From the NCBI RefSeq assembly GCF_035548235.1, contig NZ_DASZTJ010000033.1, forward strand, positions 18,643 to 82,642: a DNA stretch of 64,000 bases, given 5' to 3'. The notes under the pieces are model-generated. The model searched no databases. It saw only the letters and a list, made by a program, of their open reading frames with translations, and was not told where the DNA came from. This document shows, piece after piece, positions 1 through 64,000 of the stretch. Numbering within the stretch: position 1 is the first letter of the stretch; each line of letters opens with the position of its first letter. Source of the stretch: Rhodopila sp. Its GTDB lineage: Bacteria > Pseudomonadota > Alphaproteobacteria > Acetobacterales > Acetobacteraceae. The position numbers and the translations under genes are program-made.

Positions 1-46
1 TTGGTCAGCTGCCGAGCGGCCGGGCGACCAACTTATGATTCGTCAA

Positions 47-1243
47 TTATACGCGCCGGACGATGTAGGTCCGTTCCAGCGCCTGGACGATGTCATTAGC
101 ATGCTTTGGGTCACGTGCTTCCACCATTATTTCGAGCTCGGCCGCTTGAACCGAAACCGAAGCGAAAAGCCGTTGGTGGGAGACTTCGATGATGTTTCCG
201 CCCGAGGTGCCGATCGTTCCTGCGATATCCGCCAGGACGCCGGGCCGGTCGGGAATTTGCAGATGCAGCTTCAACAGGCGTCCGTCACGCAACAAGTCGC
301 GTAACAAAACGTTGGAAAGGATACGCGCGTCTATATTGCCGCCAGTGATGGCGATGCCGACTTTCTTGCCGCGGAACCGTTCCGGATAGGCCAAAAGGGC
401 GGCGAGGCCGATGGCGCCCGCACCCTCGGCGACTGTCTTGGCGGCTTCGACCAGCAGGCCGATGGCTTCCTCGATGGCGCGTTCGGGGATCACCAGGACA
501 CCGGCGACGCGGCGCCGGACGAGTTCGAACGGGGTTTCCCCGATGTCGCGCACGGCGATCCCTTCGGCCACCGTCGCGCCCCCGACCGACACCGCTCGGC
601 CGGCGAGGCGCTGGGCCATGGCGGCGTAGGTTTCGACTTCGGCGCCGTAGACGGCGATGCCGGGCTGCAGCGCGGTGGCAGCGACCAGGCAGCCGGCCAG
701 CAAGCCCCCGCCGCCGGTGGGGATGATCAGTGCATCCAGGTCCGGCACGTCGCGCAGCATCTCCAGCGCCAAGGTGCCTTGGCCGGCGATGATGCCGGGA
801 TCGTCATAGGGATGGATGAACACCAGATGGTCGCGTTCGGACAGCTTGTGCGCATGGGCGGCGGCCTCGGCGAGGGACTCGCCTTCCAGCACGACGTTGG
901 CGCCCCAGGCGGCGGTGCGGGTCACCTTGGTCGCCGGGGTGAATTTCGGCATCACGATGGTCGCGGCGATGCCAGCCAGGCTGGCATGGCGGGCCACCGC
1001 CTGGGCATGATTGCCGGCGGACATGGCGACGACGCCGCGCTCCCGCTCGGCCGGGGTCAAAAGGGCCAGCCGGTTGGCCGCGCCTCGTTCCTTGAAGGCG
1101 CCGGTGGCTTGCAGATTGTCGAGCTTCAGCCAAACCTGGGCGCCGGTCAGGCGGGACAGGGCTTCGCAGAGCAGCATGGGCGTGCGCTGCACCTTGCCCG
1201 CGATACGCTCCGCCGCCTGTTCGATGTCTGACAGGGAGATCAC
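47..1243 (-). CDS. Threonine ammonia-lyase (PLP-dependent, C-terminal ACT domain)
   Basis: FKERGA PLP-lysine motif, SAGNHAQ, PTGGGGL loop, C-terminal DRPGVLA ACT motif. Confidence 0.9.
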   Translation of the reverse strand: MISLSDIEQAAERIAGKVQRTPMLLCEALSRLTGAQVWLKLDNLQATGAFKERGAANRLALLTPAERERGVVAMSAGNHAQAVARHASLAGIAATIVMPKFTPATKVTRTAAWGANVVLEGESLAEAAAHAHKLSERDHLVFIHPYDDPGIIAGQGTLALEMLRDVPDLDALIIPTGGGGLLAGCLVAATALQPGIAVYGAEVETYAAMAQRLAGRAVSVGGATVAEGIAVRDIGETPFELVRRRVAGVLVIPERAIEEAIGLLVEAAKTVAEGAGAIGLAALLAYPERFRGKKVGIAITGGNIDARILSNVLLRDLLRDGRLLKLHLQIPDRPGVLADIAGTIGTSGGNIIEVSHQRLFASVSVQAAELEIMVEARDPKHANDIVQALERTYIVRRV

Positions 1244-1288
1244 GCGGTCGCCTGGCGCGCACGCAAGGGATGAACCATCGCTTTCGGT

Positions 1289-1762
1289 TCAGCCGAACCG
1301 GATTTCAAGGATCTCGTACGACCGGTCCCCGCCCGGGGCTGGCACGGACACCGTCTCACCGACCTTCTTCCCGATCAGCGCCTTGGCGAGCGGGGAGGAA
1401 ATGGACAGCCGGGCGATCTTGATATCGGCTTCATACACGCCGACGATCTGGTAGGTGGCTTCCTTTTCGGTTTCCTCGTCCACCAGCTTCACGTGGGCGC
1501 CGAACTTGACATGGCTGCCGGACAGGGTGGAGGGGTCGATGACCTCGGCGGCGGCGACGATCTCTTCCAGCTCCTGGATGCGGCCTTCGATGAAGGATTG
1601 ACGCTCACGCGCAGCGTGATATTCGGCGTTTTCCGACAGATCGCCGTGTGATCGGGCTTCCGCGATGGCACGGATGATGGCTTGGCGTTCAACCGTTTTC
1701 AGGTTGCGCAGCTCTTCTTCCAGCCGTTGCAGCCCAGGGGCAGTCATCGGAAACTTCTGCAC
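1289..1762 (-). CDS. greA: Transcription elongation factor GreA
   Basis: [13 protein letters not shown] and [13 protein letters not shown] motifs. Confidence 0.97.
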
Positions 1763-1857
1763 GTCAGGGTCCTTCGATCCTCAGTTTTCCTAGCGGTCTA
1801 CATGGCTCCGCCGCGACAAGGACGACCCGAAGGGCAACCTCATCCGCGGCGCAGGTG

Positions 1858-5097
<3,240 letters not shown>

Positions 5098-5144
5098 GGG
5101 GCGGGCCTTCTGGGTCGGCTGGCGCGGTCAGGTGCGTGGGGCGG

Positions 5145-5531
5145 TTAGCGGCGTCGTGCTTCGGCCACGCCCTGGGGGGTGAGTTCCAGGTGCCAATGGC
5201 ATTGCAGCGCGCCCTCCGGCAAGCGGATGGGTTCGCGGATCAGTCCGTCGCGCAGGCAGGCGTCGATGGCATCACGGAACGCATCATAGCCGACCGGCGT
5301 GTCGGTCAGGGCGGCAAAGCGTTCATAACCGGCTTCAACGCTGGGGGCGGTGATGCCGTGACGGAAGCCGACGGCCAGGATCGCCGAACGCGCGGCGTCC
5401 AAACGGTTCGTGTGAGCCGTCCCATCATCGTTGGGCATGTGCGAACTCGCTGCTGGACGGAAAAGGGACCGAACCGGCGACTGCGGCACCACGGACGGTC
5501 TCCTGGCATGATGGATAGCCACGGTGGCCAT
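5145..5531 (-). CDS. Hypothetical protein between carA and carB, possible winged-helix fold (alternative start 5438)
   Basis: ATG 3 nt after the carA stop; helical core followed by LIREP...WHLELTPQG wing-like ending. Confidence 0.6.
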   Translation of the reverse strand: MATVAIHHARRPSVVPQSPVRSLFRPAASSHMPNDDGTAHTNRLDAARSAILAVGFRHGITAPSVEAGYERFAALTDTPVGYDAFRDAIDACLRDGLIREPIRLPEGALQCHWHLELTPQGVAEARRR

Positions 5532-5534
5532 CCA

Positions 5535-6890
5535 TTATGTCCGCTGCTCCATTAGTCCCACGAACCGCTTGAACAGATAGTGGCTGTCCGACGGTCCCGG
5601 ACTGGCCTCCGGGTGGTACTGAACCGAAAACACCGGCCGGTCGATGACCGCGATCCCCTCGTTCGATCCGTCGAACAGCGACACATGTGTCACCTTCGCC
5701 CCTGCCGGCAGCGTATCCGCGTCCACCGCGAAGCCATGGTTCTGGCTGGTGATTTCGACCTTTCCGGTCTCCAGGTCCTTCACGGGCTGGTTGGCGCCCC
5801 GATGGCCCCGGTCCAGCTTGTAGGTCTTCGCCCCCAGCGCCAGGCCCAGCAACTGGTGTCCAAGGCAGATGCCGAATAGCGGAACCCCCGTCTCCAGTAC
5901 GCCGCGGATTGTCGGAACCGCATACTCCCCGGTAGCCGCCGGATCGCCGGGGCCGTTCGACAGGAACACGCCGTCGGGTTTGTGACGCAGGATGTCATCG
6001 GCCGTCGCGGTGGCGGGGACGACGGTGACCCGGCAACCGGCGGTCGCCAGGCAGCGCAGGATGTTGCGCTTGGCGCCGTAATCCACGGCCACGACATGGA
6101 ACCGAGGCTCCGTCTGCCGGCCGAAGCCCTCGGGCCAGGCCCATGTGGTTTCGTCCCAGTCATAAGTCTGGCGGCAGGTAACCTCCTTCGCCAGGTCCAT
6201 CCCCTCCAATCCCGGCCAGGCGGAGGCTTGCGCCTTCAGCGCATCGAGGTCGAAGCGACCGTCGGCGGGGAAGGCCAACACGCCTGTCGGGGCACCACCG
6301 TCGCGGATGCGGACGGTCAGCGCGCGGGTGTCCACCCCGGCGATGCCGGTGATGCCTTGTGACCGGACCCAGGCGTCGAGCGTCTGCATCGCCCGCCAGG
6401 ATGACGGTTCGGTGATGTCCTGCTTCACCACCAGGCCGCGGGCAGCGATGTTGGTCGCCTCGATATCCTGGACGTTGGCGCCTACGTTGCCGATATGCGG
6501 GAAGGTGAACGTGATGATCTGGCCGGCGAAGGACGGATCGGTCAGCGTCTCCTGATATCCGGTCATGCCGGTAGAGAAGCACACTTCGCCAACCGGGGCC
6601 GTTCCCGCCGTATGGACCCCGAACCCGCGTCCCCAGAACACCGACCCGTCGGCCAGTACCAGCACGGCGGTGGCGCCAGCCGGCACACCGTCCACTGCCT
6701 CGGGGGTTTCGCCCGTCATCAGGTCCGCCATTGTCAGCCCCGTGGCGGCGATCACTGCGGGCCAGTGCCGCGACGGGATGGCGCCGGCCTGGCGCCATTT
6801 GCGTACCGCTTCGGTGCCTACGCCAGTAAGTCGAGCGGCTGAGTCGGGACCGCCGAGGCGGTCTATGATAGAGTCGATCGCGTGCGCCAT
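5535..6890 (-). CDS. carA: Carbamoyl-phosphate synthase small subunit with N-terminal Cro-like HTH extension
   Basis: [29 protein letters not shown] catalytic Cys, HPE triad. Start re-called at MAHAIDS (6890), 7 nt after a -10 box. Confidence 0.97.
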
Positions 6891-6896
6891 GACTTG

Positions 6897-6925
6897 ACTA
6901 TATGGGAAGAAACTTCCCAGCTCAA
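6897..6925 (-). promoter_or_regulatory. Predicted sigma70 promoter of carA with a palindromic operator filling the spacer
   Basis: Minus strand TTGAGC (6925-6920), 17-bp spacer TGGGAAGTTTCTTCCCA (perfect 7-3-7 palindrome), TATAGT (6902-6897). Confidence 0.75.
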
Positions 6926-6940
6926 CTGTCGCCCGGCTTG

Positions 6941-6957
6941 ACGGAAGAAATCTCCCG
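6941..6957. promoter_or_regulatory. Second degenerate copy of the 17-bp carA operator
   Basis: ACGGAAGAAATCTCCCG matches TGGGAAGAAACTTCCCA at 12/17 positions, 38 bp away. Confidence 0.55.
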
Positions 6958-6970
6958 GAGGATTCACGCA

Positions 6971-7435
6971 ATGCCAGACACCATCCTGACCGGCGGATGC
7001 CAATGCGGTGCTGTCCGCTATGCCCTGTCCGAAGCTCCGGAGTCGACCGTTTGCCATTGCCGCATGTGCCAAAAGGCCGTCGGCGGACCGTTCGCCGCGT
7101 TCTGCAAGGTGCGTCTCGACCACTTTGCCTGGACGCGTGGCCAGCCGGCCGCGTTCCGCAGCTCCACGGCGGCGGAGCGGCATTTCTGCCGCGACTGCGG
7201 CACGCCGTTGACCTTCCATTACTTGCATGGCGACGCCATCGAGGTGACGACCGGCAGTCTCGATCATCCGGAGACGGTGCCGATCATCCGCAACTTCGGT
7301 GCCGACTCGCGGCTGCCTTGGATCGACCGGCTGATGCCGGGTGCGGTCCCGGATGTGCCGCCCAGCAATCCGGCGCTGGACAGCCGCCAGCATCCCGACC
7401 ACGAAACACTGACCGGCTGGCGGCCGCCTGCCTGA
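6971..7435 (+). CDS. GFA family Zn-binding protein
   Basis: [18 protein letters not shown] and [11 protein letters not shown] motifs; GGAGG SD before ATG 6971. Confidence 0.9.
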
Positions 7436-7484
7436 TTATCACCACACCTCGTCCCTATAGAGACCGCTCCGCCGGAGACTTTTC

Positions 7485-7943
7485 ATGACTCTCAGAGAAC
7501 AATTCACCGACCACCTCAAGACCGCGATGAAGGCCGGCGATGCCGCCACGACCTCCACGGTCCGCATGATCATGGCCAAGATGAAGGACACCGACATCGC
7601 CGCTCGTCCCAAGGGCATCGACAAAGTGCCGGACGAGGAGATCGTCGCCATGCTGCGCGGCATGGTCAAATCCCGGCGGGAGTCCGTCGAACTCTACCGC
7701 CAGGGCAACCGGCCCGAGCTGGCCGCCAAGGAGGAGGCCGAGATCGCGGTCATCGAGGGATTCCTGCCCAACCAGATGGATGATGCCGCCGTCCAACGGG
7801 CGGTGAAGGACGCGGTCGCCGAGACCGGCGCGGCCAGCATCAAGGACATGGGCAAGGTGATGGCCGCGCTGAAGGCGAAGCACGCCGCCACCCTGGACAT
7901 GTCCAAGGCGGGCCCGCTGGTGAAAGCGGCCCTATCCGCCTGA
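7485..7943 (+). CDS. GatB/YqeY domain protein
   Basis: AMKAGD...KSRRES..Y..GNRPELA..EEAEI..IEGFLP pattern; conserved position before dnaG. Confidence 0.93.
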   Translation: MTLREQFTDHLKTAMKAGDAATTSTVRMIMAKMKDTDIAARPKGIDKVPDEEIVAMLRGMVKSRRESVELYRQGNRPELAAKEEAEIAVIEGFLPNQMDDAAVQRAVKDAVAETGAASIKDMGKVMAALKAKHAATLDMSKAGPLVKAALSA

Positions 7944-7949
7944 CGTCCC

Positions 7950-9776
7950 ATGGCGCTCCCCGCCGGATTTTTGGAAGAGCTTCGCACGCGGGTTCCCGTC
8001 CCCGCGGTGGTGGGGCGCCGCGTCCAGCTCGCCCGGTCCGGCAAGCAATGGAAAGGATGCTGTCCCTTCCACGGGGAAAAGACGCCCAGCTTTTATGTCT
8101 ATGACGATCACTACCACTGCTTCGGATGCGGGAAGCATGGCGATGCGATCACCTTCGTCATGGACACCCAGAACCTTGGCTTCATGGACGCCGTTGCCCA
8201 GCTCGCCGCCGAGGCCGGATTGGAAGTCCCCAAACCCACCCCGGAAGCCGCCGAGGCGGAACGTCGGCGCCTGGACACGATCGAGGTGTTGCAAGCCGCT
8301 CTGGCGCATTATCGCCGCCGGCTCGACCTGCCGGAAGGCCGAGCGGCGCGGGACTATCTACTGGGGCGAGGCCTGACGGCGGAGACGATCGAGCGCTATG
8401 GCTTGGGCTGGGCCGGCGAGCGGGGCGGTCTGACCGCGGAACTCGGCCGCCAGGGTGTGGCAAATGAGCAACTGGAAATCGCCGGCCTGCTGCGCCGCGA
8501 CGAGGAAACCGGTCGCACGTTCGAGTTGTTTTCTAACCGCGTGATGTTTCCGATCCGTGATCGGCGCGGCGCCATCATCAGCTTCGGTGGCCGGATCCTG
8601 GGGGCCGGTCAGCCGAAATACGTCAACGGGCCGGAGACCCCGGTCTTCTCCAAGCGCCGCAGCCTGTTCGGGCTGGACATCGCGCGGGAGGCCGTCCGGA
8701 CGGGAAAGGCCCTGATCGTGGTGGAAGGCTACATGGACGTCATCGCCGCCGCTCAGTCCGGTTTCACCGGGGCCGTAGCTCCGCTCGGCACCGCGTTGAC
8801 CCAGGAGCAATTGGAGCAACTCTGGCGGATTTCGGCTGCTCCCGTTCTCTGCTTCGACGGCGACAGCGCCGGGGCGCGTGCCGCCGCCAGGGCTATGGAC
8901 CTGGCGCTGCCGATGCTGACCTCGGGACACACGCTGAAATTCGCCACGCTGCCGGCGGGCGAAGACCCTGACAGCTTGGTGCGCAAGGGCGGCGCGGGGG
9001 CTTTGCAGGCGATCCTGGACATCGCCCAGGCACCGGTCGAGGCGCTGTACGGGATGCTGCGGCAGGAGGTCGGGGATGCCAGCGCCGAACAGCGCGCGGC
9101 GCTGCGCAACCGGCTGACCGAGGTGGCCAGCCGGATCGCCGACAAGGCGCTGGCGAGCGAATACCGCTCCGCGCTGCTCGACCGTTTCTTCGCCAGCCGG
9201 CCGCGCAACGGGGGGACGAAAAGCGGGGCGCGCGCCAATGGGGTACGCCCGATGAACAGCGTCGTCCGGACGGCACCCAGGCAGGTGCCGCAACCGAACG
9301 GCGCGATCGCTGAAAGGATGCGGATCCTGACGGCAATCCTGCTGCGCCATCCGGCGCTTTTTCACGACGTGGCGCACGCGTTCGACACGCTGGGGCTCGA
9401 CGATCGCCTGGCGGGGTTGCGGAATGCAATCGAGTCTTATGCAAATACAGCGGAAACCCTTGACTCTGCTGGTCTGATGGACCACCTCACGCAGTCTGGA
9501 TTTGAACGCGACGTGCAGCTCGTGCTGGCCGGGGCGCCGATGCCCTTGCCGGCCTGCGTTGCGTCCGACGCGATGCCGGCCGAGGCGGAAAGAGAATGGT
9601 GGCACATTTTTGGCTTCCTCAATGTGGACCGCCTGCGAGAGGAAGTCGAATTGGCCAAGGTCGAAGCGGGTCGCAACCTGACGCAGGAAACCCAGCAACG
9701 TCTGCAAGCGCTCAGGGAAGCTCTGCTGAACGTGCAGAGCGGCGACCCGGATGGCGCATCGATGAACGATGCCTAA
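7950..9776 (+). CDS. dnaG: DNA primase
   Basis: CPFHGEKTPSF...CFGC zinc finger, EGYMDV and FDGDSAG TOPRIM motifs. Confidence 0.98.
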   Translation: MALPAGFLEELRTRVPVPAVVGRRVQLARSGKQWKGCCPFHGEKTPSFYVYDDHYHCFGCGKHGDAITFVMDTQNLGFMDAVAQLAAEAGLEVPKPTPEAAEAERRRLDTIEVLQAALAHYRRRLDLPEGRAARDYLLGRGLTAETIERYGLGWAGERGGLTAELGRQGVANEQLEIAGLLRRDEETGRTFELFSNRVMFPIRDRRGAIISFGGRILGAGQPKYVNGPETPVFSKRRSLFGLDIAREAVRTGKALIVVEGYMDVIAAAQSGFTGAVAPLGTALTQEQLEQLWRISAAPVLCFDGDSAGARAAARAMDLALPMLTSGHTLKFATLPAGEDPDSLVRKGGAGALQAILDIAQAPVEALYGMLRQEVGDASAEQRAALRNRLTEVASRIADKALASEYRSALLDRFFASRPRNGGTKSGARANGVRPMNSVVRTAPRQVPQPNGAIAERMRILTAILLRHPALFHDVAHAFDTLGLDDRLAGLRNAIESYANTAETLDSAGLMDHLTQSGFERDVQLVLAGAPMPLPACVASDAMPAEAEREWWHIFGFLNVDRLREEVELAKVEAGRNLTQETQQRLQALREALLNVQSGDPDGASMNDA

Positions 9777-9834
9777 AAGTATGATGTTTGATAGTATGGG
9801 GTCACACCCGACCTACGAAGGAGAGACCTGAACG

Positions 9835-11769
<1,935 letters not shown>

Positions 11770-11975
11770 TCCTGGCGTGGCCGGGTGCTTTCTCCGTCAG
11801 GGCGGGCCTGCGCTCGCCATGACGAGGGGAGGTCTGTGCCGGACCGAGACGGCAGACAGGGATCGCGACCCCGCCGCGAAACGCCCACCTATCCACGCCG
11901 CGTCAAATATCCTAGTGTGGAAGTTCCTGTAACGGCTGACGATTCAGTCTCTTACCACAACGACACGGCGATCAG

Positions 11976-12206
11976 ATGGCGGATGCTCAGACTCCCGGCA
12001 ACTCCGAAGGCGCCGAGGCCTCGCTCAACCGGCTGGAAGCAGCGTTGGAAGCGATCGCCGACAGTCTTCGTGCGAGGCCGCCCGCCCCGGCCCCCGCTGC
12101 GTCTCCTCCATCGGCGACGCCCGAGGTCTTGGATGAAGTCGAGCAGCGTCTCGACGCCGTGATCGAGCGGGTCAGGACGATCCTCGGCCGAAAATCCGAT
12201 CAGTAA
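11976..12206 (+). CDS. Small coiled-coil protein upstream of zapA (DUF4164/ZauP-like by synteny)
   Basis: Two predicted helices separated by a Pro-Ala linker; conserved position before zapA in Alphaproteobacteria. Confidence 0.7.
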   Translation: MADAQTPGNSEGAEASLNRLEAALEAIADSLRARPPAPAPAASPPSATPEVLDEVEQRLDAVIERVRTILGRKSDQ

Positions 12207-12230
12207 AACCGAAGAGAACCAGGTTCGCTC

Positions 12231-12530
12231 ATGGCGCAAGTCACCATCCGCATAAATGGCTATTCTTATACCGTCGGCTGCAAGGACGGGGAGGAAAAAC
12301 ACCTCGAAGCCATGGCGGCCGAGGTCAACCGGCGGGCCGATGCCATCCGCCAAACCGCCGGCGGAGTGGGTGAGACCCGCATGCTGGTCATGCTCGCGCT
12401 GTCGATGGCCGACGAGATCTTCGAGATCCAGCAGAACGCCAAGCCGGACAAGCGCGCCGACACGGAACGGCTGCATCGGCTGGCGAAGCGGGCCGAACAG
12501 ATCGCGGCGAACGTCGAAAAGAGCGACTGA
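12231..12530 (+). CDS. zapA: Cell division protein ZapA
   Basis: VTIRINGYSYTVGCKDGEEKHL...LVMLALSMADE. Confidence 0.92.
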   Translation: MAQVTIRINGYSYTVGCKDGEEKHLEAMAAEVNRRADAIRQTAGGVGETRMLVMLALSMADEIFEIQQNAKPDKRADTERLHRLAKRAEQIAANVEKSD

Positions 12531-12540
12531 CGCTGCCGCG

Positions 12541-12993
12541 ATGAACGGCGTCAGGCGCGAACCCGCCAGGCGGGCGGATTACCGTTACTTCACCAGCATC
12601 ACGACGCGCTGGAACGACAATGACCAGATGATGCACGTCAACAACGCCGTGTATTACATGTATTTCGACACGGCGCAGACGACGTTCTACATCCAGCGCG
12701 GCCTGCTCGACATGCGCAGGACGTCGCCCTATGTCGTCGCGGAAAGCGGGTGCCGGCATTTCACCGAAATCAGTTATCCCGACGTGCTTACGATCGGGAT
12801 CAGGGTCGCCAAGCTGGGAACGTCGTCCGTCCGGCTGGAGATGGGACTGTTCCGTAACGACGCCGATATCGCCTCGGCGGAAAGTTATTTTGTTCACGTA
12901 TTCATAGATCCGGGCACGAGACGGCCGATCACCATCCCGGACGAAGCGCGGGCGGAGTTTGCCGCGATCGCGATCGGCGCCGACCGCCATTAA
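12541..12993 (+). CDS. Acyl-CoA thioesterase (4HBT/YbgC hotdog family)
   Basis: RWNDNDQMMHVNNAVY motif; start re-called at 12541. Confidence 0.9.
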   Translation: MNGVRREPARRADYRYFTSITTRWNDNDQMMHVNNAVYYMYFDTAQTTFYIQRGLLDMRRTSPYVVAESGCRHFTEISYPDVLTIGIRVAKLGTSSVRLEMGLFRNDADIASAESYFVHVFIDPGTRRPITIPDEARAEFAAIAIGADRH

Positions 12994-13046
12994 CCCTTCG
13001 GAAAGGTTCCTGTGTTTCCGTCGCCCTGTGGCAACGGAACACCCGC

Positions 13047-15929
13047 ATGCAACTCACCCCCGGACTCAGGATCGCCGCACGCGGTCTTGAGTGGGACGTC
13101 ATTGACGCCGACCCGCCCCCAGACCCCTCCATCGCGGAACATCGCCGCGTGCGCCTTTGCTGCGCGTCGGGTGACCTCGCAGGGCTGGAATGGGACATCC
13201 TTCACCCCCTCGAGCCTGTAACGGTCTTGCGCGCCGACCCGGACCCACGAGCCCCCGATAGTCTGCGGGACTGGTGGCTCTACCATACCGCCTGGCTGTT
13301 CGATCAGGTGCCCGGCCCTGCGACCCAAGCCGGCCGCATGACGATCGAGCCATATCAGCAGGTACCGGTACGGCGCGCGCTCGACATGGTGCGCCCGCGG
13401 TTGCTGCTGGCGGATGGTGTCGGCCTTGGGAAGACCATCCAGGCCGGGCTGATCGCCGCGGAACTCCTGGTGCGCCGCCGAGCGCACAGGATCCTGGTGG
13501 TAACGCCGCCGGGACCGCTGCTGCGACAGTGGGAGCAGGAGATGCGGCTGCGCTTCGGCCTCCGCTTCGCCGTCCTGGCCGACGCACCCAGCCTGCGGGA
13601 GGCGCGCGCTCGGCTCGAATTCGGCGGCAACCCGTTCGAGGCGACGTCCCTCTGCCTCACTTCCATCGATTTCGCCAAGTCGGACCAGGTACTGATGGAA
13701 TTGGAGAGGACGCGCTGGGACCTTGTGATCATCGACGAAGCGCATCACTGCGCTCAACCGGACTCCCGTCGTCATCTGCTCGCGAGGGTTCTGTCACGCA
13801 TTTCGGACGGTCTGCTGCTGCTGACCGCCACGCCGCATGACGGCAACGACGCGCATTTCGCTGCGCTGATGGCGCTGCTGGACCCCAGCCTCGTAGACGG
13901 GGCGGGCCGGCTTGTCGGCACCGCCTATCGCCGCCACGTGGTGCGGCGTTTGAAATCGCATATCCGCGACCCGCGCACTGGCCTGCCTCTGTTCCGCGAG
14001 CGCCGGGTCCAGCCGGTGCGGGTGATGGTCGATGCCGATCCTGTGTGCGCCTTCCATAAGGCGCTCTCTGACCTCGTGCTGCCTCGCCTGCGCACCCCGC
14101 GCGACACGAGGCATCTGACCGATGCCTTGGCGTTCGTGACCTTATTGAAACGGTCTCTCTCGACCCTTGCTGCCTGCGTCGCCACGCTGCGCGTCGTTGC
14201 CGCCCGCCTTGGCGCCACCGACAGCCTTGCCCGGCGACGGGAGCGCCAGCGGGCGCTGCGGGCTTGGTGCCGCCGTGTGGCCCGTTATGGGGTGCTGTCG
14301 GCGGCCGAGGAAAGCGCCGTCGCTTCCCTTGAAGCGGAAGAAATGGCCACCAGCCTCGATGCTGCGACGGCCGAGGCGCTGAACGCATTGATCGCGGCGG
14401 GCGAAGCGGCGATCCCGCTTGATCCAAAGCTGCAAGCCCTGCGACAGGAAATCCGCCTGATCCGGCTGGAACAGCCGAACGCCAATGTCCTTGTCTATAC
14501 GGAATACGCCGAAAGCCAGCGAGCCGCCGCGATGGCGCTCGCGGAGCTTGGCGGGATCGTGCTCACGATCGCCGGCACCGATACGGAGGCAGAGCGAACC
14601 GGCGCGGCCGAGCAGTTCGCCGAACAGGACGGCATTGTGCTGATCAGCACGGACGCGCTGGCCGAGGGCTTGAATCTGCATCGACGCTGCCGCCACCTGA
14701 TTCATCTCGACCTGCCCTACAACCCCAACCGGCTGGAACAGCGCAACGGCCGCATCGACCGCTACGGCCAGGTCCACGACCCCGACATCCGCTATTGTTA
14801 CCTCGTCGGCACGTTCGAGGAGCGCCTGCTGCTGAAGTTGATCGAGAAATACGAAGCCGCCAGGGTCTGCTTGGACATCATGCCGGACACGCTTGCGGTT
14901 TCATCCGCAACCGGTGGCCTGCGCGAGCCGATCTTCGCCGGGGGCACGGATGACTTGTTCGCCGGCCTGCCCCGCCTGGTCCAGTCCCTGGACCAGGCCG
15001 CCGAGGACACCGCGAGCGAGGCCTGGCGCGACCTGTTGCGAGAGATCGACCACGCCTTCAAGGCGTTCGAGGACATGGCCGTCCGCCACGGCTGGCTGGG
15101 CGGCGGCCCTACGGGTGATCCAACCGATCCAGTCACCGAAGCGCCGCTGGGGCTCACCGTTCACACCTTCGTCGCCGCGGCGTTGCCCGACGGCAAGGTG
15201 CCGGGATCGTGGGCCACCGATCTCCATGCGCTGCCGGGCTTCGACGGCACGACGAACACGGTTCGGCTCACAGACGATCCCGACCGGCTGCACGATCGTC
15301 TTTACCCCGGTCGCGCCCATCCCCTCACGCGTCGTGTCATCGCGCGGCTTCGCGCGGGCAGGACGGGGCAGGTGGCAGCAGCGCGGGGGGAGGTGTCGCT
15401 GATAGCCACTTATGCCGTCGAGACCGGGGACGGCCGCTTCCGCACCCTGTTCGCGCTGCGCCAATACCCTGACGGCCGTATCGTCGACGAGCCGGATTGG
15501 TTGCGGCACGCCGACCGTCCGTCCATGGTTGCCGACTGGGACACAGATTTCGCGCCCTGGGCCGGCGGTCCGGCACTGGATCGGGCGGCCGGTGCCGCCG
15601 CCGATAGAGCGGTTGCCACGCATGCCGCCGCGGAAGCGCGACGGGCCGAAAAGGCGGAGCTCGAAGTCGCCGCTTGGCTGCGCCGCCGCGCCGACGAAAT
15701 CTGCGGACCCGCGCCGAAGCCCGGCACGGGCGATCTGTTCGCCGCCGCCCGGCCGGTGATTGCCGCGGCGCCCGAAACCCGGCTAGCCCGGTGTGCCGCC
15801 GACCCCGATCAGCCCGACGCTACTCGCCAAGCGGCGGCCGAGGTGCTGGCTATCTTCGCCGCAAGGCCGCGTCCGTGTGCCTCCGAAATGCGGCTGCGCA
15901 AGCTGGGCCTGTTGCTGCTCCACCCATGA
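13047..15929 (+). CDS. SNF2-family helicase, DISARM DrmD-like
   Basis: LLADGVGLGKT (motif I), DEAHH (II), LLTATP (III), EGLNL (V), EQRNGRIDRYGQ (VI). Confidence 0.88.
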   Translation: MQLTPGLRIAARGLEWDVIDADPPPDPSIAEHRRVRLCCASGDLAGLEWDILHPLEPVTVLRADPDPRAPDSLRDWWLYHTAWLFDQVPGPATQAGRMTIEPYQQVPVRRALDMVRPRLLLADGVGLGKTIQAGLIAAELLVRRRAHRILVVTPPGPLLRQWEQEMRLRFGLRFAVLADAPSLREARARLEFGGNPFEATSLCLTSIDFAKSDQVLMELERTRWDLVIIDEAHHCAQPDSRRHLLARVLSRISDGLLLLTATPHDGNDAHFAALMALLDPSLVDGAGRLVGTAYRRHVVRRLKSHIRDPRTGLPLFRERRVQPVRVMVDADPVCAFHKALSDLVLPRLRTPRDTRHLTDALAFVTLLKRSLSTLAACVATLRVVAARLGATDSLARRRERQRALRAWCRRVARYGVLSAAEESAVASLEAEEMATSLDAATAEALNALIAAGEAAIPLDPKLQALRQEIRLIRLEQPNANVLVYTEYAESQRAAAMALAELGGIVLTIAGTDTEAERTGAAEQFAEQDGIVLISTDALAEGLNLHRRCRHLIHLDLPYNPNRLEQRNGRIDRYGQVHDPDIRYCYLVGTFEERLLLKLIEKYEAARVCLDIMPDTLAVSSATGGLREPIFAGGTDDLFAGLPRLVQSLDQAAEDTASEAWRDLLREIDHAFKAFEDMAVRHGWLGGGPTGDPTDPVTEAPLGLTVHTFVAAALPDGKVPGSWATDLHALPGFDGTTNTVRLTDDPDRLHDRLYPGRAHPLTRRVIARLRAGRTGQVAAARGEVSLIATYAVETGDGRFRTLFALRQYPDGRIVDEPDWLRHADRPSMVADWDTDFAPWAGGPALDRAAGAAADRAVATHAAAEARRAEKAELEVAAWLRRRADEICGPAPKPGTGDLFAAARPVIAAAPETRLARCAADPDQPDATRQAAAEVLAIFAARPRPCASEMRLRKLGLLLLHP

Positions 15930-18900
15930 GCCTTGATCTTCGCGATTGCACCTTATCCGGTCCGGCGCTGACCGAAAGCTTTCTGCAAGACGGCCTGCCG
16001 CCGACTTCCGAGGCCGGCCACGCATGGGCCACCGCGCGCATCGGCACGATGCGCCGGATCACCGCCGCCCTTGGCTACGGCCGGCCCGTCCGGCAGGCAC
16101 CGATCCTGACCCGGGAAGGGGAGGAGGACGGCGGTTTCCTGGCGCGATCCGGGACCGTCCGCCTGCGTGTCTGGTCGGTCGCATGCAGTTCGGCCCCGGA
16201 TCCCACCCATCGGACCAGCCCAACCCGCGTCGCACAGCGTGTCCTGTTCGCGGCGCGTGAGACCGCCGGACTGCTGATTGAAGGCCCGGTCCTGCGCCTG
16301 CTGCTGTGCGACGCCAGCCGATCCGACACCTGCCTGAGCGTTGCGATCGACGACTGGCCTGCTCGTGATTCAGTACCGGATTCGTGGCGTTTGCTGTTCA
16401 CCCTGATTGCCGCCCGCGCTCTCCCCGCGCTTCCTGGCATTCTCGACCGCGCGCGACTGCATCAGACAAAGGTGACGGCGGCACTGCGCATCCAGGCGCG
16501 GGAGGCCATCCTCGGTTTCGTCAACGCCCTGCCGGCGCGGCGCGGCGTAACGGCTTCAGCGCTGTGGCAGGATGCGCTGATCCTGGTCTACCGCCTGCTT
16601 TTCGTGCTGAAGCTGGAAAGCGCAGCCGGCCAGGCCTTCAGCTTCGCGGCGTCCTCACTCTGGCGCGGGGCGTTCTCGCCTAACCAGGCGCTGGGGCCGC
16701 TGGTCCGGCGGCACCTGGATTTCGGCCACGATACGGGGCGAATGCTGCAGGATGGGCTGCGCCGGATGTTCGACCTGTTCCGGGACGGCGTACGCGCGAC
16801 CGGCCTGAGTGTCGCGCCTTTGGGCGGCATGCTGTTCGGAGCGACGACCCTGCCGCATCTCGGGTCGCTGGATTGGGGGGAGCGCGCGGTGGCGATCCTG
16901 CTCGACCGGTTGATCTGGCTGCCGAACAAGCCTGGGCTGGTTCGTTCTCGGGTGCATTATGGCAGCCTGGGCGTCGAGGACCTGGGTGGCGTCTACGAAG
17001 CGCTGCTGGAACTGGAACCCCGGTTCACCGAGGACGGGACCTTCCTGCTGCACCCCGGGCCGGGCCGGAAGGCGAGCGGGGCCTATTACACGCCGCGCGA
17101 CTTCGTGCGGTTCCTGGTGCGTGAGACGCTCGATCCCCTGATCGCAGCGCGCAGCCCGTCGTACGACCCGGACCCTGCGGCGCTGCTGCGGCTGAAGCTG
17201 GTCGACCCTGCCACCGGCAGCGGCCATTTCCTGGTCGAGGCCTGCCGGCATCTGTCCGACGCGGTCCTGACCGCCGCGCGCCAAGCCGATGCGCTGGGCC
17301 TGACCGACCGGATCGCGGCCATCCCCGACCCGGACGCGACGCTGGTCCCGTACCTGCCCAGCCACGGCGACAACGAGACGATCGCGCGCGCCATCTGTCG
17401 CCGGCTGGTGGCGGTGCATTGCCTGTATGGTTGCGACAGGAACCCTTTGGCCGTGACTTTGGCCAAGCTGTCGCTATGGCTGGAGTCCTGGGCCGAGGGC
17501 CTGCCGCTGACCTTCCTCGACCACCGCATCGTGCATGGCGACGCACTGACCGGGCCGTTCTTCGCGCATTTGACGACCCTGCCGGTGACCGGTGGGCCGC
17601 TCGATCCGCTGTTGGCGCGGGATGTGATCGCGTGCCTGCTGGCGCGGATGACGGCGGCGCGGGACCTGATATCCCGGCTGGACGCCTCGATCGGCCGCGA
17701 TCTGCGGGACGTCGCGGCGAAACAAGCCGTGAAGCAGGAGGTCGACACGCTCTTGTCTCCACTGCGGCGGTTGGCCCAAGCCTGGGCCGAGACCGCGATG
17801 ACCGGCGCGCGGGATGGGGACGATCGATGGATCGCGTTGGCTCGGGCGGTGATGGCCGCGGATGGGCCGCACCCTCTCGTCATGGTGGGCGAAGGCCCTC
17901 CATTCGCGCCTCCCGAGGCTGATCGCGCCAAACATATGGAGAGCTGGCACGCGGCTGGTCATGATGACGGGACCGTGGGGCTGTCGGAACCCCAATCCCT
18001 GTCCTGGGACCTCATTTTCCCCGACGTCTTCCCTGCCGGCTTCGACATCGTGCTTGGCAATCCACCCTGGGATGTGGTGTTGCCCAACAGCGTTGATTTC
18101 GTCGCCGATATCGATCCGTCCGTCCGCCTCGCCGCCACGCGCCAAACCCGGGCTGCGATCCAGCGCAGGGTGCTGTCCGACCCGGCGGTCGCAGAGCGGT
18201 TCGAGGCCTATCGTGCAGGGTTCGAGCGGCTGAAGCGGATCGTCCCTCGCTTGTACCCCCTGCAGCGCGGGGCATCCGGCAGTCTCGACCTGTATCGCTT
18301 GTTCGCCGAACGCGCCTTGTCGCTTGCGGCCGAGGATGGAACGATCGGCCTGGTGCTGCCCTCGGCCTTCCATGCCAATGCCGGGGCCGCCCGGTTGCGG
18401 CGGCACTATCTGGACTCGACACGGATCGATTGGTGCCTCTCGTTCGAGAACCGCAGTCGCTGGTTCGACATCGACAGCCGTTTCAAATTCGACCTGATCG
18501 TCGCCCGACGCCCCGGCCCGACGCATGCCCTGCGCTGCGGCTTCTACCTGGGACACTTGGCCGAGGTCGAGGAATCGGGCCGGACCATGACTTATCCTCG
18601 CGGTTTCCTGGACGCGGCCGGCGGCGTGCATCTGACCCCGCCGGAACTGCGCGGCGTCAAGGATCTACGCCTCGCCGAACGCCTCTACACCAATCCCGTC
18701 CGCTTCGGCGCCTGGTGCGAGGCGCGGCGCATCCGCTTCGGCTGCGACCTGCACATGACTGCCGACGCGGCGCTGTTCCGGCCAGCAGGCGAGGGTGGCC
18801 TGGTGCTGCATGAGGGCAAGACCTTCCACCAGTTCACCACGTTTTGGGACACCGAACCGCGCTACAGCGTCAACGAAGAGGCGTTGCGTCCCGCAATCGC

Positions 18901-19393
18901 GACGGCATCGCGGCATGTTCGGTTGGCGTTCCGCGACATCGCCCGTTCGAACGACGAGCGCACCATGATCGCCTGCCTGGCGCCCGCGGGGACGGTGTTC
19001 GGCCACACCGCAACGGTCGAGCAGGCGCCCTGGGCACGCGACCCGACCGACGCCGCGCTGCTGTGCGCGGTGCTCAATTCCTTCCCCTTCGATTGGCTGA
19101 TCCGGCAAAAGGCCGCGACGCATCTGAGCTTGTATCTACTGAACGACTTGCCGATGCCGGCCCTGACCCCGGCGCAGGCGACCTTCCTGGCTTCGGCTGC
19201 CACGCGGGGCGTGCCGCCGCCAGCCGAACGGGCACGCATGGATGCGGTCGTGGCGCACGGATATGGCCTGGATCGCGCGCACTACGCCCGCCTGCTGGCC
19301 GGGTTCTCGCATCGGTCCTGGCCTGATGCGCCCGAGGCTTGCTTGGATGCGTTCGATCATGCCGACCTGGTCTGCCCGCCATGCGCAGCCTGA
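15926..19393 (+). CDS. Type IIG/Eco57I-like N6-adenine DNA methyltransferase with TRD (DrmMI-like); nuclease region looks degenerate
   Basis: ATGA overlap with the helicase; GAYYTP, DPATGSGHFL (motif I), GNPPW (motif IV), RLAFRDIARSNDERT and LNSFPFDW specificity-domain motifs. Confidence 0.88.
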   Translation: MSLDLRDCTLSGPALTESFLQDGLPPTSEAGHAWATARIGTMRRITAALGYGRPVRQAPILTREGEEDGGFLARSGTVRLRVWSVACSSAPDPTHRTSPTRVAQRVLFAARETAGLLIEGPVLRLLLCDASRSDTCLSVAIDDWPARDSVPDSWRLLFTLIAARALPALPGILDRARLHQTKVTAALRIQAREAILGFVNALPARRGVTASALWQDALILVYRLLFVLKLESAAGQAFSFAASSLWRGAFSPNQALGPLVRRHLDFGHDTGRMLQDGLRRMFDLFRDGVRATGLSVAPLGGMLFGATTLPHLGSLDWGERAVAILLDRLIWLPNKPGLVRSRVHYGSLGVEDLGGVYEALLELEPRFTEDGTFLLHPGPGRKASGAYYTPRDFVRFLVRETLDPLIAARSPSYDPDPAALLRLKLVDPATGSGHFLVEACRHLSDAVLTAARQADALGLTDRIAAIPDPDATLVPYLPSHGDNETIARAICRRLVAVHCLYGCDRNPLAVTLAKLSLWLESWAEGLPLTFLDHRIVHGDALTGPFFAHLTTLPVTGGPLDPLLARDVIACLLARMTAARDLISRLDASIGRDLRDVAAKQAVKQEVDTLLSPLRRLAQAWAETAMTGARDGDDRWIALARAVMAADGPHPLVMVGEGPPFAPPEADRAKHMESWHAAGHDDGTVGLSEPQSLSWDLIFPDVFPAGFDIVLGNPPWDVVLPNSVDFVADIDPSVRLAATRQTRAAIQRRVLSDPAVAERFEAYRAGFERLKRIVPRLYPLQRGASGSLDLYRLFAERALSLAAEDGTIGLVLPSAFHANAGAARLRRHYLDSTRIDWCLSFENRSRWFDIDSRFKFDLIVARRPGPTHALRCGFYLGHLAEVEESGRTMTYPRGFLDAAGGVHLTPPELRGVKDLRLAERLYTNPVRFGAWCEARRIRFGCDLHMTADAALFRPAGEGGLVLHEGKTFHQFTTFWDTEPRYSVNEEALRPAIATASRHVRLAFRDIARSNDERTMIACLAPAGTVFGHTATVEQAPWARDPTDAALLCAVLNSFPFDWLIRQKAATHLSLYLLNDLPMPALTPAQATFLASAATRGVPPPAERARMDAVVAHGYGLDRAHYARLLAGFSHRSWPDAPEACLDAFDHADLVCPPCAA

Positions 19394-20130
19394 TTGGTTA
19401 TTTCGGCCTCGCGCGGCTGGCCGGGGCGACCGCACCGGTGATCGAGACAGCGATCGTCGCTCCGCTGCGCGAAGCAGGCTTCGAGATCCTCCGGGCCGGC
19501 CATTTCAACTGCCCCGCCGCGCTGGACAATCCGCGTTCGGGGGAGCGTGGCGCGATTCCCGATGCCGACCCGGCACGGCTGCTGTCGCTCGATGCCTGCG
19601 AGCAGGAGGTCCAGACGGACGACGCAATCGCCGAGGCCTTCGCGACTGCGCGCGCCTATCCGGACGCGTTCGGCGATGGATATCGCAGCTTGCGGAACCT
19701 TTGCCACCAGCTCCGCAGCCTGGACCGGTTATGGCGGCTATTGGCGGCATTCCGTCCGGGGCCGGAAGATGTCGTGCTGTTGCTGCGTCCGGATCTGCTG
19801 TACCTGGACCCGCTCGTAATTGGTCGAGACCTCGGTGAGCTGCTGGCCGGCGGCATCGACCTCGTCGTGCCCGCTTGGCAAAGCTGGGGTGGGCTGAACG
19901 ACCGCTTCGCTTTCGCAACGCCGCACGCCGCACGGGTCTACGCCACGCGCTATCGATTGATCGCGGATGGCTGCACTGCCATGGGCGGGTTGCATGCCGA
20001 ACGGTTCCTGGCGTTCAGCGCGGGGTTGCATGGCCTGCGTGTGGCGCGGACGCCGTTGCGGGCGGCGCGGCTGCGCGTGAATGGTGATATCGCGGGAAAC
20101 GATCTGCGGATGCTTGACGTCCAGGCATGA
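19381..20130 (+). CDS. Hypothetical protein, glycosyltransferase-like
   Basis: ATG overlaps the MTase end by 13 nt; LLRPDL and WGGLNDRFAF motifs resemble uncharacterised GT-A-like families. Confidence 0.6.
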   Translation: MRSLIGYFGLARLAGATAPVIETAIVAPLREAGFEILRAGHFNCPAALDNPRSGERGAIPDADPARLLSLDACEQEVQTDDAIAEAFATARAYPDAFGDGYRSLRNLCHQLRSLDRLWRLLAAFRPGPEDVVLLLRPDLLYLDPLVIGRDLGELLAGGIDLVVPAWQSWGGLNDRFAFATPHAARVYATRYRLIADGCTAMGGLHAERFLAFSAGLHGLRVARTPLRAARLRVNGDIAGNDLRMLDVQA

Positions 20131-20297
20131 CGATCGCGTCCCGCACCAGCCGTCAAGATGCCGCTTGTCCTGCCGCGAGCGAAATCAATGGCAAGTACTG
20201 GGACTCGGTCAAGTAGTATGGCTGACGCCGTACTCGTCCATTTCCTTGACGCGCAACCCAACAGCGAGTGAATGACCGAGCGGCCCGGGCACGGCGC

Positions 20298-20591
20298 TTA
20301 TCTCCCGGAATTCCGGTGAAAGAACTTGCGCAGGCTATCTTTCGCCCGTTCCAATGTGCGTCGGCGATGCATTGGAAGCGTCTTGCCTGCCCTGTTGATA
20401 TAGAAAGTCAGCATAGACATGGCGGAGCGGTATGCACTGCCTTTGCGCCTATCGCTGTGTTCGGCCGACTCCTTCAGCGATTTCGCGATCGTATCTGGAT
20501 CCTTTGACTTGAAAATGTCCTTCTCAAGATCCAGGGCATCGCTGTGCCTGGTGACTTCCCCGGACCAACGAGCCTTGGTTTTCGTCGTCAT
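20298..20591 (-). CDS. DUF3175 family protein
   Basis: WSGEVTRHSDALDLE...SAMSMLTFYINRAG signature; GGGAGAG SD; start re-called at 20591. Confidence 0.88.
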   Translation of the reverse strand: MTTKTKARWSGEVTRHSDALDLEKDIFKSKDPDTIAKSLKESAEHSDRRKGSAYRSAMSMLTFYINRAGKTLPMHRRRTLERAKDSLRKFFHRNSGR

Positions 20592-20620
20592 CGCCGCTCT
20601 CCCTTCGGCTGTACATGGGG

Positions 20621-20646
20621 AACGTAAGGTCCGCCTGGAAAGTTGC
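20621..20646 (-). promoter_or_regulatory. EcfG (general stress sigma)-type promoter for the DUF3175 gene
   Basis: GCAAC-N17-CGTT on the minus strand, close to the GGAAC-N16/17-CGTT consensus. Confidence 0.6.
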
Positions 20647-20692
20647 TTCGCGCCGAACCTCAAGACCCGCTCCTCTCACGGGCAATGTGAAC

Positions 20693-20717
20693 GCAACCCA
20701 GTCGAAAGCCCGCCGTT
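20693..20717 (+). promoter_or_regulatory. EcfG-type promoter for the KGG stress protein
   Basis: GCAAC-N16-CGTT, 54 nt before the ATG. Confidence 0.6.
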
Positions 20718-20771
20718 GCCTAGGAGCGAGGTGGCCGCAATGCCACCGAGAAGAAAGAAGGAGGTACAGCC

Positions 20772-20990
20772 ATGGCCGATCAAAGGCATTCTGGTAACCC
20801 CGGCAACTTTGCGGAAGACCGCGAGAAGGCAGCGAAGGCCGGGCATGTCGGTGGCCAGCACAGCAGCGGCAACTTCGGCAATGATCGCGAGCGCGCGGCC
20901 GAAGCAGGCCGCAAGGGCGGCCAGGCCAGTTCCGGCGGCTCCCATGAGCAGCACGTAAAGGCTGGTCAGCAAAGCCACAAGAACACCTGA
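20772..20990 (+). CDS. KGG-repeat general stress protein (YciG/GsiB-like)
   Basis: GNFAEDREKAAKAG and GNFGNDRERAAEAGRKGG repeats; GGAGG SD. Confidence 0.92.
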   Translation: MADQRHSGNPGNFAEDREKAAKAGHVGGQHSSGNFGNDRERAAEAGRKGGQASSGGSHEQHVKAGQQSHKNT

Positions 20991-21002
20991 ACACGTGACG
21001 AC

Positions 21003-21035
21003 GACCCTGCGCTTCAACGCCTGAGGCGCAGGGTC
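21003..21035 (+). terminator. 14-bp stem-loop after the KGG gene (no U-tract)
   Basis: GACCCTGCGCTTCA-ACGCC-TGAGGCGCAGGGTC with one G-U pair. Confidence 0.45.
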
Positions 21036-21139
21036 ATTCAAGCCTTCGAGCGGATACGCTCATATCTGCATGATGTCATCCGCGCGAGTGGCTTCCCGAC
21101 TGCATCGATCCCCCTCCATCTCCATTCGATGAGGCGAAA

Positions 21140-22930
21140 ATGGCCGAGAACGTCTCCGACTTCTTTTGGAAGCGGCTTCACGAGTGGGGAGTCCGCTGCG
21201 TCTTCGGGTACCCCGGCGACGGTATCAACGGTCTGCTTGGCGGCCTGCAGCGCCTGGGGGAAGACAAGATTCGCTTCGTCCAGGTGCGTCATGAGGAAAT
21301 GGCCGCCTTCATGGCGTCGGCATATGCCAAATTCACCGGTGAACTTGGTGTCTGCATCGCGACGTCCGGCCCAGGGGCATCGCACCTGATTACGGGCCTT
21401 TACGATGCAAGGCTGGACCATATGCCGGTCCTGGCGATCGCGGGGCAGCAGGCCCGCACGGCCGTCGGGGGGCATTACCAGCAGGAACTCGATCTCGTCA
21501 GCCTGTTCAAGGACGTCGCTGGCGCCTTCGTTTATCAGGCAAGCATGCCGGCTCAGGTCAGGCACCTGATCGACCGTGCCGTCCGCATTGCAGTGGGCGA
21601 GCGGCGGGTGACGGCCCTCGTGATGCCGAATGACCTTCAGGAAGACGAATACACGCCGCCCCCGCGTAAGCACGGAACGGTGCATTCCGGCGTCGGCTAC
21701 GCCGAACCGAAAGTCGTGCCGTATGAAGTGCATCTCCGCAGGGCGGCCGATGTGCTCAACGCCGGCAAGCGTGTCGCCATCCTTGTCGGCGCCGGCGCAC
21801 TGGGTGCGACGGACGAGGTCATTTCGGTTGCGGAGCGCCTCAACGCCGGCGTGGCGAAAGCGTTGCTGGGAAAGGCGGTAGTGCCGGACGATCTGCCATG
21901 GGTCACTGGCTCCATCGGCCTGCTTGGCACCAAGCCGAGCTGGGAAATGATGACCGATTGCGACACGTTGCTGATGATCGGATCTGGTTTTCCTTATTCC
22001 GAGTTCTTGCCGAAGGAAGGCGGCGCGCGCGGCGTGCAGATCGACATCGACCCGGGCATGCTCAGCGTCCGTTATCCGATGGAGGTCAACCTGGTCGGCG
22101 ACAGCGCGGAGACGTTGCGAGCCTTGTTGCCCATGCTGCAGCAGAAGGACGATCACGGTTGGCGTCAGCAGATCGAGAAGAACGTCGCCGCCTGGTGGAA
22201 GGACCTCGAGGCAAGAGCCCATGTCGACGCCAAGCCGGTCAACCCGCAGCGTGTGACCTGGGAGCTTTCCCCACGCTTGCCTGAACGGGCGATCATTACC
22301 AGCGACTCCGGCTCCTGTGCCAATTGGTACGCACGCGATCTGAAAATCCGCCGCGGCATGATGTGTTCGCTGTCCGGCGGACTCGCCTCTATGGGCGCGG
22401 CCGTACCTTACGCAATCGCCGCGAAGATCGGGCATCCGGATCGGCCGGTCATCGCTCTGGTCGGCGATGGCGCCATGCAGATGAACAACATGGCAGAGCT
22501 GATCACCGTCTCGAAATACTGGCGGGAATGGTCCGACCCGCGCTGGGTCGTATGCGTTTTCAACAACCAGGACCTCAACCAGGTGACCTGGGAGCAGCGC
22601 GTGATCAACGGCAACCCGAAATTCAGCGCCACGCAGCAGATACCCAACGTGCCGTATCACCGCTTCGCTGAACTGATCGGACTGCGCGGTATCTACGTCG
22701 ATACGCCGGACAGTCTTGGCGCGGCCTGGCAGGAGGCATTGGCGTCCGACCGGCCCGTCGTGCTGGAAGTCAAGACCGACCCCGAGGTGCCGCCCCTGCC
22801 GCCTCACATCACATTGGACCAGGCCCGCAAGTTCACCTCGATGCTGGCGAAGGGCGACCCCGACGAAGGCAACATGATGCTGGGGACCGCGAAGGAAGTG
22901 CTGGCGTCCATGCTGCCTGATCGCCGTTGA
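21140..22930 (+). CDS. Thiamine pyrophosphate-dependent enzyme (pyruvate oxidase/decarboxylase-like)
   Basis: FGYPGDG, RHEEMAAF, TSGPG, GDGAMQMN...NN TPP motif. Confidence 0.92.
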   Translation: MAENVSDFFWKRLHEWGVRCVFGYPGDGINGLLGGLQRLGEDKIRFVQVRHEEMAAFMASAYAKFTGELGVCIATSGPGASHLITGLYDARLDHMPVLAIAGQQARTAVGGHYQQELDLVSLFKDVAGAFVYQASMPAQVRHLIDRAVRIAVGERRVTALVMPNDLQEDEYTPPPRKHGTVHSGVGYAEPKVVPYEVHLRRAADVLNAGKRVAILVGAGALGATDEVISVAERLNAGVAKALLGKAVVPDDLPWVTGSIGLLGTKPSWEMMTDCDTLLMIGSGFPYSEFLPKEGGARGVQIDIDPGMLSVRYPMEVNLVGDSAETLRALLPMLQQKDDHGWRQQIEKNVAAWWKDLEARAHVDAKPVNPQRVTWELSPRLPERAIITSDSGSCANWYARDLKIRRGMMCSLSGGLASMGAAVPYAIAAKIGHPDRPVIALVGDGAMQMNNMAELITVSKYWREWSDPRWVVCVFNNQDLNQVTWEQRVINGNPKFSATQQIPNVPYHRFAELIGLRGIYVDTPDSLGAAWQEALASDRPVVLEVKTDPEVPPLPPHITLDQARKFTSMLAKGDPDEGNMMLGTAKEVLASMLPDRR

Positions 22931-22933
22931 TCC

Positions 22934-23836
22934 ATGGCGGCACGGCTCAGTCTGTCGGAGATGCGTCAGGAGCTCGATAGCCTGTCAACGTCGCTTCAGC
23001 ATGCGGAGGCCTATGACGGAGCGACGTTGCGGGCGGCACGGCGTCTGAACCGCGCATCAGGCCTGCTGGCGACATCGGTCCTGCTGGACAGCGCTGTGGA
23101 GCACGACCGGGGCGGCTTCGAAAACCGCGCCATGTACATCCCGCTGGTCGTTTCAACCCTGGTGCTGGCTGTCAGCGCGCATGGAACCGCGGACAGGCGC
23201 CCCGCATCGCACAGGATGCGGCAGATCGTCTACGGCGTGAGCGCAGCGACAGGGGTGTTGGGGACGAGCTTCCATCTGTACAACGTGTTGAAGCGCCCCG
23301 GCGCGTGGTCCTGGCAGAACCTCTTTTACGGTGCGCCGCTGGGAGCGCCGTTTGCGATCCTGTTGGCCGGTCTTCTGGGTTCGGCGGCAGAGCACGCCCG
23401 CGACAACCCGCCGTCACGCGCGCGAATCCTGGGGTTTCCGGCGGGACGGTTCATCGGCGCCATCAGCGGCGTGGGGATGCTTGGGACGACCGCCGAAGCC
23501 GGACTGCTGCATTTTCGCGGCGCCTTCCACAATCCGGCCATGCTGGCCCCGGTGACGATGCCCCCCGTGGGCGCCGCGCTTCTGCTGAATGCCGTCATGG
23601 GACCGAAGGGGAGAGACCGCCGCGTGGCACGCTGGTGGCTGCGGCTGGTCGCCTGGATGGGGTTCGCCGGCGTCGGCTTCCATGTTTTCGGCGTGCAGCG
23701 CAACATGGGCGGGTGGTCCAACTGGCGGCAGAACCTGCTCAACGGTCCCCCGATTCCAGCGCCGCCCAGCTTCGCCAGTCTCGCGTTGGCTGGGCTGGCG
23801 GCATTGGGCCTGCTGGAAGACCACCCCGATGGATGA
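22934..23836 (+). CDS. Membrane protein, internally duplicated (2 x 4 TM), conserved His
   Basis: EHDRGGFENRAM vs LHFRGAFHNPAM; FHLYNV...WSWQNL vs FHVFGV...WSNWRQNL. Confidence 0.8.
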   Translation: MAARLSLSEMRQELDSLSTSLQHAEAYDGATLRAARRLNRASGLLATSVLLDSAVEHDRGGFENRAMYIPLVVSTLVLAVSAHGTADRRPASHRMRQIVYGVSAATGVLGTSFHLYNVLKRPGAWSWQNLFYGAPLGAPFAILLAGLLGSAAEHARDNPPSRARILGFPAGRFIGAISGVGMLGTTAEAGLLHFRGAFHNPAMLAPVTMPPVGAALLLNAVMGPKGRDRRVARWWLRLVAWMGFAGVGFHVFGVQRNMGGWSNWRQNLLNGPPIPAPPSFASLALAGLAALGLLEDHPDG

Positions 23837-24470
23837 ACGCTATCCCGGCTACGACGTCCTGGCGAAGCGAAACACGCCGTCCTGGAACGTCCAGACGCGC
23901 CGTGTCATCGACCGGCGTCTCGCCGTGCCGCGGGAACCCAGGTTTTTCTCGCAAGCCGAATTTCGGACGCTGGAGGCAATCGCCGCGCGTATCGTGCCCC
24001 AGCCGCCGGACAGGCCGCCTGTTCCCGTCGCGGCATTGATCGACGACAGAATGGTCCGGCAGCAGCACGACGGATATCGGCCGCCGCATATGCCGCGCGA
24101 CGACGAGGCCTGGAAGCTCGGCCTGCGGGCGATCGATGCCGAAGCCGAAGCCTTATGCGGCGCCGCCTTTCATCGGCTCCATTCCGCCCGGAAAGATGAG
24201 GTCCTGCAGCACATCGAGCGGGGCGGCGGCAATCGGTCGGAATGGGGCGGGATGCCGTCTCGCACGTTCTTCCACCAGCGGCTGGTGGCGGACATCGTGC
24301 GCGCCTACTGGTCGCATCCGGCGGCCTGGAGCGAGATCGGCTGGGGCGGTCCGGCAAGTCCGCGCGGGTATGTCCGCATGGGCTACGACCGGCGAGACCC
24401 GTGGGAGGCCGTGGAGGCCCATCCCCATGACTATGATGCGACCAGGAAGGCGAACCGGCGTGTCGGGTGA
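23829..24470 (+). CDS. Gluconate 2-dehydrogenase subunit 3 family protein (no Tat signal)
   Basis: TLEAIAARIVP, AYWSHPAAWSEIGWGGPA; overlaps both neighbours. Confidence 0.82.
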   Translation: MDERYPGYDVLAKRNTPSWNVQTRRVIDRRLAVPREPRFFSQAEFRTLEAIAARIVPQPPDRPPVPVAALIDDRMVRQQHDGYRPPHMPRDDEAWKLGLRAIDAEAEALCGAAFHRLHSARKDEVLQHIERGGGNRSEWGGMPSRTFFHQRLVADIVRAYWSHPAAWSEIGWGGPASPRGYVRMGYDRRDPWEAVEAHPHDYDATRKANRRVG

Positions 24471-26103
24471 CCCGTTCTCAACGCCGCGCGGCAGGGGCGG
24501 CCGCGCCCCGGATGTCTTCCGGCCCGGCGGTTGGATGCCGATGCGGCGTTATGCACACTCCGACGAGGTCGACTTCTTGATCGTCGGCACTGGCGCGGGT
24601 GGCGCCACGCTCGGCTGCCGGCTGGCTAAAATGGGATTCTCCGTCGTCGGTCTGGATGCCGGACCTTGGTTTCGGCCGCTGGAGGATTTTGCATCCGACG
24701 AGGCGGAGCAGGCGAAACTGTACTGGACCGACGACCGGATCTCCGGCGGCGACAATCCGGTTCAGCTTGGCGCCAACAACAGCGGCAAGGCGGTTGGCGG
24801 CAGTACCGTCCATTTTGCCATGGTCTCCCTGCGCTTCAGGCCGGAGTGGTTCAAGTCCCGCACCCTGCTGGGTTACGGAGCCGACTGGCCCGTCGATTGG
24901 CAGGAGATGTGGTCCTATTACCGTCAGGTCGAGGAAGCGCTGATGATCAGCGGTCCGCTGACCTATCCCTGGGGACCGAAGCGACCGAGCTATCCGTATC
25001 GTGCGCATGAACTCAATGCGGCGGCGCTCGCGCTGGCCGAGGGCTGCGAGGCGATGGGCATCGCCTGGACCGAGACGCCGCTGGCGACTTTGTCGGCGCC
25101 CCGCGGCCTGGCGCATCCCTGCGTTTACCGCGGCTTCTGCGTGTCCGGATGCTCGACCAACGCCAAGCAGAGTGCGCTGGTCACCTGGATTCCCCGCGCG
25201 GTGGCGGCCGGTGCGGAAATCCGGGACCTGGCGATGGCGGGCCGCATTGAAATGGGGCAGGCGGGCCGGGTGACGGGCGTTCACTACCATCGCGAAGGGC
25301 GCTGGCATTTCCAACGGGCACGGAACGTCGTTGTTGCCGGTTACGCGATCGAAACGCCAAGGTTATTGCTGAACTCGGCGACAGACCGCTACCCGCATGG
25401 GCTGGCGAATAGCTCCGGCCTGGTCGGACGGTATTTCACCGTGCAGGCGAACCAGGCAGTCTGGGGCGTTTCCCCCCGGGAAATCCGTGGATACAAGGGG
25501 CCGCCGTCGTTGGCCCTGACGGAGCACTGGAATTACGACGACAGCAAGGATTTCTTCGGCGGCTACTGTTACATGAGCCAAGGACCGTTGCCGCAGCTCT
25601 GGGCCAATACTGTCGCGAACGGTCGCGGTTTCTGGGGTGACCGTCTGATGGCGGCGATGAAGGACTACAATCACCAGGTCGGATTGAAGATCGTCGGCGA
25701 AATGATGCCGCAGGAGCGGAATCGCGTCACGCTTGCGGATGAAACCGATCAGTACGGCCTTCGCATCGCCAGTGTCGAGTATAGCTGGTGCGACAATGAC
25801 AAAGCCCTGATCGACCACTCCTTGAAGTTCATGTCGCAAGCGCTGCAGGCCATTGACTGCCGCGACATCTGGTCCCAGACCGACGACACTTGCCATATGA
25901 ACGGCACCGCGCGCATGGGGGATGATCCGCGCACCAGCGTGGTCGATGCGGATTGCCGAAGCTGGGACATACGCAATCTGTGGATTTGCGACGGGTCTGT
26001 CTTTCCTACCGTCGGCGGCGTGAACCCGTCGTTGACCATCCAGGCGATCGCCTGCCGCACTGCCGACCGGATCCGCTTATTATCGTCTCGCGGCGAACTT
26101 TAA
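24460..26103 (+). CDS. GMC family FAD oxidoreductase with CX5CX3C Fe-S motif
   Basis: IVGTGAGG Rossmann fold, CVYRGFCVSGC, HMNGTARMG, DGSVFPT; GTG start inferred. Confidence 0.9.
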   Translation: MSGDPFSTPRGRGGRAPDVFRPGGWMPMRRYAHSDEVDFLIVGTGAGGATLGCRLAKMGFSVVGLDAGPWFRPLEDFASDEAEQAKLYWTDDRISGGDNPVQLGANNSGKAVGGSTVHFAMVSLRFRPEWFKSRTLLGYGADWPVDWQEMWSYYRQVEEALMISGPLTYPWGPKRPSYPYRAHELNAAALALAEGCEAMGIAWTETPLATLSAPRGLAHPCVYRGFCVSGCSTNAKQSALVTWIPRAVAAGAEIRDLAMAGRIEMGQAGRVTGVHYHREGRWHFQRARNVVVAGYAIETPRLLLNSATDRYPHGLANSSGLVGRYFTVQANQAVWGVSPREIRGYKGPPSLALTEHWNYDDSKDFFGGYCYMSQGPLPQLWANTVANGRGFWGDRLMAAMKDYNHQVGLKIVGEMMPQERNRVTLADETDQYGLRIASVEYSWCDNDKALIDHSLKFMSQALQAIDCRDIWSQTDDTCHMNGTARMGDDPRTSVVDADCRSWDIRNLWICDGSVFPTVGGVNPSLTIQAIACRTADRIRLLSSRGEL

Positions 26104-26343
26104 TCGCGGTCCACCCTTCACACCGAAAGTTCATCCGCCCGGCTCAAACGACTGACGGTGAATCCGGTTGGAGAAGACAGCGGGCGGGCCTCTGCCCAGT
26201 CCGCTTTCCTTCCCATGGCAGCGGAGCGTGCTCGTGCCCTCGGCAGTTGTTTGCGTGCTGGCGAAACGTTATCCGGTTGCAGGCGGCGAGGCCGGAACGT
26301 GCAAGGCCGCCCAACGCCGAACGATCCATTGCGGGTCGGCGCG

Positions 26344-27570
26344 GTGAGCAGCGTCGCCGGGCTTGGCCCCGCCGTGGCGGCGGCGCACAGGAAGGGCGCG
26401 AAACCTCGGAGACCAAGGCGGCTCGCCGCAATCCTGGATCTGGATGATTTCGAACGCGCGGCGAGGCCCAGGCTGCCAGCGGCCGTGTATGGCTACGTGG
26501 CGCATGGTGCGGAGACGGAGACGACGTTGAGGGCAAACCGAGCGGCGTTCGATGCATGGCGGCTGGTGACACGAGTGCTTGCCGGGGTGGAGGAGCGGCG
26601 CCAGGACATCCAACTCTTTGGCCGTCGCTATGATGCGCCGTTTGGCATCGCCCCGATGGGCGGCAGTGCGCTGGTCGCCTACCAGGGTCACACCGTGATG
26701 GCCCAGGCGGCGGCCAGTGCGAAAATCCCTTTCATCCTGAGTGCCAATTCGATCATTCCATTGGAAGAAGTCGCCGAGGCGAATCCCGGCCTTTGGTTCG
26801 CGGCCTATCAATCCCCCGATCAGGCCGCCATCGAAGGCATGGTCGAACGCATATCTCGCGCTGGCGTCGGCGCGTTGGTGGTGACGGCGGATGTGCCCAT
26901 CGGATCCAATCGGGAAGCCGATGCAAGGGCAGGCTTCGGATTTCCGATCCGTCCGAACTGGGAACTGGGTTGGGACGTGGCGACACATCCCCGGTGGCTG
27001 GTCTCTGTCCTGGGCCGCACAGTGCTGAAACGCAGGAATCCCCACATCGACAACCTGGAGCCGTGGGGCGGCCCGGGCCTATTCTCCCGGGAAGTCGCGG
27101 GTATCGCGGCACATGAGGCGTTACGCTGGCGCCATATCCAGATGATACGCGAATTGTGGAAGGGCCCTTTGATCATCAAGGGCATCCTGTCGGCCGACGA
27201 CGCCGTAATCGCTCGGGACTACGGAGCGGACGGCATCATCCTGTCCAATCATGGCGGCCGTCAGCTCGATCAGGCGGTAGCGCCATTGCAGGTCCTGCCG
27301 AAGATCTTGAAGCGAGCCAGTGGTTTGACGGTCATGATGGATAGCGGGGTACGCAGGGGAACTGACGTCATCAAAGCCCTGGCCTTGGGGGCGGACGCGG
27401 TCTTCGTGGGGAGGCCTTTCCTGTTTGCCGCGGCGTACGGCGGCCAAGCGGGCGTCGGGCATGCGATCTCACTGCTGTCGAAGGAAATCGATCGGGACAT
27501 GGCGATGCTCGGCGTACGCCGGATCGAGGAAATCGGTCCGGAGATGCTGCACAGCATGTCGGATGGCTAA
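26344..27570 (+). CDS. FMN-dependent alpha-hydroxy acid oxidase (LldD-like); start uncertain
   Basis: APFGIAPMG, IIKGIL, SNHGGRQLD, DSGVRRGTD. Confidence 0.88.
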   Translation: MSSVAGLGPAVAAAHRKGAKPRRPRRLAAILDLDDFERAARPRLPAAVYGYVAHGAETETTLRANRAAFDAWRLVTRVLAGVEERRQDIQLFGRRYDAPFGIAPMGGSALVAYQGHTVMAQAAASAKIPFILSANSIIPLEEVAEANPGLWFAAYQSPDQAAIEGMVERISRAGVGALVVTADVPIGSNREADARAGFGFPIRPNWELGWDVATHPRWLVSVLGRTVLKRRNPHIDNLEPWGGPGLFSREVAGIAAHEALRWRHIQMIRELWKGPLIIKGILSADDAVIARDYGADGIILSNHGGRQLDQAVAPLQVLPKILKRASGLTVMMDSGVRRGTDVIKALALGADAVFVGRPFLFAAAYGGQAGVGHAISLLSKEIDRDMAMLGVRRIEEIGPEMLHSMSDG

Positions 27571-27698
27571 GGTCGGAGATCAGATCACGAGAAAAGTGTT
27601 CCCGGCAGTCGGCCACGCCGATGGTCTGTCGAACGTTGGCCTGTCACGTCCCAGATCGGGACGAAGCAGCCAGATACCAGGTGAGCGAGGCATCCACC

Positions 27699-28367
27699 AT
27701 GACGGATAGCAATAACCCACCAGGCCGGCGAACGGGCGCCAGGGCAATCGTGGAAAGAGCGTTACAAGCGGAACAACGCGACGAGGACGAGAAGGCGGGA
27801 GAGCTGGTCGAACAGGCCGTGCGAATCGATCCGGACGAGGTCGCCTCTGTCCTGCAGGAACAATCGTCGACTCCGTCGGCGCCGATTCATGCGGGTTCTT
27901 CCTTCGCCATCGTTTTGACGATCAACGGACAGCGCCACGAGTTGATGATCGACGCTCGCACCACGCTACTGGACGCCCTGCGCGACCGGTTGCACCTGAC
28001 GGGCACCAAGCGCGGCTGTGATCTCGGCCAGTGTGGGGCCTGCACCGTTCTACTCGATGGCCGCGCGGTGAATGCGTGCATGATGTTCGCGGTCATGGCG
28101 GAGGGGCATGACGTCCTGACAATCGAAGGCCTGGCCGCGGACGGAAAGCTTCATCCCGTTCAGAAGGCGTTCATCGATTGCGACGCGCTTCAGTGCGGCT
28201 ACTGCACGCCGGGCCAGATCATGAATGCGGTGGGAATGATACGCGCCGGCAGGCTCAACTCCGACGACGAAATCCGAGAAGGCATGAGCGGCAATATCTG
28301 TCGGTGCGGCGCCTATCCTGGCATCGTGCAAGCCGTCCTCGCCGCGATGACGGAGATCGCCGAATGA
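27699..28367 (+). CDS. Xanthine dehydrogenase family 2Fe-2S subunit (PaoA/YagT-like) with N-terminal helical extension
   Basis: GTKRGCDLGQCGACTV and QCGYCTPG...CRCGAY. Confidence 0.93.
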   Translation: MTDSNNPPGRRTGARAIVERALQAEQRDEDEKAGELVEQAVRIDPDEVASVLQEQSSTPSAPIHAGSSFAIVLTINGQRHELMIDARTTLLDALRDRLHLTGTKRGCDLGQCGACTVLLDGRAVNACMMFAVMAEGHDVLTIEGLAADGKLHPVQKAFIDCDALQCGYCTPGQIMNAVGMIRAGRLNSDDEIREGMSGNICRCGAYPGIVQAVLAAMTEIAE

Positions 28368-29347
28368 ACCCGTTCACCTACACCAGGGCCGGCGACGCGC
28401 AGCAGGCGATCAACGCCTTCCAGGGAAGCCCGGGTCCGTTCTATGTGGCCGGCGCGACGGATGTCATGCAGTTGCTGCGGGAGGATGTTTATAGTCCCGG
28501 TACCCTGGTCGATATCAGCAGCCTGCCATACACTCAGGTCGAGGTCGGCCCGCGCGGTGCGCGCATAGGCGCTTTGGCCCGGCTGGCGGATGTTGCCGAT
28601 GATGATGCCGTGCTCCGCTATTATCCTCTTCTTGCCCGGGTGCTTAGGGAAACCGCCTCGACCCAGATACGGAACGTGGCGACGATGGGCGGCAATCTGC
28701 TGCAGCGGACACGCTGTCTGTATTTCCGCGACGCTCATACCGCTTGCAACAAACGCCGTCCGGGATCGGGATGTGCGGCGATGCGGGGTGCGAACCGGAT
28801 CAACGCGATCCTGGGCACCAGCGAGCAATGCATTGCGGCCTATCCGGGCGACATGGCGGTCGCGCTTGTGGTGCTGGATGCGCATATTCAGCTTGAAGGG
28901 CCGGACGGACCCCGGAGCGTTCCGGTGGCGGAATTGCACCGGGTTCCGGCCGACGATCCGGCACACGACACGACGCTGCGGCCTGGTGAAATCATTACCC
29001 GCATAGACCTTCCCGCGAGCCGCTTCGCCGAGAGCTGCGCTTTCGTGAAGGCTCGTGATCGAATGACGTTCGAATGGGCCTTGGCGTCTGCGGCGGTCGG
29101 ATTGGAGATGGATGGCGGAACGGTGAGGGTCGCGCGCGTCGCCGCCGGAGGCGTCGGAACGGTGCCTTGGCCCCTGCCGCGCGTTGAACATGCCCTGATC
29201 GGGAAGGCACTGAGCGCTGAACGCGCGGCAAAGGCGGCAGCGCTCTCTGTGGAAGGCGCTCGAAGCGCGGGTGACAATGGTTTCAAGCTGAAACTCCTTC
29301 CGCGCGTGGTGGAGCAGGCAATCCTCGCGGCTGGAGGCCAGGCATGA
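28364..29347 (+). CDS. Xanthine dehydrogenase family FAD subunit (PaoB/YagS-like) with 4-Cys insert
   Basis: ATGA overlap; QIRNVATMGGNLLQRTRC..FR...CNKR.PGSGC...CIA. Confidence 0.92.
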   Translation: MNPFTYTRAGDAQQAINAFQGSPGPFYVAGATDVMQLLREDVYSPGTLVDISSLPYTQVEVGPRGARIGALARLADVADDDAVLRYYPLLARVLRETASTQIRNVATMGGNLLQRTRCLYFRDAHTACNKRRPGSGCAAMRGANRINAILGTSEQCIAAYPGDMAVALVVLDAHIQLEGPDGPRSVPVAELHRVPADDPAHDTTLRPGEIITRIDLPASRFAESCAFVKARDRMTFEWALASAAVGLEMDGGTVRVARVAAGGVGTVPWPLPRVEHALIGKALSAERAAKAAALSVEGARSAGDNGFKLKLLPRVVEQAILAAGGQA

Positions 29348-31473
29348 ACGCATGGGTCGGCAAGGAAATCAGTCGCGTTGATGGTCCGGCCAAGGTCACT
29401 GGCCAGGCGACTTACGCAGCGGAATTCCAACTTCGCAACAAAGCCTACGCCGCGTTGGTGACCGCGACGATTCCCAGCGGAACGATCGAGAGGTTGGACG
29501 TCTCGGCGGCGGAAGCTGCGCCGGGGGTCATTCTGGTCCTTTCCCACCTCAACGCACCCGGGTTGCCTTATGCCCAGCCCAAGAAGCGGCCCGTGGTGGA
29601 CCCGCAAGCCGGCGAACGGCTGCACGTCTTCCAGGGGCCGGAGGTGCTTTTCGACGGCCAGCCGATCGCCGTCGTGGTCGCGGAGACAAAGGAGCAGGCG
29701 GATAGCGCTGCCATGCTGGTTTCCGTCGATTATCGGCAGACACCGCCCGCCGGAGACATGGACCCAAGCCGATCGCATGCACCGAACGAAGCGGTGGCGA
29801 AATCCGGCCGTCCCGGCGAAAAGGGGCGGGGCGACGCAGGCCCCGCGTACCGCGGCTCTGCCGTCACGATCGATATAACGTGCAGCCATGAGCGTGAGCA
29901 GCATAACGCCATGGAACCGCACGCAACCATCGCGGAGTGGGATGGCGACCACCTGACCCTCTATGACAAATCCCAATGGGTAGACAATGTTCGGCAGGAG
30001 ATCGCCCTGATCTTCGGCATGGCGGAGGATAACGTCCGCGTCATAAGTCCTTTCGTCGGCGGCGCCTTCGGATCGGCTCTCCGAACCTGGCCCCACGTCA
30101 CTATTGCGGCGCTCGCAGCTCGACAGGCGAACCGGCCTGTGCAGTTGGAGCTGAGCCGGCGGCAATGCTTCTTCTCCGCCGGTGCTCGGCCGAAGACCTT
30201 GCAGCGATTACGCCTGGGCGCCGACCATGACGGGAAGCTGCAAGCGATCATCCATGAAGCGATAGGCCAGACCTCGGTCTATGAAGACTATGCCGAAATC
30301 ACACTGGACGCTGCCAATTCGCTTTACGCATGCTCCAACGTCGCGACCCGCTACCACCTCGTCAAGATGAACATGAATTCGCCCTGTCCGATGCGCGCGC
30401 CCGGCACGGCGACGGGCGTGTTCGGACTCGAAATCGCCATGGACGAGATGGCCGAGGAATGCGGTCTGGACCCGGTGGAGTTCCGGTTGCGCAACCACGC
30501 GGATCGCGATGAGGAAAAAGACCTGCCCTATTCCAGCAAGGAATTAAAGGCGTGTTACGCCTTGGCTGCAGAGGCGTTTGGATGGTCGCATCGCTCGACT
30601 GTGCCGGGACGGAATCGAAACGACCGATGGTTGATAGGACATGGCATGGCGACGGCCTTCTATCCCTCGCATCGATCATCGTCGACGGCAAAGGCCACCA
30701 TGTTCGCGAACGGCACGGTCGTCGTCCGAACGGCGGCCGGCGATATGGGGCCCGGGACCTATACTGCGATGACGCAACTCGCGGCCGAAACGCTCGATCT
30801 GACGCCGGAACAGGTGCAGTTCGAGCTTGGTGATACCGATATGCCGGAAGCGCCGGTGCATGGGGGCTCGATCACGTTGGCCAGCGTGGGCAACGCCGTC
30901 ATTGCCGCGTGTCGCTCGCTGCGGGAGAAGCTTGGCAACGGCGATCCGGTGGCCGCCATGCGCCAATTGGGACAGGAGGCGGTCTCGGCCGACGCCGAAT
31001 CGAAACCCGGAGAAGAAGCCAACATCTATTCGAGTTCGGCCTTCGGTGCGGTTTTCGTTGAGGTAGCGGTGGATTCCCGGCTGGGCGCCGTACGCATTCC
31101 CCGGATCGTAGGCGCCTATGACATCGGAACGGTCGTCAATCCCAAGATCGCCCGAAGCCAGTGCATCGGCGGGATGGTGGGCGGCTTGGGTATGGCGTTG
31201 CTGGAACAGGCGGAATGGGACCCCGCACTGTGCCGGGTCATGAACGCGAACCTGGCGGAATATCTGGTGCCGGTGAATGCCGACGTTCAGCACTTGGACG
31301 TATTGTTCGCACCCGGAGAGGACAAGATCTTCAACCCGATCGGCTCCAAGGGCGTGGCGGAAATCGCCCTCACGGGCGTCGCGCCGGCCATCGCCAACGC
31401 GATCTACAACGCAACGGGGCACCGCCTGCGCAACTTGCCGATCACCCCGGATAAACTGCTCGAGGTGCTGTAG
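29344..31473 (+). CDS. Xanthine dehydrogenase family molybdopterin subunit (PaoC/YagR-like)
   Basis: HNAMEPHA, FVGGAFGS, PMRAPG, DMGPGTYT, HGGS, SKGVAEI. Confidence 0.93.
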   Translation: MNAWVGKEISRVDGPAKVTGQATYAAEFQLRNKAYAALVTATIPSGTIERLDVSAAEAAPGVILVLSHLNAPGLPYAQPKKRPVVDPQAGERLHVFQGPEVLFDGQPIAVVVAETKEQADSAAMLVSVDYRQTPPAGDMDPSRSHAPNEAVAKSGRPGEKGRGDAGPAYRGSAVTIDITCSHEREQHNAMEPHATIAEWDGDHLTLYDKSQWVDNVRQEIALIFGMAEDNVRVISPFVGGAFGSALRTWPHVTIAALAARQANRPVQLELSRRQCFFSAGARPKTLQRLRLGADHDGKLQAIIHEAIGQTSVYEDYAEITLDAANSLYACSNVATRYHLVKMNMNSPCPMRAPGTATGVFGLEIAMDEMAEECGLDPVEFRLRNHADRDEEKDLPYSSKELKACYALAAEAFGWSHRSTVPGRNRNDRWLIGHGMATAFYPSHRSSSTAKATMFANGTVVVRTAAGDMGPGTYTAMTQLAAETLDLTPEQVQFELGDTDMPEAPVHGGSITLASVGNAVIAACRSLREKLGNGDPVAAMRQLGQEAVSADAESKPGEEANIYSSSAFGAVFVEVAVDSRLGAVRIPRIVGAYDIGTVVNPKIARSQCIGGMVGGLGMALLEQAEWDPALCRVMNANLAEYLVPVNADVQHLDVLFAPGEDKIFNPIGSKGVAEIALTGVAPAIANAIYNATGHRLRNLPITPDKLLEVL

Positions 31474-31475
31474 AT

Positions 31476-31679
31476 ATGCCGGACGTCCTGCACGCCACGT
31501 TGAAAGAGGTTGAGCCCGGCTTGTTTCGGGCATCCTATCCTGGAGAAATGAACGGAACAGACGAACCAAGCGGCGGACAACTGCCTGATAGTCATATCGG
31601 AACCAGCCGTGACGATGTGCGGATTTGGGTCGAGCAGATGGCTGTCCAACTGGGCTACGAACGTGTGGAGTGGCATTAG
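31476..31679 (+). CDS. Small hypothetical protein (67 aa)
   Basis: Fills the gap exactly: 2 nt after the PaoC-like stop, 11 nt before the next ATG. Confidence 0.55.
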   Translation: MPDVLHATLKEVEPGLFRASYPGEMNGTDEPSGGQLPDSHIGTSRDDVRIWVEQMAVQLGYERVEWH

Positions 31680-31690
31680 GGTATGCTGTC

Positions 31691-32146
31691 ATGTCCTATC
31701 GTTCCGCCTTCGTCGATATCGCCACGGTCGTGCTGCTATTCGGCATCTACTTTCTGCTGGCCGGTGAGGTGTCCGGAACGGAAATGATCGCAGGCGCCGC
31801 GGCAGCTTCGGCGACAACAGCCTTTATCGTCGCAAGGCGTCGGCGCAGTGGCGGTCGGCTCTCCTTGATGGTCCCGCCTTCAACCATCCTCCAGCCGTTG
31901 GCGTCCTTGATACCCGATACGATCCGGGTCGCCGGTGCGCTCGCCCGGGTGATGTGGTTCGGCCCGCCCGGCGATCGCGGCACGTTCCTGTGCCAGGGAC
32001 CGGTGCCGCAGAAGGCGGTTGGGCCAAAAGGGGTCTGGATCCTCAGTCAATCCTTCACACCCAAGAACTTCGTCCTCGACGACGCAGATGGTTCGGCGAT
32101 CGTCCACTGCCTGGCGCCCGGCGATCGGGAAGGCGCGCGGGGATGA
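31691..32146 (+). CDS. MrpE/MbhA-like membrane subunit
   Basis: Two N-terminal TMs, SQSFTPKNFVLD...IVHCL resembling the MrpE SLTPGT..V..L.VH motif. Confidence 0.65.
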   Translation: MSYRSAFVDIATVVLLFGIYFLLAGEVSGTEMIAGAAAASATTAFIVARRRRSGGRLSLMVPPSTILQPLASLIPDTIRVAGALARVMWFGPPGDRGTFLCQGPVPQKAVGPKGVWILSQSFTPKNFVLDDADGSAIVHCLAPGDREGARG

Positions 32147-32394
32147 CCCTATGGCTGTGGAGCGTGGTCGCGGTGGTCGTGGCGATGCTGATCCCGACCG
32201 TCATGGCGTGCCGTGGCCGGATGGCGGAGCGGTGGGTCGCGCTGCAGATGGGTGCCGCCCTGACGGTCGTCATCCTGGTCATCATGAGCTTCGCCTTCCA
32301 TGCGGCGATCCTGATGGATTTGTCGCTGGCCCTCGTTTTGCTGGGCGTCCCTGCCACGCTCGTCGTCGCGGTGGCGTTGGAGCGCTGGATATGA
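32143..32394 (+). CDS. MrpF/MbhB-like subunit
   Basis: Three TMs, ERWVALQM, MDLSLAL; ATGA overlaps on both sides. Confidence 0.75.
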   Translation: MTLWLWSVVAVVVAMLIPTVMACRGRMAERWVALQMGAALTVVILVIMSFAFHAAILMDLSLALVLLGVPATLVVAVALERWI

Positions 32395-32681
32395 TCGCGG
32401 TCCTGCTCATCCTTATCGTGTCGGCCGTCTGGTTCGCGCAATTGGGATTCGTCCGCCTCGCCACGCCGCTTAGTCGGCTGCACGTCGTGACCGCCATCTA
32501 TGTCGCGGCCGGGGTCGCTACGATGGCCTTGGCCGTCGTCACCGATGGCGCCTCGGTACGCGCCGTAAAAGCCATGCTGATCCTTGCTTGCGCGCTGGTG
32601 GGTGGTGCGGCGACGTCGCACGCCATCGGGCGCGCCCTGTGGCTGCGTGGATCGGTCGGCCCGGCGAGGCCCGATCCATGA
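32391..32681 (+). CDS. MrpG/MbhC-like subunit
   Basis: LSRLHVV and TSHAIGRA motifs. Confidence 0.78.
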   Translation: MIAVLLILIVSAVWFAQLGFVRLATPLSRLHVVTAIYVAAGVATMALAVVTDGASVRAVKAMLILACALVGGAATSHAIGRALWLRGSVGPARPDP

Positions 32682-32938
32682 GCCTCCTGCTCGATCTGCT
32701 GTTTTTCATGACGGCCGTGACAGGTACGGGCATCGTCCTGTCGCGTCAGCCGGGCCGGCAGGTTCTCGCGATCGCCGCGAACGGATTGGTGCTCAGCCTT
32801 CTCTTCACCGCGCTTCAGGCGCCTGACGTGGCGTTCTCGGAACTCGCCGTGGGAACGGCGGCTGTTCCCACGCTGTTCCTGGTGGTGCTGATCAGCACCC
32901 GGATCGATCGCACGCCAAGGTCGGAGGCGAAGGAATGA
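32678..32938 (+). CDS. DUF4040 / MbhD-like subunit
   Basis: LQAPDVAFSELAVG motif. Confidence 0.82.
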   Translation: MSLLLDLLFFMTAVTGTGIVLSRQPGRQVLAIAANGLVLSLLFTALQAPDVAFSELAVGTAAVPTLFLVVLISTRIDRTPRSEAKE

Positions 32939-33696
32939 CCCCCCGAGCGCGCCTGCTGGTCTTCATCGGGGCGTGTGCGTGCGTTCTGCCGGCGGCGGTC
33001 GACGTGGTCATGCACATGCCGGCCTTCGGCGTCCATCCGCTGCCGTACGGCGATGCCGTGAACCGTCTGGGGACCGCCGAACGTCACGTCACCAACATGG
33101 TCAGCCTGGTCAATTTCGACGTCCGGGGCTTCGACACGTTGGGTGAGGAGTTCATGCTGCTTTGTGCGGTGACCGGGGTCACCATACTCCTCCGCGGCGC
33201 ACGGGGCGAGCAGCCCACCGCCGAACCTGGCTATGCGCCAGGGAGGCCTGACGTCCGTCGTTCCGCCGCGGTGACCGCGATCGGGCGTGTCTTCGCGCCG
33301 CTGATCGTCCTGTTCGGCTTCTATGTGGTGTTGCACGCCATGACGACGCCAGGCGGCGGCTTCCAGGGCGGCGTCATCATGGCCTCGGGCTGCCTGCTGA
33401 TATGGATGGGAGACGGCTACCGCAGTTGGCGGCAGATGATGCGGACGGAGATCCTCGATGCCGCCGAGGGCTTCGGTGCCTCACTTTACGCCGCCGCCGG
33501 CCTTGCGCCCATGGTCCTGGGTCTGCCCTTTCTGACCAACATCCTGCCGTTTGGGCAGCCGAAGGATCTGCTCTCGGGCGGGTTGATGCTGGTGCTCAAC
33601 GCCGGCGTGGGTTTCGCCGTTGCCGGCGGCTTCGGCGTGCTGTTCGTCGAATTCCTGGAGGAGACGCGGGCCGTCCCGCTTGGAGGCGGAGAATGA
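32935..33696 (+). CDS. MrpB-like subunit (MbhE+MbhF-type fusion)
   Basis: NMVSLVNFDVRGFDTLGE and HAMTTPGGGFQGG. Confidence 0.88.
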   Translation: MTPRARLLVFIGACACVLPAAVDVVMHMPAFGVHPLPYGDAVNRLGTAERHVTNMVSLVNFDVRGFDTLGEEFMLLCAVTGVTILLRGARGEQPTAEPGYAPGRPDVRRSAAVTAIGRVFAPLIVLFGFYVVLHAMTTPGGGFQGGVIMASGCLLIWMGDGYRSWRQMMRTEILDAAEGFGASLYAAAGLAPMVLGLPFLTNILPFGQPKDLLSGGLMLVLNAGVGFAVAGGFGVLFVEFLEETRAVPLGGGE

Positions 33697-34040
33697 CCGG
33701 CATGTTGTGCTGGGCGACGGTGGCCTGGTTGCTGGGTATCGGCCTGTACGGGATCGTTACCAGCCGCAACTATGTTCATCTCGTCGGCTGCCTGTCCGTC
33801 GTCCAGGCTTCCACCTACCTGTTGCTGCTGGGTATCGGCTATCGCTGGCAAGCGGGCCCGCCGATTTTCTACGACCATCCGCCCGGGACGCCCGCGGTCG
33901 ACCCGGTCGTCCAGGCGCTGGTGCTGACCGATATCGTGATCGGCGCCACCGTCACCGCATTGTTGCTGGCCCTGGTGTTGCGGTTGCACAAGCGAACCGG
34001 CTCGCTTGATGCGGGCTCGATCCGACCGCTGTCTCGGTGA
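33693..34040 (+). CDS. MrpC/MbhG-like subunit
   Basis: DPVVQALVLTDIVIG motif. Confidence 0.88.
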   Translation: MTGMLCWATVAWLLGIGLYGIVTSRNYVHLVGCLSVVQASTYLLLLGIGYRWQAGPPIFYDHPPGTPAVDPVVQALVLTDIVIGATVTALLLALVLRLHKRTGSLDAGSIRPLSR

Positions 34041-35851
34041 GCGTGTGGGGCCTGCCAGGCCTGGTTCCGCTGCCCGTCGTGCTTCCGCTTGTGGTCGCCG
34101 GGGTTCTGCTGGCGTTCAGCAAGTTGCTGCCGGCACGGCTGCCTGACGCGATTGCCGTGCTGACGACGGTGACGGTCAGCGGCCTCTGCGCCGACTTCGC
34201 GCTGCATATTGGCGACCAACCCCTGGTCTACTGGTTCGGCGGCTGGACGCCGCGCGACGGACAAGTGTTGGGAATCAGCTTCGCCGTCGACCCGGCCGGC
34301 GCCATATTGGGCGCCTTCAGCGGCTTGCTGTTCACTTGCTCCCTCATTTTCGCCTGGGGCTACTACGATGAGGTGCATGCGCATTTTCACGTGCTGATGT
34401 TGCTGTTCATGGCTGGCATGGTGGGCTTCTGCCTAACGCACGACCTGTTCAACATGTTTGTCTGGTTCGAGGTCATGAGCGTCGCGGCATTCGCGCTCAC
34501 CGGCTATGCCCTTCGCAGTTCTTCCCTGGTCGGAGCGTTGAACTTCACCGTCATCAACACCATCGGAAGCTATCTGATCCTGGCTGGGATAGGCTTGCTC
34601 TATGCTCAAGGGGGCGCGCTGGATTTCTCGGCCTTGGCCCAGGCTGTCGCGAAGACGCCCGCCGACCCGGTTTTGACGGCCGCCTTTGCGCTGGTGGCGA
34701 TGGGATTTCTGATCAAGGCGGCGCAGGTGCCTTTCCAACCCTGGCTGGCCGACGCCCACGCCGTGGCGCCCAGCCCGGTGTCGGTCATCTTCTCCGGGAT
34801 CATGGTGCCGCTCGGGCTGTTCGGCTTGGCGCGGATGGTCTGCGACGTCTTCGCGGCCAGCCCCGAGGTTCACCGTGTAGCCACGACCCTGCTGCTTGGG
34901 ATGGGAGCGCTGACGGCGGTGCTGGGCGGGGTGATGGCGTTGATCCAGCGTCACATCAAACGGCTGTTGGCGTTTTCCACCATTTCCCACACCGGGATCA
35001 TGATGATCGGATTGGCCTCGCTGAACCGGGTCGGGCTCGCGGGCTTGCTGGCGTATCTGATCGGCCATGGGCTGGTGAAAGCCAGCCTGTTCATGGTCGC
35101 CGGCATCATCGAGGCGCGTTGCGTCGGCACGGATGAGATTGGGTTGCGTGGTGCCGGGCGCCCCTTCTGGGCGGTGGGTATCGTGATGGCAGTCGGCGCG
35201 TTGATGCTGGCCGGTCTACCGCTCGGGTTGATGAAAATCGGCAGCGAGCAGATCGTCGGCGCAGCGCATGCTTTCCGTCAGGGTGGTACGGGCGCCGTGC
35301 TGATCGGCGCCGCCTGCACAGGCGCTGCCGTGCTGCGCGTCGCCGGCCGCGTGTTCGGAGGTTTCGGCCCCGTCCCCGGCGAGGAGAAACGCGCGCCGAC
35401 GGAGCAGGAGCGGGAGAAAGCAGACCGTCCGCTCAGCCTGATGCTGGCGCCGACGCTGCTGTTATTGATGCTCGCCGTTCTGCCGGCGGAAAGCGGCCGA
35501 GCGTTCCTCGATCACGCCGCGACCATGTTGCGGCATGCGTCCGATGTTCGAGATCTTGTACCCGGTTCCGCCACGGGAGGATTGGCGTCGCCTTCTGCCC
35601 GGCGGGGGGAACTGGCGGCGCCCGTGATGCGCACGATCGGACCCTGGATATCCGTGGGGCTGGCGATTGTGATTGCGGTTTATCATCTCGGACGCAGCCG
35701 CATACAACCCGCCATCAACAAAGGGGTCGACCGCGTTCTGGGTCCTTGGGTCGAGGTGCTGCAGGGGCTTCATGGCGGTTTGATCGGCGACTATGTGGCG
35801 TGGGTGGTCGTCGGGCTGGCCGTTTTCGCCGTGACCTGCGCGTTTGCCTAG
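34037..35851 (+). CDS. MrpD/MbhH-like antiporter subunit (complex I subunit 5 family)
   Basis: DLFNMFVWFEVMS, LIKAAQVPFQPWLADAH, LLAFSTISH, GHGLVKASLF; GTG start. Confidence 0.88.
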   Translation: MSVWGLPGLVPLPVVLPLVVAGVLLAFSKLLPARLPDAIAVLTTVTVSGLCADFALHIGDQPLVYWFGGWTPRDGQVLGISFAVDPAGAILGAFSGLLFTCSLIFAWGYYDEVHAHFHVLMLLFMAGMVGFCLTHDLFNMFVWFEVMSVAAFALTGYALRSSSLVGALNFTVINTIGSYLILAGIGLLYAQGGALDFSALAQAVAKTPADPVLTAAFALVAMGFLIKAAQVPFQPWLADAHAVAPSPVSVIFSGIMVPLGLFGLARMVCDVFAASPEVHRVATTLLLGMGALTAVLGGVMALIQRHIKRLLAFSTISHTGIMMIGLASLNRVGLAGLLAYLIGHGLVKASLFMVAGIIEARCVGTDEIGLRGAGRPFWAVGIVMAVGALMLAGLPLGLMKIGSEQIVGAAHAFRQGGTGAVLIGAACTGAAVLRVAGRVFGGFGPVPGEEKRAPTEQEREKADRPLSLMLAPTLLLLMLAVLPAESGRAFLDHAATMLRHASDVRDLVPGSATGGLASPSARRGELAAPVMRTIGPWISVGLAIVIAVYHLGRSRIQPAINKGVDRVLGPWVEVLQGLHGGLIGDYVAWVVVGLAVFAVTCAFA

Positions 35852-35922
35852 AACCGGCGCCGATTCAGCGGTCTCGCCGGTTATTCGAGATCGAGGAACT
35901 GATCACGCCGATGATCGCCGGG

Positions 35923-37224
35923 TCACTTCTGTCCGGCTCGGCGATTGAGGGCCAGTGCGACCATTGTACACGCCGCCCCGGACAGCAGATAAGCCCCCGA
36001 CGCCAGCAGGCCGAAGCGGCTCGCCAGCGCCAGTGCGACGATGGGTGCGAAGCCGGCACCGAGGAGCCAGGCGAGATCGGAGGTGAGTGCCGACCCGGTA
36101 TACCGGTAGACCTGGGAAAACCGGGACGCCACTGCCCCGGATGCCTGCCCGAAGGACAAGCCGAGCAGGATGAAGCCAAGCACCATGAACACGAGCTGGC
36201 CGATGTCGCCGGCATCCAGCAGTTGCGGCGCAAAGCCGCTGAAGGCCGCGATTCCGATGGCGGTCCCGCCCAGAAGGCTGCGGCGGCCGATCCGATCGGC
36301 GATCAGGCCGGAGGCGATGATCGCCAGCAGGCCAACCGCCGCACCGATCAGCTCGATCACCAGAAAGCGGGCCGGACGCTGGCTGGTGTAGAGAAAGACC
36401 CACGACAACGGAAACACCGTGACCATATGAAACAGGGCGAAACTCGCGAGCGGTGCGAAGGCGCCGGCGATGATCGTGCTGCCCTCGGCGCGCACGGTCT
36501 GCCGGATCGGGGCGGGTTGGAGCTCCTTGCTGCGAAACTGTGTTGTGTATTCAGGTGTCACGACGATTCGCAACCGTGCGAACAGGGCGACGACGTTGAT
36601 CGCCAGCGCCACGAAGAACGGATAGCGCCAGCCCCAGGTCATGAAATCGTCGGCCGACAGGTTCGCCACGAAATAGGCGAACAGCCCGCTGGCCACCATC
36701 AGCCCGAGCGGCGCCCCCAGTTGTGGGATCATCGCGTACCAGCCCTTGCGGCCTTCGGGCGCGTTGAGGGCCAACAGCGATGCCAGGCCGTCCCAGACGC
36801 CGCCCAGCGCCATCCCTTGGCCTATGCGGGCCAACGCCAGCAGGAATACCGCCGCGGGACCAATGTCCTCGTAGCCGGGCAGGAATGCGATCGCCGCGGT
36901 CGAGCCGCCTAGCAAGAAGAGCGCGGCGGTCAGCTTCACGCCTCTGCCATGGGCCCGGTCGATCGCCATCGACACGACCGTGCCGAATGGCCGCGCCACG
37001 AAGGCGAGCGCGAACAGGGCGAAACTGGCGAGGGTCCCTGCCAACGGATCCATGAAGGGGAACACAAGTTTGGGAAACACCAGCACGCTTGCGATGGCGT
37101 AGACGAAGAAGTCGAAGAATTCCGATGTGCGGCCGATGATGACGCCGACGGCGATGTCATTCGGATTGGGCGTATGGGCGCGTGTATGGAAAGCGCCCGA
37201 AGAGGGGACGGCCTGCGCGGTCAT
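35923..37224 (-). CDS. MFS transporter (MHS family), cyo-associated
   Basis: GRTSEFFDFFVY, DRAHGR and DRIGRR loops, 12 TMs. Confidence 0.9.
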   Translation of the reverse strand: MTAQAVPSSGAFHTRAHTPNPNDIAVGVIIGRTSEFFDFFVYAIASVLVFPKLVFPFMDPLAGTLASFALFALAFVARPFGTVVSMAIDRAHGRGVKLTAALFLLGGSTAAIAFLPGYEDIGPAAVFLLALARIGQGMALGGVWDGLASLLALNAPEGRKGWYAMIPQLGAPLGLMVASGLFAYFVANLSADDFMTWGWRYPFFVALAINVVALFARLRIVVTPEYTTQFRSKELQPAPIRQTVRAEGSTIIAGAFAPLASFALFHMVTVFPLSWVFLYTSQRPARFLVIELIGAAVGLLAIIASGLIADRIGRRSLLGGTAIGIAAFSGFAPQLLDAGDIGQLVFMVLGFILLGLSFGQASGAVASRFSQVYRYTGSALTSDLAWLLGAGFAPIVALALASRFGLLASGAYLLSGAACTMVALALNRRAGQK

Positions 37225-37281
37225 TCTTCCCGATCACTCCTGTCGGCAAACGCGGCTCTTTACCGTCGAAGTGCACGCGGG

Positions 37282-37306
37282 GGGATTGGACAATTTGTCC
37301 AATCCC
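37282..37306. promoter_or_regulatory. Perfect 25-bp palindrome between the divergent MFS and cyoA genes; candidate RegA-type site
   Basis: GGGATTGGACAA-T-TTGTCCAATCCC. Confidence 0.7.
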
Positions 37307-37364
37307 TTTCGCCGCGCGTTGCCGCTACGGGTGCCGCGGTCTCGTGGCGGTCTTAGGAAGAGCT

Positions 37365-38531
37365 TTGAGTCGAAAATACCTGTCCGTTCTGACACCCATG
37401 CTGTTGATGGGATTGAGCGGGTGCAAGGCCGTCGTGTTGGATCCGGCGGGCGATGTCGCGCTTCAGCAGCGGAACATCCTGCTGGAATCGACAGGACTGA
37501 TGCTGCTGGTGATCTTGCCGGTCATGGCCCTCACGGCATGGTTCGCCTGGCATTATCGTCAGTCGAACAAGGCGGCTCGATACGAGCCGGAATGGGATCA
37601 CTCGACGCAGTTGGAGCTGGTGATCTGGGGCGCCCCGTTGCTGATCATCATCTCGCTCGGGGCACTGACTTGGATGAGCACCCATCTGCTCGACCCGTAT
37701 CGGCCGATCGCTCGCATCGCGGCGGGGCAGGCTGTCACCGGAACGAACGAACCGTTGGAAGTCGACGTCGTGGCGCTCGACTGGAAGTGGCTGTTCATCT
37801 ATCCCCAGTATCAGTTGGCGACGGTCAATGAGCTTGCGGCGCCGGTGGACCGGCCGATCGATTTTCGAGTCACTTCATCATCGGTGATGAACTCCTTCTA
37901 CATCCCGGCGCTGGCGGGACAGATCTACGCCATGCCAGGCATGGAGACGAAACTTCATGCCGTCTCCAACCAGACGGGCGTCTTCGACGGCTTTTCAGCC
38001 AACTACAGCGGGGCCGGCTTCTCCGGCATGCATTTCGCTTTCCATAGCATGACGTCCGTCGATTTCCGCCATTGGGTCGACACGGTGAAAAGCGGTTCCG
38101 GCAGCCTGACTCGGACCGCGTATCTGCGGCTGGAACGTCCCAGTGAGAACGAACCCGCACAGAGCTTCGCTTCGGTCGACCCGACACTCTACAATACAAT
38201 CCTGAACATGTGTGTCGAAGCCGGCAAGATGTGCTTGAGCGAGATGTCGGCGATCGATGCCCGCGGTGGCCTGGGCCTGCAAGGTATCCGCAGCGTGCTG
38301 CCTCTTGAACACGACAAATACGCACGCCGCGGCCCTGACGAGGGTCCGCCCACCAGCGCCTATGTCCTGAGTCCATGTTCGGTGCAAGAGGCCGAACGAG
38401 CGGCTGCCGCGCCACCGATGCTGAAAGGGCCACGGGATTTGGCCCCGCTCAGTGGTGCCGGCCTCTCTCGCCCCGGCAGCAAGTCCGGGTTGCTGGGCTG
38501 GCAGGTTCCGAACACCAAAACGAGATCGTGA
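37365..38531 (+). CDS. cyoA: Cytochrome bo3 ubiquinol oxidase subunit II
   Basis: TTG start after AGGAAG, LSGC lipobox, [27 protein letters not shown]; no CuA ligands. Confidence 0.93.
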
Positions 38532-38536
38532 CGGTC

Positions 38537-40540
38537 ATGCTGCAAGACCCGAAACTCCTCCATTTCCTGTTTGGCCGTCTGTCGTTGGATGCGCTGCCGA
38601 TCCACGAACCGATTCTTGTCGGCACGTTCATCGTGGTGGCGATCGGTGGCGTCGCCGTCTTGGGCGCGATCACCTATTTCCGCCTGTGGCGTTACCTTTG
38701 GGAGGAATGGTTCACCAGTGTCGATCACAAGCGGATCGGCGTCATGTACATGGTCCTGGGGATCATCATGCTGCTGCGAGGCTTTGCCGACGCCGTCATG
38801 ATGCGGCTGCAGCAGGCGATCGCGTTCAACGGGTCCCAGGGCTATCTGCCAGCGCATCACTACGACCAGGTCTTCACGGCGCACGGCGTGATCATGATCT
38901 TCTTCGTGGCGATGCCGTTGGTGACGGGGCTGATGAACTTCGTCGTCCCGCTGCAGATCGGCGCGCGCGACGTATCCTTCCCCTTCTTGAACAACTTCAG
39001 CTTCTGGATGACGGTCGCGGGCGCCGTCATCGTGATGATGTCGCTGTTCATCGGGGAATTCGCCCGCACCGGCTGGCTGGCTTATCCTCCGTTGTCCGAA
39101 TACGCCTACAGCCCCGATGTCGGCATGGATTATTATATCTGGGGCTTGCAGATAGCGGGTATCGGCACGCTGCTCTCCGGCGTGAACCTGGTCTGCACCA
39201 TCGTCAAGATGCGCGCGCCTGGCATGACAATGATGAAGATGCCGGTGTTCACCTGGACGGCGCTCTGCACCAATATCCTGATCGTGGCCGCCTTTCCCGT
39301 GCTGACGGCCGTGCTCGCGTTGCTGTCGTTGGATCGTTACGTGGGGACGGATTTCTTCACCAACGACTTCGGCGGCAACCCGATGATGTATGTGAACCTG
39401 ATCTGGATCTGGGGACATCCAGAGGTTTACATCCTGATCTTGCCGGCTTTCGGCATCTACTCCGAGGTGACGGCGACGTTCTGCGGCAAGCGCCTCTTCG
39501 GCTACACGTCGATGGTCTACGCGACCCTGGTCATCACGATTCTGTCGTACCTGGTCTGGCTCCACCATTTCTTCACCATGGGTTCGGGCGCCAGCGTCAA
39601 CTCGTTCTTCGGGATCACCACGATGGTCATCTCGATCCCGACCGGCGCGAAGATGTTCAACTGGCTGTTCACGATGTATCGCGGCCGCATCCGGTTCGAG
39701 CCGCCGATGATGTGGACAGTCGCCTTCATGCTGACCTTCGTCATCGGCGGCATGTCCGGTGTGCTGCTGGCCGTCCCTCCGGCTGACTTCGTGCTGCATA
39801 ACAGCCTGTTCCTGGTCGCTCATTTCCACAACGTCATCATCGGCGGCGTGCTGTTCGGACTGTTCGCCGGCATCAACTACTGGTTTCCCAAGGCGTTCGG
39901 CTTCCGCCTCGATCCGTTTTGGGGGAAGATGTCCTTTTGGTTCTGGGTCGTCGGCTTCTACTTCGCCTTCATGCCGCTGTACGTCCTGGGCCTGATGGGC
40001 GTCACGCGACGCCTGCGCGTGTTCGACGACCCATCGTTGCAGATCTGGTTCGTGATCGCCGCATTCGGTGCGTTCCTGATCGCGCTGGGTATCGGGTCGT
40101 TCCTGGTGCAACTTGTCGTCAGCATTCGCAGGCGGGAGGCTCTGCGCGACGTGACCGGCGACCCGTGGTTCGCACGCACGCTGGAATGGTCGACTGCGTC
40201 ACCTCCGCCGGCCTACAATTTCGCCTTCACGCCCGTGATCCATGACATCGATGCATGGTGGGACATGAAGGAACGTGGCTATGTCCGGCCACGGCAAGGC
40301 TTCCGGGCGATCCACATGCCGCGGAACACAGGGACCGGCGTCATCCTGGGCGCCCTCGCGGTGGCGTTCGCTTTCGGGATGATCTGGTGGATCTGGTGGC
40401 TTGCCGCGCTGGGCTTCGCCGCCATGCTTGCCGTCGCGATCACTCATACATTCGACTACCACCGTGATTTCCACATCGGGGCCGACATGGTCACCCGTAC
40501 GGAAGACGATCGTACCCGCCTGCTCGTGGAAGGGGCCTGA
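38537..40540 (+). CDS. cyoB: Cytochrome bo3 ubiquinol oxidase subunit I
   Basis: [39 protein letters not shown]. Confidence 0.98.
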
Positions 40541-40541
40541 T

Positions 40542-41189
40542 ATGACCACGGCAATCCTGGAGGCTCCGGACACCCGAGATACGGCGACCGAGGCGCCTGC
40601 CTTCTATCTGCGCGACGAGCACGAGCATGCCGATGGCGGCAGCACCGCGCTCGGGTTCTGGATCTACCTGATGAGCGACTGCCTCATCTTCGCCGTCCTT
40701 TTCGCCACCTATGGCGTGCTGGGCCACAACTACGCAGCCGGACCGGCGCCGAAGGACCTGTTCGACCTGCCGCTCGTCGCCGTCAACACGTCGATGCTGC
40801 TGCTGTCTTCCATCACCTACGGCTTCGCGATGCTGGCCGCGTATGAACATCGGCAGACCGCGACCCAGGCCTGGCTGGCAGTCACCGGGCTATTTGGCCT
40901 GTGCTTCATCGGGATCGAACTGCACGAATTCGCCGGCATGATCGCAGAGGGCGCGACGCCGGAGCGCAGCGCGTTCTTATCGTCCTTCTTCACCCTGGTC
41001 GGCACGCATGGGCTACACGTCACCGCCGGGCTGATCTGGCTGGTGACGCTGATGGTCCAGGTTCGCCGCCATGGCCTGATGGAGGCGAACATGCGCCGGC
41101 TGATGTGCCTGAGCATGTTCTGGCACTTCCTCGACGTCATCTGGATCGGTGTCTTCACTTTCGTCTACCTGATGGGAATGCTGCGATGA
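40542..41189 (+). CDS. cyoC: Ubiquinol oxidase subunit III
   Basis: GFWIYLMSDC, GTHGLHV, FWHFLDVIW. Confidence 0.97.
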   Translation: MTTAILEAPDTRDTATEAPAFYLRDEHEHADGGSTALGFWIYLMSDCLIFAVLFATYGVLGHNYAAGPAPKDLFDLPLVAVNTSMLLLSSITYGFAMLAAYEHRQTATQAWLAVTGLFGLCFIGIELHEFAGMIAEGATPERSAFLSSFFTLVGTHGLHVTAGLIWLVTLMVQVRRHGLMEANMRRLMCLSMFWHFLDVIWIGVFTFVYLMGMLR

Positions 41190-41569
41190 CCGGTCATGCC
41201 GCGCAGACCGGGGTCCATGCTGGGCTCCATCCGGATGGCCACGATCACGGAAGCCACCGGACCTACCTGACCGGCTTCGCCCTGTCGGTCATCCTGACCG
41301 CCATCCCGTTCTGGCTGGTCATGACCGGCGTGCTTGCCAACAACCAGGTGACCGGTTTGCTGATCATGGCGCTGGCCGCGGTCCAGATCGTTGTCCACAT
41401 GATCTACTTCCTGCACATGAGCAGCCGGTCCGAGGGAGGCTGGAGCATGATGGCGCTCGTCTTCACCCTGGTGCTGGTCCTGATCGCCCTCGCCGGATCG
41501 ATGTGGGTCATGTACCACCTCAACGCGAACATGATGCCGGGCATGACCGACATGAGCCGCATGCCGTGA
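41186..41569 (+). CDS. cyoD: Ubiquinol oxidase subunit IV
   Basis: YLTGFALSVILT, VQIVVHMIYFLHM, GSMWVMYHLN. Confidence 0.95.
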   Translation: MTGHAAQTGVHAGLHPDGHDHGSHRTYLTGFALSVILTAIPFWLVMTGVLANNQVTGLLIMALAAVQIVVHMIYFLHMSSRSEGGWSMMALVFTLVLVLIALAGSMWVMYHLNANMMPGMTDMSRMP

Positions 41570-42312
41570 CTGTTTCGGCGCCCGCGATCGGGCTCCGCCT
41601 GCGATCGTCGGTCCTGATTTTTCCTCTGCTCATGGCCGGCGTCGTGTCCCTGCTGATCGGCCTTGGCATATGGCAGATCGAACGGCGAGCGTGGAAGCTG
41701 GCGCTGATCGACCGCGTGGAGCACCGGGTGCATGCGGCCCCTGTCGCCGCACCGGGCCCCGCCGCATGGAGCGCTTTGACCCGTGGCGATGCGGAATACC
41801 GGCACGTGGCGGTGACGGGTCGGTTCGTCGCGGGGCATGACACGCGGGTAAGCGCCACCACGGACCTGGGGATCGGCGCCTGGGTCCTGACGCCGTTCCG
41901 GGACGTCGCCGGCTATACCGTGCTGGTGAACCGCGGCTTCGTTCCCTCGGGTCGGCAGGACAGCCCGCCGCCCAATCACCTAGTGACCGTCTCCGGCCTG
42001 CTGCGCATCACCGAACCGGGCGGCGCCTTCCTGCGGGCCAATGATCCCGCGCACGACCGGTGGTATTCCCGCGACGTCGCCGCCATTGCCGCCGCACAGG
42101 CCATTCCCCGGCCGGCGCCCTATTTCATCGATGCCGATGCCACCCCTGACCCAAGGGCGCGTGACGACTGGCCTCGCGGCGGTCTGACCCGGATCCGGTT
42201 CTACAACAACCATCTCGTCTACGCCCTGACGTGGTTCGGGTTGGCGGCCGCCGTGGCCGGTGCGACAGTCGTCGCGTGCCGGGACATGTGGCGGTCCCGG
42301 CCGGACCGCTAG
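41566..42312 (+). CDS. SURF1 family protein
   Basis: LGIWQIERRAWK, LVNRGFVP, NNHLVYALTWF; GTGA overlap. Confidence 0.93.
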   Translation: MTVSAPAIGLRLRSSVLIFPLLMAGVVSLLIGLGIWQIERRAWKLALIDRVEHRVHAAPVAAPGPAAWSALTRGDAEYRHVAVTGRFVAGHDTRVSATTDLGIGAWVLTPFRDVAGYTVLVNRGFVPSGRQDSPPPNHLVTVSGLLRITEPGGAFLRANDPAHDRWYSRDVAAIAAAQAIPRPAPYFIDADATPDPRARDDWPRGGLTRIRFYNNHLVYALTWFGLAAAVAGATVVACRDMWRSRPDR

Positions 42313-42405
42313 CGGCTGGTGCCTCGCGACAGACAATCGGCGTCGCTCGCCGCCATCCACTGGCGGCCCGTACTCCGCCATGCCTCGATCGAGATGCTGC
42401 GCCGT

Positions 42406-43755
42406 ATGACCACCTTGCCTGCCCTGGACGTGACGCTGCCGGAGACCTTGCCGGTCCCGCCCGGCACCATGCGCGCCCTGACTCCGGATGCGACCAACCG
42501 CAAGAACATGGCCGCCCTGATCCAGCTCCGCTGGATCGCCATCCTGGGGCAGTTCGTCACCATCGCCGTCGTACGGCTCTGGCTCGGCATCGACCTGCCG
42601 CTCTACCCGATGGCCCTGGTGCTGACGGCCCTGACGGTGTTGAACCTCGCCAGCCTGGCGTGGATCCGCCAGGAGAGGGACCTCAGCACCAGGGCGTTGT
42701 TGATCGCGCTGGTGCTGGACGTCTGTGCCCTGACGGCCCAACTCTGGCTGAGCGGCGGCGCGACCAACCCGTTCACCTCCCTGTTCCTGTTGCAGGTGAC
42801 CCTGGCCGCCGTGTTGCTGGAGACCCGAGCGACGTTGGTCATCGTCGGCCTGACCTGCATCAGCTTCGCCGGGCTTGTGTTGTCGTACCGCCCGCTGGTC
42901 CTGCCGCGCACCGACCTGGGCGACATGATGACGCTGCACGTCGTCGGCATGCTGATCTGCTTCCTGCTGGACGCTTCCCTGCTGGTGGTCTTCGTCACCC
43001 GCGTCGCACGCAACCTGCGCGATCGCGATGCCGGGCTCGCCGCGCTGCGTCAGCATGCTGCCGAGGAAGACCACATTGTCCGCATGGGCCTGCTTGCCGC
43101 CGGTGCCGCCCACGAACTCGGGACGCCGCTGTCGTCCCTGTCCGTCATCCTGGGCGACTGGCGCCACATGCCGGCCTTCGGCGAACCCGCCATGGCGCAG
43201 GAACTGGAGGAGATGCAGACGGCGATCGAGCGATGCAAGACGATCCTGACCGGCGTCCTGCTCGCGTCAGGCGAAGCACGCGGGGAAGCGCCGATTGCCA
43301 CCTCGGTCGGCAAGTTCCTGAATGACGTCATTTCGGAATGGCGGACGCGGCACACGGAAACCACGGTCTCCTATGACAACCGCTTCGGCGTGGACATGCC
43401 GATCGTCGTTGATTCGGCCCTGAAGCAGATTATCTCCAATGTGCTGGACAACGCCGTGGAAGCATCCCCCCATTGGGTGGGGTTCACGGCCGAGCGGGTC
43501 GGTCAGATGCTGGTGCTGCGGATCAGCGACGACGGAGCGGGATTCACCGACGAAATGCTGGCGCGGTTTGGGAAGCCCTATCAATCCACCAAGGCGAAGC
43601 GAGGCAGCGGCCTGGGCTTGTTCCTGGTCGTCAACGTGATCCGCAAGCTGGGTGGGTCGGTCGCGGCGTCCAACCGTCCCGCCGGCGGCGCGATGGTGAC
43701 CTTGAACGTACCTCTGGACGCCCTGGCGATCGGGTCGCCTCGAAATGATGGCTGA
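42406..43755 (+). CDS. regB: RegB/PrrB-family sensor histidine kinase (start uncertain, 42394 or 42406)
   Basis: LRWIAILGQ, GGATNPF, AHELGTPL H-box, DDGAGF, GSGLGLF. Confidence 0.85.
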   Translation: MTTLPALDVTLPETLPVPPGTMRALTPDATNRKNMAALIQLRWIAILGQFVTIAVVRLWLGIDLPLYPMALVLTALTVLNLASLAWIRQERDLSTRALLIALVLDVCALTAQLWLSGGATNPFTSLFLLQVTLAAVLLETRATLVIVGLTCISFAGLVLSYRPLVLPRTDLGDMMTLHVVGMLICFLLDASLLVVFVTRVARNLRDRDAGLAALRQHAAEEDHIVRMGLLAAGAAHELGTPLSSLSVILGDWRHMPAFGEPAMAQELEEMQTAIERCKTILTGVLLASGEARGEAPIATSVGKFLNDVISEWRTRHTETTVSYDNRFGVDMPIVVDSALKQIISNVLDNAVEASPHWVGFTAERVGQMLVLRISDDGAGFTDEMLARFGKPYQSTKAKRGSGLGLFLVVNVIRKLGGSVAASNRPAGGAMVTLNVPLDALAIGSPRNDG

Positions 43756-44290
43756 AACAACCGGCGACAGGCCGCTGTTCATCGTTGAAGACGATATCGA
43801 ATTCGCCCGAACATTGAAGCGGTCGTTCGAGCGACGCGGGTACCGGGTCGCTATGGCATCAGGCCTGGGGGAGCTCAATGCGCTTCTGGCTGACGATACG
43901 CCCAGCTTCGCCGTCGTGGACTTGAAGCTGGCCGGCGCCTCGGGCCTCGCCTGCGTCGAGGCGCTGCATGCGCACGACCCGTCGACCCGGATTGTCGTCC
44001 TGACCGGCTTCGCCAGCATCGCGACCGCTGTCGAGGCCGTGAAGCTTGGTGCCTGCCATTATCTGACAAAACCGTCGAACACCGATGCGATAGAAGCCGC
44101 CTTCAGCAAGACGCTCGGCGACCCGGATGTACCGCTACCGGAACGGCCCAGCACGATCAAGACGCTGGAATGGGAGCATATCCATCAGATGCTCGTCGAG
44201 ACCGATTTCAACATTTCCGAAGCGGCTCGACGGCTTGGCATGCATCGTCGCACCTTGGCCCGTAAACTGGAAAAGCGGCCGGTTCGGTAG
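43745..44290 (+). CDS. regA: RegA/PrrA-family response regulator
   Basis: VEDD, VDLKL, LTGFASIATAVEAVKLGA, EWEHIH...HRRTL. Confidence 0.88.
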   Translation: MMAETTGDRPLFIVEDDIEFARTLKRSFERRGYRVAMASGLGELNALLADDTPSFAVVDLKLAGASGLACVEALHAHDPSTRIVVLTGFASIATAVEAVKLGACHYLTKPSNTDAIEAAFSKTLGDPDVPLPERPSTIKTLEWEHIHQMLVETDFNISEAARRLGMHRRTLARKLEKRPVR

Positions 44291-44338
44291 CCGGCGGTAT
44301 TCGTTGACGTCTGAGCTTGCACCAGATCATACTATTGT

Positions 44339-45112
44339 ATGCCTTTATCAAATCCCTCACCGACCCGACCGTTGAGGCGAAACCTGCGTGAGCAGCTTGT
44401 GGAACAGCTCGGCGGCGACATCGTGCGCGGTCGGCTGCTGCCGGGCGACGTCCTGCCCAGTGAAGAGGAATTGCTGTCCCGCTACGGCGTAAGCCGCACG
44501 GTGCTGAGGGAGGCGTTGAACGTCTTGTCGGCGAAAGGTTTGGTGGATGCGAAGCCCCGCCGCGGCACGATCGTCCGTCCGCGTGCGGAGTGGAACCAGC
44601 TCGATCCTGCCATTCTCGGATGGCGCGATGATCCCGCTGCGCCGCCCGGAACCAACCTGGACCATCTGATGGAGCTTCGTCGCATCATCGAACCGTCCGC
44701 AGCGGAGTTCGCCGCCCGGCGAGGAACCGCGGAAGACCACATGGCGATTGCGAGCGCGTATGAAGCGATGATCAAGGCCAGCGACGATATCCGGGCTTTC
44801 GTCGCGGCCGACGTATCGTTTCACGTTGCGTGCCTTTGGGCGGCGCGCAACGAATTCCTGCTGCCGGTTGGGCACGCGATCCGTGCCAGCCTGATCGCGT
44901 CCATGAGGATCACGAATCGGGATAGCAAACAGAACCGGGCGGTGACCCTGCCGCTGCACAAAGCCATTCACGACGCGATATTGGCGCGCGACACCGCCAG
45001 GGCCCGCGATGCCATGCAGGCACATCTGGATGACACCGAGCGCCGGCGTGCCGCGTTAATGCCCTTGGCTGAACCGATGCGGAAAGCCACGAAACGCAGA
45101 GGGGGCCTGTGA
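44339..45112 (+). CDS. FadR/GntR family transcriptional regulator (FCD)
   Basis: LPSEEEL...VSRTVLREAL...PRRGT wHTH; DVSFH and H..IHDAI FCD motifs. Confidence 0.93.
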   Translation: MPLSNPSPTRPLRRNLREQLVEQLGGDIVRGRLLPGDVLPSEEELLSRYGVSRTVLREALNVLSAKGLVDAKPRRGTIVRPRAEWNQLDPAILGWRDDPAAPPGTNLDHLMELRRIIEPSAAEFAARRGTAEDHMAIASAYEAMIKASDDIRAFVAADVSFHVACLWAARNEFLLPVGHAIRASLIASMRITNRDSKQNRAVTLPLHKAIHDAILARDTARARDAMQAHLDDTERRRAALMPLAEPMRKATKRRGGL

Positions 45113-45169
45113 GGCTCCATTATCCGGTCGTTCGGAATAAGGGTTCTTCAACGCAAATCTAGGCCTGCG

Positions 45170-47059
45170 TCACGGTATCAATCCCAAGGCTCTCGGTACC
45201 GCCAGGGTGAACCATGGCACGAACGTCACCAGCAGGAGTCCCGCCAGCAGAACCATGACATAAGGCACCATCGCGCGGGTGGACGCACCCATCGGCGCTC
45301 GGGCGATCGCACAGGCAATGTAGAATCCGACGCCTAACGGCGGCAGAAAGGCGCCAACGCCCATCGCGATCAACAGAACGATCCCATAATGAAGATCGCT
45401 GTTCCCAAGTTTGGTTGCTATCGGCAGCAGTAGCGGCGCCAAGATCAACAACGCCGCCAGGCCCTCCAACAGGGAGCCGAGGACGACGAGGGCAACGATC
45501 GATGCAAGCAAGAACAGTGTCGTGTTGTCCCGCCAGGAGAACACCAAGGCGGCCAGCGCCTGCGGCAACTGTGCCGCCGACAACGCCCAGGAAAACGTCT
45601 GGGCCGCTGCGAGGGTGAACAAGACCATCGCTGCCACTGTCGCGGCATCAGCGGCGACGCGGGTGAGTGTGCGTAGCCCGACCTCCCGGTAGACGAACGT
45701 CGCCAGGACCAGGCCATAGAGAACGGCGAACGCCGAAATCTCGGTCGGTGTCGCAAAGCCGCTGAGAATGCCGGTGAACAACAAAGCGGGCATCGAGAAC
45801 GGCAGGATCGCGCCCAACCCCAGCCGCAGAAGTGATCCCCGTACAACCGGCACGGCGTCATTGGGTTGCGCCTTGCGGATGCGCACGAACACCAGCGCCA
45901 TCAGGCACAGCGCGATCACGGCGGCAGGCAGAAGCCCGGACGCGAAAAGCGCGCCCATCGACAATGACGTGACGGATCCCAGTACCAGCATTGCGATGCT
46001 GGGCGGTACGCACTCGCCCATCGCGGCCGCCGAGGCCAGGACGGCGGCCGTCTCGCTGCGTCTGTAGCCCTCCTGATCGAGCATGTCCCGCATCACCAAG
46101 CCGACAGCCGCGACGTCTGCGGCCTTCGACCCTGATATGCCTGACACGATGTACATGCTCACGATCACGACCTGCAGCAGCCCGCCACGCAAGCGTCCCA
46201 CCAAGGCCGCAACGAACAGGACCAGGCGGCGCGATATGCCGCCAGCTTCCATGACGAAGCCGGTGAGGATGAAAAACGGCAGCGCCAGCAGCACGAAGCG
46301 TGATACGCCATCCGTCATGTTCTGCGGCAATGCGATCATGGATGCCGGATAGACCTGCCGAAGAAACAGGCTCGTCGCCAGCACCAATGCGAACCCCACC
46401 GGAAGGCCCAGAAGGACCGTGATCAGAACGACGACGATCGCGAGTGTGATCGAGACGTTGGACCCGAGCGGCGGCCCGTAGGCGGCGGCCAGGTAAACCG
46501 CCGCGTTCAGCACGAGCAGCACTGACAAGCTGATCAGCACATCCCGACGCGGCTGTGCGGCCAGGCGGGTGATCGCGTACATGGCGATCAGTACCATCCC
46601 GACGGTGAGCGGCAGGGCAAGCCAGGTACCGTGCAACTCCAGCATCGGAGTCAACTCGTCCCAACGCTCCGCCAGCAGCGGCAGCGAGGTGAAAAAGGCG
46701 ACAACGGCCGTTTCGAGCACCAGCCAGTCGGCGGCGGCATGCAGCGCAGCATGCGCCCTGGCGGGCAGCATCTCGACCAGCACCCTGACGGCGATGTGCT
46801 GGTCGCGGCGATAGGCGACGGCGCCGCCGATGAAGGCGATGATCGTCAGCGCCAGGCCTCCGACCTCGTCAGCCCATATCAGCGGCGAATCGAACAGGGT
46901 CCGCCCGAGCACATCGCCGATGACGGCCCCGAGTTCGCCGAACATGGCGATGGCCACCACGATGTCCAGCGCCATGTCGAGAAAGGCGAGAGGGGTTGCC
47001 GCGGGCGACACGGGCGGGTTGGCGATCGCGGCCGGCAAATCGGCCTGTCGCATCGGCAT
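45170..47059 (-). CDS. TRAP transporter fused small+large permease (DctQ-DctM)
   Basis: N-terminal DctQ (WADEV, HIAV) fused to DctM (ALPFFIL, SGSKAAD, PPSIAM, PPLG); start 47059 overlaps the upstream TGA. Confidence 0.88.
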   Translation of the reverse strand: MPMRQADLPAAIANPPVSPAATPLAFLDMALDIVVAIAMFGELGAVIGDVLGRTLFDSPLIWADEVGGLALTIIAFIGGAVAYRRDQHIAVRVLVEMLPARAHAALHAAADWLVLETAVVAFFTSLPLLAERWDELTPMLELHGTWLALPLTVGMVLIAMYAITRLAAQPRRDVLISLSVLLVLNAAVYLAAAYGPPLGSNVSITLAIVVVLITVLLGLPVGFALVLATSLFLRQVYPASMIALPQNMTDGVSRFVLLALPFFILTGFVMEAGGISRRLVLFVAALVGRLRGGLLQVVIVSMYIVSGISGSKAADVAAVGLVMRDMLDQEGYRRSETAAVLASAAAMGECVPPSIAMLVLGSVTSLSMGALFASGLLPAAVIALCLMALVFVRIRKAQPNDAVPVVRGSLLRLGLGAILPFSMPALLFTGILSGFATPTEISAFAVLYGLVLATFVYREVGLRTLTRVAADAATVAAMVLFTLAAAQTFSWALSAAQLPQALAALVFSWRDNTTLFLLASIVALVVLGSLLEGLAALLILAPLLLPIATKLGNSDLHYGIVLLIAMGVGAFLPPLGVGFYIACAIARAPMGASTRAMVPYVMVLLAGLLLVTFVPWFTLAVPRALGLIP

Positions 47060-47667
47060 CAGCGCCAATAGGGCATGTAAAGGTTTGCCAGGTTCAGGTG
47101 GCGCAACAGCGGCCCAAACGCGTCTGGGCGCGGCGCAGGCAGCGGCATCGATCCAGCGAGCTCGATCGTGGCGATCACATCCCCGGTTTGGTCCGCCTTG
47201 GCCTGAAAGACCCGTAGCTGGAGTACGCCCGGCGTTTCCGCCCAACTTGTCCGAACGCCATTGACGGTGGCCTGGATGGCGTTCTCGTCCACGCCGCTGA
47301 AGCGCCACAGCGCCAGGCGTGTCGGGGTACCGTTGGCCCCAAGGCGTGCCCGGCCGGGAAAGATCTGGTCTGCCTCGGCGCGATAATGTCCCCACATCCG
47401 CGGGACGATCCGCTTCGTCCATTGGCTGTAGCGGGACCGCGCGATGGCGCCATATCCCGGTCCTTCCAGCACCGCCCGGTTTTCCAGGTCATACAGAGCA
47501 AGATAACGCGGGAAGCCGTCGAGGCAGAGCAGCCGCTGCGCCGTAACGAATCCCTTACAATCCCGGCGCTCCGGAAAATGTTCGGTATCGTACCAGTCCT
47601 GGAACTCCTCTTCCATGGTCGGGGGAGGCTGCATCATCGCCATCATCAGTCCGGCAGGTTCAGTCAT
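47059..47667 (-). CDS. Hypothetical protein, EthD/dimeric alpha-beta barrel-like
   Basis: EEFQDWYDTEHFPER...YLALYDL motif; overlaps both TRAP genes. Confidence 0.7.
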   Translation of the reverse strand: MTEPAGLMMAMMQPPPTMEEEFQDWYDTEHFPERRDCKGFVTAQRLLCLDGFPRYLALYDLENRAVLEGPGYGAIARSRYSQWTKRIVPRMWGHYRAEADQIFPGRARLGANGTPTRLALWRFSGVDENAIQATVNGVRTSWAETPGVLQLRVFQAKADQTGDVIATIELAGSMPLPAPRPDAFGPLLRHLNLANLYMPYWR

Positions 47668-48650
47668 GCGTTGTGCTCCATGATCATGTGGAACAACTCG
47701 GGGTATTTGGGACTGAACTGGTCGTAGACTGTTTTCATCTTATCCTGGAACGCCTTGAAGTCGGTATCGGTCGGCTGCATGCCGTGCGCCTTTAGGAAGG
47801 TCAGCGCCTCGTCGGAGCGTTTCGCGATCGTATCACGCCAGAACGGCAGCACGGCCGTGGCGGATTCTTGGAAGGCTGCCTGCTCTTCGGGCGTGAGCTG
47901 ATTCCACCGGGCATTGCTGACCATCAGCGCGCCCGCGTTGTAGCTGTGCCGCGTCAGCGCGAGATATTTGGTGACCTCGTACACTTTGAAGGTGACCGCG
48001 GTGGGCAGCGGAAACTCCACGCCGCCGACGGTGTGCTGCGACAGGCCAAGATAGACTTCGCTGCCGTCCAGCGGGACCGGAATCGCGCCAAGCGCCCTGA
48101 ACATGGCGGCGAACACGGGGCCGGGTTGGATACGGATCTTGAGGCCTTTCATATCGTCCGGCGTCTTGACCGGACGATCACGGATTTCCATCTGGCGCCA
48201 TCCGTACCAGCCCCAGGCAAGCCCATGAATGCCCCGCCCGGCCATATCGGCGAAGAGCCGCTTGCCAAGGTCACCGTCCAGCAGGGATTCCGCCGTGGTC
48301 CGATCCTTGAAGATGAACGGAAGGTCGATGGACTGCACCGAGGGCACAAACGATTCGAGGTAGCCCGAGGTCAGGATGGCGCAGTCGATGATGCCGGTCT
48401 GCAGGCTGTTGGCCAGATTGACCGTGCTGCCCAGCGCACCGCCAACGAACATCTGCACGTCGTATTTGCCGTTTGTCCGCTTGGCGAGTTCCGCGCCGAA
48501 GCGCTGCCCGACCTCATAGGAGGTATCGTTCATTGTATCTGCTGTCGCGAACTTCAACTGGATCGGCGACGCAATGGCACGTCGTGTGGCGGCGGCGAGT
48601 AAGCCCCCTGCGATAACCGCACGTCGTTGGACGGATGGCTGACCGGACAC
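47664..48650 (-). CDS. dctP: TRAP transporter substrate-binding protein
   Basis: DLPFIF, DMKGLKIRIQ, GAIPVP; Tat-like N-terminus (QRRAVIAG). Confidence 0.92.
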   Translation of the reverse strand: MSGQPSVQRRAVIAGGLLAAATRRAIASPIQLKFATADTMNDTSYEVGQRFGAELAKRTNGKYDVQMFVGGALGSTVNLANSLQTGIIDCAILTSGYLESFVPSVQSIDLPFIFKDRTTAESLLDGDLGKRLFADMAGRGIHGLAWGWYGWRQMEIRDRPVKTPDDMKGLKIRIQPGPVFAAMFRALGAIPVPLDGSEVYLGLSQHTVGGVEFPLPTAVTFKVYEVTKYLALTRHSYNAGALMVSNARWNQLTPEEQAAFQESATAVLPFWRDTIAKRSDEALTFLKAHGMQPTDTDFKAFQDKMKTVYDQFSPKYPELFHMIMEHNA

Positions 48651-48830
48651 CGTATCTTCCTCCCGGATGTTTTATTCGGTCCGCGCTTTAAGCGGGTTCC
48701 CGTATGATCTTTTGACTCGGCAGTTATGAATATCATAGGACGAATTGGGTAGTGTCAACTCCCGTAAGGCTCTGACGAACAAGTGGCCCCCGTGTTTCCA
48801 GGCCGGTCCGCCTGGAGCGTGCCTGGTTGG

Positions 48831-49628
48831 CTAACCGGCTTCGCTGGCCAGGCGGCGAAGGTTTCCGGCCACCTTTGTCGCCGCGTTCAGCAGCATCGCC
48901 CCATCCGACTGGGTCGAAATGAAACGCACGCCCTGGCGCAGGAACACCTGCTGACGCATCGGGTCGTTGTCGCCGCCGACCCCGGCATATTTGCCGTGCG
49001 CCAACGCAGAGGCGGTGATGCGCGCGACGGCCTCCATCGCCTGGGGATCACCATAGGCGCCAGGCTTCCCCATGTCCGCGAGCATGTCGGTCAGACCCAC
49101 ATGGAGAACGTCGACGCCCTCGACGGCGGCGATCGCATCGATGTTGCCCAATCCCTCCAGACTCTCGATCATGCATACGACGAGGGTGTTGGTGTTCAGC
49201 AGCGCGATGGTTTCCTGCATCGGCACGGGTCGGTAGTTGAAGATCGGATAGCCGCTGGTGACCGAGCGCGTGCCGATCGGCGCGAACTTGCAGGCCTGCA
49301 CCGCCGCCCGCGCGTCATCGGCCGTGTTGACATCCGGAGCGACGATGCCGGTGACACCGGCATCAAGCATGACCGGGATGTTCGGATCGCGACAGCTTCT
49401 GACCCGCACGAACGGCGCCACGCCGCAGCCCAGCGCCACCTGTGCGATGTGGCTGATCGTTTCCAGGGAATATATGGCATGTTGGACATCGAGGAACAGG
49501 AAGTCGTGTCCACTCGTCGCTGCAATGCGGGCGATATCGCCCGACCTTGCCATGCGCACGACCATCCCAAGAGCGAGTTCATCGGCTTCCAACCGCCGGC
49601 GGACGGGGTTGATGATGTCGGGAAGCAT
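48831..49628 (-). CDS. HpcH/HpaI aldolase/citrate lyase family protein
   Basis: FLDVQH, APIGTRS, MIES, HVGLTDM. Confidence 0.9.
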   Translation of the reverse strand: MLPDIINPVRRRLEADELALGMVVRMARSGDIARIAATSGHDFLFLDVQHAIYSLETISHIAQVALGCGVAPFVRVRSCRDPNIPVMLDAGVTGIVAPDVNTADDARAAVQACKFAPIGTRSVTSGYPIFNYRPVPMQETIALLNTNTLVVCMIESLEGLGNIDAIAAVEGVDVLHVGLTDMLADMGKPGAYGDPQAMEAVARITASALAHGKYAGVGGDNDPMRQQVFLRQGVRFISTQSDGAMLLNAATKVAGNLRRLASEAG

Positions 49629-50924
49629 TTATGCGATCTCCGGCGCCGGTACGACCGGCGTTGACGCGGCCGTCTCCCCAATCGGCATCCGGGCGCCCAA
49701 CAGGGCGACGAATGCGCCGGCAAGAGCGAGCACGCCGCAGACGATGAACGGGATGGTGAAGCTTCCAGTCCCGCTGACAAGATAGCCCGTGACGATCGGT
49801 GCGAGGATGCCGAAGCTGTTGCCTCCCAATGTCAGGAAGGCAAAGGCGCGGCCGGTATCGGCGGGCGTGCGCAGCAGGTCGTTCGTGAGCGCGAAGTTCC
49901 AGGATTGGGAGGCGCCGCTGAACGTCAGGGCGATCGTCAGCAACGCGACGATCGCCGCGGTCGATTCGACGAATGGCGTCGCCAGGACGCTGGCCGTCGC
50001 GAGGCTGCCAAATGCGACAGCGTAACGGCGGAGGCCATTGTGTTGCGCCTGCGGTGTCAGCAGACGATCGCTGACATGGCTCAGGGCGATGCAGAAGACG
50101 ATCGCGAGGCCGTAGGGCAGGGCGGTGTAGATCCCGCTGCCCATGATGGTCATGCCCCGGGCCATCTGCATGTAGCTGGGCAACCATGTCAGAAAGAAAT
50201 ACGCCGTGTACGTCAGGCATCCCTGCGTCAGGAACAGTCCCCACATGGTCGGTGAGGACAGCAAACCACGGTAGCCGATCGAGCGCTCGTTCTCCGCCCG
50301 CGGCGCGTCCCGCTCGGCTAGGATCATCGTGCGTTCGTCCGGGCTGAGCCAGGACGTATCCTCGGGCCGGCGGAAGATCAGCAGCCAGGCGCATACCCAC
50401 GCCAGTCCGATGAGGCCGGTGATCACGAAGGAAATGCGCCAGCCGAAATCCGATACCAGCCAGGCGACCAGTACCGCACCGGCCGACGGCCCTGCGAGCG
50501 ATCCGCTGATCCAGATCGCTGAGGCCAGCCCACGTTCTTTCTTTGGTGCCCATTCCCGGATGACGCTGTTCGCGCCGGGATTGGTGAACGACTCGAAGAC
50601 GCCCAGCCCTAGACGACTGACCAGCAACGGCATCAACGATCCTGCGAAGCCGCTGCCCATCTGGGCGACCGACCAAAGGCCCACGGCGAACGCGATCGCC
50701 TTGCGCGTACCCAGCCAGTCGGTGATCGCGCCGGCCGGAAGCAAGCACAGGATGTAGATCCACAGGAAGGACGAGAACAGGTAACCCAACGCCGTGGGTG
50801 AGAGAGACATCTCCCTGGCGATGGAACTGCCCGCCACGGACATGTTGATGCGGTCCAACATGCTGATGGCCAGGAGCGTGAACAGCAGGGCGTATATGAA
50901 CCACCGCTTCGTATGAACCGTCAT
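49629..50924 (-). CDS. MFS transporter (ACS family)
   Basis: LDRINMSVA, WAPKKERG, WRISF. Confidence 0.9.
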   Translation of the reverse strand: MTVHTKRWFIYALLFTLLAISMLDRINMSVAGSSIAREMSLSPTALGYLFSSFLWIYILCLLPAGAITDWLGTRKAIAFAVGLWSVAQMGSGFAGSLMPLLVSRLGLGVFESFTNPGANSVIREWAPKKERGLASAIWISGSLAGPSAGAVLVAWLVSDFGWRISFVITGLIGLAWVCAWLLIFRRPEDTSWLSPDERTMILAERDAPRAENERSIGYRGLLSSPTMWGLFLTQGCLTYTAYFFLTWLPSYMQMARGMTIMGSGIYTALPYGLAIVFCIALSHVSDRLLTPQAQHNGLRRYAVAFGSLATASVLATPFVESTAAIVALLTIALTFSGASQSWNFALTNDLLRTPADTGRAFAFLTLGGNSFGILAPIVTGYLVSGTGSFTIPFIVCGVLALAGAFVALLGARMPIGETAASTPVVPAPEIA

Positions 50925-51016
50925 TGCCGTCCTCCCCGCCTCCTCGTGATAGCTTGCGGTGCCGATTTTTCAGATATAGTCATACGAAATGACGAAGCTG
51001 TCAAACGAGGTGCGCA

Positions 51017-51775
51017 ATGAATCAGGACAGTGTGCAGGCGTTCGCGAGCGCTCGCAGTCGGCGTCCCGCATGGCCGGGTATTGCTGAGCCGCTTCGCCCG
51101 AAGACGATCGAAGAGGCCTACCGCCTGCAGGATGCGGCCCACCGAGTTGCCGGGGATGCCAGGGTGGGATGGAAAGTCGGTTCCACCTCCGCCGCGGGGC
51201 AGCGAGTCTGGGGACTGCATGAACCGGTCTATGCGGGCCTGTTCGCCGGAGACCGCTCCCTGTCGCTTGCCGAGGCGCTGGACCGGCCGCTCACGCGTCC
51301 GTCACTGGAATGCGAGATTGCGGTGGTTCTGGGACGTGATGTCGATGGCGCCGATCCGAACCTGTCGGCGGAGGCGGTGAAACAGGCCATTGGCGCCTGC
51401 CATATCGGTTGTGAAATCATTGACAACCGGTACGGCGAGCCGATGGCGTTCGGGGTTCCGACATTGATCGCCGACGACTTCTTCCAGGCGGGCTTCGTGA
51501 TCGGGGCCGAGAACACAGTCTGGAAGATGCAGGACCTGCTGACCGCGGAGGGGTTCATCGATATCAACGGCGAACGCCGGACCGGCTCCGCTCGCGACAT
51601 CTTGAGCGCGTTCGACTCGCTTGTCTGGTTGGCCAGGGCGCTGGCGCGAAGCGGTCAGTTGCTACGTGCGGGTGAGATCGTGCTAACGGGCACGCTCGTG
51701 CCGCCCGTGCCGGTCAATTTGCCGGCACGGACAGTGTCGATGGGAATCACCGGGTTCGCGACCCTGACCCTCTAG
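51017..51775 (+). CDS. Fumarylacetoacetate hydrolase family hydratase/decarboxylase (2-keto-4-pentenoate hydratase-like)
   Basis: GWKVGSTS, ECEIA, EIIDNR, GEIVLTGT. Confidence 0.82.
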   Translation: MNQDSVQAFASARSRRPAWPGIAEPLRPKTIEEAYRLQDAAHRVAGDARVGWKVGSTSAAGQRVWGLHEPVYAGLFAGDRSLSLAEALDRPLTRPSLECEIAVVLGRDVDGADPNLSAEAVKQAIGACHIGCEIIDNRYGEPMAFGVPTLIADDFFQAGFVIGAENTVWKMQDLLTAEGFIDINGERRTGSARDILSAFDSLVWLARALARSGQLLRAGEIVLTGTLVPPVPVNLPARTVSMGITGFATLTL

Positions 51776-51874
51776 GGTGCGCAGGGCTGCCCCCGAGTCC
51801 CCTCGAGGCGATCCTTGACCGCTGGTTCAATCATATTACGATACGCCTAAGAACCACAATGTCCGGGAACGCCC

Positions 51875-53137
51875 ATGCCGGCGGATATAGTCGACGCGAA
51901 CCCAATCGCTGGGAGTGCGGAGCGAGTCTACTCCTCGGTGGCGCCGCAGCTCGCGGCGAACCTGCCGGCGTCGCTCGCCCGCATCTTTTCGCTGGAAGAC
52001 CTGGAATCCCAAGCCCGGCGCCGCCTGCCAAGGCGGATATTCGGCTTTGTCGAGGGCGGGGTTGAAACCAATGCCGCACGCAACGCGAACCGTGCCGCCT
52101 TCGCGGCGTGGTGGTTTCGGCCACGGGTGCTGGTCAATACCGTGGACCGCGACCTGAGCACCAGGATGTTGAGCAAGACATGGTCCGCCCCGTTCGGCAT
52201 AGCCCCGATGGGCGCCACCTCCCTGATGGCATTCGAATGCGAGCGGGTTCTGGCCGAGGCAGCGGGCGAGGCCAATATTCCATTCGTTCTCAGCGGCTCC
52301 TCTCTCATGCCGCTGGAGACCATCATCAAAGCCAATCCAAACGCATGGTTCCAGGCCTATATCCCGGGCGATCGGGCGCGGATCGGGCCCCTTGTGGATC
52401 GGGTGGCGAGCGCGGGCTACGGCACCCTGGTCGTCACCGTGGACGTGTCCGTGGCCGGCAATCGGGAAAACAACGCGCGCAACGGTTTTATGCTGCCGTT
52501 GCGGCCCAGCCTGAGCCTCGCCTGTGACGGCATCACCCATCCGCACTGGCTGTTCGCCAACCTGGCACGGACGCTGCTGACTCGTGGCATGCCCCATTTC
52601 GAGAATGTGGACGCGGTCCGCGGCGCCCCGTTGATCGCCGCCCAGGCCGAACGCAGTTTCGGCCGGCGCGACGCCCTGAGCTGGGAAGACATCGGTTGGA
52701 TACGTGACCGCTGGCCTGGCACGCTGCTGCTGAAAGGTATCCTCGACCCCCAGGATGCTCTCAGGGCCGAAACGATCGGGGCCGACGGGATCATCGTTTC
52801 CAATCATGGCGGGCGGCAGCTCGATGGGGCGATGCCATCGCTTGCTGCCTTGCCCGACGTGGCCAGGTCCGTCGGCAATCTGACCGTCGCCATGGATAGC
52901 GGCGTACGGCGTGGCACAGATGTGCTGAAGGCGTTGGCACTGGGGGCCGCATTCGTGTTTGTCGGGCGGCCATTTCTTTATGCGGCGGCGGTCGCAGGCA
53001 AGGCAGGCGTGCGCCACGCGATCTCTCTCCTCTCCCTGGAGATCGACCGCAACATGGCAATGCTTGGTTGCACCGGAATCGACCAGGTGAGTCCGTCACT
53101 TCTGGTTCCCGCGCAGACGAATGGACTGAGTGCATGA
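51875..53137 (+). CDS. FMN-dependent alpha-hydroxy acid oxidase (second paralog)
   Basis: APFGIAPMG, VSNHGGRQLD, DSGVRRGTD. Confidence 0.9.
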   Translation: MPADIVDANPIAGSAERVYSSVAPQLAANLPASLARIFSLEDLESQARRRLPRRIFGFVEGGVETNAARNANRAAFAAWWFRPRVLVNTVDRDLSTRMLSKTWSAPFGIAPMGATSLMAFECERVLAEAAGEANIPFVLSGSSLMPLETIIKANPNAWFQAYIPGDRARIGPLVDRVASAGYGTLVVTVDVSVAGNRENNARNGFMLPLRPSLSLACDGITHPHWLFANLARTLLTRGMPHFENVDAVRGAPLIAAQAERSFGRRDALSWEDIGWIRDRWPGTLLLKGILDPQDALRAETIGADGIIVSNHGGRQLDGAMPSLAALPDVARSVGNLTVAMDSGVRRGTDVLKALALGAAFVFVGRPFLYAAAVAGKAGVRHAISLLSLEIDRNMAMLGCTGIDQVSPSLLVPAQTNGLSA

Positions 53138-54093
53138 CAACGATAATGGGAACGGGCGACTTCAAGTTTCGGATGGAGCCTGACTGGGCGAAGCTCCCCG
53201 ATGACTGGGACCTGAAAGATGTCGGTGGCGTCGCCGTCGACAGCCAGGACCGAGTCTTCGTGTTCAATCGCGGCGATCATCCGATGATCGTGTTCAGCCG
53301 GAATGGTTCCGTGCTGCAGGACTGGGGCAAGGAGCTCTTCAATCGGCCGCACGCCGTGCATTTAGCACCGGACGAAACGATCTGGTGCACGGATGAGGGC
53401 GATCATGTCGTCTATCGCTGCACGCTGGACGGCGCGCTTTTGTCCACGCTCGGTCAGAAAGGCGCCCCCGCGCCGGAATTCAGCGGGGAACCGTTCAATC
53501 GTCCGACCCAGACGGCGTTGACGCCGGACGGGGACATCCTCGTGGCGGACGGTTATGGCAACGCCAGGGTCCACAAATACGCGCCGGACGGTCGACGGCT
53601 GCTGTCATGGGGGGAGTTCGGAACCGATCCCGGGCAATTCAATGTCGTGCACAACATTGCCTGCGATGCGGACGGATTTGTCTATATCGCAGACCGGGAG
53701 AATTACCGGATTCAGGTGTTCGACACAGCGGGAAAGTTCGTGACGCAGTGGCACAATCTGTTCCGGCCGTGCGGGCTTTACATGCATGGAACACGTCAAC
53801 CGATCTTCTTCGTCGGTGAACTGGGACCGTTTCTTGCGATCAACCGGCGATATCCGAACATCGGGCCACGCATCTCGATCCTGAACCATAAGGGCGAACT
53901 GCTGGGGCGATTGGGGGCGCCTCACGCGGGGACCGAGGACGGAACCTTTATCGCCCCGCACACGCTGGCGATCGACTCCCACGGTGACCTCTATGTCGGA
54001 GAGGTGTCCTATTCGGCGTGGGACCATGTTTTTCCCGGAGCACCGCGACCAAGGCGGATCCGGAGTCTGCAGAAACTCGCTCGCGTCAGTTGA
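53134..54093 (+). CDS. NHL-repeat (PAL-like) beta-propeller protein
   Basis: ATGA overlap; repeated FNRP/H.IA.D...YV.D.N.R units. Confidence 0.85.
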   Translation: MTTIMGTGDFKFRMEPDWAKLPDDWDLKDVGGVAVDSQDRVFVFNRGDHPMIVFSRNGSVLQDWGKELFNRPHAVHLAPDETIWCTDEGDHVVYRCTLDGALLSTLGQKGAPAPEFSGEPFNRPTQTALTPDGDILVADGYGNARVHKYAPDGRRLLSWGEFGTDPGQFNVVHNIACDADGFVYIADRENYRIQVFDTAGKFVTQWHNLFRPCGLYMHGTRQPIFFVGELGPFLAINRRYPNIGPRISILNHKGELLGRLGAPHAGTEDGTFIAPHTLAIDSHGDLYVGEVSYSAWDHVFPGAPRPRRIRSLQKLARVS

Positions 54094-54216
54094 CGCAGGT
54101 CGTGGAGGGAACCCGCCATGCCGTGATCCGGCAGTGAGTCGGGTCCCTCTCCCCTGATGGTCGAGGGACCGGTGCGCCATCGAAGCACAGCAGCCGGTGC
54201 CTGGCTCCCGCCTCTC

Positions 54217-55404
54217 TTATGCCAGCGCCTCGGTGGGACCGAAGAACTCATGATGGACGCGGTCATCCGCCAGGCCCAGCGCGACGAGGCTGCGCCGCAC
54301 GAAACCCATGAAGGGCTTCGGTCCCAGCACATAGGCGTCGGCCTCCGGCTGGGTCGGCACCCACGCTTTCAGTTGATCCATCGCCGGGCGGCCCAGCGCC
54401 GTGGGCCAGGCGCCGTTGCGCAACGCGCCCTGCTCGTAGGCGACATAGGCACGCAGCCGCGGGTACCGCCGCACCCAGCCGTCAATCGTGGCGCCGAACG
54501 CATGCACGCCGCTATTGCGGGCATAGTGGATGAAGACCACGTCGCGCCCGCCACCAGCCAAGGCCGCCTCGGCCATCGCGATGGTGGGGGTAATGCCGAC
54601 CCCGCCGCTGATCAGCACCACCGGCCCCGTGCCGGATGACAGCGTAAACTCCCCGGCCGGTGGGAAAACGTCGAGCGTCGCGCCCTCATTAACGGAATCA
54701 TGCAGGTAATTCGATACCAGGCCGTGAGGCTCCCGCTTCACGCTGATGCGGTAATCACGGCCGTTGGCGACCTGCGAGAGCGAATAGTTGCGCCGCACCT
54801 CCTGCCCGTCGATGACCAGACGGAGACCCAGATATTGTCCCGGCTGATAGGCCACCACCGCCTGATCATCGGCTGGCTCCAGGTAGAACGATGTGATTTC
54901 CGCGCTTTCCGCAACCTTGCGGGCGACGCGGAAAGGGCGGGCGCCGCGCCACCCGCCAGGGGCAGCCGCGAGTTGATCGTAAACCTTGGCTTCGGCGCCG
55001 ATGAGGATGTCGGCCAATTGGCCGTAGGCAGCCGCCCAGGCGTCTATGACGGCGTCCGTCGCGACTTCCGCGCCCAGCACTTCGCGGATGGCGCGCAGCA
55101 AGCAACTGCCGACGATGGGGTAATGCTCGGGCTGGACCTGCAGCGCCACATGCTTGTTGATGATCTGCGCCGGCAGGGCGCCCAGCGCGCCAAGGTTGTC
55201 GATATGGCGGGCATACATCAGGACGCTGTTGGCCAACGCACGAGGCTGTGCGCCGCTTGCCTGGTGAGCCTGGTTGAATAGCGGCCGAACCTCGGCATGC
55301 TCGCCGAGCATGATCTTATAGAAATGGGTGGTCAGCGCCTCGCCACCGGTTTCCAGAATGGGAACGGTGGCCTTGATGATCGCGGTCTGTTCGGAGGTCA
55401 GCAT
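54217..55404 (-). CDS. hmp: Flavohemoglobin (NO dioxygenase)
   Basis: MLTSEQ start, QPRALA, KH..L.V.PEHYPIVG globin, RNYSLS, GGVGITP. Confidence 0.96.
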   Translation of the reverse strand: MLTSEQTAIIKATVPILETGGEALTTHFYKIMLGEHAEVRPLFNQAHQASGAQPRALANSVLMYARHIDNLGALGALPAQIINKHVALQVQPEHYPIVGSCLLRAIREVLGAEVATDAVIDAWAAAYGQLADILIGAEAKVYDQLAAAPGGWRGARPFRVARKVAESAEITSFYLEPADDQAVVAYQPGQYLGLRLVIDGQEVRRNYSLSQVANGRDYRISVKREPHGLVSNYLHDSVNEGATLDVFPPAGEFTLSSGTGPVVLISGGVGITPTIAMAEAALAGGGRDVVFIHYARNSGVHAFGATIDGWVRRYPRLRAYVAYEQGALRNGAWPTALGRPAMDQLKAWVPTQPEADAYVLGPKPFMGFVRRSLVALGLADDRVHHEFFGPTEALA

Positions 55405-55739
55405 GACATATGAGCCTTTGCACTGTTGGCGTGAAGGACAGGGGCAGCGGCGAGACGTCGGCTCCACGAACGAGGCGGCATGAAGGTTTCCCGGCCAACA
55501 GTAGCAATGGCTCGTTGCCGTCGAAAGACTGCCATGATGAGGATGCCGGGCTGCTCGGGTGAAGTGGCCGATCGGGTCGCCGACCGTACGGACGTTCGGT
55601 GTCGTTCAGACGCGCTGTTGGATTGTTTTTGGGGACTGCGGATTCCGACGATCCGGCGGGAAGACCAAGGCGCAGGCATTCCTTTGGAAACCTGTCCTAC
55701 TCAAGATCGTGTCGCTTTGCATGGGCCTTGATCTCTAAA

Positions 55740-55795
55740 TATGCATCTGAGATGCTCTATATCATGCCGACGAAAACATGCAATGGGAATGCATC
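55740..55795. promoter_or_regulatory. Two tandem NsrR-type boxes
   Basis: tATGCATctgagATGCTCt (55740-55758) and cATGCAAtgggaATGCATc (55777-55795) fit gATGCAT-N5-ATGCATc. Confidence 0.7.
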
Positions 55796-55809
55796 TATAT
55801 GGCCTACCC

Positions 55810-56262
55810 ATGAGACTGACCCGCTACACCGACTACGCCATCCGTACGGCCCTGTACCTGGCCAGCCACCCGGAGCGCCTATGTTCTATCGGTGAGATCG
55901 CCAGAGCTTATGACATTTCGCAAAACCACCTGATGAAAGTGGTCAGCGACCTGGCGGCGGCCGGCTATGTGCAGTCCCTGCGGGGACGGGGCGGTGGGAT
56001 CCGGCTCGCGCTCGACCCGGCGGAAATCAACCTTGGGGCCCTCATCCGTCACACGGAAGGCAACCTCGATCTGGTGGGCTGTGCAACCTGCGCCATGGCG
56101 CCGGCCTGCGGCATGACGTCGATATTCCACAAGGCGCTGGCGGCTTTTCTGGCGGTGTTGGACGGTTACACCCTGGCCGACGTCACGACCCCGGCCGACG
56201 TCACCAGATTGCAAATGATATTTGAGGCCCTCACGCCCAGGCAGAACATTCCGGTATCTTGA
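55810..56262 (+). CDS. nsrR: Rrf2-family regulator, NsrR-like
   Basis: MRLTRYTDYAIR, SQNHLMKVV, RGRGGG, three Cys; divergent from hmp. Confidence 0.85.
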   Translation: MRLTRYTDYAIRTALYLASHPERLCSIGEIARAYDISQNHLMKVVSDLAAAGYVQSLRGRGGGIRLALDPAEINLGALIRHTEGNLDLVGCATCAMAPACGMTSIFHKALAAFLAVLDGYTLADVTTPADVTRLQMIFEALTPRQNIPVS

Positions 56263-56365
56263 AACGACCGATGCACACACATCCAGATTCGACCGTAGCA
56301 CGAGAGTAGGCGAGGGTAGTTGGTGGTCCGCCGCCCATCTCCAACTCTTCCGTCAACAGAACGCT

Positions 56366-57694
56366 TCAGCCGCCTGATCGTTTCGTCCGTAGTTCCGCCC
56401 AATACTCCAACCGCTTGCTGATCTCGCGTTCAAAGCCCCGATTGCGCGGCTGGTAGAATTCCACCCGCTCCATCCCCTCAGGGAAGTAGTTCTGACCGGA
56501 GAATGCATCCTCCGCCCCGTGGTCATATTCGTACCCTGCCCCGTATCCCAGTTGCTTCATCAGCTTGGTGGGCGCGTTCAGGATATGCGCCGGCGGCATC
56601 AGGCTCCCTGTCGACTTCGCCGCTGCGCGGGCCGCGCTCAGCGCGGTGTAGACGGCGTTGGATTTGGGCGCCGTGCCCAGGTAGACGACGACCTGTGCCA
56701 GGGCCAGTTCACCCTCGGGGGAGCCCAGCCGCTCGTATGTCTCCCAGCCGGCCAGGGCTTGCGGCAGGGCGCTGGGGTCGGCCATGCCGATATCCTCGGC
56801 GGCGAAGCGAACCAGGCGGCGGGCGATATACCGCGGATCTTCCCCACCGTTCAGCATCCGTGCGAACCAGTACAGCGCGGCGTCGGGATCCGATCCCCGC
56901 AGCGACTTATGCAGTGCGGAGATCAGGTTGTAATGTTCTTCCCGGTCCTTGTCGTATAGCGCCGCCCGTTTTGACAGCAGGTCGGACAGTTCCGCCGCGT
57001 CCAGGATAGGACTGTCAGGCGGCAGCGCGGCCACCTGCTCAATCATATTGAGGAAGTATCGTCCGTCACCATCGGCCATCGCCCGCAACACGGCCTTGGC
57101 ATCCTGCGTCAGCGGCAGCGTTCGGCCGAGTTCGAGCTCCGCGCGCGCCAGCAGGCGATCGAGCGCGGCGTCGTCTAGGCGCTTCAGCACCATCACCTGG
57201 CATCGCGACAGCAGCGCGCCATTCAGTGCGAAGGATGGGTTCTCGGTCGTCGCGCCGATCAGCGTGACCGTGCCGTTCTCCACCACCGGCAGGAACCCGT
57301 CCTGTTGCGCGCGGTTGAAGCGATGGATCTCATCGACGAACAACAGCGTCCCCTGTCCGGCCCGGCGTCGCTTGCCGGCGTCATCGAACGCGCGTTTCAG
57401 GTCGGCGACGCCCGAGAACACGGCCGAGAGCTGCACGAAGGCCAGATGTGCCTCCCCGGCCAGCAGCCGGGCGATCGTCGTCTTGCCGACGCCCGGCGGT
57501 CCCCACAGGATCAGCGACGCCAGCGAACCCCGAGCGAGCATGCGCGTCAGCGTGCCGTCCGGACCCAGCAGATGGTCCTGTCCGACGACATCGGCCAGCG
57601 TCGCGGGGCGCAGCCGATCCGCCAGCGGACGGCCAGAGGCGGGCTCCGCCGCCGGCACGGGCTCCTCGGCAAAAAGGTCATCCGATGCCGTCAC
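56366..57694 (-). CDS. rarA: Replication-associated recombination protein A
   Basis: LADRLRP, WGPPGVGKTT, DEIHRFN, ATTENPSF, SALHKSLRGSDPDAA. Confidence 0.96.
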   Translation of the reverse strand: MTASDDLFAEEPVPAAEPASGRPLADRLRPATLADVVGQDHLLGPDGTLTRMLARGSLASLILWGPPGVGKTTIARLLAGEAHLAFVQLSAVFSGVADLKRAFDDAGKRRRAGQGTLLFVDEIHRFNRAQQDGFLPVVENGTVTLIGATTENPSFALNGALLSRCQVMVLKRLDDAALDRLLARAELELGRTLPLTQDAKAVLRAMADGDGRYFLNMIEQVAALPPDSPILDAAELSDLLSKRAALYDKDREEHYNLISALHKSLRGSDPDAALYWFARMLNGGEDPRYIARRLVRFAAEDIGMADPSALPQALAGWETYERLGSPEGELALAQVVVYLGTAPKSNAVYTALSAARAAAKSTGSLMPPAHILNAPTKLMKQLGYGAGYEYDHGAEDAFSGQNYFPEGMERVEFYQPRNRGFEREISKRLEYWAELRTKRSGG

Positions 57695-57809
57695 GCGGCT
57701 CGTCCTTCAGTCCTGCGCAGCTGTCCGGAGTCGTGAACCATGATGCGCGGGAAAATAGCGGAAGAGCCGGACCTCGTCCAAGGCGGCGTCCGACATGCGG
57801 ACCGGGGGG

Positions 57810-57999
57810 AACGGCCCCGTGCCACGGAACTTTTTTTCCGCGGCGCAGGCACCAGGGGATTCAAGGGGTAGGCCTGGGCCCCAGCATGGTTGCGGCGATC
57901 GCCCGGCTGCACGGCGGTGAACTCAGGCTCGAGGACAACGAGCCGGGGCTGCGCGCCGCGCTGGTCCTGTCGGCAGTGGTCCGGGAAGACGCGGTCTGA
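57810..57999 (+). pseudogene. Remnant of a sensor histidine kinase HATPase C-terminus
   Basis: GVGLGPSMVAAIARLHGGELRLEDNEPGLRA with no upstream kinase body. Confidence 0.7.
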
Positions 58000-58006
58000 C
58001 AGGCCG

Positions 58007-58133
58007 TCAGCGTGTCCAATGGCCCGGGATCCACCAGCCATGTCAGTTATAGTGGCCAGGGACCCAGTGAAGCGGCGGGGCATAATAATATGCTGGCGGG
58101 ACCGTAGTAATAGCTGGGCTCCGGGGCGGCCCA
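58007..58133 (-). pseudogene. Remnant of a Pro/Tyr-rich WxxGxW-repeat protein
   Basis: PSYYYGP, frameshift, then PPAYYYAPPLHWVPGHYN*HGWWIPGHWTR*. Confidence 0.6.
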
Positions 58134-58170
58134 TCAAGCACGCGCTGGCACCTCGGGCGGGCGCCTCGGA

Positions 58171-60630
58171 TCACAGCGCCAGCACCGCCTCCATCACCTC
58201 CGGGTCGTCCGGCATGCGGTGAACCTCAAAGCCCAGGTGGCGGACGAAGGCCAGCATGGGTGCGTTGTCGGACAGGATCTGGCCGACCACCCGCTTCAGG
58301 CCCTGTGTCCGCGCCCAGTCGATCAACCGGCACATGAGATGCGAAGCCAAGCCCCGCCCTTTCATGTCGGCCTGTACGATGACGGCGAATTCCCCACCCT
58401 CATGATCGACCTCGCAGGTCAGCCTGGCGACGCCGATCGTTTCGTTGGTGCCGTCCTTGACGGCAATGAAGGCCATTTCGCGGTCATAATCCACCTGTGT
58501 CAGGCGCGCCGTCAGTTCGGGGGAAAGTTCGCGCATCGCGCTGAAGAAACGAAAGCGGATGTCCTCGGGCGAAAGACGGCCGAAGAAGGCGGTGTGTGCC
58601 AGCGCGTCCTCCGGCCGGACGGGGCGGATGGTGACGGGGTCGTCACCCACCATGCGGTGCTCGATCAGGTTGGCGGGGTAGGGGGCGATCGCAAGGCTCA
58701 CCGGCGGCTCCTCTGGCGCGCGCAAGCGCAGCCAGGCGTCGACGGCCAACACGCCACGGGAGTCGGCGAACAGCGCGGGGATATATAGCTCGGCGATCTC
58801 GGGGAAGTCGACAATCAATTGGCTGACCCGGACCAGCGTCTCGGAGACGGCGGTCTCGTTCGCGGCGGTCTGGTCGCGCAGGCTCCTGCTCAGGGCCGAA
58901 CCCGCTCGGCATCGATGGATCAGTCCGCGCGCGAGGGCCAGGTTCAGCGGCGGCAGATCAATTGCCGTGTCGCCGGTGTGGGCCATGGTGCCACCGGGAC
59001 CGAAGGCGATCACCGGGCCGAAGGTGGGGTCGGAGAAGACGCGGATAGCCAGTTCCCGGCCGCGTCCCGCCTGACGCTGCACCAGCAGGGCCTCGTCCTC
59101 CAGCCGGCGGCGGGCACGGGCGGCCAGCAACCTGGCGGCGGCAACGACACCCTCTGGTTCATGCAGGTCGAACACCACGCCGCCGGCCCGGCGTTCCGGC
59201 GGCGGCAGGCTGCTCCGCTGCTTGACCACAGCGGGGTAGCCCAACAGCGCCGCTGCCGATGCGGCGTCGTCCGGCCCCGTGACGACACGGGTCGGGACGC
59301 TGGGGATGCCATAGGCCGCCAGCACGTCGAGCGCCTGGTCCTGCGTCAGCACGCGGGCGCTCCCGGCGAAGAGCCGCTTCACCCAGGCCTTGTCGGGCGC
59401 CAGGGTCAGCACGTCGCGGGGCGGCAGCTCCCGAGCGGCTTCCCGGTTGCGGCGGTCACGCGCGAGATGGGCGAAGCCGCGCACCGCTTGATCGGGCGTG
59501 GCGAAGACCGGCAGACCGGCCTGGGCCAGAGTGCGGCGATGGATCGCGCCGACGGTCTCGCCCAGCGCGCAGATCAGGATCGGGGTACGCAGGCCCGGCG
59601 GCGGGTGGCACAGGCCCTCGATCGCCTTGGCGTCGGCGGCGCCGATCGGGGCATGCACTACAAGGATGCCGCCGGTATCGGGCTGCGCCGCTGCCGCGAA
59701 GGCGGCTTGCGACAGGGTTTCGGTGGGGACCGGCGACAGGCCCTCGGGCAGCAGGCGCAGCCCTTCCCGCATTGCGCTGTCGGCGGCGAGGCGGCCGGGG
59801 CCGATTGCGTTGGTGACGATGGCCAGCGTATCGCCACGGACCGGCTTGGCGCGCGACAGGGTCTCGGCGGCGGCCAGCAGGTCCTCCAGGCGTTCGACAT
59901 ACAGGACGCCGGCGCGGCGCAGCGCCGCCTCGAACGCCAGGTCCCCGACACCGTCCCCGTCCTCCAGCCGCAGGCCGGGGCGGATCGCTACCACCGGCCG
60001 CAGCCGCGCCGCCGCCCTGGCCGCCGACAGGAATTGTCGATGGTTCTTGAGCCGCCTGATGTCGAGCAGGATCGCCCCGGTCCGCGTATCCCGCGACAGC
60101 CAGTCGAGCGCCAGGGAGAAACCGATCCCGGCATTGGCGCCCACGCCCACGATATAGCTGAACCCCACGCCATTGGGCCCTGCCCAGTCGATCACCGCCC
60201 TGGTCATCGCCGAGGACTGGGAGATCACCGCCAACCGCCCCGGCGGCGGCTGAATGTGCGAGCGCGTCGCGTTGAGCGACAAAGATGGGATCGCCAGGCC
60301 GAAACTATGCGGACCCAGGGCGCGCACGCCGGTCCGTGCGCAATGCGCCGCGAGGTCGTCGCACGGGCCGGGGACGATCGCGGCGAAGCAGTCGAACCGC
60401 GTCATCTCTTCCATCGCCGGCCCGATCCGGTCGGATGGCAAGGCGAGCACCGCCAGATGGGTCCCCGGTTCCAGGCGCGTCCGCATCTGGCCCTTGAACC
60501 CGGCAAGCGTCAGGTTTCCCATGATCTGGGCGCCTTCCTCGGTCTCAAGGCCGAGCAGGGCCACCGACTCGGGATGGAACAGCCGAACCGCATCGAAGCG
60601 GCCCTTGGAGCTTAGGCGAGGGACTGTCAT
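58171..60630 (-). CDS. Bifunctional acyl-CoA ligase-like / GNAT protein lysine acetyltransferase (Pat/PatZ-type)
   Basis: LFHPESVA, GVRALGP, SQSS, C-terminal GNAT (IRPVRPED, RLTQVDYDREMAF, KGRGLA); start re-called at 60630. Confidence 0.9.
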   Translation of the reverse strand: MTVPRLSSKGRFDAVRLFHPESVALLGLETEEGAQIMGNLTLAGFKGQMRTRLEPGTHLAVLALPSDRIGPAMEEMTRFDCFAAIVPGPCDDLAAHCARTGVRALGPHSFGLAIPSLSLNATRSHIQPPPGRLAVISQSSAMTRAVIDWAGPNGVGFSYIVGVGANAGIGFSLALDWLSRDTRTGAILLDIRRLKNHRQFLSAARAAARLRPVVAIRPGLRLEDGDGVGDLAFEAALRRAGVLYVERLEDLLAAAETLSRAKPVRGDTLAIVTNAIGPGRLAADSAMREGLRLLPEGLSPVPTETLSQAAFAAAAQPDTGGILVVHAPIGAADAKAIEGLCHPPPGLRTPILICALGETVGAIHRRTLAQAGLPVFATPDQAVRGFAHLARDRRNREAARELPPRDVLTLAPDKAWVKRLFAGSARVLTQDQALDVLAAYGIPSVPTRVVTGPDDAASAAALLGYPAVVKQRSSLPPPERRAGGVVFDLHEPEGVVAAARLLAARARRRLEDEALLVQRQAGRGRELAIRVFSDPTFGPVIAFGPGGTMAHTGDTAIDLPPLNLALARGLIHRCRAGSALSRSLRDQTAANETAVSETLVRVSQLIVDFPEIAELYIPALFADSRGVLAVDAWLRLRAPEEPPVSLAIAPYPANLIEHRMVGDDPVTIRPVRPEDALAHTAFFGRLSPEDIRFRFFSAMRELSPELTARLTQVDYDREMAFIAVKDGTNETIGVARLTCEVDHEGGEFAVIVQADMKGRGLASHLMCRLIDWARTQGLKRVVGQILSDNAPMLAFVRHLGFEVHRMPDDPEVMEAVLAL

Positions 60631-60646
60631 CGGCACAGACCTATGT

Positions 60647-60658
60647 TGCAATGCAGCA
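60647..60658 (+). promoter_or_regulatory. PhaR-like box between the Pat-type gene and the esterase
   Basis: TGCAATGCAGCA fits the TGCRNYGCASMA consensus recalled for rhizobial PhaR. Confidence 0.45.
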
Positions 60659-60748
60659 TAACGCCGACCCGGGCCGCGGCGCACGTTGCAATCCCGCGGC
60701 GTCTGCCGTTGCATGGCAGCCGGACGCATTCGCGAGGAGGAAGATAGC

Positions 60749-61702
60749 ATGGCGGACCGGTCGCATTGGGATCCGGAGATGGCCGCGTTCACCGACATGA
60801 TGGACAAGGAGGCGGCGAAATACCCGCCCGTCCGCGCTGCCTTTCCGTTCGAGCCGAACAGGCGCGTCAACGATATCCTGGGCATGGTCACTGCCCACGG
60901 CGGGCCGGAGATGGCGGAGCGGGTGGACCGGTTCGTCGATGCGCGGGGGCGCCGGGTTTTCTGTCGGGTGTTCCGGCCGGTAACGGACCGTGTTCTGCCG
61001 ACGCTGGTATATTTCCACGGTGGCGGCTGGGTGTGGGCGAATGTCGACACGCATGACCGGATGGTGCGGGAATATGCCGCGGCGGGCGAGGTCTCGGTCG
61101 TCAGCGTCGATTATGCCCTGTCGCCCGAGGCGAAGTTTCCCACGGCGTTGGAAGAATGCGCCGCTGTCGTGCGCTTCGTCGCCGAACACGGGGCGCATTG
61201 GGGGTTGGACCCGACGCGCATCCTGGTCGGCGGCGATTCGGCCGGCGGCAACCTGGCGCTGGCGACGGCGCTGCTGCTGCGCGACGCCGGAGGGCCCGCG
61301 CTGGCGGGGATCCTGGCGAACTACCCCGTCGCGGATTCCCGGTTCGATACGCCCAGCTATCGTGAGTTCGGGGCCGGCGGGTACGGGCTGAACCTGGAGC
61401 GGATGTCGTTCTACTGGGACGTTTACGTGCCGCATGCCATCGACCGCCTGCACCCCCTGGCCGCGCCCCTCCGTGCCGACCTGACCGGCCTGCCGCCGGT
61501 GATGGTGCTGCTGGCGGAGCTGGACGTGTTGCGCTCGGAAGGTGAGGCGCTGGTCGAGAAGCTGCGCAACCAGGGCGTCCCCGTGGAGACTCACACGTTC
61601 CCGGGCGTCGTCCACGGGTTCCTGCGCGCGACGGCCACCGTGAGCAAGGCGCGGGAGGCCGTCGCGATGGCCGGAACGTGGATGAAGCAGGTCGCCGGCT
61701 AG
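60749..61702 (+). CDS. Alpha/beta hydrolase (HSL family esterase)
   Basis: YFHGGGW, GDSAGG nucleophile, D and HGF; GAGGAGG SD. Confidence 0.92.
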   Translation: MADRSHWDPEMAAFTDMMDKEAAKYPPVRAAFPFEPNRRVNDILGMVTAHGGPEMAERVDRFVDARGRRVFCRVFRPVTDRVLPTLVYFHGGGWVWANVDTHDRMVREYAAAGEVSVVSVDYALSPEAKFPTALEECAAVVRFVAEHGAHWGLDPTRILVGGDSAGGNLALATALLLRDAGGPALAGILANYPVADSRFDTPSYREFGAGGYGLNLERMSFYWDVYVPHAIDRLHPLAAPLRADLTGLPPVMVLLAELDVLRSEGEALVEKLRNQGVPVETHTFPGVVHGFLRATATVSKAREAVAMAGTWMKQVAG

Positions 61703-63012
61703 GCGATCTCCGGCTTCAACCCGTCGGCGTCATATTCCAGCTCGGTCCCGCTGATCGGGCGGACGACGCCGAACAGGTAGATCAGCCCGCCCAGCGCCGC
61801 GACGCCGGCGCCGATGAACAGCGCGCCCTCGAAGGAGCCGGTCATGTCCACCACCATGCCCGTCACCACCGGCGAGCACGCGCCGCCCAGGTAGCCGCCA
61901 CAGTTCTGGATGCTGCCCAAGGAGGCGACATAGTTCGGCGGCGCCGCGACGGTGACGAGGCCCCAGATCGTCGCGCTGGCGCAATTGCTGAACAGCACCG
62001 CGATCGATACCAGTGCGATGGTGAGCGGCGCGGACTGCGCATAGGCGGCGCAGACGGTCAGCGCTGCCGTGCCGGCCAGGCCGACGATGATCGGAATCTT
62101 CCGGCTGTTGATCGGCGTGACGCCCGCCGCCGCCAGCCTGTCCGACACCCAGCCGCCGGCCAGTGCCCCCACGACGCCGCAGAGTGGCGGGATCGAGGCA
62201 TAGATGCCGGTTTTCGCCACGCTGACATGGTGCTGCATCTCCAGGAATCCCGGCAGCCAGGCATAATAGACCCAGAACAGGTAGCCGGAGCCGAAATTGC
62301 CGATCAGCATCGCCCAGGTCGTCCGGCACCGGAACAGCCTGCCCCATTGCGGCAGCGTCACCTTGGACGTGCTGGGCGTATCGCCGGAGCGGATATAGGC
62401 CACGTCCTGGGGCGGGGCATGGTGTTCGGGGTCCCTGTAGAACAGGAACCAGACCAGGGCGCCGACCAGGCCGACGACGCCCATGGTGATGAACATGGCA
62501 CGCCAGCCGAACGCCAGCATCAGCGCCGTCAGGATCGGCGGCGCCAGCGCGGTGCCGAGACTGGGTCCCACCGATGTCGCCGCGGCCATCGGTACCCCGC
62601 GCCGGCTGATATGAAACCAGTTGCCGACGACGCGGGCGGCGGTGGGGAATTGCGGCGACTCGCCCAGGCCCAGGACGATCCGTGCCCAATAGAACTGGGT
62701 GAAACTGGTGACGAAGCCAGCCGCCATCTGTGCCAGCGACCAGATGCCGAGGCCAACGCCGAGCAGGATGCGCGGACCGATCCGGTCGACCGAAACGCCG
62801 GCGGGAAGCTGGGCGAAGGCATAGCTGAGCAGGAACGCGGACAGTAGCACGCCCATCTGCGTGGCGTTGAGCCCCATTTCCTGGCGGACCTCGATATTCG
62901 CGATCGAGAGGGCGGCGCGGTCGAGGTAGTTGATGACAGCGCTGCCGATCAACATCGTCATTGCGAGGATCTGCATCGTTCGCGTGACGGCTGAAAGTCG
63001 GGCAGTTTTCAT
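61699..63012 (-). CDS. MFS transporter (ACS family)
   Basis: INYLDRAALS, GESPQFP, FGWRAMF. Confidence 0.9.
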   Translation of the reverse strand: MKTARLSAVTRTMQILAMTMLIGSAVINYLDRAALSIANIEVRQEMGLNATQMGVLLSAFLLSYAFAQLPAGVSVDRIGPRILLGVGLGIWSLAQMAAGFVTSFTQFYWARIVLGLGESPQFPTAARVVGNWFHISRRGVPMAAATSVGPSLGTALAPPILTALMLAFGWRAMFITMGVVGLVGALVWFLFYRDPEHHAPPQDVAYIRSGDTPSTSKVTLPQWGRLFRCRTTWAMLIGNFGSGYLFWVYYAWLPGFLEMQHHVSVAKTGIYASIPPLCGVVGALAGGWVSDRLAAAGVTPINSRKIPIIVGLAGTAALTVCAAYAQSAPLTIALVSIAVLFSNCASATIWGLVTVAAPPNYVASLGSIQNCGGYLGGACSPVVTGMVVDMTGSFEGALFIGAGVAALGGLIYLFGVVRPISGTELEYDADGLKPEIA

Positions 63013-63088
63013 AGAGCCTTATCCTTGGACGATTTTGTTATGAGGCGATGAGGCGCCTGTTGGATGGAGGCGTCAATGTTCTGGGCTG

Positions 63089-63105
63089 TTGGTGCGACAC
63101 TTGCA
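63089..63105 (+). promoter_or_regulatory. Candidate sigma54 (-24/-12) promoter of the rutA-like gene
   Basis: TTGGTGCGACACTTGCA has GG-N10-GC spacing. Confidence 0.5.
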
Positions 63106-63141
63106 TCTACGCACAGGTCCGTGACGTGGTGGAAGCAGCGT

Positions 63142-64000
63142 ATGGTCAAGCTTGGCGTTTTCATTCCCATCGGCAGCCGCGGCTGGCTGATCTCGACCAC
63201 GTCGCCGAAGACGACGCCGAGCTTCGACCTGAACCGCACGGTTGTGCAGCAGGCGGAGCATTATGGCTTCGACTTTGCCCTCTCGATGATCAAGCTGCGC
63301 GGCTTTGGCGGGCCGAGCGGGTATTGGGACGAGAATCTGGAGTCGTTCACGCTGATGGCCGGGCTGGCCAGCGTGACGCGGCGGATCAAGCTGTTCGCCT
63401 CGGTCGCGGTGCTGACGGTGCCGCCGGCGTTCGCGGCGCGCATGGCGGTGACGATCGACAGCATCGCGCCGGGGCGGTTCGGGATGAACATCGTCTCCGG
63501 CTGGCAGCCGACCGAATACAAGCAGATGGGCATCTGGCCAGGCGAGCGTCATTTCGCCAAACGGTACGAATACTGTTCCGAATACGTCACTATCATGAAG
63601 GAACTGTGGGAGACGGGACGGTCCGACTTCAAGGGCGAATTCTTCCAGATGGACGACTGCCGCCTGGCGCCGCGTCCGTCCGCTCGGATCGAGATCGTCG
63701 GCGCGGCGCAGAGCGATCGCGGCATGCGCTTTGTCGCCGAACATGGCGATTACTGCTTCTGCGGCGGCGGTGGGCTGAACCAGCCGGAGACGTCCGCGCA
63801 TGTCGCCGGTCGGTTGGCGAAGATCGCCGAACCGGCCGGGCGTGATGTCGGCGCGCTGATCCTGCTGATGATCATTGCCGATGAAACCGATGAGCTGGCG
63901 ATGGCGAAGTGGAACCGCTACAAGGCCGGCACGGACCTGGAGGCGCTGGAATGGCAGCGCACCCAGGCCTCGGCCGACACGCAGGCGTCGAAGGAGTCCA
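63142..64000 (+). CDS. rutA: RutA-like pyrimidine monooxygenase (LLM family), truncated by the window end
   Basis: Not in the ORF track; manual translation MVKLGVFIPIGSRGWLIS...GFDFALSMIKLRGFGG...LESFTLMAGLA. Confidence 0.85.
   Translation, partial: MVKLGVFIPIGSRGWLISTTSPKTTPSFDLNRTVVQQAEHYGFDFALSMIKLRGFGGPSGYWDENLESFTLMAGLASVTRRIKLFASVAVLTVPPAFAARMAVTIDSIAPGRFGMNIVSGWQPTEYKQMGIWPGERHFAKRYEYCSEYVTIMKELWETGRSDFKGEFFQMDDCRLAPRPSARIEIVGAAQSDRGMRFVAEHGDYCFCGGGGLNQPETSAHVAGRLAKIAEPAGRDVGALILLMIIADETDELAMAKWNRYKAGTDLEALEWQRTQASADTQASKES

Follow-up and report, generated by a model that had tools for sequence, protein, structure and literature searches.

A Cro-like helix-turn-helix domain at the N-terminus of CarA in Acetobacteraceae and candidate operator palindromes in the predicted carA promoter

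Carbamoyl phosphate supplies both arginine and pyrimidine synthesis, and in E. coli its regulation by many factors has become a textbook example. In a 64,000-nucleotide stretch of DNA from Rhodopila sp. (the window), carA, the gene for the small subunit of carbamoyl-phosphate synthase (CPSase), begins with 57 codons that resemble a helix-turn-helix (HTH) domain. It had been proposed from the sequence of the window that this extension is a domesticated phage Cro module through which CarA binds DNA and controls its own operon, with glutamine or assembly with CarB as the signal (hereafter the original prediction). The locus raises the question of whether the extension is a genuine part of CarA and, if so, where it comes from and which DNA it might recognize. 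The features discussed below are collected in Table 1.

Table 1. Features of the carA locus. Positions are those of the window.
Feature	Position	Strand	Remarks
carB (CPSase large subunit)	1858..5097	minus	Pfam CPSase_L_D1/D2/D3 and MGS
orf128, 128-aa ORF between carA and carB	5145..5531	minus	
HTH-CarA coding sequence	5535..6890	minus	ATG 6890-6888; stop codon 5535-5537 (included); 451 aa
Class-I glutamine amidotransferase domain	5559..6089	minus	Pfam PF00117 (GATase), E 3e-53
CarA N-terminal (CPSase small chain) domain	6279..6662	minus	Pfam PF00988, E 1.8e-47
Variable 17-residue linker, residues 58-74	6669..6719	minus	In-frame ATG first (Met58, 6717-6719)
Cro-like HTH domain, residues 1-57 (NCBIfam 'carph-isopro')	6720..6890	minus	NF046037, AF2 model, Foldseek, dN/dS
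Predicted -10 hexamer TATAGT	6897..6902	minus	-12 to -7 with A of ATG (6890) as +1
Proximal operator candidate, perfect 17-bp palindrome TGGGAAGTTTCTTCCCA	6903..6919	minus	Equals the exact -35/-10 spacer
Predicted -35 hexamer TTGAGC	6920..6925	minus	TTG 93-96% conserved at this register, 82 loci
Distal operator candidate CGGGAGATTTCTTCCGT	6941..6957	minus	38 bp (centre to centre) upstream of the proximal candidate; 14 nt from the divergent gene's ATG
Divergent GFA-family gene	6971..7435	plus	Pfam PF04828, E 2.1e-22; common 80-nt intergenic region with carA

The N-terminal extension of CarA

The translation passes from the HTH domain into CarA free of stop codons, and the N-terminus of the fusion protein was matched at 100% by a 451-residue collection protein (P0001). 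The CarA core begins at about residue 75 and aligned to positions 1 to 360 of the 361-position model TIGR01368 with 450.3 bits (cut-off 307.35). It contains the motifs GICLGHQ and HPE, typical of the catalytic Cys and His/Glu of class-I amidotransferases, and the Cys and His of GICLGH were invariant in our alignment. This is the single carA of the genome; the other matches were paralogues of the glutamine amidotransferase domain with 27-36% identity. The linker between HTH and core differs in length and sequence among species and received a pLDDT of about 54 in the full-length model.

Over the 57 codons of the HTH the dN/dS ratio was 0.12 (dS about 1.1), compared with 0.11-0.14 in the enzyme domains and 0.39 in the linker. 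A chance open frame can be dismissed, because 16 further genomes of the genus also keep the HTH in frame and its dN/dS equals that of the catalytic domains. Its ATG was found at every locus read, with an in-frame stop at most three codons upstream of the same ATG at 29 of 113 related loci. We give next to no credence to an annotation artefact, that is, an untranslated leader which happens to be open in frame. CarA proteins of outgroups do lack the extension, and the authors of a Gluconobacter oxydans transcript map shortened the corresponding ORF; however, the selection pattern already contradicts this reading, the protein sequence is conserved over more than 110 genera and the fold is confidently predicted. 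The N-terminal extension is real: a Cro/YdaS-like HTH domain joined to an otherwise canonical, complete CarA. In-frame conservation, dN/dS, the NF046037 match and the fold all bear out this part of the original prediction.

Against the NCBIfam model NF046037 ('carph-isopro'), residues 5-57 matched end to end, with 76.8 bits for the HTH alone and 72.0 bits for the full protein (cut-off 38). The Pfam gathering thresholds were not reached, with 22.8 bits against 30.2 for P22_Cro (PF14549; E = 7.9e-5) and 20.1 bits against 30 for YdaS (PF15943; E = 5.5e-4). Some orthologues of the fusion protein do have a precomputed Pfam match. A profile search of the PDB placed N15 Cro, a Cro hybrid (XPH1) and Xfaso-1 Cro at the top, and P22 Cro lower. 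The AlphaFold2 model of the domain (pLDDT 86.5 overall, above 95 over the core) consists of five helices (residues 2-11, 15-22, 26-35, 40-50 and 54-58), with helices 2 and 3 making up the HTH. Using Foldseek, the best matches were 434 repressor and the Cro proteins of Xfaso-1, N15 and P22, with a probability of 1.00 and TM-scores of about 0.65 to 434 repressor, Xfaso-1 Cro and N15 Cro, and the best 24 matches were all HTH domains of Cro, cI, c2 or related repressors (TM about 0.55-0.67). The small size of the domain keeps the Foldseek E-values weak (0.1-0.5). According to these models the extension folds as a five-helix Cro/cI-type HTH.

The predicted fold is that of the all-alpha Cro proteins from lambdoid phages and prophages, P22 (1RZS), N15 (2HIN, 6ON0) and Xfaso-1 (3BD1), with an rmsd of 1.2-1.5 A over 47-49 residues at 27-31% identity and a shared sequence pattern hhxxFG..xxAxxLGVxxxAVxxW...IP. 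N15 Cro, one of the top Foldseek matches, has a structure solved with its operator bound. Whereas the all-alpha Cro proteins are free-standing proteins of about 60-70 residues, the domain here forms the N-terminus of an enzyme.

Distribution and relatives of the domain

Outside the genus of the window, the HTH was read in frame at 97 loci. Of the 114 sampled genera in which carA was matched, about 112 have the fusion, 92 of them giving a single contiguous match from residue 1-6 and 20 a separate HTH match; the HTH was absent from carA in the three outgroup families read. Two family members have lost the HTH; one of them keeps a degenerate version of the palindromic site described below (GCGAA...TTCCC, 16.5 bits) and the other has none. 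Judging from the genomes sampled, the HTH fusion is the normal form of CarA in nearly all Acetobacteraceae and is not particular to this organism.

The closest relatives of the HTH belong to the chromosomal alphaproteobacterial domain family NF046037, which occurs on Mic60-like proteins, on an acyl-CoA carboxyltransferase and on small stand-alone proteins. NF046037 serves for naming; the sources consulted link it to no function, operator or role in regulation. RefSeq applies the label 'carph-isopro domain-containing protein' to fragments of these CarA fusions. In a tblastn search of 50,697 phage records we obtained three matches, at 38.6% identity, and a PHROGs search returned just phrog_8008 ('DNA binding protein', E = 9e-7). 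With these three distant matches, one PHROG and chromosomal closest relatives, a recent phage origin was rejected as a specific claim. Of the original prediction, the domesticated phage Cro is not supported, while the translated fusion stands and binding to the carA promoter is pointed to by the comparative evidence presented in the next section.

The small stand-alone homologues and the carboxyltransferase fusion mostly have a TTGAC-type -35 box some 35-40 nt upstream of their ATG, and the stretch between the two contains inverted repeats of other sequence; the mean inverted-repeat arm was 5.07 nt compared with 3.94 nt in shuffled sequences. For the Mic60-type (membrane protein) fusions, a search for upstream palindromes gave nothing consistent. 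As the HTH is carried by Mic60-like proteins without evident promoter palindromes, its fold is no guarantee of autoregulation.

Candidate operators and the predicted carA promoter

The spacer between the predicted -35 and -10 hexamers of carA is itself a palindrome, and a second copy lies upstream. The palindrome has the form T-GGGAA-N5-TTCCC-A with half-site centres 10 bp apart, as expected for a Cro-fold dimer, and, as with the all-alpha Cro proteins, the site is located inside the core promoter. When the full position weight matrix (PWM) was used to scan the genome (5.27 Mb), the carA site was the sole top match at 31.1 bits, the next best reaching 16.3 bits. At least one upstream site was present at 114 of 114 fused loci at a relaxed score (background 0.0055 per 200 nt), while a stricter count yielded two sites at 69 of 113 loci, usually 38-40 bp apart. 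This distance, about 3.7 helical turns, does not place the two candidates on the same DNA face, as simple cooperative binding would require. The site was absent at the three outgroup carA loci, which lack the HTH. The centre of the proximal site lies between -20 and -24 relative to the ATG at 82 loci, and at the remaining 32 the nearest site is further upstream; in the examples read from Gluconobacter and relatives, a TTCCCA half-site occupies the place where the -35 box would be expected. Five complete related genomes contained one to four exact pattern matches each, and in three of the five a match adjoins carA, with an A/T-rich spacer in all three. A regulon was considered and dropped, as the exact-pattern and PWM genome scans and the five related genomes gave no recurrent second target.

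The family-wide occurrence of a genome-unique palindrome in the core promoter, together with a similar layout in the unfused homologues, points to binding of the promoter by the protein it expresses, and we infer that the CarA HTH recognizes this palindrome. Our preferred reading, to which we assign a probability of roughly 0.65, is that HTH-CarA is an autorepressing enzyme-regulator of carA-orf128-carB. CarA would be bifunctional, with the normal glutaminase subunit of CPSase attached via a flexible linker to a Cro-type HTH. A dimer of the HTH would recognize the T-GGGAA-N5-TTCCC-A palindrome, present once in the 17-nt spacer and again 38 bp upstream, and the occupied sites would block RNA polymerase and thereby repress the operon (negative autoregulation). 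Binding might respond to a metabolite, to assembly with CarB or to the oligomeric state of the enzyme, or it might simply gauge how much CarA is present. carB is probably in one operon with carA; a Pfam search with the intervening orf128 gave no match.

Three observations about site and protein bear on the question of whether another regulator is at work. A site that is unique in the genome is what a regulator encoded nearby and devoted to one target would lead one to expect. The recognition helix shows almost no variation in alignments of HTH-CarA, and in at least two lineages a change of Gly25, at the start of this helix, to Ser or Thr accompanies a half-site that reads CGGAA instead of GGGAA (Fisher p = 3e-8, uncorrected for relatedness, which confounds the test). 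This co-variation, which follows the outer half-site base, is suggestive because it may represent two or three independent lineages. If the palindrome instead belonged to a separately encoded regulator, the CarA HTH might serve for unspecific DNA or nucleoid tethering or for protein contacts, and its presence on Mic60-like membrane proteins without evident operators would be in keeping with this. Nevertheless, we regard a separate regulator as quite unlikely, since site and HTH occur together in every fused locus and are both missing from the outgroups, the site is unique, the recognition helix is nearly invariant, its residue 25 tends to change with the outer half-site base and the small unfused homologues tend to have palindromes of their own at the same promoter position.

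The direction of regulation can be argued from promoter geometry. HTH-CarA could conceivably activate, either from the spacer in the manner of MerR or as a class-I activator from the upstream site, which is centred near -59; a position near -60 is typical of activators, and the -35 hexamer is imperfect. MerR-type promoters, however, have spacers of 19-20 nt whereas the carA spacer has the optimal 17 nt, leadered loci were read in which the site lies over the likely -35 box, a repressor position, and Cro-type proteins that bind core promoters are established repressors (lambda and P22 Cro). Activation is very improbable in our estimation.

The promoter geometry places +1 on the A of the carA ATG, and the T and A of TAnnnT at -10 are conserved in the 82 spacer-type loci, 3 of which have a tetramer resembling a Shine-Dalgarno (SD) sequence; an SD sequence was found in 17 of the 29 scored loci with the site further upstream. 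The carA mRNA is thus predicted to be leaderless. With transcription beginning on that A or beside it, the HTH would be encoded by every transcript from this promoter. The sole experimental transcription start site (TSS) map in Acetobacteraceae is that of G. oxydans 621H (PMC5756330, Tables S4, S9). It contains one carA TSS, which falls 28 nt into the sequence encoding the HTH and has 24 read starts; the promoter motifs predicted for it are weak (scores 2.4 and 2.82). The authors of the map shifted the carA start to codon 24 (PMC5756330). In the near-identical sequence of NBRC 14819 this codon is CTG. The predicted upstream carA promoter was not detected in the 621H map (PMC5756330), which counts against our main explanation.

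This TSS could also indicate two isoforms, a minor regulatory HTH-CarA and a majority of catalytic, HTH-less CarA made from an internal promoter or from a start codon in the linker. A Met is present in 23 of 45 readable linkers, in most cases 9-17 residues before the CarA core and including Met58 here, and is absent from the other 22, several of which also lack Val. In about half of the species with readable linkers the fusion is therefore probably the only CarA, and where Val is missing too, a GTG start is ruled out as well. An obligatory internal start in the linker was rejected as a general rule on these counts. The linker Met coincides roughly with the start of outgroup CarA and may be a relic of an old start, and the mapped TSS is weak in reads and motifs. 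We consider two isoforms unlikely; they would in any case add to autorepression by HTH-CarA and not replace it.

Comparison with known systems and implications

Control of DNA binding by catalysis or ligand is known for BirA and PutA, which carry other kinds of DNA-binding domain than the Cro-type five-helix HTH of CarA. BirA, PutA and NadR of enterobacteria and the archaeal RbkR (PMC5397151) are so-called trigger enzymes, fusions with DNA-binding domains that repress genes of their own pathway. HTH-CarA resembles them in having an N-terminal domain of DNA-binding type on a complete enzyme, a palindrome within the promoter that drives its operon and an apparent single target, but differs in that CarA is one subunit of a hetero-oligomeric allosteric enzyme. 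Our literature search found no paper that places CarA among enzyme-regulator fusions and nothing relevant on the name carph-isopro, on CarA with an HTH or on CarA N-terminal extensions.

In E. coli, carAB is regulated by PepA (CarP), PyrH, RutR, PurR, IHF and ArgR (PMC6245113, PMC2952853). The target operon is the same, and the enzymes PepA and PyrH are a precedent for enzymatic proteins helping to control carAB transcription. The E. coli system relies on separate regulator proteins and two tandem promoters, and its CarA has no DNA-binding domain; here, in contrast, the predicted regulator is part of CarA, and one compact promoter carries two palindromes.

More speculatively, the CPSase holoenzyme itself may be the sensor. 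The effectors of E. coli CPSase include UMP, IMP and ornithine, and an oligomeric state set by effectors, or assembly with CarB, would decide the number of HTH domains brought into one complex. With four HTHs, an alpha4-beta4 tetramer would offer two dimers for two operators, and one protein would replace the set of regulators acting on the E. coli carAB promoters. Promoter, operator and HTH might in addition form a portable, leaderless, self-regulating cassette on unrelated alphaproteobacterial genes, those carrying it being CarA, the acyl-CoA carboxyltransferase and Mic60. We put forward these ideas tentatively and as doubtful.

If autorepression by HTH-CarA is confirmed, CarA would join the short list of enzyme-regulator fusions and provide a compact, single-target repressor/operator pair with a predicted leaderless promoter. 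It would also advise caution against 'correcting' the start codons of these carA genes, as was done in G. oxydans, and would draw attention to a family of Cro-like domains found repeatedly on different proteins of Alphaproteobacteria, including Mic60 homologues. Tractable relatives allow autorepression to be tested directly. In place of the multi-factor control of E. coli, a far simpler device, a CarA that has its own repressor domain and occupies its own promoter, seems to be used across the family, to which the acetic acid bacteria of industry (Gluconobacter, Acetobacter and Komagataeibacter) belong.

An N-terminal helix-turn-helix domain on CarA

CarA, the small subunit of carbamoyl-phosphate synthase (CPSase), had been predicted to carry a Cro/YdaS-type helix-turn-helix (HTH) of about 57 residues ahead of the enzyme, and both profile and structure searches bear this out. 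Pfam models matched the extension only below threshold (P22_Cro, E 7.9e-5; YdaS, E 5.5e-4), and the NCBIfam model NF046037, 'carph-isopro domain', fitted it end to end with 76.8 bits (cut-off 38). When the domain profile was compared with PDB sequences, N15 Cro, a Cro hybrid (XPH1) and Xfaso-1 Cro came out on top, with P22 Cro lower. An AlphaFold2 model of the domain, based on a 46-sequence alignment, showed five helices (residues 2-11, 15-22, 26-35, 40-50 and 54-58) with a mean pLDDT of 86.5 and a core above 95. Foldseek matched this model in the PDB to 434 repressor, Xfaso-1 Cro (rmsd 1.3 A, 31% identity), N15 Cro (including the DNA complex 6ON0), P22 c2 and P22 Cro, with probabilities of about 1.0 and TM values of about 0.65; the weak E-values (0.1-0.5) result from a query of only 60 residues. 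In the full-length model, HTH and enzyme fold separately and are joined by a linker of low confidence. The remainder of the fused protein (HTH-CarA) is a complete CarA (TIGR01368, 450 bits, cut-off 307) with matches to Pfam CPSase_sm_chain and GATase and with the GICLGHQ and HPE motifs in its translation. A longer, TTG-started ORF reaching 6971 in a mechanical ORF list was rejected as the carA gene, and a whole-genome search found no second carA.

Features of the carA region (window coordinates)
Feature	Position	Strand	Remarks
HTH-CarA coding sequence	ATG 6890-6888, stop codon 5535-5537	minus	451 aa
N-terminal extension of CarA	6720-6890	minus	residues 1-57
Linker, HTH to CarA core		minus	residues 58-74
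orf128	5145-5531	minus	128 aa; between carA and carB; no Pfam match
carB, then greA		minus	downstream of carA, same strand as carA
GFA-family gene	ATG at 6971		upstream of carA, divergent
YqeY-like gene			upstream of carA, divergent
ORF taken as putative dnaG			upstream of carA, divergent; assigned by synteny
Proximal palindrome	6903-6919	minus	perfect; whole 17-nt spacer between the hexamers
Distal palindrome, CGGGAGATTTCTTCCGT	6941-6957	minus	imperfect copy, 38 bp upstream of proximal, centre to centre

Reading frame and substitution pattern across relatives show that the extension is translated. It is in frame and free of stop codons in 16 other genomes of the genus. When the window's gene and 15 genus orthologues were aligned by codon (dS ca. 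1.0-1.3), median dN/dS was 0.12 in the HTH, 0.11-0.14 in the three enzyme segments and 0.39 in the linker. An ATG stands at the HTH start in every locus read across the family (Acetobacteraceae), and 29 of 113 loci have a stop codon in the same frame no more than three codons upstream, which leaves them no other start. Gene callers and NCBI already annotate such proteins of about 450 aa as CarA. In 23 of 45 species the otherwise variable linker contains a methionine, mostly 9-17 residues before the CarA core (Met58, 6717-6719, in the window) and approximately where outgroup CarA proteins start; this methionine may be a vestige or serve as an alternative start codon. At one locus of the same genus (L017; G010:C2, 61270-62626), the carA match is split in two, and a TGA interrupts the frame near residue 105-116; a pseudogene, a frameshift or an error in the assembly could explain this.

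Distribution of the fusion and relatives of the domain

Using the N-terminal 75 residues as query, 887 proteins of CarA length were matched, with named sources including Rhodopila, Acetobacteraceae and Rhodospirillales genomes. Short fragments of HTH-CarA were named from Acetobacter, Novacetimonas and Teichococcus, and Gluconobacter species also carry the fusion. We then sampled the GTDB family outside the window's genus, taking a single genome for each of 120 genera. A carA match was present in 113 of them (114 including the window's own). Of these 114, 92 are contiguous from residue 1-6, and in 20 the HTH appears as a separate match, for the most part sharing an open frame with carA across a longer linker. 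The HTH was read at 97 loci outside the genus. Two family genomes, G117 and the AT-rich, 1.9-Mb G068, have a carA without it, and these loci (L117, G117:C3, about 520600; L118, G068:C1, about 508800) are natural deletion controls. CarA lacks the HTH in the three outgroup families read, and in the other outgroup families searched carA matches begin after it. This family-wide presence and outgroup absence place the origin of the fusion at about the base of Acetobacteraceae (NCBI order Acetobacterales), with retention thereafter.

The notion that the domain is a domesticated phage Cro module was not supported: phage genomes yielded three distant matches only and the relatives are chromosomal. Of 401 alphaproteobacterial genomes sampled, 79 have an NF046037 match above cut-off. 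The module is a chromosomal alphaproteobacterial family of the Cro/cI superfamily. Most copies form the N-terminus of proteins of about 400-570 aa, followed by an acidic or Pro-rich linker and then a hydrophobic segment that probably spans the membrane. One such protein, when scanned, showed a C-terminal Mitofilin domain (Pfam, E 1.1e-13), and these proteins are bacterial Mic60 homologues; across many families of Alphaproteobacteria, Mic60/mitofilin-like proteins begin with this carph-isopro domain (FGGIRPMAAKLGVPVTTVQGWKERGAIP; L123-L151, e.g. L140, L124 and L123). We know of no description of a DNA-binding-type domain on a bacterial homologue of this crista-organising protein. Several further copies are small stand-alone proteins, and one precedes an acyl-CoA carboxyltransferase within a single protein; this enzyme scores 731 bits against TIGR01117, under the cut-off of 998.8, and appears to be of the propionyl-CoA carboxylase beta type. 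This second metabolic enzyme with an NF046037 module (L139 / L170; G292:C3, about 142760) has a TTGACA box and ACGT-containing repeats upstream.

Palindromes at the carA promoter

On the minus strand, the sequence ahead of the carA ATG reads TTGAGC-TGGGAAGTTTCTTCCCA-TATAGT-caagtc-ATG. The hexamers lie at -35 to -30 and -12 to -7, counting the A of ATG as +1, and no Shine-Dalgarno (SD) sequence was found in the upstream sequence of the window's carA, an arrangement from which a leaderless carA mRNA is predicted. Comparison with relatives revealed the palindrome layout. At a relaxed score, at least one site occurs within 200 nt upstream in all 114 fused loci, compared with a background of 0.0055 per 200 nt in the window's genome. 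A stricter count, allowing at most one mismatch in ten specified bases, gave a site in 102 of 113 loci and two sites in 69, mostly 38-40 bp apart. The half-site centres of the consensus, T-GGGAA-RWWWY-TTCCC-A, are 10 bp apart, as would be expected if a Cro-type HTH bound there as a dimer. In 82 loci the centre of the proximal site falls at -20 to -24 from the ATG; in these spacer-type loci TTG is 93-96% conserved just upstream of the site, a TAnnnT box follows just downstream and an SD-like tetramer is found in only 3. The nearest site lies further upstream in the other 32 loci, and in the examples read among these, including Gluconobacter and close relatives, a TTCCCA half-site takes the place expected for the -35 box, 16-18 nt before a TAnnTA-like box; 17 of the 29 scored have an SD. 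Judged from sequence, the site overlaps the core promoter in the layouts that could be read. Just 14 nt separate the distal palindrome from the start codon of the divergent GFA-family gene, on which it could act too.

Evidence against the predicted promoter comes from a dRNA-seq study of G. oxydans 621H, in which a single carA transcription start was mapped to 339559, 28 nt into the gene as annotated (ATG at 339531; PMC5756330), with 24 read starts and weak promoter scores of 2.4 and 2.82 (PMC5756330, Tables S4 and S9). The authors moved the carA start to 339600, which shortens the protein from 463 to 440 aa, and carA expression was low (PMC5756330). We read the sequence context in the near-identical G. 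oxydans NBRC 14819 (L187 7700-7900), where the annotated ATG is the HTH start (MDIDRIIEKAGG...) and the start proposed in its place falls on codon 24, a CTG where the recognition helix begins. This proposed start rests on the 24-read site with its weak promoter motifs and would halve the conserved HTH; the RefSeq start (463 aa) is the conserved HTH Met. Two palindromes, TCGGAAAAAACTTCCCA and TGGGAAAAAACTTCCCA, are found upstream, with TTATTC 16 nt after the second, and the carA-carB gap is 3 nt in G. oxydans, where the window has orf128. The promoter predicted upstream of the HTH ATG is absent from the published map. It may have been repressed or below threshold under the study conditions, in which carA was expressed at a low level; alternatively, the map may reflect an internal carA start in the Gluconobacter clade.

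Single target and possible autoregulation

In a full-matrix scan of the 5.27-Mb genome, the carA site scored 31.1 bits and the next best 16.3. Exact GGGAA-N5-TTCCC occurs five times there, as expected by chance; of these, the copy at carA alone has a spacer rich in A/T. Five complete related genomes contain 1-4 exact matches each, carA-adjacent in three and there always with an A/T-rich spacer; away from carA, A/T-rich copies are isolated. No recurring second target emerged from the window's genome and these five, so that there is no sign of a regulon. One lone target beside the gene that encodes the regulator is what marks an autoregulator.

HTH and site co-occur at 114 of 114 fused loci and are both absent at the three outgroup carA loci read. 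In the only two cases of loss, G117 kept the promoter with one decayed half-site (GCGAA, 16.5 bits), and G068 has neither HTH nor site. Residue 25, at the start of the recognition helix, is usually Gly and is Ser or Thr in 19 loci. Mostly CGGAA half-sites are present in 11 of these 19 loci versus 3 of 95 Gly loci (Fisher p = 3e-8, which ignores relatedness), an association resting on at least two lineages. Unfused homologues (65-90 aa) and the carboxyltransferase fusion, all from other Alphaproteobacteria, mostly place a TTGAC-type -35 box some 35-40 nt ahead of the ATG. Between box and ATG they carry their own, different inverted repeats, e.g. TACGC-N5-GCGTA, AATTGCA-N3-TGCAATT and ATTCAG-N5-CTGAAT, with a mean best arm of 5.07 nt versus 3.94 in shuffles.

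We propose, with a probability of roughly two in three, that dimers of HTH-CarA occupy both palindromes and repress the protein's own, leaderless promoter, which would place carA-orf128-carB under its control. Sequence comparison establishes the fusion, its translation and fold, and how conserved, placed and unique the site is; binding, its repressing sign and the leaderless start are inferences. Binding may be modulated by CarA concentration alone, by CarB assembly or by an effector-dependent oligomeric state of CPSase, whose tetramer would supply the two operators with four HTH domains. In E. coli, CPSase tetramers are favoured by ornithine and IMP; repression would thus increase at high demand, which argues against the simplest oligomer-sensor version. 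The autorepression proposed for HTH-CarA resembles that of BirA, PutA, NadR and archaeal RbkR, in which an enzyme represses its own genes through a DNA-binding domain fused to it. There is also a parallel in PepA and PyrH, enzymes employed in promoter control at E. coli carAB (PMC2952853, PMC6245113); CarA itself as DNA-binding partner was not found in the literature searched.

Given the curated NCBI model and the long proteins in databases, the fusion as such is already catalogued; what is new is the candidate operator, the layout of the promoter and the interpretation as a regulator. As the fusion is family-wide, sharply defined and directly testable, we consider it of good interest.

Follow-up and report, generated by a model that had tools for sequence, protein, structure and literature searches.

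In a window of 64,000 nucleotides of Rhodopila sp. DNA, by which we mean the whole stretch that was analyzed, the gene for the small subunit of carbamoyl-phosphate synthase (carA) begins with a helix-turn-helix (HTH) domain and is preceded by a promoter with a perfect palindrome as its spacer. This raises the question of whether the enzyme subunit itself binds the DNA in front of its own gene and, if so, to what effect. Our reading, to which we assign a probability of roughly 0.7, is that CarA represses its own promoter by means of a domesticated Cro domain and two putative operators, O1 and O2, and that carA would encode a bifunctional protein. In the literature we found nothing on the function of the carph-isopro domain to which this HTH belongs, on carA operators or on a Cro-CarA fusion.

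The carA promoter region

Reading the minus strand of the window directly from 6925 to 6888, we found TTGAGC-TGGGAAGTTTCTTCCCA-TATAGT-CAAGTC-ATG. The -35 hexamer TTGAGC (6920..6925, minus strand) and the -10 hexamer TATAGT (6897..6902, minus strand), both located by a consensus scan, abut a perfect 7-3-7 palindrome, TGGGAAGTTTCTTCCCA (6903..6919), which is exactly the 17-bp spacer between them and which we designate the putative proximal operator O1. This was the sole promoter-like match between 6500 and 7300 in the consensus scan, with 9 of 12 consensus positions and a 17-nt spacer, where 0.2 such matches would be expected. The carA start codon, an ATG at 6888..6890 on the minus strand, follows 6 nt past the -10 box without a Shine-Dalgarno sequence. 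The promoter elements, the spacer palindrome and the lack of a Shine-Dalgarno sequence are thus all present as initially annotated. The claim that the ATG lies close behind the -10 box also holds, and extends with a gap of 6-7 nt to 99 of the 123 loci compared below, but the A of the start codon is at 6890, one base off the 6891 that had been implied. The carA gene shows the sequence features expected of a leaderless gene, in that it starts with ATG, lacks a Shine-Dalgarno sequence and has its -10 box within the range of 5-9 nt before the start codon, and transcription is predicted to start at about 6890-6891, which would give a leaderless mRNA.

A second, degenerate copy of the palindrome, the putative distal operator O2 (6941..6957; CGGGAGATTTCTTCCGT on the minus strand), lies 38 bp from O1 in the window, centre to centre. 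Twelve of its 17 positions are identical to those of O1, and its GGAA-N5-TTCC core contains a single mismatch. In a weight-matrix scan of the organism's own genome, O1 was the top site by far (27.5 bits, runner-up 18.0), and O2 scored 13.3 bits. The 17-mer of O1 with up to three mismatches would be expected to occur 0.06 times in the window. Perfect 7-3-7 palindromes of any sequence, on the other hand, are not rare (14 in the window, 847 in the genome), so that the case for O1 rests on its placement and its conservation. Their abundance in the genome is also what favors the alternative that the palindromes are not operators at all and instead represent promoter-structure elements, or hairpins formed in RNA or single-stranded DNA; given the pattern of conservation described below, we regard this as highly improbable.

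The divergent neighbor of carA, given here as context only, is a gene of the GFA family (6971..7435, plus strand; PF04828, E = 2e-22); its Shine-Dalgarno sequence, GGAGGA at 6956-6961, reaches into the edge of O2. The TTGAC that the initial annotation had reported on the plus strand is present at 6938-6942. We considered a plus-strand promoter for the GFA gene that would start from this element and rejected it, as GATTCA, the candidate -10 box, is a poor match and the arrangement is not kept among relatives.

A Cro-like domain at the N-terminus of CarA

The carA gene (5535..6890, minus strand) encodes 451 amino acids plus a stop codon and matches TIGR01368 with 450 bits. The protein is laid out as a Cro-like domain, a linker, the small-chain domain of carbamoyl-phosphate synthase (CPSase) and a class-I glutamine amidotransferase domain, in which the catalytic motifs GICLGHQ and HPE are intact. 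About 70 residues at the N-terminus are additional. They comprise the Cro-like HTH (encoded by 6717..6878, minus strand; residues 5-58, five helices, recognition helix TEAVRKWRQ) and the linker that joins it to the CarA body (6681..6716, minus strand; residues 59-70). Residues 6-58 match the NCBIfam model NF046037 ("carph-isopro") with 77 bits when searched on their own and with 72 bits when the complete protein is searched (cut-off 38), and the domain occurs in a single copy in the organism's own genome. Matches to two Pfam models were below their cut-offs, with 22.5 bits for PF14549 (P22_Cro; gathering cut-off 30.2) and 19.8 bits for PF15943 (YdaS; cut-off 30). When a profile of 62 family sequences was searched against solved structures, it matched the Cro proteins of Xfaso1 (3bd1, 9.5e-8), N15 (2hin, 1.6e-4) and P22 (1rzs, 7.5e-4) as well as a Cro hybrid (5w8y, 3e-7), and PHROG 8008 was matched at 1.3e-6.

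An AF2 model of the domain showed a five-helix HTH (helices 2-12, 15-22, 26-35, 40-50 and 54-58; pLDDT 84), for which the nearest solved folds found by Foldseek were the DNA-binding domain of the 434 repressor, Xfaso1 Cro and N15 Cro, including the operator complex of the latter. Against Xfaso1 and N15 Cro the Foldseek probability was 1.0 with TM values of 0.63-0.71 (0.71 for 3bd1), with an E-value of only about 0.07 for this short domain. In the model of full-length CarA (pLDDT 87) the CarA body was confidently predicted, and the linker had low confidence (pLDDT below 50-58); we estimate the length of the linker among relatives at approximately 11 to 59 residues. Judged by these profile and fold comparisons, the N-terminal domain of CarA is homologous to phage Cro proteins, and the CarA-fused HTH of the initial annotation has proven to be a real, conserved domain. 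In databases the fused proteins are labeled just "carbamoyl-phosphate synthase small subunit". The gene order at the locus is ilvA-greA-carB-(128-aa ORF)-carA, facing GFA-yqeY-dnaG. This copy of carA lies outside any phage immunity region and has no opposing CI-type repressor, and its setting (ilvA-greA-carB-carA / yqeY-dnaG) is conserved.

Distribution of the domain

Named relatives of the organism, among them Acidocella aquatica, an Acetobacter MAG, Rhodopila and Acidisphaera, agree with its placement in Acetobacteraceae. The NF046037 domain was detected in 191 of 201 sampled Acetobacteraceae genomes, representing 138 of 143 genera; Acetobacterales as sampled consists of Acetobacteraceae alone. 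The domain-bearing frames in these 201 genomes are nearly always 450-500 amino acids long, corresponding to CarA. Shorter frames of 189-394 amino acids might have been other fusions, and both of those examined were frameshifted carA genes. The domain was not matched in ten genomes. In six of these the assembly is missing carA or the 5′ end of the gene, in one (G223) the assembly is frameshifted with both sites intact, and G098 and G147 are outright domain-less; two further domain-less genomes, G226 and G376, were added later. Outside the family, 3 of 24 alphaproteobacterial families had matches above the cut-off, and the one of these three that was examined in full (G052) is not CarA. The same domain also heads a coiled-coil membrane protein encoded downstream of hemC and hemD in another family, which indicates that members of the domain family are not necessarily operator-binding.

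Stand-alone proteins of 70-78 amino acids that consist of this domain are encoded beside CI-like repressors and phage primases, at two loci (L152 and L156) in the setting of an immunity region, and have different palindromes, 17-19 bp long, in their own promoters. These paralogues are prophage Cro proteins. Their phage context, together with the palindromes in their own promoters, suggests that binding of the DNA at its own promoter is ancestral to the domain family.

Conservation of the putative operators in Acetobacteraceae

We compared 123 distinct fused carA loci from across the family, scoring as a site any match of at least 11 bits within 260 bp upstream. At least one site of the form TGGGAA-N5-TTCCCA was present in all 123 loci and two were present in 102. 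The weight matrix was built on a subset of these same sites, which makes the scores partly circular, and a simple count of GGAA-N5-TTCC with up to one mismatch agrees with the picture obtained from the matrix. As a background, the organism's own genome has 26 sites above 12 bits in 5.27 Mb, or approximately one per 200 kb. The palindrome does co-occur with the HTH-fused CarA in relatives, a point that the initial annotation had proposed to test, and what had been described as a degenerate copy corresponds to a conserved second site, mostly at a distance of 38-40 bp.

The consensus is TGGGAA-(A/T-rich N5)-TTCCCA, with the GGAA/TTCC core exact in 106 of the 123 proximal sites. The arms are invariant in sequence and show no compensatory changes, while the centre is variable and A/T-rich, a pattern that fits a protein-binding site and not an RNA hairpin. 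The same constancy of the core argues against the palindromes being mere structural elements, as does the occurrence of two copies at a phased distance upstream of the predicted transcript.

Two promoter layouts could be distinguished. In class I, which includes the window and comprises 99 of the 123 loci, the arrangement is TTGnnn-[17-bp site]-TAnnnT-6/7 nt-ATG, with the site filling the spacer between the -35 and -10 boxes. The -35 position has TTG in 90 of these 99 loci and the -10 position has TA in 78; the start codon is ATG in 98. Between the -10 box and the ATG there are 6 nt in 64 loci and 7 nt in 30. This leaderless geometry is kept across dozens of genera. In class II, to which by our reading about 15 loci belong, including those of Acetobacter- and Gluconobacter-like genomes, the TTCCCA half-site lies 17-18 nt upstream of TAnnnT, and the gene is preceded by a leader of some 20-90 nt that includes a Shine-Dalgarno sequence. 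Here, as we read these sequences, the right half of the operator would supply the -35 box. O1 overlaps the core promoter in both classes, and a protein bound to it would compete with RNA polymerase in either layout.

The distance between O1 and O2 in the 102 two-site loci is 38-40 bp in 82, 48-51 bp in 9, 36-37 bp in 6, 42-44 bp in 4 and 29 bp in 1. Steps of approximately 10-11 bp suggest that two bound units are in helical phase with each other. A distance of 39 bp corresponds to about 3.7 helical turns, which is not a whole number and would place O1 and O2 on different faces of the DNA; we count this against the model. The divergent neighbor varies among relatives, being either GFA or yqeY, and O2 keeps its distance from O1 and not from the neighbor. 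The proposal that the TTGAC and the distal site form the promoter of the GFA gene is not supported by this comparison, in which the distal site tracks the proximal one.

The position of the sites also bears on what binding would do. Should HTH-CarA be the binder, its main effect could be something other than simple self-repression: O2 might activate at about -60, or the pair might coordinate the divergent neighbor (GFA or yqeY-dnaG) with carA in the style of a phage switch. The O2 centre falls near -59 to -61 from the predicted transcription start, a region that is the typical position of a class I activator, and in the window O2 extends into the Shine-Dalgarno region of the GFA gene. Nevertheless, O1 fills a spacer of the optimal 17 bp or provides the -35 box, both being positions expected of a repressor site, and it is the O1-O2 distance that is kept while the divergent neighbor is variable. 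We consider activation or a switch quite unlikely for these reasons, and self-repression remains our preferred reading.

The primary transcriptome of Gluconobacter oxydans 621H was the only one that we found in the literature for Acetobacteraceae. Its Table S4 lists no start site upstream of carA; a weak start site, with 24 read starts, was reported 28 nt inside the annotated carA ORF, and on the basis of this internal start the authors moved the carA start codon to +69 (PMC5756330). When placed on a Gluconobacter-like genome, the +69 start codon falls mid-way in the conserved HTH, and the strong protein conservation across the HTH suggests that the re-annotation is probably wrong. The G. oxydans transcriptome nonetheless leaves the predicted class II promoter unconfirmed, and we count this against the model.

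Candidate binding factors

Conservation of the sites does not in itself identify the protein that would occupy them. A separate, free-standing factor of Acetobacteraceae, e.g., a pyrimidine- or arginine-responsive repressor, might bind the palindromes, with the Cro-like domain of CarA serving protein contacts, localization or the binding of other DNA. Such an arrangement would have parallels, as carAB promoters elsewhere are under separate factors (ArgR, PepA, RutR and PurR in E. coli), and the presence of the same domain family on a non-enzyme membrane protein is compatible with it. We nevertheless judge it unlikely, because of the restriction of the motif, the lack of ArgR, the fate of the sites in domain-less genomes and the nature of the stand-alone homologues.

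With respect to restriction, the initial annotation had suggested that the palindrome might be found genome-wide near pyr or arg genes, and no such regulon was found in either exact-pattern or weight-matrix scans. The genome contains 8 exact matches to GGAAG-N3-CTTCC, compared with 14 for the control, the weight-matrix scan of the organism's own genome gave no second strong site, and the runner-up sites in that scan are mostly inside ORFs. Across 50 other genomes, GGGAA-N5-TTCCC showed a small excess that is apparently explained by the carA sites, and all site pairs adjoin carA among the matches listed, beyond which there are 274 further matches. The motif therefore appears to be essentially confined to the carA locus, and no regulator gene is conserved beside it.

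Two specific candidates were rejected. No ArgR gene was found in the organism's own genome with PF02863 (genome 97.9% complete), a search that was positive in 8 of 14 control genomes, and ArgR is thereby ruled out as the binder. The ARG boxes of E. coli, which are 18 bp long and about 21 bp apart centre to centre, also differ in motif and spacing from the sites described here. The 128-aa ORF between carA and carB in the window matches no family. It is not a family-wide factor, since the published coordinates for G. oxydans 621H (PMC5756330) put carA and carB 3 nt from each other, with no such ORF between them, and a Gluconobacter-like genome keeps both operator sites.

Genomes in which carA lacks the domain provide a further line of evidence. 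In G098, G226 and G376 the domain-less carA has no sites, the best score being 4.2 bits or less; G098 and G226 belong to one genus, and all three genomes are reduced and AT-rich (1.7-2.1 Mb). In the domain-less G147, with a genome of 5.5 Mb, the leaderless promoter is kept as TTGCCT-TGCGAAATTCCTTCCCA-TAGGTT-7-ATG, whereas O1 has a mutation in a G that is invariant elsewhere and O2 is down to 2 bits. By these comparisons the domain was lost independently at least three times, and in each case the sites either disappeared or decayed, which also counts against promoter-structure elements or hairpins. Given that reduced AT-rich genomes shed regulation generally, G147 is the sole clean case of co-loss, and decay there is partial. 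The residue immediately preceding the recognition helix (Gly versus Ser) also shows a raw association with G or C at operator position +/-7 (mean C fraction 0.12 versus 0.61), which we list among the grounds for the fused domain; a tree-controlled test, which had one supported independent pair, leaves room for a separate factor.

Taken together, the restriction of the motif to one locus, the loss of sites with loss of the domain, the prophage Cro paralogues with palindromes in their own promoters and the absence of ArgR favor the fused HTH of CarA as the binder of O1 and O2, as the initial annotation had supposed, and the lack of a conserved regulator gene beside the locus likewise makes the fused domain the best candidate.

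Proposed mechanism

In the mechanism that we propose, a Cro-family HTH of about 55 residues would be flexibly tethered to an otherwise normal glutamine-amidotransferase subunit of CPSase and would bind, most likely as a dimer, to the two 17-bp palindromes TGGGAA-N5-TTCCCA in its own control region. As O1 is the promoter spacer, a protein bound there should exclude RNA polymerase from the sigma-70-type promoter and repress carA together with the downstream carB. The mRNA is probably leaderless. O2, about 39 bp upstream, or approximately one helical turn more in some lineages, would probably boost occupancy through dimer-dimer cooperativity. With a DNA-binding domain on an apparently active enzyme and candidate operators at its own promoter, CarA would qualify as an enzyme-fused autoregulator, or trigger enzyme, of the PutA/BirA/NadR type. 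As to origin, the arrangement looks like a phage cro gene that was taken up along with its operator-promoter and joined in frame to carA in the ancestor of Acetobacteraceae, which is the simplest account.

One may ask whether such a repressor could also sense metabolites. The oligomeric state of E. coli CPSase shifts with UMP versus ornithine and IMP, and it is conceivable that the whole CPSase complex acts as a metabolite-sensing repressor, in which the state of CarA-CarB assembly would set the pairing of Cro domains on O1 and O2. Pyrimidine and arginine status, or a surplus of unassembled CarA, might then feed back on carAB with no dedicated regulator, through a captured phage cro kept across the whole order. 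We put this forward tentatively and consider it doubtful. The small subunits are far apart in E. coli CPSase, which makes it hard to see how two HTH domains would pair within the holoenzyme, and we count this against the self-repression model as such.

Comparison with known systems

The arrangement resembles the Cro/OR systems of the lambdoid phages (Xfaso1, N15, P22 and lambda) in its homologous domain with the same all-helical fold and in having more than one 17-bp palindrome, here with a putative operator role, overlapping a sigma-70 promoter. The stand-alone members of the family, moreover, lie opposite CI-like repressors in prophages, as lambdoid Cro does. Unlike lambdoid Cro, the domain in CarA is covalently fused to a chromosomal housekeeping biosynthetic enzyme, has no partner CI and is not faced by a divergent promoter of the PRM type, and there are two operators about 39 bp apart where the phages have three about 23-24 bp apart. 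The carAB operon of E. coli shares with the locus described here the target gene and palindromic operators that overlap the carA core promoter. Its P2 promoter is overlapped by ArgR boxes and its P1 promoter is under PepA, IHF, PyrH, RutR and PurR, all of which, in contrast to the fused domain proposed here, are separate proteins, and ArgR is absent from this genome.

Among enzymes that act as regulators, PutA has an N-terminal DNA-binding domain on an active enzyme, several operators in its own divergent control region and self-repression, as we propose for CarA. However, its domain is a ribbon-helix-helix, its role is catabolic, and its switching depends on redox state and on binding to the membrane. 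BirA, NadR and the archaeal RbkR (PMC5397151) similarly carry, at the N-terminus, an HTH or winged-helix domain linked to an enzyme that acts in the pathway they control. Their signal is their own product or adenylate and their control extends over several operons, whereas here there would be a single target, and the domain is fused to one subunit of a large allosteric heteromer.

The control of carAB in alphaproteobacteria that lack ArgR is poorly known, and the present analysis points to a simple circuit that would operate in nearly every Acetobacteraceae genome. If our reading is correct, this would be a clear case of a phage Cro protein and its operator-promoter domesticated into core metabolism, and CarA would join the small number of enzymes that act as repressors of their own genes. 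The family includes the industrial acetic acid bacteria Acetobacter, Gluconobacter and Komagataeibacter, for whose growth and engineering the supply of pyrimidines and arginine matters, and the promoter-operator pair may offer a compact, probably self-limiting expression element for acetic acid hosts.

Start codon of carA and its surroundings

In the transcriptome of G. oxydans 621H, the carA start codon was re-set ("corrected") to +69, based on a transcription start inside the gene, at +28, that is weakly represented (PMC5756330, Table S4). This correction is probably wrong because, when mapped on the Gluconobacter-like genome G389 (L163:1452-1521), the new start codon would split the conserved HTH near its midpoint (…AGVG|LEAVRKW…). 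Another possibility is that transcription from +28 gives rise to an isoform without the HTH. The Rhodopila carA has an in-frame internal ATG (…DLMTGETPE…; window 6720-6740, minus strand) just past the HTH domain; this ATG is preceded by GGCGGA and could in principle yield CarA without the HTH. Since linker sequences vary among relatives, this ATG is probably not conserved.

In genome G002 (L015), a segment of ~30 nt at the start of carA shows a tandem duplication of ~29 nt (…ATATCTGTCCCAATCGAAACCATCCCCGC / ATGTCTGTCCCAATCGAAACCATC…). The duplication spans the start region and places the ATG ~28 nt farther from the -10 box, turning the leaderless layout into a short-leader layout.

At the other end of carA, a 128-aa ORF (window 5145-5531, minus strand) begins 3 nt past the stop codon and lies between carA and carB; it had no Pfam or NCBIfam family match. 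The carA-carB gap of G. oxydans 621H is 3 nt (PMC5756330), which leaves no room for a counterpart of this ORF between the two genes.

Operator-like sites and HTH domains elsewhere

Outside the window, an operator-like intergenic stretch of the same genome (G000:C126:49900-50110) contains GTGGGAAATTCTCCCAC and CGGAAAGAATCTCCCC-TATAGA, with a histidine-kinase-like gene downstream. These sequences are similar to the carA operator (15.8 bits) with a different arm spacing, and the likeness is probably due to chance. In one 1.9-Mb family genome, G102, a third GGGAAGAATTTTCCC (G102:C22:83294-83308) follows the start of carA at a distance of ~1.9 kb, about where carB would start.

The carph-isopro domain family also occurs outside CarA. 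In G052, a genome of another alphaproteobacterial family, it heads a 455-aa protein (L035:1444-2811, plus strand; 68.6 bits for the N-terminal domain) with a predicted membrane segment and long coiled coils; hemC and hemD immediately precede its gene. Genome G053 encodes a similar N-terminus. Genome G124 carries two prophage-like immunity regions (L152:646-2243 and L156:1495-3158) in which a CI-like repressor is encoded opposite a single Cro-like gene with this type of domain, or a tandem pair of them; beyond these come a PHROG 23106 gene and then a phage primase. The promoters in these regions have their own palindromes, of the types TAAGCG-N7-CGCTTA and TGTTGA-N5-CAACA.

Follow-up and report, generated by a model that had tools for sequence, protein, structure and literature searches.

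The BREX systems show that methylase-based phage exclusion is possible without an obvious nuclease. CamA of Clostridioides difficile (PDB 7lni and others), an orphan adenine methyltransferase of ~580 aa, has no cognate nuclease, and RapA (HepA) of Escherichia coli is a Swi2/Snf2 ATPase that recycles RNA polymerase. Class 1 DISARM consists of drmD, drmMI, drmA, drmB and drmC; the class is said to have been described by Ofir et al. 2018. [quoted passage not shown] The disARM-related antiviral defence array, ARMADA, comprises ArmA, ArmB and ArmC in types I and II, with ArmD in addition in type II (Bell et al. 2025, 10.1101/2025.09.15.676423); armABCD of E. coli EDL933 is an ARMADA system (PMC13463889). 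ARMADA defence needs the Walker motifs of ArmA and the NPPW motif of ArmB (10.1101/2025.09.15.676423), and protection is lost upon deletion of any single gene, including that of the YprA-like ArmC (10.1101/2025.09.15.676423; PMC13463889).

The window, a 64,000-nucleotide stretch of Rhodopila sp. DNA, carries a helicase-methylase gene pair for which a DISARM-like identity had originally been predicted. DrmD and DrmMI are indeed the best models for the two proteins, but the nearest full systems, by both phylogeny and gene order, are ARMADA systems, and the label was revised to ARMADA-type on the basis of the gene context of over 90 related loci. We lean towards the view that the pair is the ArmA-ArmB (DrmD-DrmMI-like) marking/sensing half of an ARMADA/DISARM-type system, the effector of which was lost or never received, and that its inheritance has been mostly vertical since.

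The helicase-methylase pair

The two genes and their junction are as follows.

13047 to 15929, forward strand: gene of a RapA/BrxHII/DrmD/ArmA-like Swi2/Snf2 ATPase (P0001, 960 aa), from Pfam, PADLOC, PDB, AlphaFold and Foldseek
15926 to 19393, forward strand: gene of a PglX/DrmMI/ArmB-like gamma-class N6-adenine DNA methyltransferase (P0002, 1155 aa), from Pfam, PADLOC, AlphaFold and Foldseek
15926 to 15929, forward strand: ATGA stop/start overlap (helicase TGA, methylase ATG) of helicase-methylase translational coupling, read directly from the sequence

Both start codons are supported by the fact that homologue alignments begin at residue 1. The GC content of the pair (0.68-0.69) is slightly higher than that of the flanks (~0.65) and host-like. 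The genes annotated around the pair have housekeeping or metabolic roles: carAB, dnaG, rpoD and a thioesterase lie upstream, and DUF3175, a KGG stress protein and a TPP-enzyme operon lie downstream; the adjacency of the helicase to rpoD is not kept in relatives. The annotated neighbours include no integrase, transposase or tRNA gene, and none of those adjoining the pair is a defence gene. Thus the two ATGA-coupled ORFs, the host-like GC content and the absence of mobility genes nearby are all as originally predicted.

The helicase matches SNF2-rel_dom, Helicase_C and ResIII of Pfam. Its best PADLOC model is DrmD (5.7e-99, 331 bits), with BrxHII at 9.3e-63, however, the score on the NCBIfam DrmD equivalog NF038317 (345.9 bits) is below the cut-off of 610, hence the predicted correspondence to DrmD and DrmMI holds at the level of PADLOC best matches (9.9e-80 for the methylase) and not at that of the DrmD equivalog. 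RapA is the best solved match along the whole helicase in both sequence (2.5e-42 in the PDB search) and structure (1.7e-27 in Foldseek for the AlphaFold model, pLDDT 73, against full-length RapA, 6bog; see also 8so8). Unlike RapA, the helicase has a single, not tandem, N-terminal beta domain, is always paired with a methylase, and scores 187 bits on the RapA equivalog NF003426, below the cut-off of 576. The SF2 motifs are intact, as was claimed for them, and are kept across 41 orthologues.

Helicase domains: N-terminal beta-rich Tudor-like domain, residues ~1-60; SNF2 core, 98-600; low-confidence linker, 605-700; C-terminal alpha+beta domains, 700-960
13416 to 13436, forward strand: Walker A, GVGLGKT, residues 124-130 (V125-T130 invariant and G124 nearly so in 41 orthologues)
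13734 to 13745, forward strand: Walker B/DEAH box, residues 230-233 (invariant in 41 orthologues)
14739 to 14771, forward strand: helicase motif VI, QRNGRIDRYGQ, residues 565-575 (invariant in 41 orthologues)

The methylase matches Eco57I (6.9e-16), MmeI_Mtase and N6_Mtase of Pfam, and DrmMI (267 bits) is its best PADLOC model. The AlphaFold model (pLDDT 75.6) finds the PglX/BrxX structures 8q56, 8c45 and 9ewz at about 1e-12 in Foldseek, the closest solved fold; the similarity of the sequence to PglX models is weak (1e-5 to 1e-7). The core and C-terminal recognition region superpose on CamA (TM ~0.65 normalised to CamA), which likewise has no cognate nuclease; CamA lacks, however, the 365-residue N-terminal extension and a partner ATPase, and sequence identity is ~9-10%. 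In the Acetobacteraceae clade, conservation of the C-terminal recognition region is not above that of the ARMADA clade, as judged from loci sampled via two conserved peptides of this same region. The predicted intactness of the methyltransferase motifs I and IV extends to 40 orthologues. The window methylase sits on a long terminal branch, and its linker is shorter by 25 residues.

Methylase domains: N-terminal alpha/beta domain, residues 1-165; helical region, 166-365; core with CamA-like C-terminal DNA-recognition region, ~370-1155
17204 to 17230, forward strand: motif I (SAM binding), DPATGSGHF, residues 427-435 (D427, P428 and G431-F435 invariant and A429 nearly so in 40 orthologues)
18059 to 18070, forward strand: motif IV, NPPW, residues 712-715 (invariant in 40 orthologues)

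The PADLOC type IIG models also match the methylase (4.8e-47), and DrdV and BpuSI are among its Foldseek matches. The N-terminal domain of the methylase (1-165) is modelled as a confident alpha/beta fold, and a degenerate REase fold has been ascribed to the C-terminal domain of RapA/BrxHII (PMC12839542). The pair could, on these grounds, be a type IIG/ISP-like restriction-modification enzyme split in two genes, one or the other of these domains holding a cryptic nuclease. We consider this very unlikely. Neither protein has a Pfam match to a nuclease domain, and no lysine is invariant, or nearly so, in helicase residues 602-960 (41 orthologues) or methylase residues 1-200 (40 orthologues), therefore no PD-(D/E)xK signature is conserved, the sequence leaving room for a non-canonical active site. 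The PglX/BrxX structures, moreover, outrank type IIG enzymes as structural matches to the methylase, and are not known to have nuclease activity.

Relatives, inheritance and selection

Outside Acetobacteraceae, the closest relatives (34-44% identity, in several phyla and on one plasmid) are ARMADA systems, in which a YprA-like helicase of 1400-2050 aa comes after the pair; over its full length, the helicase of the window is 39-44% identical to the SNF2 proteins of loci with YprA. A gene of 1400-2057 aa lies 3' of the methylase in L099, L103, L119, L120, L121, L123, L125, L131, L133 and L134, and L136 has one more YprA-like match; the long protein of L120 contains DEAD, Helicase_C and MZB domains. 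L120, a bona fide ARMADA locus, scores 358/300 bits on the DrmD/DrmMI models as compared to 331/267 for the window pair. Judged from the annotation of the record, a Pseudanabaena plasmid has the same SNF2-methylase-YprA-like arrangement. The window pair shares with ARMADA a RapA/BrxHII-like Swi2/Snf2 ATPase followed by a PglX-like methylase, in the same order and with the same coupling; features of ArmA and ArmB found here are the RapA fold, the PglX fold, the position as sister clade and the ATGA overlap. Unlike in ARMADA, however, the locus lacks the YprA-like ArmC and an ArmD-like gene (and the genome lacks ArmC), the methylase is ~250-350 residues shorter, without the C-terminal tail of 65-160 residues, and the pair is lineage-fixed at a metabolic locus, ARMADA being patchy and island- or plasmid-borne.

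With class 1 DISARM the pair has in common the SNF2-then-methylase order and DrmD and DrmMI as best defence HMMs; it differs in having no DrmA, no DrmB (DUF1998) and no linked PLD-domain DrmC, as well as in the helicase score under the NCBIfam DrmD cut-off. The helicase has the layout of BrxHII/RapA (Tudor, Swi2/Snf2, degenerate-REase alpha+beta), as in BREX type 3 (PMC12839542), and the methylase fold is closest to PglX/BrxX, but in contrast to BREX the genome has no PglZ (PF08665, the BREX marker, 0 matches) and no BrxA, BrxB or BrxC gene lies near the pair.

In the methylase tree, all 48 Acetobacteraceae sequences group in a single clade (SH-aLRT 100) in which YprA is missing throughout, and a 16-row multi-phylum clade with the methylases of the YprA-containing loci stands apart as its sister. 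Within the Acetobacteraceae clade the pair is single-copy, and it is flanked by adh_short in 29 loci and ECH in 25, which marks a conserved and often occupied site. It is present in 17 of 301 Acetobacteraceae genomes and seven of 143 sampled genera; most carrier genera have it in all sampled genomes, as have all nine of the sampled genomes nearest to the window by RpoD identity. Pairwise identities of helicase and methylase are correlated (r = 0.95, 41 loci), as expected of two genes inherited together. In the window's own lineage the pair left the ancestral site for at least two new contexts (the window and L005), thus it keeps some mobility.

That the pair is a decaying, currently functionless remnant of a lost defence system is barely credible. 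The effector is gone, one genus has seemingly interrupted copies (the SNF2 gene of L040 is split in two ORFs, and the methylase of G151 has an in-frame TGA), and the long branch and shorter linker of the window methylase could be taken as signs of decay. Both window ORFs are, however, intact; in seven close pairs both genes have a dN/dS of 0.10-0.21, indicating purifying selection, and the catalytic motifs are invariant at identities down to ~49%. This selection analysis disfavours decay. A dN/dS of 0.1-0.2 is less strict than that of core housekeeping genes.

The missing effector and the proposed role of the pair

The drmA, drmB and drmC genes had been noted as absent from the locus, and this holds for its annotated neighbours; no PLD-domain gene (DrmC) is found among those from 1858 to 27570. 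The remaining DISARM genes at another place in the genome, which could have overturned the prediction of a stand-alone pair, were looked for and not found as regards DrmA and DrmB: PF09369 (DUF1998/MZB, the hallmark of DrmB/YprA) has 0 matches in the genome (97.9% complete, 302 contigs), the control being positive in eight of 14 genomes, and the PADLOC DrmA model finds, genome-wide, the SNF2 gene itself and one weak 28-bit match elsewhere. PF09369 also has 0 matches in five other pair-carrying genomes, two of which are assembled into about 10-40 contigs. The tblastn matches of ten YprA proteins in the genome were limited to a generic helicase and a Ser/Thr kinase, and no YprA-like ArmC (DEAD, Helicase_C, MZB) occurs across ~50 Acetobacteraceae orthologue loci including ~10 kb of flank. 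Among the neighbours of the pair there is neither an ArmD (RelE-fused UvrD/GajB-like helicase) nor a DUF499 ATPase of the kind found in the BREX-related BR systems (PMC12839542), and the methylase is of the Eco57I/PglX type.

The fact that the assembly is fragmented (302 contigs), that defence components can be unlinked, and that ARMADA-clade loci have a flexible slot (AAA_21 ATPases, a toxin-antitoxin pair, an exonuclease) would accord with a split system, in which the pair still tells self from non-self on behalf of an effector from a different family, the gene of which lies at another place in the genome. This is improbable: YprA, DUF1998 and PglZ were not found in the genome, nor PF09369 in the five other carriers, no genes other than metabolic flanks recur beside the pair across ~50 loci, and the sole recurrent extra gene (19381-20130) was not found in four of five carriers tested. 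Homology searches would miss an unlinked effector of a different family.

We propose that an ancestor of the Rhodopila/Acidisphaera branch of Acetobacteraceae lost, or never received, the YprA-like helicase-nuclease effector, and that the pair would then have been inherited mostly vertically as a self-contained two-gene unit. The CamA/PglX-like C-terminal region of the methylase is predicted to recognise a short, probably asymmetric DNA motif, and the enzyme would move a methyl group from SAM to the N6 of one adenine. The RapA-like ATPase, whose translation is coupled to that of the methylase, may bind this enzyme in a complex, and its ATP-driven movement along dsDNA, or remodelling of it, would allow sites to be found or exposed and efficiently marked. 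Given that neither protein has a nuclease and that the genome lacks an effector, the expected outcome would be marking of the chromosome, either epigenetic or as a shield against foreign systems of the same specificity, presumably with no cutting of invaders. Since the clade inherited the pair intact without the helicase-nuclease effector, the pair probably acts as a resident DNA-marking machine and not as a restriction system; the most likely reading is that of a motor-assisted m6A marking module outliving its effector.

The BREX precedent implies that a missing nuclease is no proof of missing defence. The pair could thus be an autonomous, nuclease-free defence, a minimal BREX-like exclusion in which unmethylated foreign DNA is discriminated and its replication or transcription is blocked by the RapA-like motor, which might for instance dislodge polymerases. 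Its ancestry is clearly that of a defence system, the ATPase and methylase motifs are invariant and, in the lineage of the window, the cassette has moved to new sites; furthermore, the ATPase activity of ArmA is essential to ARMADA defence (10.1101/2025.09.15.676423), and the BrxHII helicase of BREX type 3 has the same architecture (PMC12839542). We nevertheless hold this to be rather unlikely, as ARMADA needs every one of its genes, ArmC included (10.1101/2025.09.15.676423; PMC13463889), the window pair has no adjacent defence genes, and genus-wide fixation and conserved synteny are unlike the patchy, island-borne occurrence of the multi-phylum sister clade.

Of the two alternatives originally put forward, a stand-alone defence or modification system and a domesticated epigenetic writer with its own translocase, the evidence (YprA-less clade, synteny, purifying selection, no nuclease) leans to the latter. 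We put the full form of this view forward only tentatively: a marking module of a defence system, made up of a Swi2/Snf2 motor and a PglX-like methylase, would have become, through domestication, a motor-driven epigenetic writer that is fixed in the lineage.

A third gene adjoining the pair

The original prediction had left out a gene on the same strand.

19381 to 20130, forward strand: gene of a clade-specific hypothetical protein of 249 aa (P0241), the start of which overlaps the methylase end by 13 nt

P0241 has no match in Pfam, NCBIfam, PHROG or PDB. A homologue was not found in the pair-carrying genomes G140, G298, G229 and G267. P0241 is a facultative neighbour of the pair and no core component: its counterpart in L005 (76% identity) has the same position and homologues adjoin the pair in L063, L091, L100, L106, L115 and L138, and in Rhodopila globiformis and G208 the homologue is unlinked to the pair.

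The helicase-methylase pair and its family

The pair and the gene that follows it are arranged in the window as listed.

13047-15929, forward strand: helicase gene, 960 aa, with Pfam SNF2-rel_dom, Helicase_C and ResIII domains
15926-19393, forward strand: methylase gene, 1155 aa, with Pfam Eco57I, MmeI_Mtase and N6_Mtase domains
19381-20130, forward strand: gene of a 249-aa hypothetical protein, overlapping the end of the methylase gene by 13 nt and translationally coupled to it in the window

The helicase stop overlaps the methylase start in an ATGA. The pair is preceded by carB, carA, dnaG, rpoD and a thioesterase gene and followed by the 249-aa gene, a DUF3175 gene, the gene of a KGG-repeat stress protein and a TPP-enzyme operon; no integrase or transposase was found among these annotated neighbours, and no tRNA gene was found. 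The gene pair reported in the original prediction is thus confirmed. The methylase is single-copy in the genome (5.27 Mb, 302 contigs, 97.9% complete), the nearest named relatives of which are Rhodopila and Acidisphaera (Acetobacteraceae). A scan for sigma-70-like promoters and terminators, uninformative in so GC-rich a genome, found none within the operon. Two small genes separate the cassette from the TPP-enzyme operon, that of the DUF3175 protein (20298-20591, reverse strand; 2.1e-42) and that of the 72-aa KGG-repeat protein (20772-20990, forward strand; 5.2e-12), the latter with a strong GGAGG ribosome-binding site; the 1-kb stretch that holds both has a GC content of 0.61, the minimum of the neighbourhood.

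The best PADLOC models are DrmD for the helicase (5.7e-99; then a model named DrmA but in fact SNF2-like, and BrxHII, HmaA and DpdE) and DrmMI for the methylase (9.9e-80; followed by type IIG models), in agreement with the predicted kinship. The helicase falls below the cut-offs of the NCBIfam equivalogs for both DrmD (345.9 bits, cut-off 610) and RapA (187 bits, cut-off 576). In AlphaFold models built on 40-41 orthologues, the closest solved structure to the helicase (pLDDT 73.2) is full-length RapA (6bog, 1.7e-27), and those closest to the methylase (pLDDT 75.6) are PglX/BrxX of BREX (8q56, 8c45 and 9ewz, ~1e-12); the methylase model also matches the orphan methylase CamA (TM ~0.65 on CamA). 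The modelled helicase begins with a beta-rich domain, continues with a Swi2/Snf2 core and ends in alpha+beta domains, which is the Tudor, Snf2 and inactive REase layout of BrxHII and RapA (PMC12839542). Walker A, DEAH and motif VI of the helicase, and motif I and NPPW of the methylase, are invariant in the orthologues. The pair shares its ancestry with both ArmA-ArmB (ARMADA) and DrmD-DrmMI (class 1 DISARM) and is predicted to work like them. A role in transcription, whether through rpoD or a RapA-like function deduced from position, is rejected because no relative keeps the pair beside rpoD.

The linker of the window methylase (residues ~340-390) has 50 residues, 25 fewer than the 75 found in almost every other member of the clade, and no terminal branch of the methylase tree is longer than that of this protein (0.64, median 0.27); its closest relatives, which are outside the tree, probably share both features.

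ARMADA-type relatives and the search for an effector

Loci of related pairs were chosen via two conserved methylase peptides (80 loci from a scan of one genome per species, plus family-scan loci and contig look-ups). The SNF2 gene lies directly 5' of the methylase gene in nearly every locus with enough upstream DNA. Neighbour clustering placed a gene of 1400-2057 aa 3' of the methylase in ten loci outside the Acetobacteraceae, from taxa that include Azospirillum, Cyanobium, Limnoraphis, Microcoleus, Byssovorax and other Myxococcota, and an eleventh YprA-like locus was added via tblastn. The copy of this large gene in locus L120 has DEAD, Helicase_C and MZB domains and matches DruE models; it encodes a YprA-like helicase of the kind reported for ArmC. 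The large-gene loci outside the Acetobacteraceae match the description of ARMADA (bioRxiv 10.1101/2025.09.15.676423), and the same arrangement, as annotated, occurs on a Pseudanabaena plasmid, where it also encloses a toxin-antitoxin pair and the genes of an endonuclease and an exonuclease.

ARMADA and class 1 DISARM hold a YprA/DrmAB helicase, whereas the pair in the window is without one. PF09369 (DUF1998/MZB), the hallmark of DrmB and the YprA family, has no match in the window genome, a fragmented assembly, nor in five further pair-carrying genomes, while the control gave matches in 8 of 14 reference genomes. Searching the window genome with a DrmA model gave nothing specific, the SNF2 gene itself alone being matched, and tblastn with ten real YprA-like proteins from sister loci found nothing beyond a region of generic helicase similarity and a Ser/Thr kinase; the kinase match, at the edge of contig C10, is to a domain common to the C-termini of some YprA-like proteins. 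As these searches yielded nothing specific, a DISARM or ARMADA split across the genome is rejected; drmA and drmB, noted as absent from the locus in the original prediction, were not found elsewhere in the assembly either. BREX is rejected as well because PglZ was not found in the window genome. An unlinked effector of a non-YprA kind is improbable, no co-distributed gene having been seen. The label "DISARM-like" stands in one respect, the DrmD and DrmMI models scoring best, but the nearest full systems are ARMADA, and the pair belongs to neither ARMADA nor class 1 DISARM because the defining YprA/DrmAB helicase is absent. Annotation pipelines should not count such loci as DISARM; PADLOC would presumably class them as generic incomplete DNA-modification systems.

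Neither protein has a nuclease Pfam match. A PD-(D/E)xK fold could hide in methylase residues 1-165 or helicase residues 700-960, and neither region contains an invariant or nearly invariant lysine; with no conserved (D/E)xK signature, a cryptic nuclease within the pair is very unlikely. The Acetobacteraceae methylases are shorter than those of the ARMADA clade in every segment and are without the 65-160-residue C-terminal tail, for which a link to effector coupling would be speculation.

The sampled loci vary in their other genes. In L099 (12694-18798) and L119 (16992-23165), the YprA-like (ArmC-type) helicases end in 130-180 residues that resemble a Ser/Thr protein kinase domain, as seen from the tblastn match to the kinase gene on contig C10 of the window genome, which suggests kinase-tailed ARMADA effectors. 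Divergently upstream of the pair in L097, from a UBP9-phylum genome, a 1449-aa protein with DUF4011, SF1-helicase (AAA_11/AAA_12) and MTES_1575 REase domains is encoded (2122-6471, reverse strand); no YprA gene was found within 9.7 kb downstream of that pair, and the 1449-aa protein is a possible alternative effector. In ARMADA-type loci (L105:13998-15764, L119:15044-16243 and L128:6867-8105), the cargo 3' of the methylase includes ATPases of the AAA_21/AAA_15 (AbiEii/OLD-like) kind and a Schlafen/AlbA_2 protein. The toxin-antitoxin pair on the Pseudanabaena plasmid (L139:8158-8863) is of the Phd/VapC type and lies between the SNF2 and methylase genes.

The pair in the Acetobacteraceae

No YprA-like sequence was found in ~50 Acetobacteraceae loci with ~10 kb of downstream DNA. 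The maximum-likelihood methylase tree has 64 rows: 48 from the Acetobacteraceae, which group as a single clade (SH-aLRT 100), and 16 from several phyla, which make up a clade on the other side. Because the root was not inferred, loss of an effector and its never having been acquired are not formally separable. Elsewhere the pair is embedded in three- or four-gene systems, both in this sample and in the ARMADA paper. We found no description in the literature of an effector-less (YprA-less), lineage-fixed ArmA-ArmB clade.

Of the 301 genomes sampled from the family, 17 were found to carry the pair, and of the 143 genera, 7; two of these seven hold only a distant relative with 31% identity. It occurs in every sampled genome of four of the five orthologue-carrying genera, and in all nine of the sampled genomes whose RpoD is nearest to that of the window (88-91% identity). 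Relatives rank alike by methylase and by RpoD identity to the window: the same genus comes above g72/g107, which are equal to or slightly above g12. Pairwise identities of helicase and methylase correlate (r = 0.95 over 41 loci; mean divergence equal), the correlation, like the distribution counts, being drawn from kin that are not independent. For seven close pairs, dN/dS is 0.10-0.21 in both genes; given this purifying selection and the invariant motifs, an inert remnant is scarcely credible.

At the conserved site of the clade the pair is flanked by adh_short (29 loci) and enoyl-CoA hydratase (25 loci). The lineage of the window is the positional exception: the window and L005 (73-76% identity) carry the pair and the 249-aa gene in differing, non-ancestral contexts, and L100 (~85% in the best-matching segments), whose upstream flank ends with the contig, has none of the flanking genes of the window. 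An empty-site comparison with same-genus genomes was precluded by the flanks, where the thioesterase and TPP genes are paralogous or have diverged too far. Hypervariability of the recognition domain was dropped as a discriminator between defence and domestication, that region being evenly conserved in both the Acetobacteraceae and the ARMADA clades among loci selected via peptides in that same region. In one Acetobacteraceae genus, the SNF2 gene of L040 (G011:C6) is split into ORFs of 280 and 731 aa, and the methylase match of L046/L010 (G151:C1) contains one in-frame TGA; these interruptions could be decay or long-read assembly errors.

Proposed function and the facultative neighbour

The original prediction left a choice between a stand-alone two-component system and a domesticated epigenetic writer with its own translocase. 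We lean, with little better than even confidence, towards a motor-assisted adenine methylation module without a restriction arm. Like DrmMI and PglX, the methylase would mark a short motif, which is probably asymmetric, and the coupled Swi2/Snf2 ATPase would help it to find or access its sites; we infer complex formation, methylation and the absence of restriction alike. This marking fits two published results: DrmMI expressed with its companion methylase DrmMII alone achieves less complete methylation than does the full system (56.5% vs 84.3%; 10.1101/2021.12.28.474362), and the ATPase motifs of ArmA are required in ARMADA (10.1101/2025.09.15.676423). Autonomous, nuclease-free exclusion by the two proteins is a doubtful but serious alternative, against which speak the essentiality of ArmC in the tested ARMADA systems and the lineage-fixed distribution. 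If still active in defence, the pair would make a very small nuclease-free system based on methylation; as an epigenetic regulator, it would exemplify a defence module turned to host use.

The pair bears on the joint role of the SNF2 ATPase and the methylase in ARMADA and class 1 DISARM, both recent systems. The clade has kept exactly these two genes, both intact, co-evolving and subject to purifying selection, with an effector long lost or never had, and is therefore a natural separation-of-function experiment, which argues that helicase and methylase together form a functional unit of their own. The cultured carrier Rhodopila globiformis DSM 161, which has the pair on scaffold 50 (locus L065), makes the need of methylation for the motor directly testable.

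The 249-aa gene was considered as an obligatory third component and rejected: in most carriers it either lies apart from the pair or was not found, and its own downstream partner varies between genomes. It lies 3' of the methylase in the window and in seven other loci (L005, L063, L091, L100, L106, L115 and L138), and is on a separate contig from the pair in R. globiformis and in genome G208; of five genomes with the pair that were searched for it, four gave no match. The gene, which often but not always adjoins the pair, is a facultative neighbour and not a core component. The protein, with no family or solved-structure match, has 209 homologue clusters, all of them from Rhodopila-like bacteria, and conserves the motifs W-x-x-W-G-G-L-N-D-R-F-A and R-P-D-L.

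Follow-up and report, generated by a model that had tools for sequence, protein, structure and literature searches.

Fe–S flavoprotein dehydrogenases acting on glucose, fructose, sorbitol and gluconate are periplasmic enzymes of oxidative fermentation, and they underlie direct-electron-transfer biosensors, including glucose sensors. Their defining architecture is a catalytic subunit, a Tat hitchhiker and a cytochrome c. The FAD-glucose dehydrogenase of Burkholderia cepacia (BcGDH; 6A2U) and the fructose dehydrogenase of Gluconobacter (7W2J) are direct-electron-transfer, FAD-dependent complexes, and the locus described here has the GMC catalytic subunit in common with both. A second comparison, by functional analogy only and with no sequence or fold relationship found to the membrane protein of this locus, is with the SdhCD/FrdCD anchors, where electrons pass from a cytoplasm-side flavoprotein through a terminal 3Fe–4S cluster to a membrane partner that holds a bis-His haem b and/or a quinone site. 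BcGDH itself has been compared with fumarate reductase (PMC6719666). The present locus belongs to an unstudied but widespread version of the Fe–S flavoprotein sugar dehydrogenases, carried by hundreds of soil Alpha- and Gammaproteobacteria. Judged from its sequences, this lineage appears to have lost the export signal and the cytochrome c, and to have gained an unrelated membrane partner.

Four genes lie in the same direction on the + strand at positions 21140–26103 of the window, the whole 64-kb stretch of DNA analysed. They encode a thiamine-diphosphate enzyme (TPP; 21140–22930, 596 residues, stop TGA at 22928–22930), a membrane protein (MEM; 22934–23836, 300 residues, ATG at 22934, stop at 23834–23836), a gamma-type small subunit (GAM; 23829–24470, 213 residues, ATG at 23829, stop at 24468–24470) and the catalytic subunit (GMC; 24460–26103, 547 residues from GTG 24460, with an alternative ATG at 24535). 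Families of the open reading frames were confirmed by Pfam and NCBIfam searches. The tight coupling reported in the first-pass annotation was found again when the open reading frames were re-checked: TPP and MEM are separated by 3 nt, MEM and GAM overlap by 8 nt (ATGGATGA), and GAM and GMC overlap by 11 nt, counted from GTG 24460. Its statement that no cytochrome c gene is present also holds for the 64-kb window, since CXXCH is absent from every open frame of at least 90 residues.

The arrangement is far beyond chance, as about 80 loci in other genomes repeat the same gene order. MEM, GAM and GMC occur together in 73 of the 75 related loci with enough flanking sequence, drawn from Alpha- and Gammaproteobacteria, and the commonest spacing between the MEM stop and the GAM start across loci is an 8-nt overlap. 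More distant members, with 39–40% MEM identity, retain both the order and the motifs. The earlier description of a four-gene operon is accurate for the window, but the window operon is a local form of a conserved operon that most commonly has five genes, with an enolase-superfamily gene between TPP and MEM (TPP-MRMLE-MEM-GAM-GMC, 39 of 68 loci). The order TPP-MEM-GAM-GMC, as in the window, was found at 11 of the 68. The enolase-superfamily gene is absent from the window, and the genome carries only enolase-superfamily paralogues of at most 34% identity.

GMC contains PF00732 and PF05199 and matches the BcGDH alpha subunit (6A2U_B; E 1.2e-47 over residues 35–539) and the fructose dehydrogenase large subunit (7W2J_A; E 3.5e-40). 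Translation most likely starts at GTG 24460, which lies about 8 nt downstream of AGGAAGG; the 25 residues ahead of the first in-frame ATG (24535) are conserved at the protein level in about 75 orthologues. This conserved N-terminal extension, DPxxxPRxxxGRAPDVFRPGGW, is free of signal-peptide features. The CX5CX3C motif CVYRGFCVSGC, already picked out in the first-pass annotation, is located at residues 221–231 (25120–25152, + strand) and supplies candidate 3Fe–4S ligands. Its residues C221, C227 and C231 pair in the alignment with BcGDH C212, C218 and C222, which ligate a surface 3Fe–4S cluster, and C213 of BcGDH is the disulfide partner of the gamma subunit (PMC6719666). The inter-subunit disulfide cysteine is missing in GMC, where the C213 position is Val222. 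CX5CX3C is kept in 78 of 79 GMC orthologues, and by this correspondence GMC probably carries a 3Fe–4S cluster, from whose surface position electrons would be expected to exit to a membrane-bound partner, as in the BcGDH type. Three residues, H118, H479 and N522, do not vary across 40 orthologues. Of these, H118 aligns in the VGGSTVHFA / VGGTTWHWA block that contains the FAD-proximal His105 of BcGDH, whose density is continuous with that of FAD (PMC6719666). For H479 and N522, the aligned BcGDH residues are an active-site His and Asn, and the two may be the counterpart of its His/Asn catalytic pair.

As in the BcGDH type, a PF13618 small subunit is encoded directly upstream of GMC. GAM matches this family (Gluconate_2-dh3) with 81 bits against a cut-off of 23.4; the family is named after FAD gluconate 2-dehydrogenases, which presumably belong to the same group as BcGDH and fructose dehydrogenase. 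In a fold comparison with 48,161 PDB chains, the BcGDH gamma subunit (6a2u_A) ranked first, but weakly (Z 3.8, rmsd 3.7, 88 residues aligned). Unlike the small subunit of the BcGDH type, GAM was correctly said in the first-pass annotation to have no Tat signal: on inspection of the N-termini, neither the window copy nor any of 80 orthologues showed a twin-arginine motif followed by a hydrophobic h-region. All GAM orthologues begin within a few residues of a conserved RYPGYDVLxKRxxPSWN segment, and a paralogous PF13618 gene in the same genome does have RRRFLRQS. A longer open frame upstream of the GAM start is merely an alternative frame of the MEM gene. A further block of GAM, SPRGYVR (177–183), is invariant.

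In contrast to the BcGDH type, with its multihaem cytochrome c subunit, the locus encodes MEM directly upstream of GAM. It is a polytopic protein of eight helices arranged in two homologous four-helix halves, which are 32% identical to each other (E 2e-12); the AF2 model has a pLDDT of 88.5 and a pTM of 0.85. MEM has no Pfam or NCBIfam match, and 18 of its relatives likewise have no Pfam match. Foldseek against the PDB gave no informative match (best E 0.12), VIA-align returned only generic four-helix bundles (best Z 12.6 over one half), and no paper describing MEM was found in the literature. The family comprises 602 clusters at 50% identity.

Four histidines of MEM, H57 (23102–23104), H114 (23273–23275), H193 (23510–23512) and H250 (23681–23683), whose codons span 23102–23683 on the + strand, are invariant in alignments of 19 distant sequences (A2) and 40 orthologues (A3). 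In order, they lie in the motifs SxxEH-Y-R-G, GxxGxxFH, ExxLLH-F-R-G and GxxGxxFH. They sit on helices 1, 3, 5 and 7, the first and third helices of the two bundles, with an Arg two residues past each helix-1 His and Gly at −4 and −7 from each helix-3 His. Unlike SdhCD/FrdCD, MEM is one polypeptide in which a four-helix bundle is duplicated, and its four His all lie near one face; the window system also has no separate iron–sulfur subunit.

An interaction of MEM with the dehydrogenase subunits was modelled. The three-chain MEM–GAM–GMC model reached an ipSAE of 0.65 (runs 0.66, 0.62 and 0.65), against 0.00 for the best of three controls. This value is the model's own confidence. In calibration, 58 of 80 solved complexes passed the mark, as did 2 of 110 mismatched pairs; the calibration is only roughly valid here, because three chains and custom alignments were used. 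At least 93% of contacts were common to the runs, with partner pLDDT of at least 77. The score is unlikely to reflect memorised structures, because no solved complex has a MEM-like protein. In the model, the GMC Fe–S loop and the invariant GAM block are placed against a conserved face of MEM, beside the four invariant His. The predicted MEM interface comprises residues 59–61, 122–132, 194–200 and 253–270, flanked by these His, and it meets GMC residues 212–215, 219–222, 233 and 235, around CX5CX3C, and GAM P17 and SPRGYVR. On all three proteins, the interface is made of invariant residues.

Taken with the gene linkage, it is considered fairly probable that the operon encodes a membrane-bound MEM–GAM–GMC dehydrogenase, probably on the cytoplasmic side, which works in the same pathway as a PoxB-like TPP enzyme. 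The basis of this explanation is the observed gene order, conservation, absence of signals, and Cys and His conservation; the MEM–GAM–GMC interface comes from the model, and we infer the cofactor, sidedness, substrate and pathway order. GMC, with FAD and a probable 3Fe–4S cluster, GAM and MEM would form one dehydrogenase in which MEM holds the place of the multihaem cytochrome c subunit of the classical periplasmic enzymes and most probably replaces it as electron acceptor. The GMC Fe–S loop would lie next to two MEM His pairs, one per four-helix bundle, and electrons would travel from the substrate via FAD and 3Fe–4S to a cofactor site in MEM and on to the quinone pool. For the MEM site, the likeliest candidates are a bis-His haem b and a quinone site, alone or together. 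A different membrane electron acceptor had been proposed in the first-pass annotation; MEM, linked at 73 of 75 loci and docked on the Fe–S loop, fits that role, and the electron transfer itself stays a prediction.

MEM might instead be non-redox, acting as a scaffold or anchor, or as a substrate or product permease, that tethers GMC–GAM while quinone takes electrons straight from the 3Fe–4S cluster at the lipid interface. PoxB-type enzymes do reduce quinone with no anchor at all. The sequence and fold searches gave MEM no match to a known haem- or quinone-binding family or anchor (SdhCD, FrdCD, cytochrome b561/CybB, NarI, FdnI), and its two parallel four-helix repeats, with polar D52, S53, E56 and E188 in the helices, could line a transport path. 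Such a role is nevertheless judged unlikely: all four His are kept in relatives with as little as about 39% identity, the Gly spacing is typical of haem-packing helices, and the His lie at the face predicted to meet the Fe–S loop. Moreover, a MEM paralogue that does not adjoin GAM–GMC has lost three of the four.

The membrane side of this complex is a point of conflict. GAM, GMC and the enzymes encoded beside them are without export signals, and the complex is therefore most probably on the cytoplasmic side, unlike BcGDH. The positive-inside rule points the other way. Each MEM protein has about 7.5 Lys and Arg on the model-docked face and about 13–16 on the opposite face, and in many orthologues helix 1 is preceded by an additional hydrophobic helix at the N-terminus and then a linker containing 6–9 Arg/Lys; by this rule the docking face would be periplasmic. 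The rule is not decisive for MEM, because the two faces differ little in net charge. The cytoplasm-facing dehydrogenase of the first-pass annotation thus keeps the missing export signals as its one basis and has the charge distribution of MEM against it, and this conflict between predicted docking face and positive-inside rule is itself a testable question.

If the charge distribution is followed, the complex would face the periplasm like its classical relatives, and GAM–GMC would be exported by an unrecognised route, such as hitchhiking on a Tat substrate encoded elsewhere. The characterised relatives are all periplasmic (PMC6719666), and genes for terminal oxidases or multihaem cytochromes lie a few kb away in about ten loci. 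A periplasmic complex is nonetheless judged improbable, because a protein that folds around FAD and Fe–S requires Tat to cross the membrane, and neither Tat nor Sec signals occur on GAM or GMC (about 80 orthologues) or on any other operon protein, the co-operonic GH15, enolase-superfamily and TPP enzymes included. In addition, where gamma subunits carry the signal, GAM has a conserved segment, which touches MEM in the model. If the cytoplasmic placement is right, the lineage would show how a respiratory module of the periplasm can be rewired to the opposite membrane side.

The TPP enzyme contains all three TPP-enzyme Pfam domains (N, M and C) and scores 1094.5 bits against NF006129 (PRK08273; cut-off 724). 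Its closest solved relative is E. coli PoxB, the pyruvate:ubiquinone oxidoreductase (3EY9/3EYA), with which it shares the three-domain TPP flavoenzyme architecture in an end-to-end alignment (E 4.3e-87 to 3EY9; residues 2–569 with 2–550 of 572). The alignment includes the segment before the lipid-binding C-terminal peptide: PPHITLDQARKF pairs with PPQIKLEQAKGF of 3EY9, directly ahead of the peptide by which PoxB binds the membrane. The window enzyme differs from PoxB in belonging to the separate NCBIfam equivalog NF006129, with a score far below cut-off on the PoxB equivalog model PRK09124 (386.6 bits; cut-off 792), and in being encoded with the GMC complex, usually together with the enolase-superfamily enzyme. 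On this similarity, TPP appears to be a PoxB-like thiamine-diphosphate flavoenzyme that keeps the PoxB-type C-terminus, with membrane binding predicted. The first-pass annotation had tied a TPP decarboxylase/oxidase to the dehydrogenase; the link stands, but the PoxB likeness indicates a quinone-linked oxidase type and not a plain decarboxylase.

TPP adjoins the cluster in 53 of the 68 loci with both flanks, across two proteobacterial classes, and at three loci it lies on the other side of the MEM–GAM–GMC triad. Among 151 Acetobacteraceae genomes, NF006129 scored above cut-off in 38 of the 43 with MEM and in 12 of the 108 without; two more MEM-positive genomes have a split NF006129 copy beside MEM. 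TPP is not an obligate part of the operon, being missing from 13 of the 68 loci and present without MEM in those 12 genomes. Both exceptions would be expected if the genes were merely co-transcribed and the TPP enzyme and GMC complex served unrelated pathways. That reading is regarded as very improbable, given the strong co-occurrence of TPP with MEM and a recurrent adjacency that spans two classes, sometimes changes side and is translationally coupled. In the shared pathway preferred here, the PoxB-like enzyme would be a second, peripheral quinone-linked dehydrogenase, which plausibly carries out oxidative decarboxylation of a 2-oxo acid made by GMC or arising downstream.

A more far-reaching proposal, held only tentatively and with more doubt than belief, is that MEM represents a new class of respiratory anchor, with a bis-His haem b in each of its two duplicated four-helix bundles, both haems close to one membrane face, linking a cytoplasm-facing dehydrogenase, and possibly a PoxB-like enzyme, to the quinone pool. 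The operon would then encode an undescribed quinone-linked pathway from a sugar acid to a 2-oxo acid and on to oxidative TPP-dependent decarboxylation, with the lactonase, short-chain dehydrogenase, GH15 and enolase-superfamily neighbours taking part. Such a pathway could, for example, run from gluconate through 2-ketogluconate to a pentonate. Independently of this proposal, the lineage would provide a function for a membrane family of about 600 clusters (50% identity) matched by no Pfam or NCBIfam model, and a first functional context for the 'thiamine pyrophosphate-requiring protein' NF006129 and for the structural-genomics protein 3CYJ.

The latter, a Rubrobacter-type enolase-superfamily protein, is likened to the fifth gene of the family operon and not to a window gene: the operon's enolase-superfamily protein from other loci matches 3CYJ with E 6e-117, and among named models it comes closest to acid-sugar dehydratases, with every score under cut-off. 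Neighbouring genes were compared by clustering open reading frames over 80 loci and searching one representative per cluster against Pfam. Clusters of a short-chain dehydrogenase (28 loci), a GH15 glycosidase (14) and an SMP-30/gluconolactonase (13) were found, and these neighbours point to sugar or sugar-acid catabolism. At one locus (L091), a GH15 gene without a signal overlaps the GMC stop.

Four open reading frames, all in one direction, occupy positions 21140-26103. The first encodes a thiamine-diphosphate enzyme (TPP, 21140-22930), and the gene of a 300-residue membrane protein (MEM, 22934-23836) begins 3 nt past the TPP stop codon. The gene of the gamma-type small subunit (GAM), whose start codon is the ATG at 23829 within ATGGATGA, overlaps the MEM stop codon by 8 nt. 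It is in turn overlapped by 11 nt at its own stop codon by the gene of the flavoprotein catalytic subunit (GMC, 24460-26103), which most likely starts at GTG 24460 with an AGGAAGG box approximately 8 nt upstream; the tight coupling described in the first-pass annotation was thus observed at every junction. The open frame of GMC begins at 24136 and its first obvious ATG is at 24535, but the start was placed at GTG 24460 because the 25 residues ahead of ATG 24535 (DPxxxPRxxxGRAPDVFRPGGW) are conserved as protein in approximately 75 orthologues.

A genome scan with one genome per species, for which the first MEM alignment (A1) was too noisy, produced no fewer than 580 matches. Analysis covered the best 80 loci, which belong to Acetobacteraceae, Bradyrhizobium, Rhodopseudomonas, Xanthobacteraceae, Methylobacteriaceae, Rhodanobacteraceae and Steroidobacteraceae. 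MEM, GAM and GMC occur together in 73 of the 75 loci having enough downstream sequence; the exceptions are L022 and L033, the latter having all the genes in frameshifted form. Both flanks are available for 68 loci, of which 39 have the commonest order (TPP, an enolase-superfamily gene, MEM, GAM and GMC) and 11 share the TPP-MEM-GAM-GMC arrangement of the window. Seven have no TPP and keep the enolase-superfamily gene, six are bare MEM-GAM-GMC triads, three place TPP downstream of the triad, and GAM and GMC went undetected in two (L033 and L022). The commonest MEM/GAM spacing across the loci is the 8-nt overlap. In the window's genome the enolase-superfamily gene is represented only by paralogues, the best of which is 34% identical.

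MEM is found in 43 of 151 Acetobacteraceae genomes. NCBIfam model NF006129 ('thiamine pyrophosphate-requiring protein') scores above its cut-off in 38 of these 43 and in 12 of the 108 MEM-negative genomes, counts that describe a pattern among related genomes and not a statistical test; a split NF006129 copy adjoins MEM in two more of the MEM-positive genomes. An evenly drawn sample of 400 other genomes from the phylum contained only three matches, so the operon has a patchy distribution that is concentrated in a few lineages from soil. The unpublished genome G532 matched in this sample and carries none of the conclusions.

GAM is a PF13618 protein (81 bits) and GMC contains both GMC domains in Pfam. 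[quoted passage not shown] GMC residues C221, C227 and C231 align with BcGDH residues C212, C218 and C222, which are its three 3Fe-4S ligands (PMC6719666), whereas BcGDH C213, which forms a disulfide to the gamma subunit, corresponds to a Val in GMC. A GAM profile recovered no gamma subunit from PDB sequences, and a Foldseek search with the GAM model gave no match.

The MEM-GAM-GMC system probably acts in the manner of DET-type FAD dehydrogenase complexes, with which it has its catalytic subunit, small subunit and cluster ligands in common. It lacks two features that define this class, a Tat signal and a cytochrome c component, and its third subunit belongs to an unnamed family. As the first-pass annotation had claimed, no Tat signal is present on GAM, and inspection of the N-termini extended this to all 80 orthologues, which start no more than 1-15 residues from a conserved RYPGYDVLxKRxxPSWN block. 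The open frames upstream of GAM are the MEM gene in another reading frame, and nothing more. Similarly, the N-terminal extension of GMC contains no hydrophobic region. The claimed lack of a cytochrome c gene also held, as CXXCH occurs in no frame of at least 90 residues in six-frame translation of the entire 64-kb window.

The same genome keeps a second PF13618 gene, on contig C158, with a classical RRRFLRQS Tat signal, and loss of the signal is therefore specific to the MEM-linked lineage. The GMC neighbour in this Tat-type pair (L085:3-2004, minus strand) has a CX5CX3C motif of its own, CLQIGFCFQGC. No CXXCH frame lies beside the pair in the 8.6-kb contig, where the acceptor is likewise unlinked, so the pair offers an incomplete comparison with the canonical form. 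No description of a Tat-less or cytochrome-less member of the DET-type class was found in the open-access full-text literature. The membrane subunit MEM is apparently undescribed.

MEM matched no Pfam or NCBIfam model, and a Pfam search of MEM and 18 relatives (19 sequences) at E-values up to 5 gave scattered single hits only. Its relatives number in thousands, every one annotated as hypothetical, and form 602 clusters at 50% identity. The protein has eight hydrophobic or amphipathic helices, and when its halves are aligned with one another (32% identity, E 2e-12), H193 is the counterpart of H57 and H250 that of H114. A confident AF2 model (pLDDT 88.5, pTM 0.85) consists of two four-helix bundles. 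Foldseek found nothing under E 0.12 in the PDB with this model, VIA-align returned generic four-helix bundles only, and an ESM Atlas shape search returned unnamed Pseudomonadota clusters only.

A three-chain model of MEM (36-298), GAM (1-200) and GMC (4-540), built with a 40-row alignment per chain, gave an ipSAE of 0.65 (runs 0.66, 0.62 and 0.65), whereas none of the three controls exceeded 0.00. Of 80 solved complexes, 58 passed the calibration mark, as did 2 of 110 mismatched pairs; these counts are based on pairs and other alignments and hold only roughly for a three-chain model. At least 93% of contacts were common between runs, and partner pLDDT was at least 77. The model supports binding between MEM, GAM and GMC, short of demonstration.

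On the GMC side, the predicted interface is formed by the cluster-cysteine loop (residues 212-215, 219-222, 233 and 235) and residues 162-205, and on the GAM side by P17 and an invariant SPRGYVR block. MEM would contribute four conserved loops after helices 1, 3, 5 and 7 (59-61, 122-132, 194-200 and 253-270), directly beside four invariant His residues. Because the predicted interface pairs the cluster-cysteine loop with these His-flanking loops, MEM would sit where the acceptor for the candidate 3Fe-4S cluster is expected, a role taken in BcGDH by the cytochrome c subunit (PMC6719666). The earlier proposal of a different membrane acceptor has thereby gained a membrane partner in MEM, the binding itself being a prediction of the model.

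In the alignments, an invariant D/E-x3-(E/L)-H-(Y/F)-R-G motif is found in MEM helices 1 and 5, and G-x2-G-x2-F-H in helices 3 and 7. In membrane cytochromes b, the His ligands of a bis-His haem b site are contributed by every second helix of a bundle, with small residues one and two turns below them and an Arg at the surface. By analogy, the invariant pattern of MEM resembles such a site, although it could equally well mark a quinone site without haem. A divergent MEM paralogue (38% identity; L087:6001-7008 and L088), in which three of the four conserved His residues are missing, lies away from GAM-GMC and directly 3' of cytochrome bo3-type quinol oxidase genes (COX2/COX_ARM, COX1 and COX3).

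As to the side of the membrane on which GAM and GMC dock, the evidence for a cytoplasmic position conflicts with the positive-inside rule. In 84 MEM orthologues, Lys and Arg residues number approximately 7.5 on the docking face and approximately 13, or 16 with helix ends, on the opposite face, a distribution that by this rule predicts a periplasmic docking face. In many orthologues, an additional hydrophobic helix at the N-terminus also precedes a linker with 6-9 basic residues. However, net charge is alike on both faces, nearly all acidic residues lie on the opposite face, and the basic residues of the docking face are invariant and within the predicted interface. Furthermore, GAM and GMC have no export signal in any orthologue, and crossing the membrane with FAD and an Fe-S cluster would require Tat. 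Signals are likewise missing from TPP, from the enolase-superfamily enzyme and from the GH15 glycosidase of locus L091, the gene of which overlaps the stop codon of GMC. Cytochrome c matures in the periplasm only, and its replacement would fit a move to the cytoplasm. The cytoplasm-facing orientation proposed in the first-pass annotation is thus favoured by the missing signals on GAM and GMC and opposed by the Lys and Arg bias of MEM.

The extra N-terminal helix is exemplified by L017:7869-8000, L019:7938-8096 and L039:7866-8000; in Bradyrhizobium it is preceded by ERDL(L/V)ALAG, reminiscent of a degenerate signal peptide, and the window MEM has an amphipathic helix in its place. Two apparent fusions, P0179 (MR_MLE-MEM, MR_MLE being the enolase-superfamily gene) and P0213 (MEM-GAM), were discarded as evidence on MEM orientation because both include garbled, frameshifted stretches. 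In Rhodovulum sp. PH10 (NZ_AKZI01000081.1; L011:8833-11214), GAM and GMC share a single open frame, in which 12 linker residues separate the GAM C-terminus from the conserved N-terminal extension of GMC. The two genes may be naturally fused, or the single frame may be a sequencing error; a real fusion would mean that GAM and GMC act 1:1 in one compartment.

TPP scored 1094.5 bits against NF006129 (cut-off 724) and only 386.6 bits against the PoxB model (cut-off 792). Its nearest solved relative is E. coli PoxB (3EY9, E 4.3e-87). Because this alignment includes the segment just before the lipid-binding C-terminal peptide of PoxB, TPP is judged from its sequence to be a PoxB-like enzyme that is probably quinone-linked.

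Open reading frames no more than 5 kb from the operon were clustered over the 80 loci, and one representative per cluster was checked against Pfam. Short-chain dehydrogenases recur in 28 loci, GH15 glycosidases with a trehalase-like N-domain in 14, and SMP-30/gluconolactonase genes, mostly divergent and directly upstream, in 13. A further cluster (23 loci, no Pfam hit) was dropped because its Arg/Asp/Gly-rich sequence suggests a shadow frame on the antisense strand, possibly opposite the short-chain dehydrogenase genes. The enolase-superfamily protein matches 3CYJ, a structure of unassigned function (E 6e-117), and its nearest named models are acid-sugar dehydratases, all under cut-off. Together, the recurring neighbours and this likeness point to sugar or sugar-acid oxidation.

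A hypothetical five-step order that employs every part can be drawn up, although it is rather unlikely to be correct. A short-chain dehydrogenase would convert a sugar into a lactone, which a lactonase would open to the aldonate. The GMC complex would then oxidise the aldonate to a 2-oxo acid, as in FAD gluconate 2-dehydrogenases, and the PoxB-like enzyme would yield CO2 and an acid with one carbon fewer. Finally, the enolase-superfamily dehydratase would convert the shortened acid into a 2-keto-3-deoxy acid.

A seven-gene version of the operon (L091:3129-11477; Logan SRR28089850) has 1-4 nt overlaps at its six junctions and adjoins caa3-type oxidase genes. Its order is TPP, the enolase-superfamily gene, MEM, GAM, GMC, the signal-less GH15 glycosidase and a 156-residue membrane protein with weak likeness to DUF6789. 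Approximately 10 of the 80 loci, several from Acetobacteraceae, have genes for terminal oxidase subunit I or multihaem cytochrome c7-like proteins 0.1-3 kb away (for example L005:11697-13370, L070:11116-11889 and L037:12632-16267); the latter genes possibly belong to alternative complex III. This proximity may be functional or may reflect the gene neighbourhood of particular lineages.

Within the window, a promoter and terminator scan gave counts close to shuffle expectation and was uninformative. GMC is followed on the plus strand by an LldD-like, FMN-dependent alpha-hydroxy-acid dehydrogenase gene (PF01070, 26158-27570), which occupies this place in none of the related loci; its true start is probably near 26400-26450, because PF01070 begins at residue 102 of the longest frame. 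Upstream, two divergent minus-strand frames encode a DUF3175 protein (20298-20663) and an unassigned 121-residue product (20676-21041). The G+C content of 20.0-21.1 kb is approximately 0.60-0.61, compared with 0.68-0.70 in the preceding methylase region.
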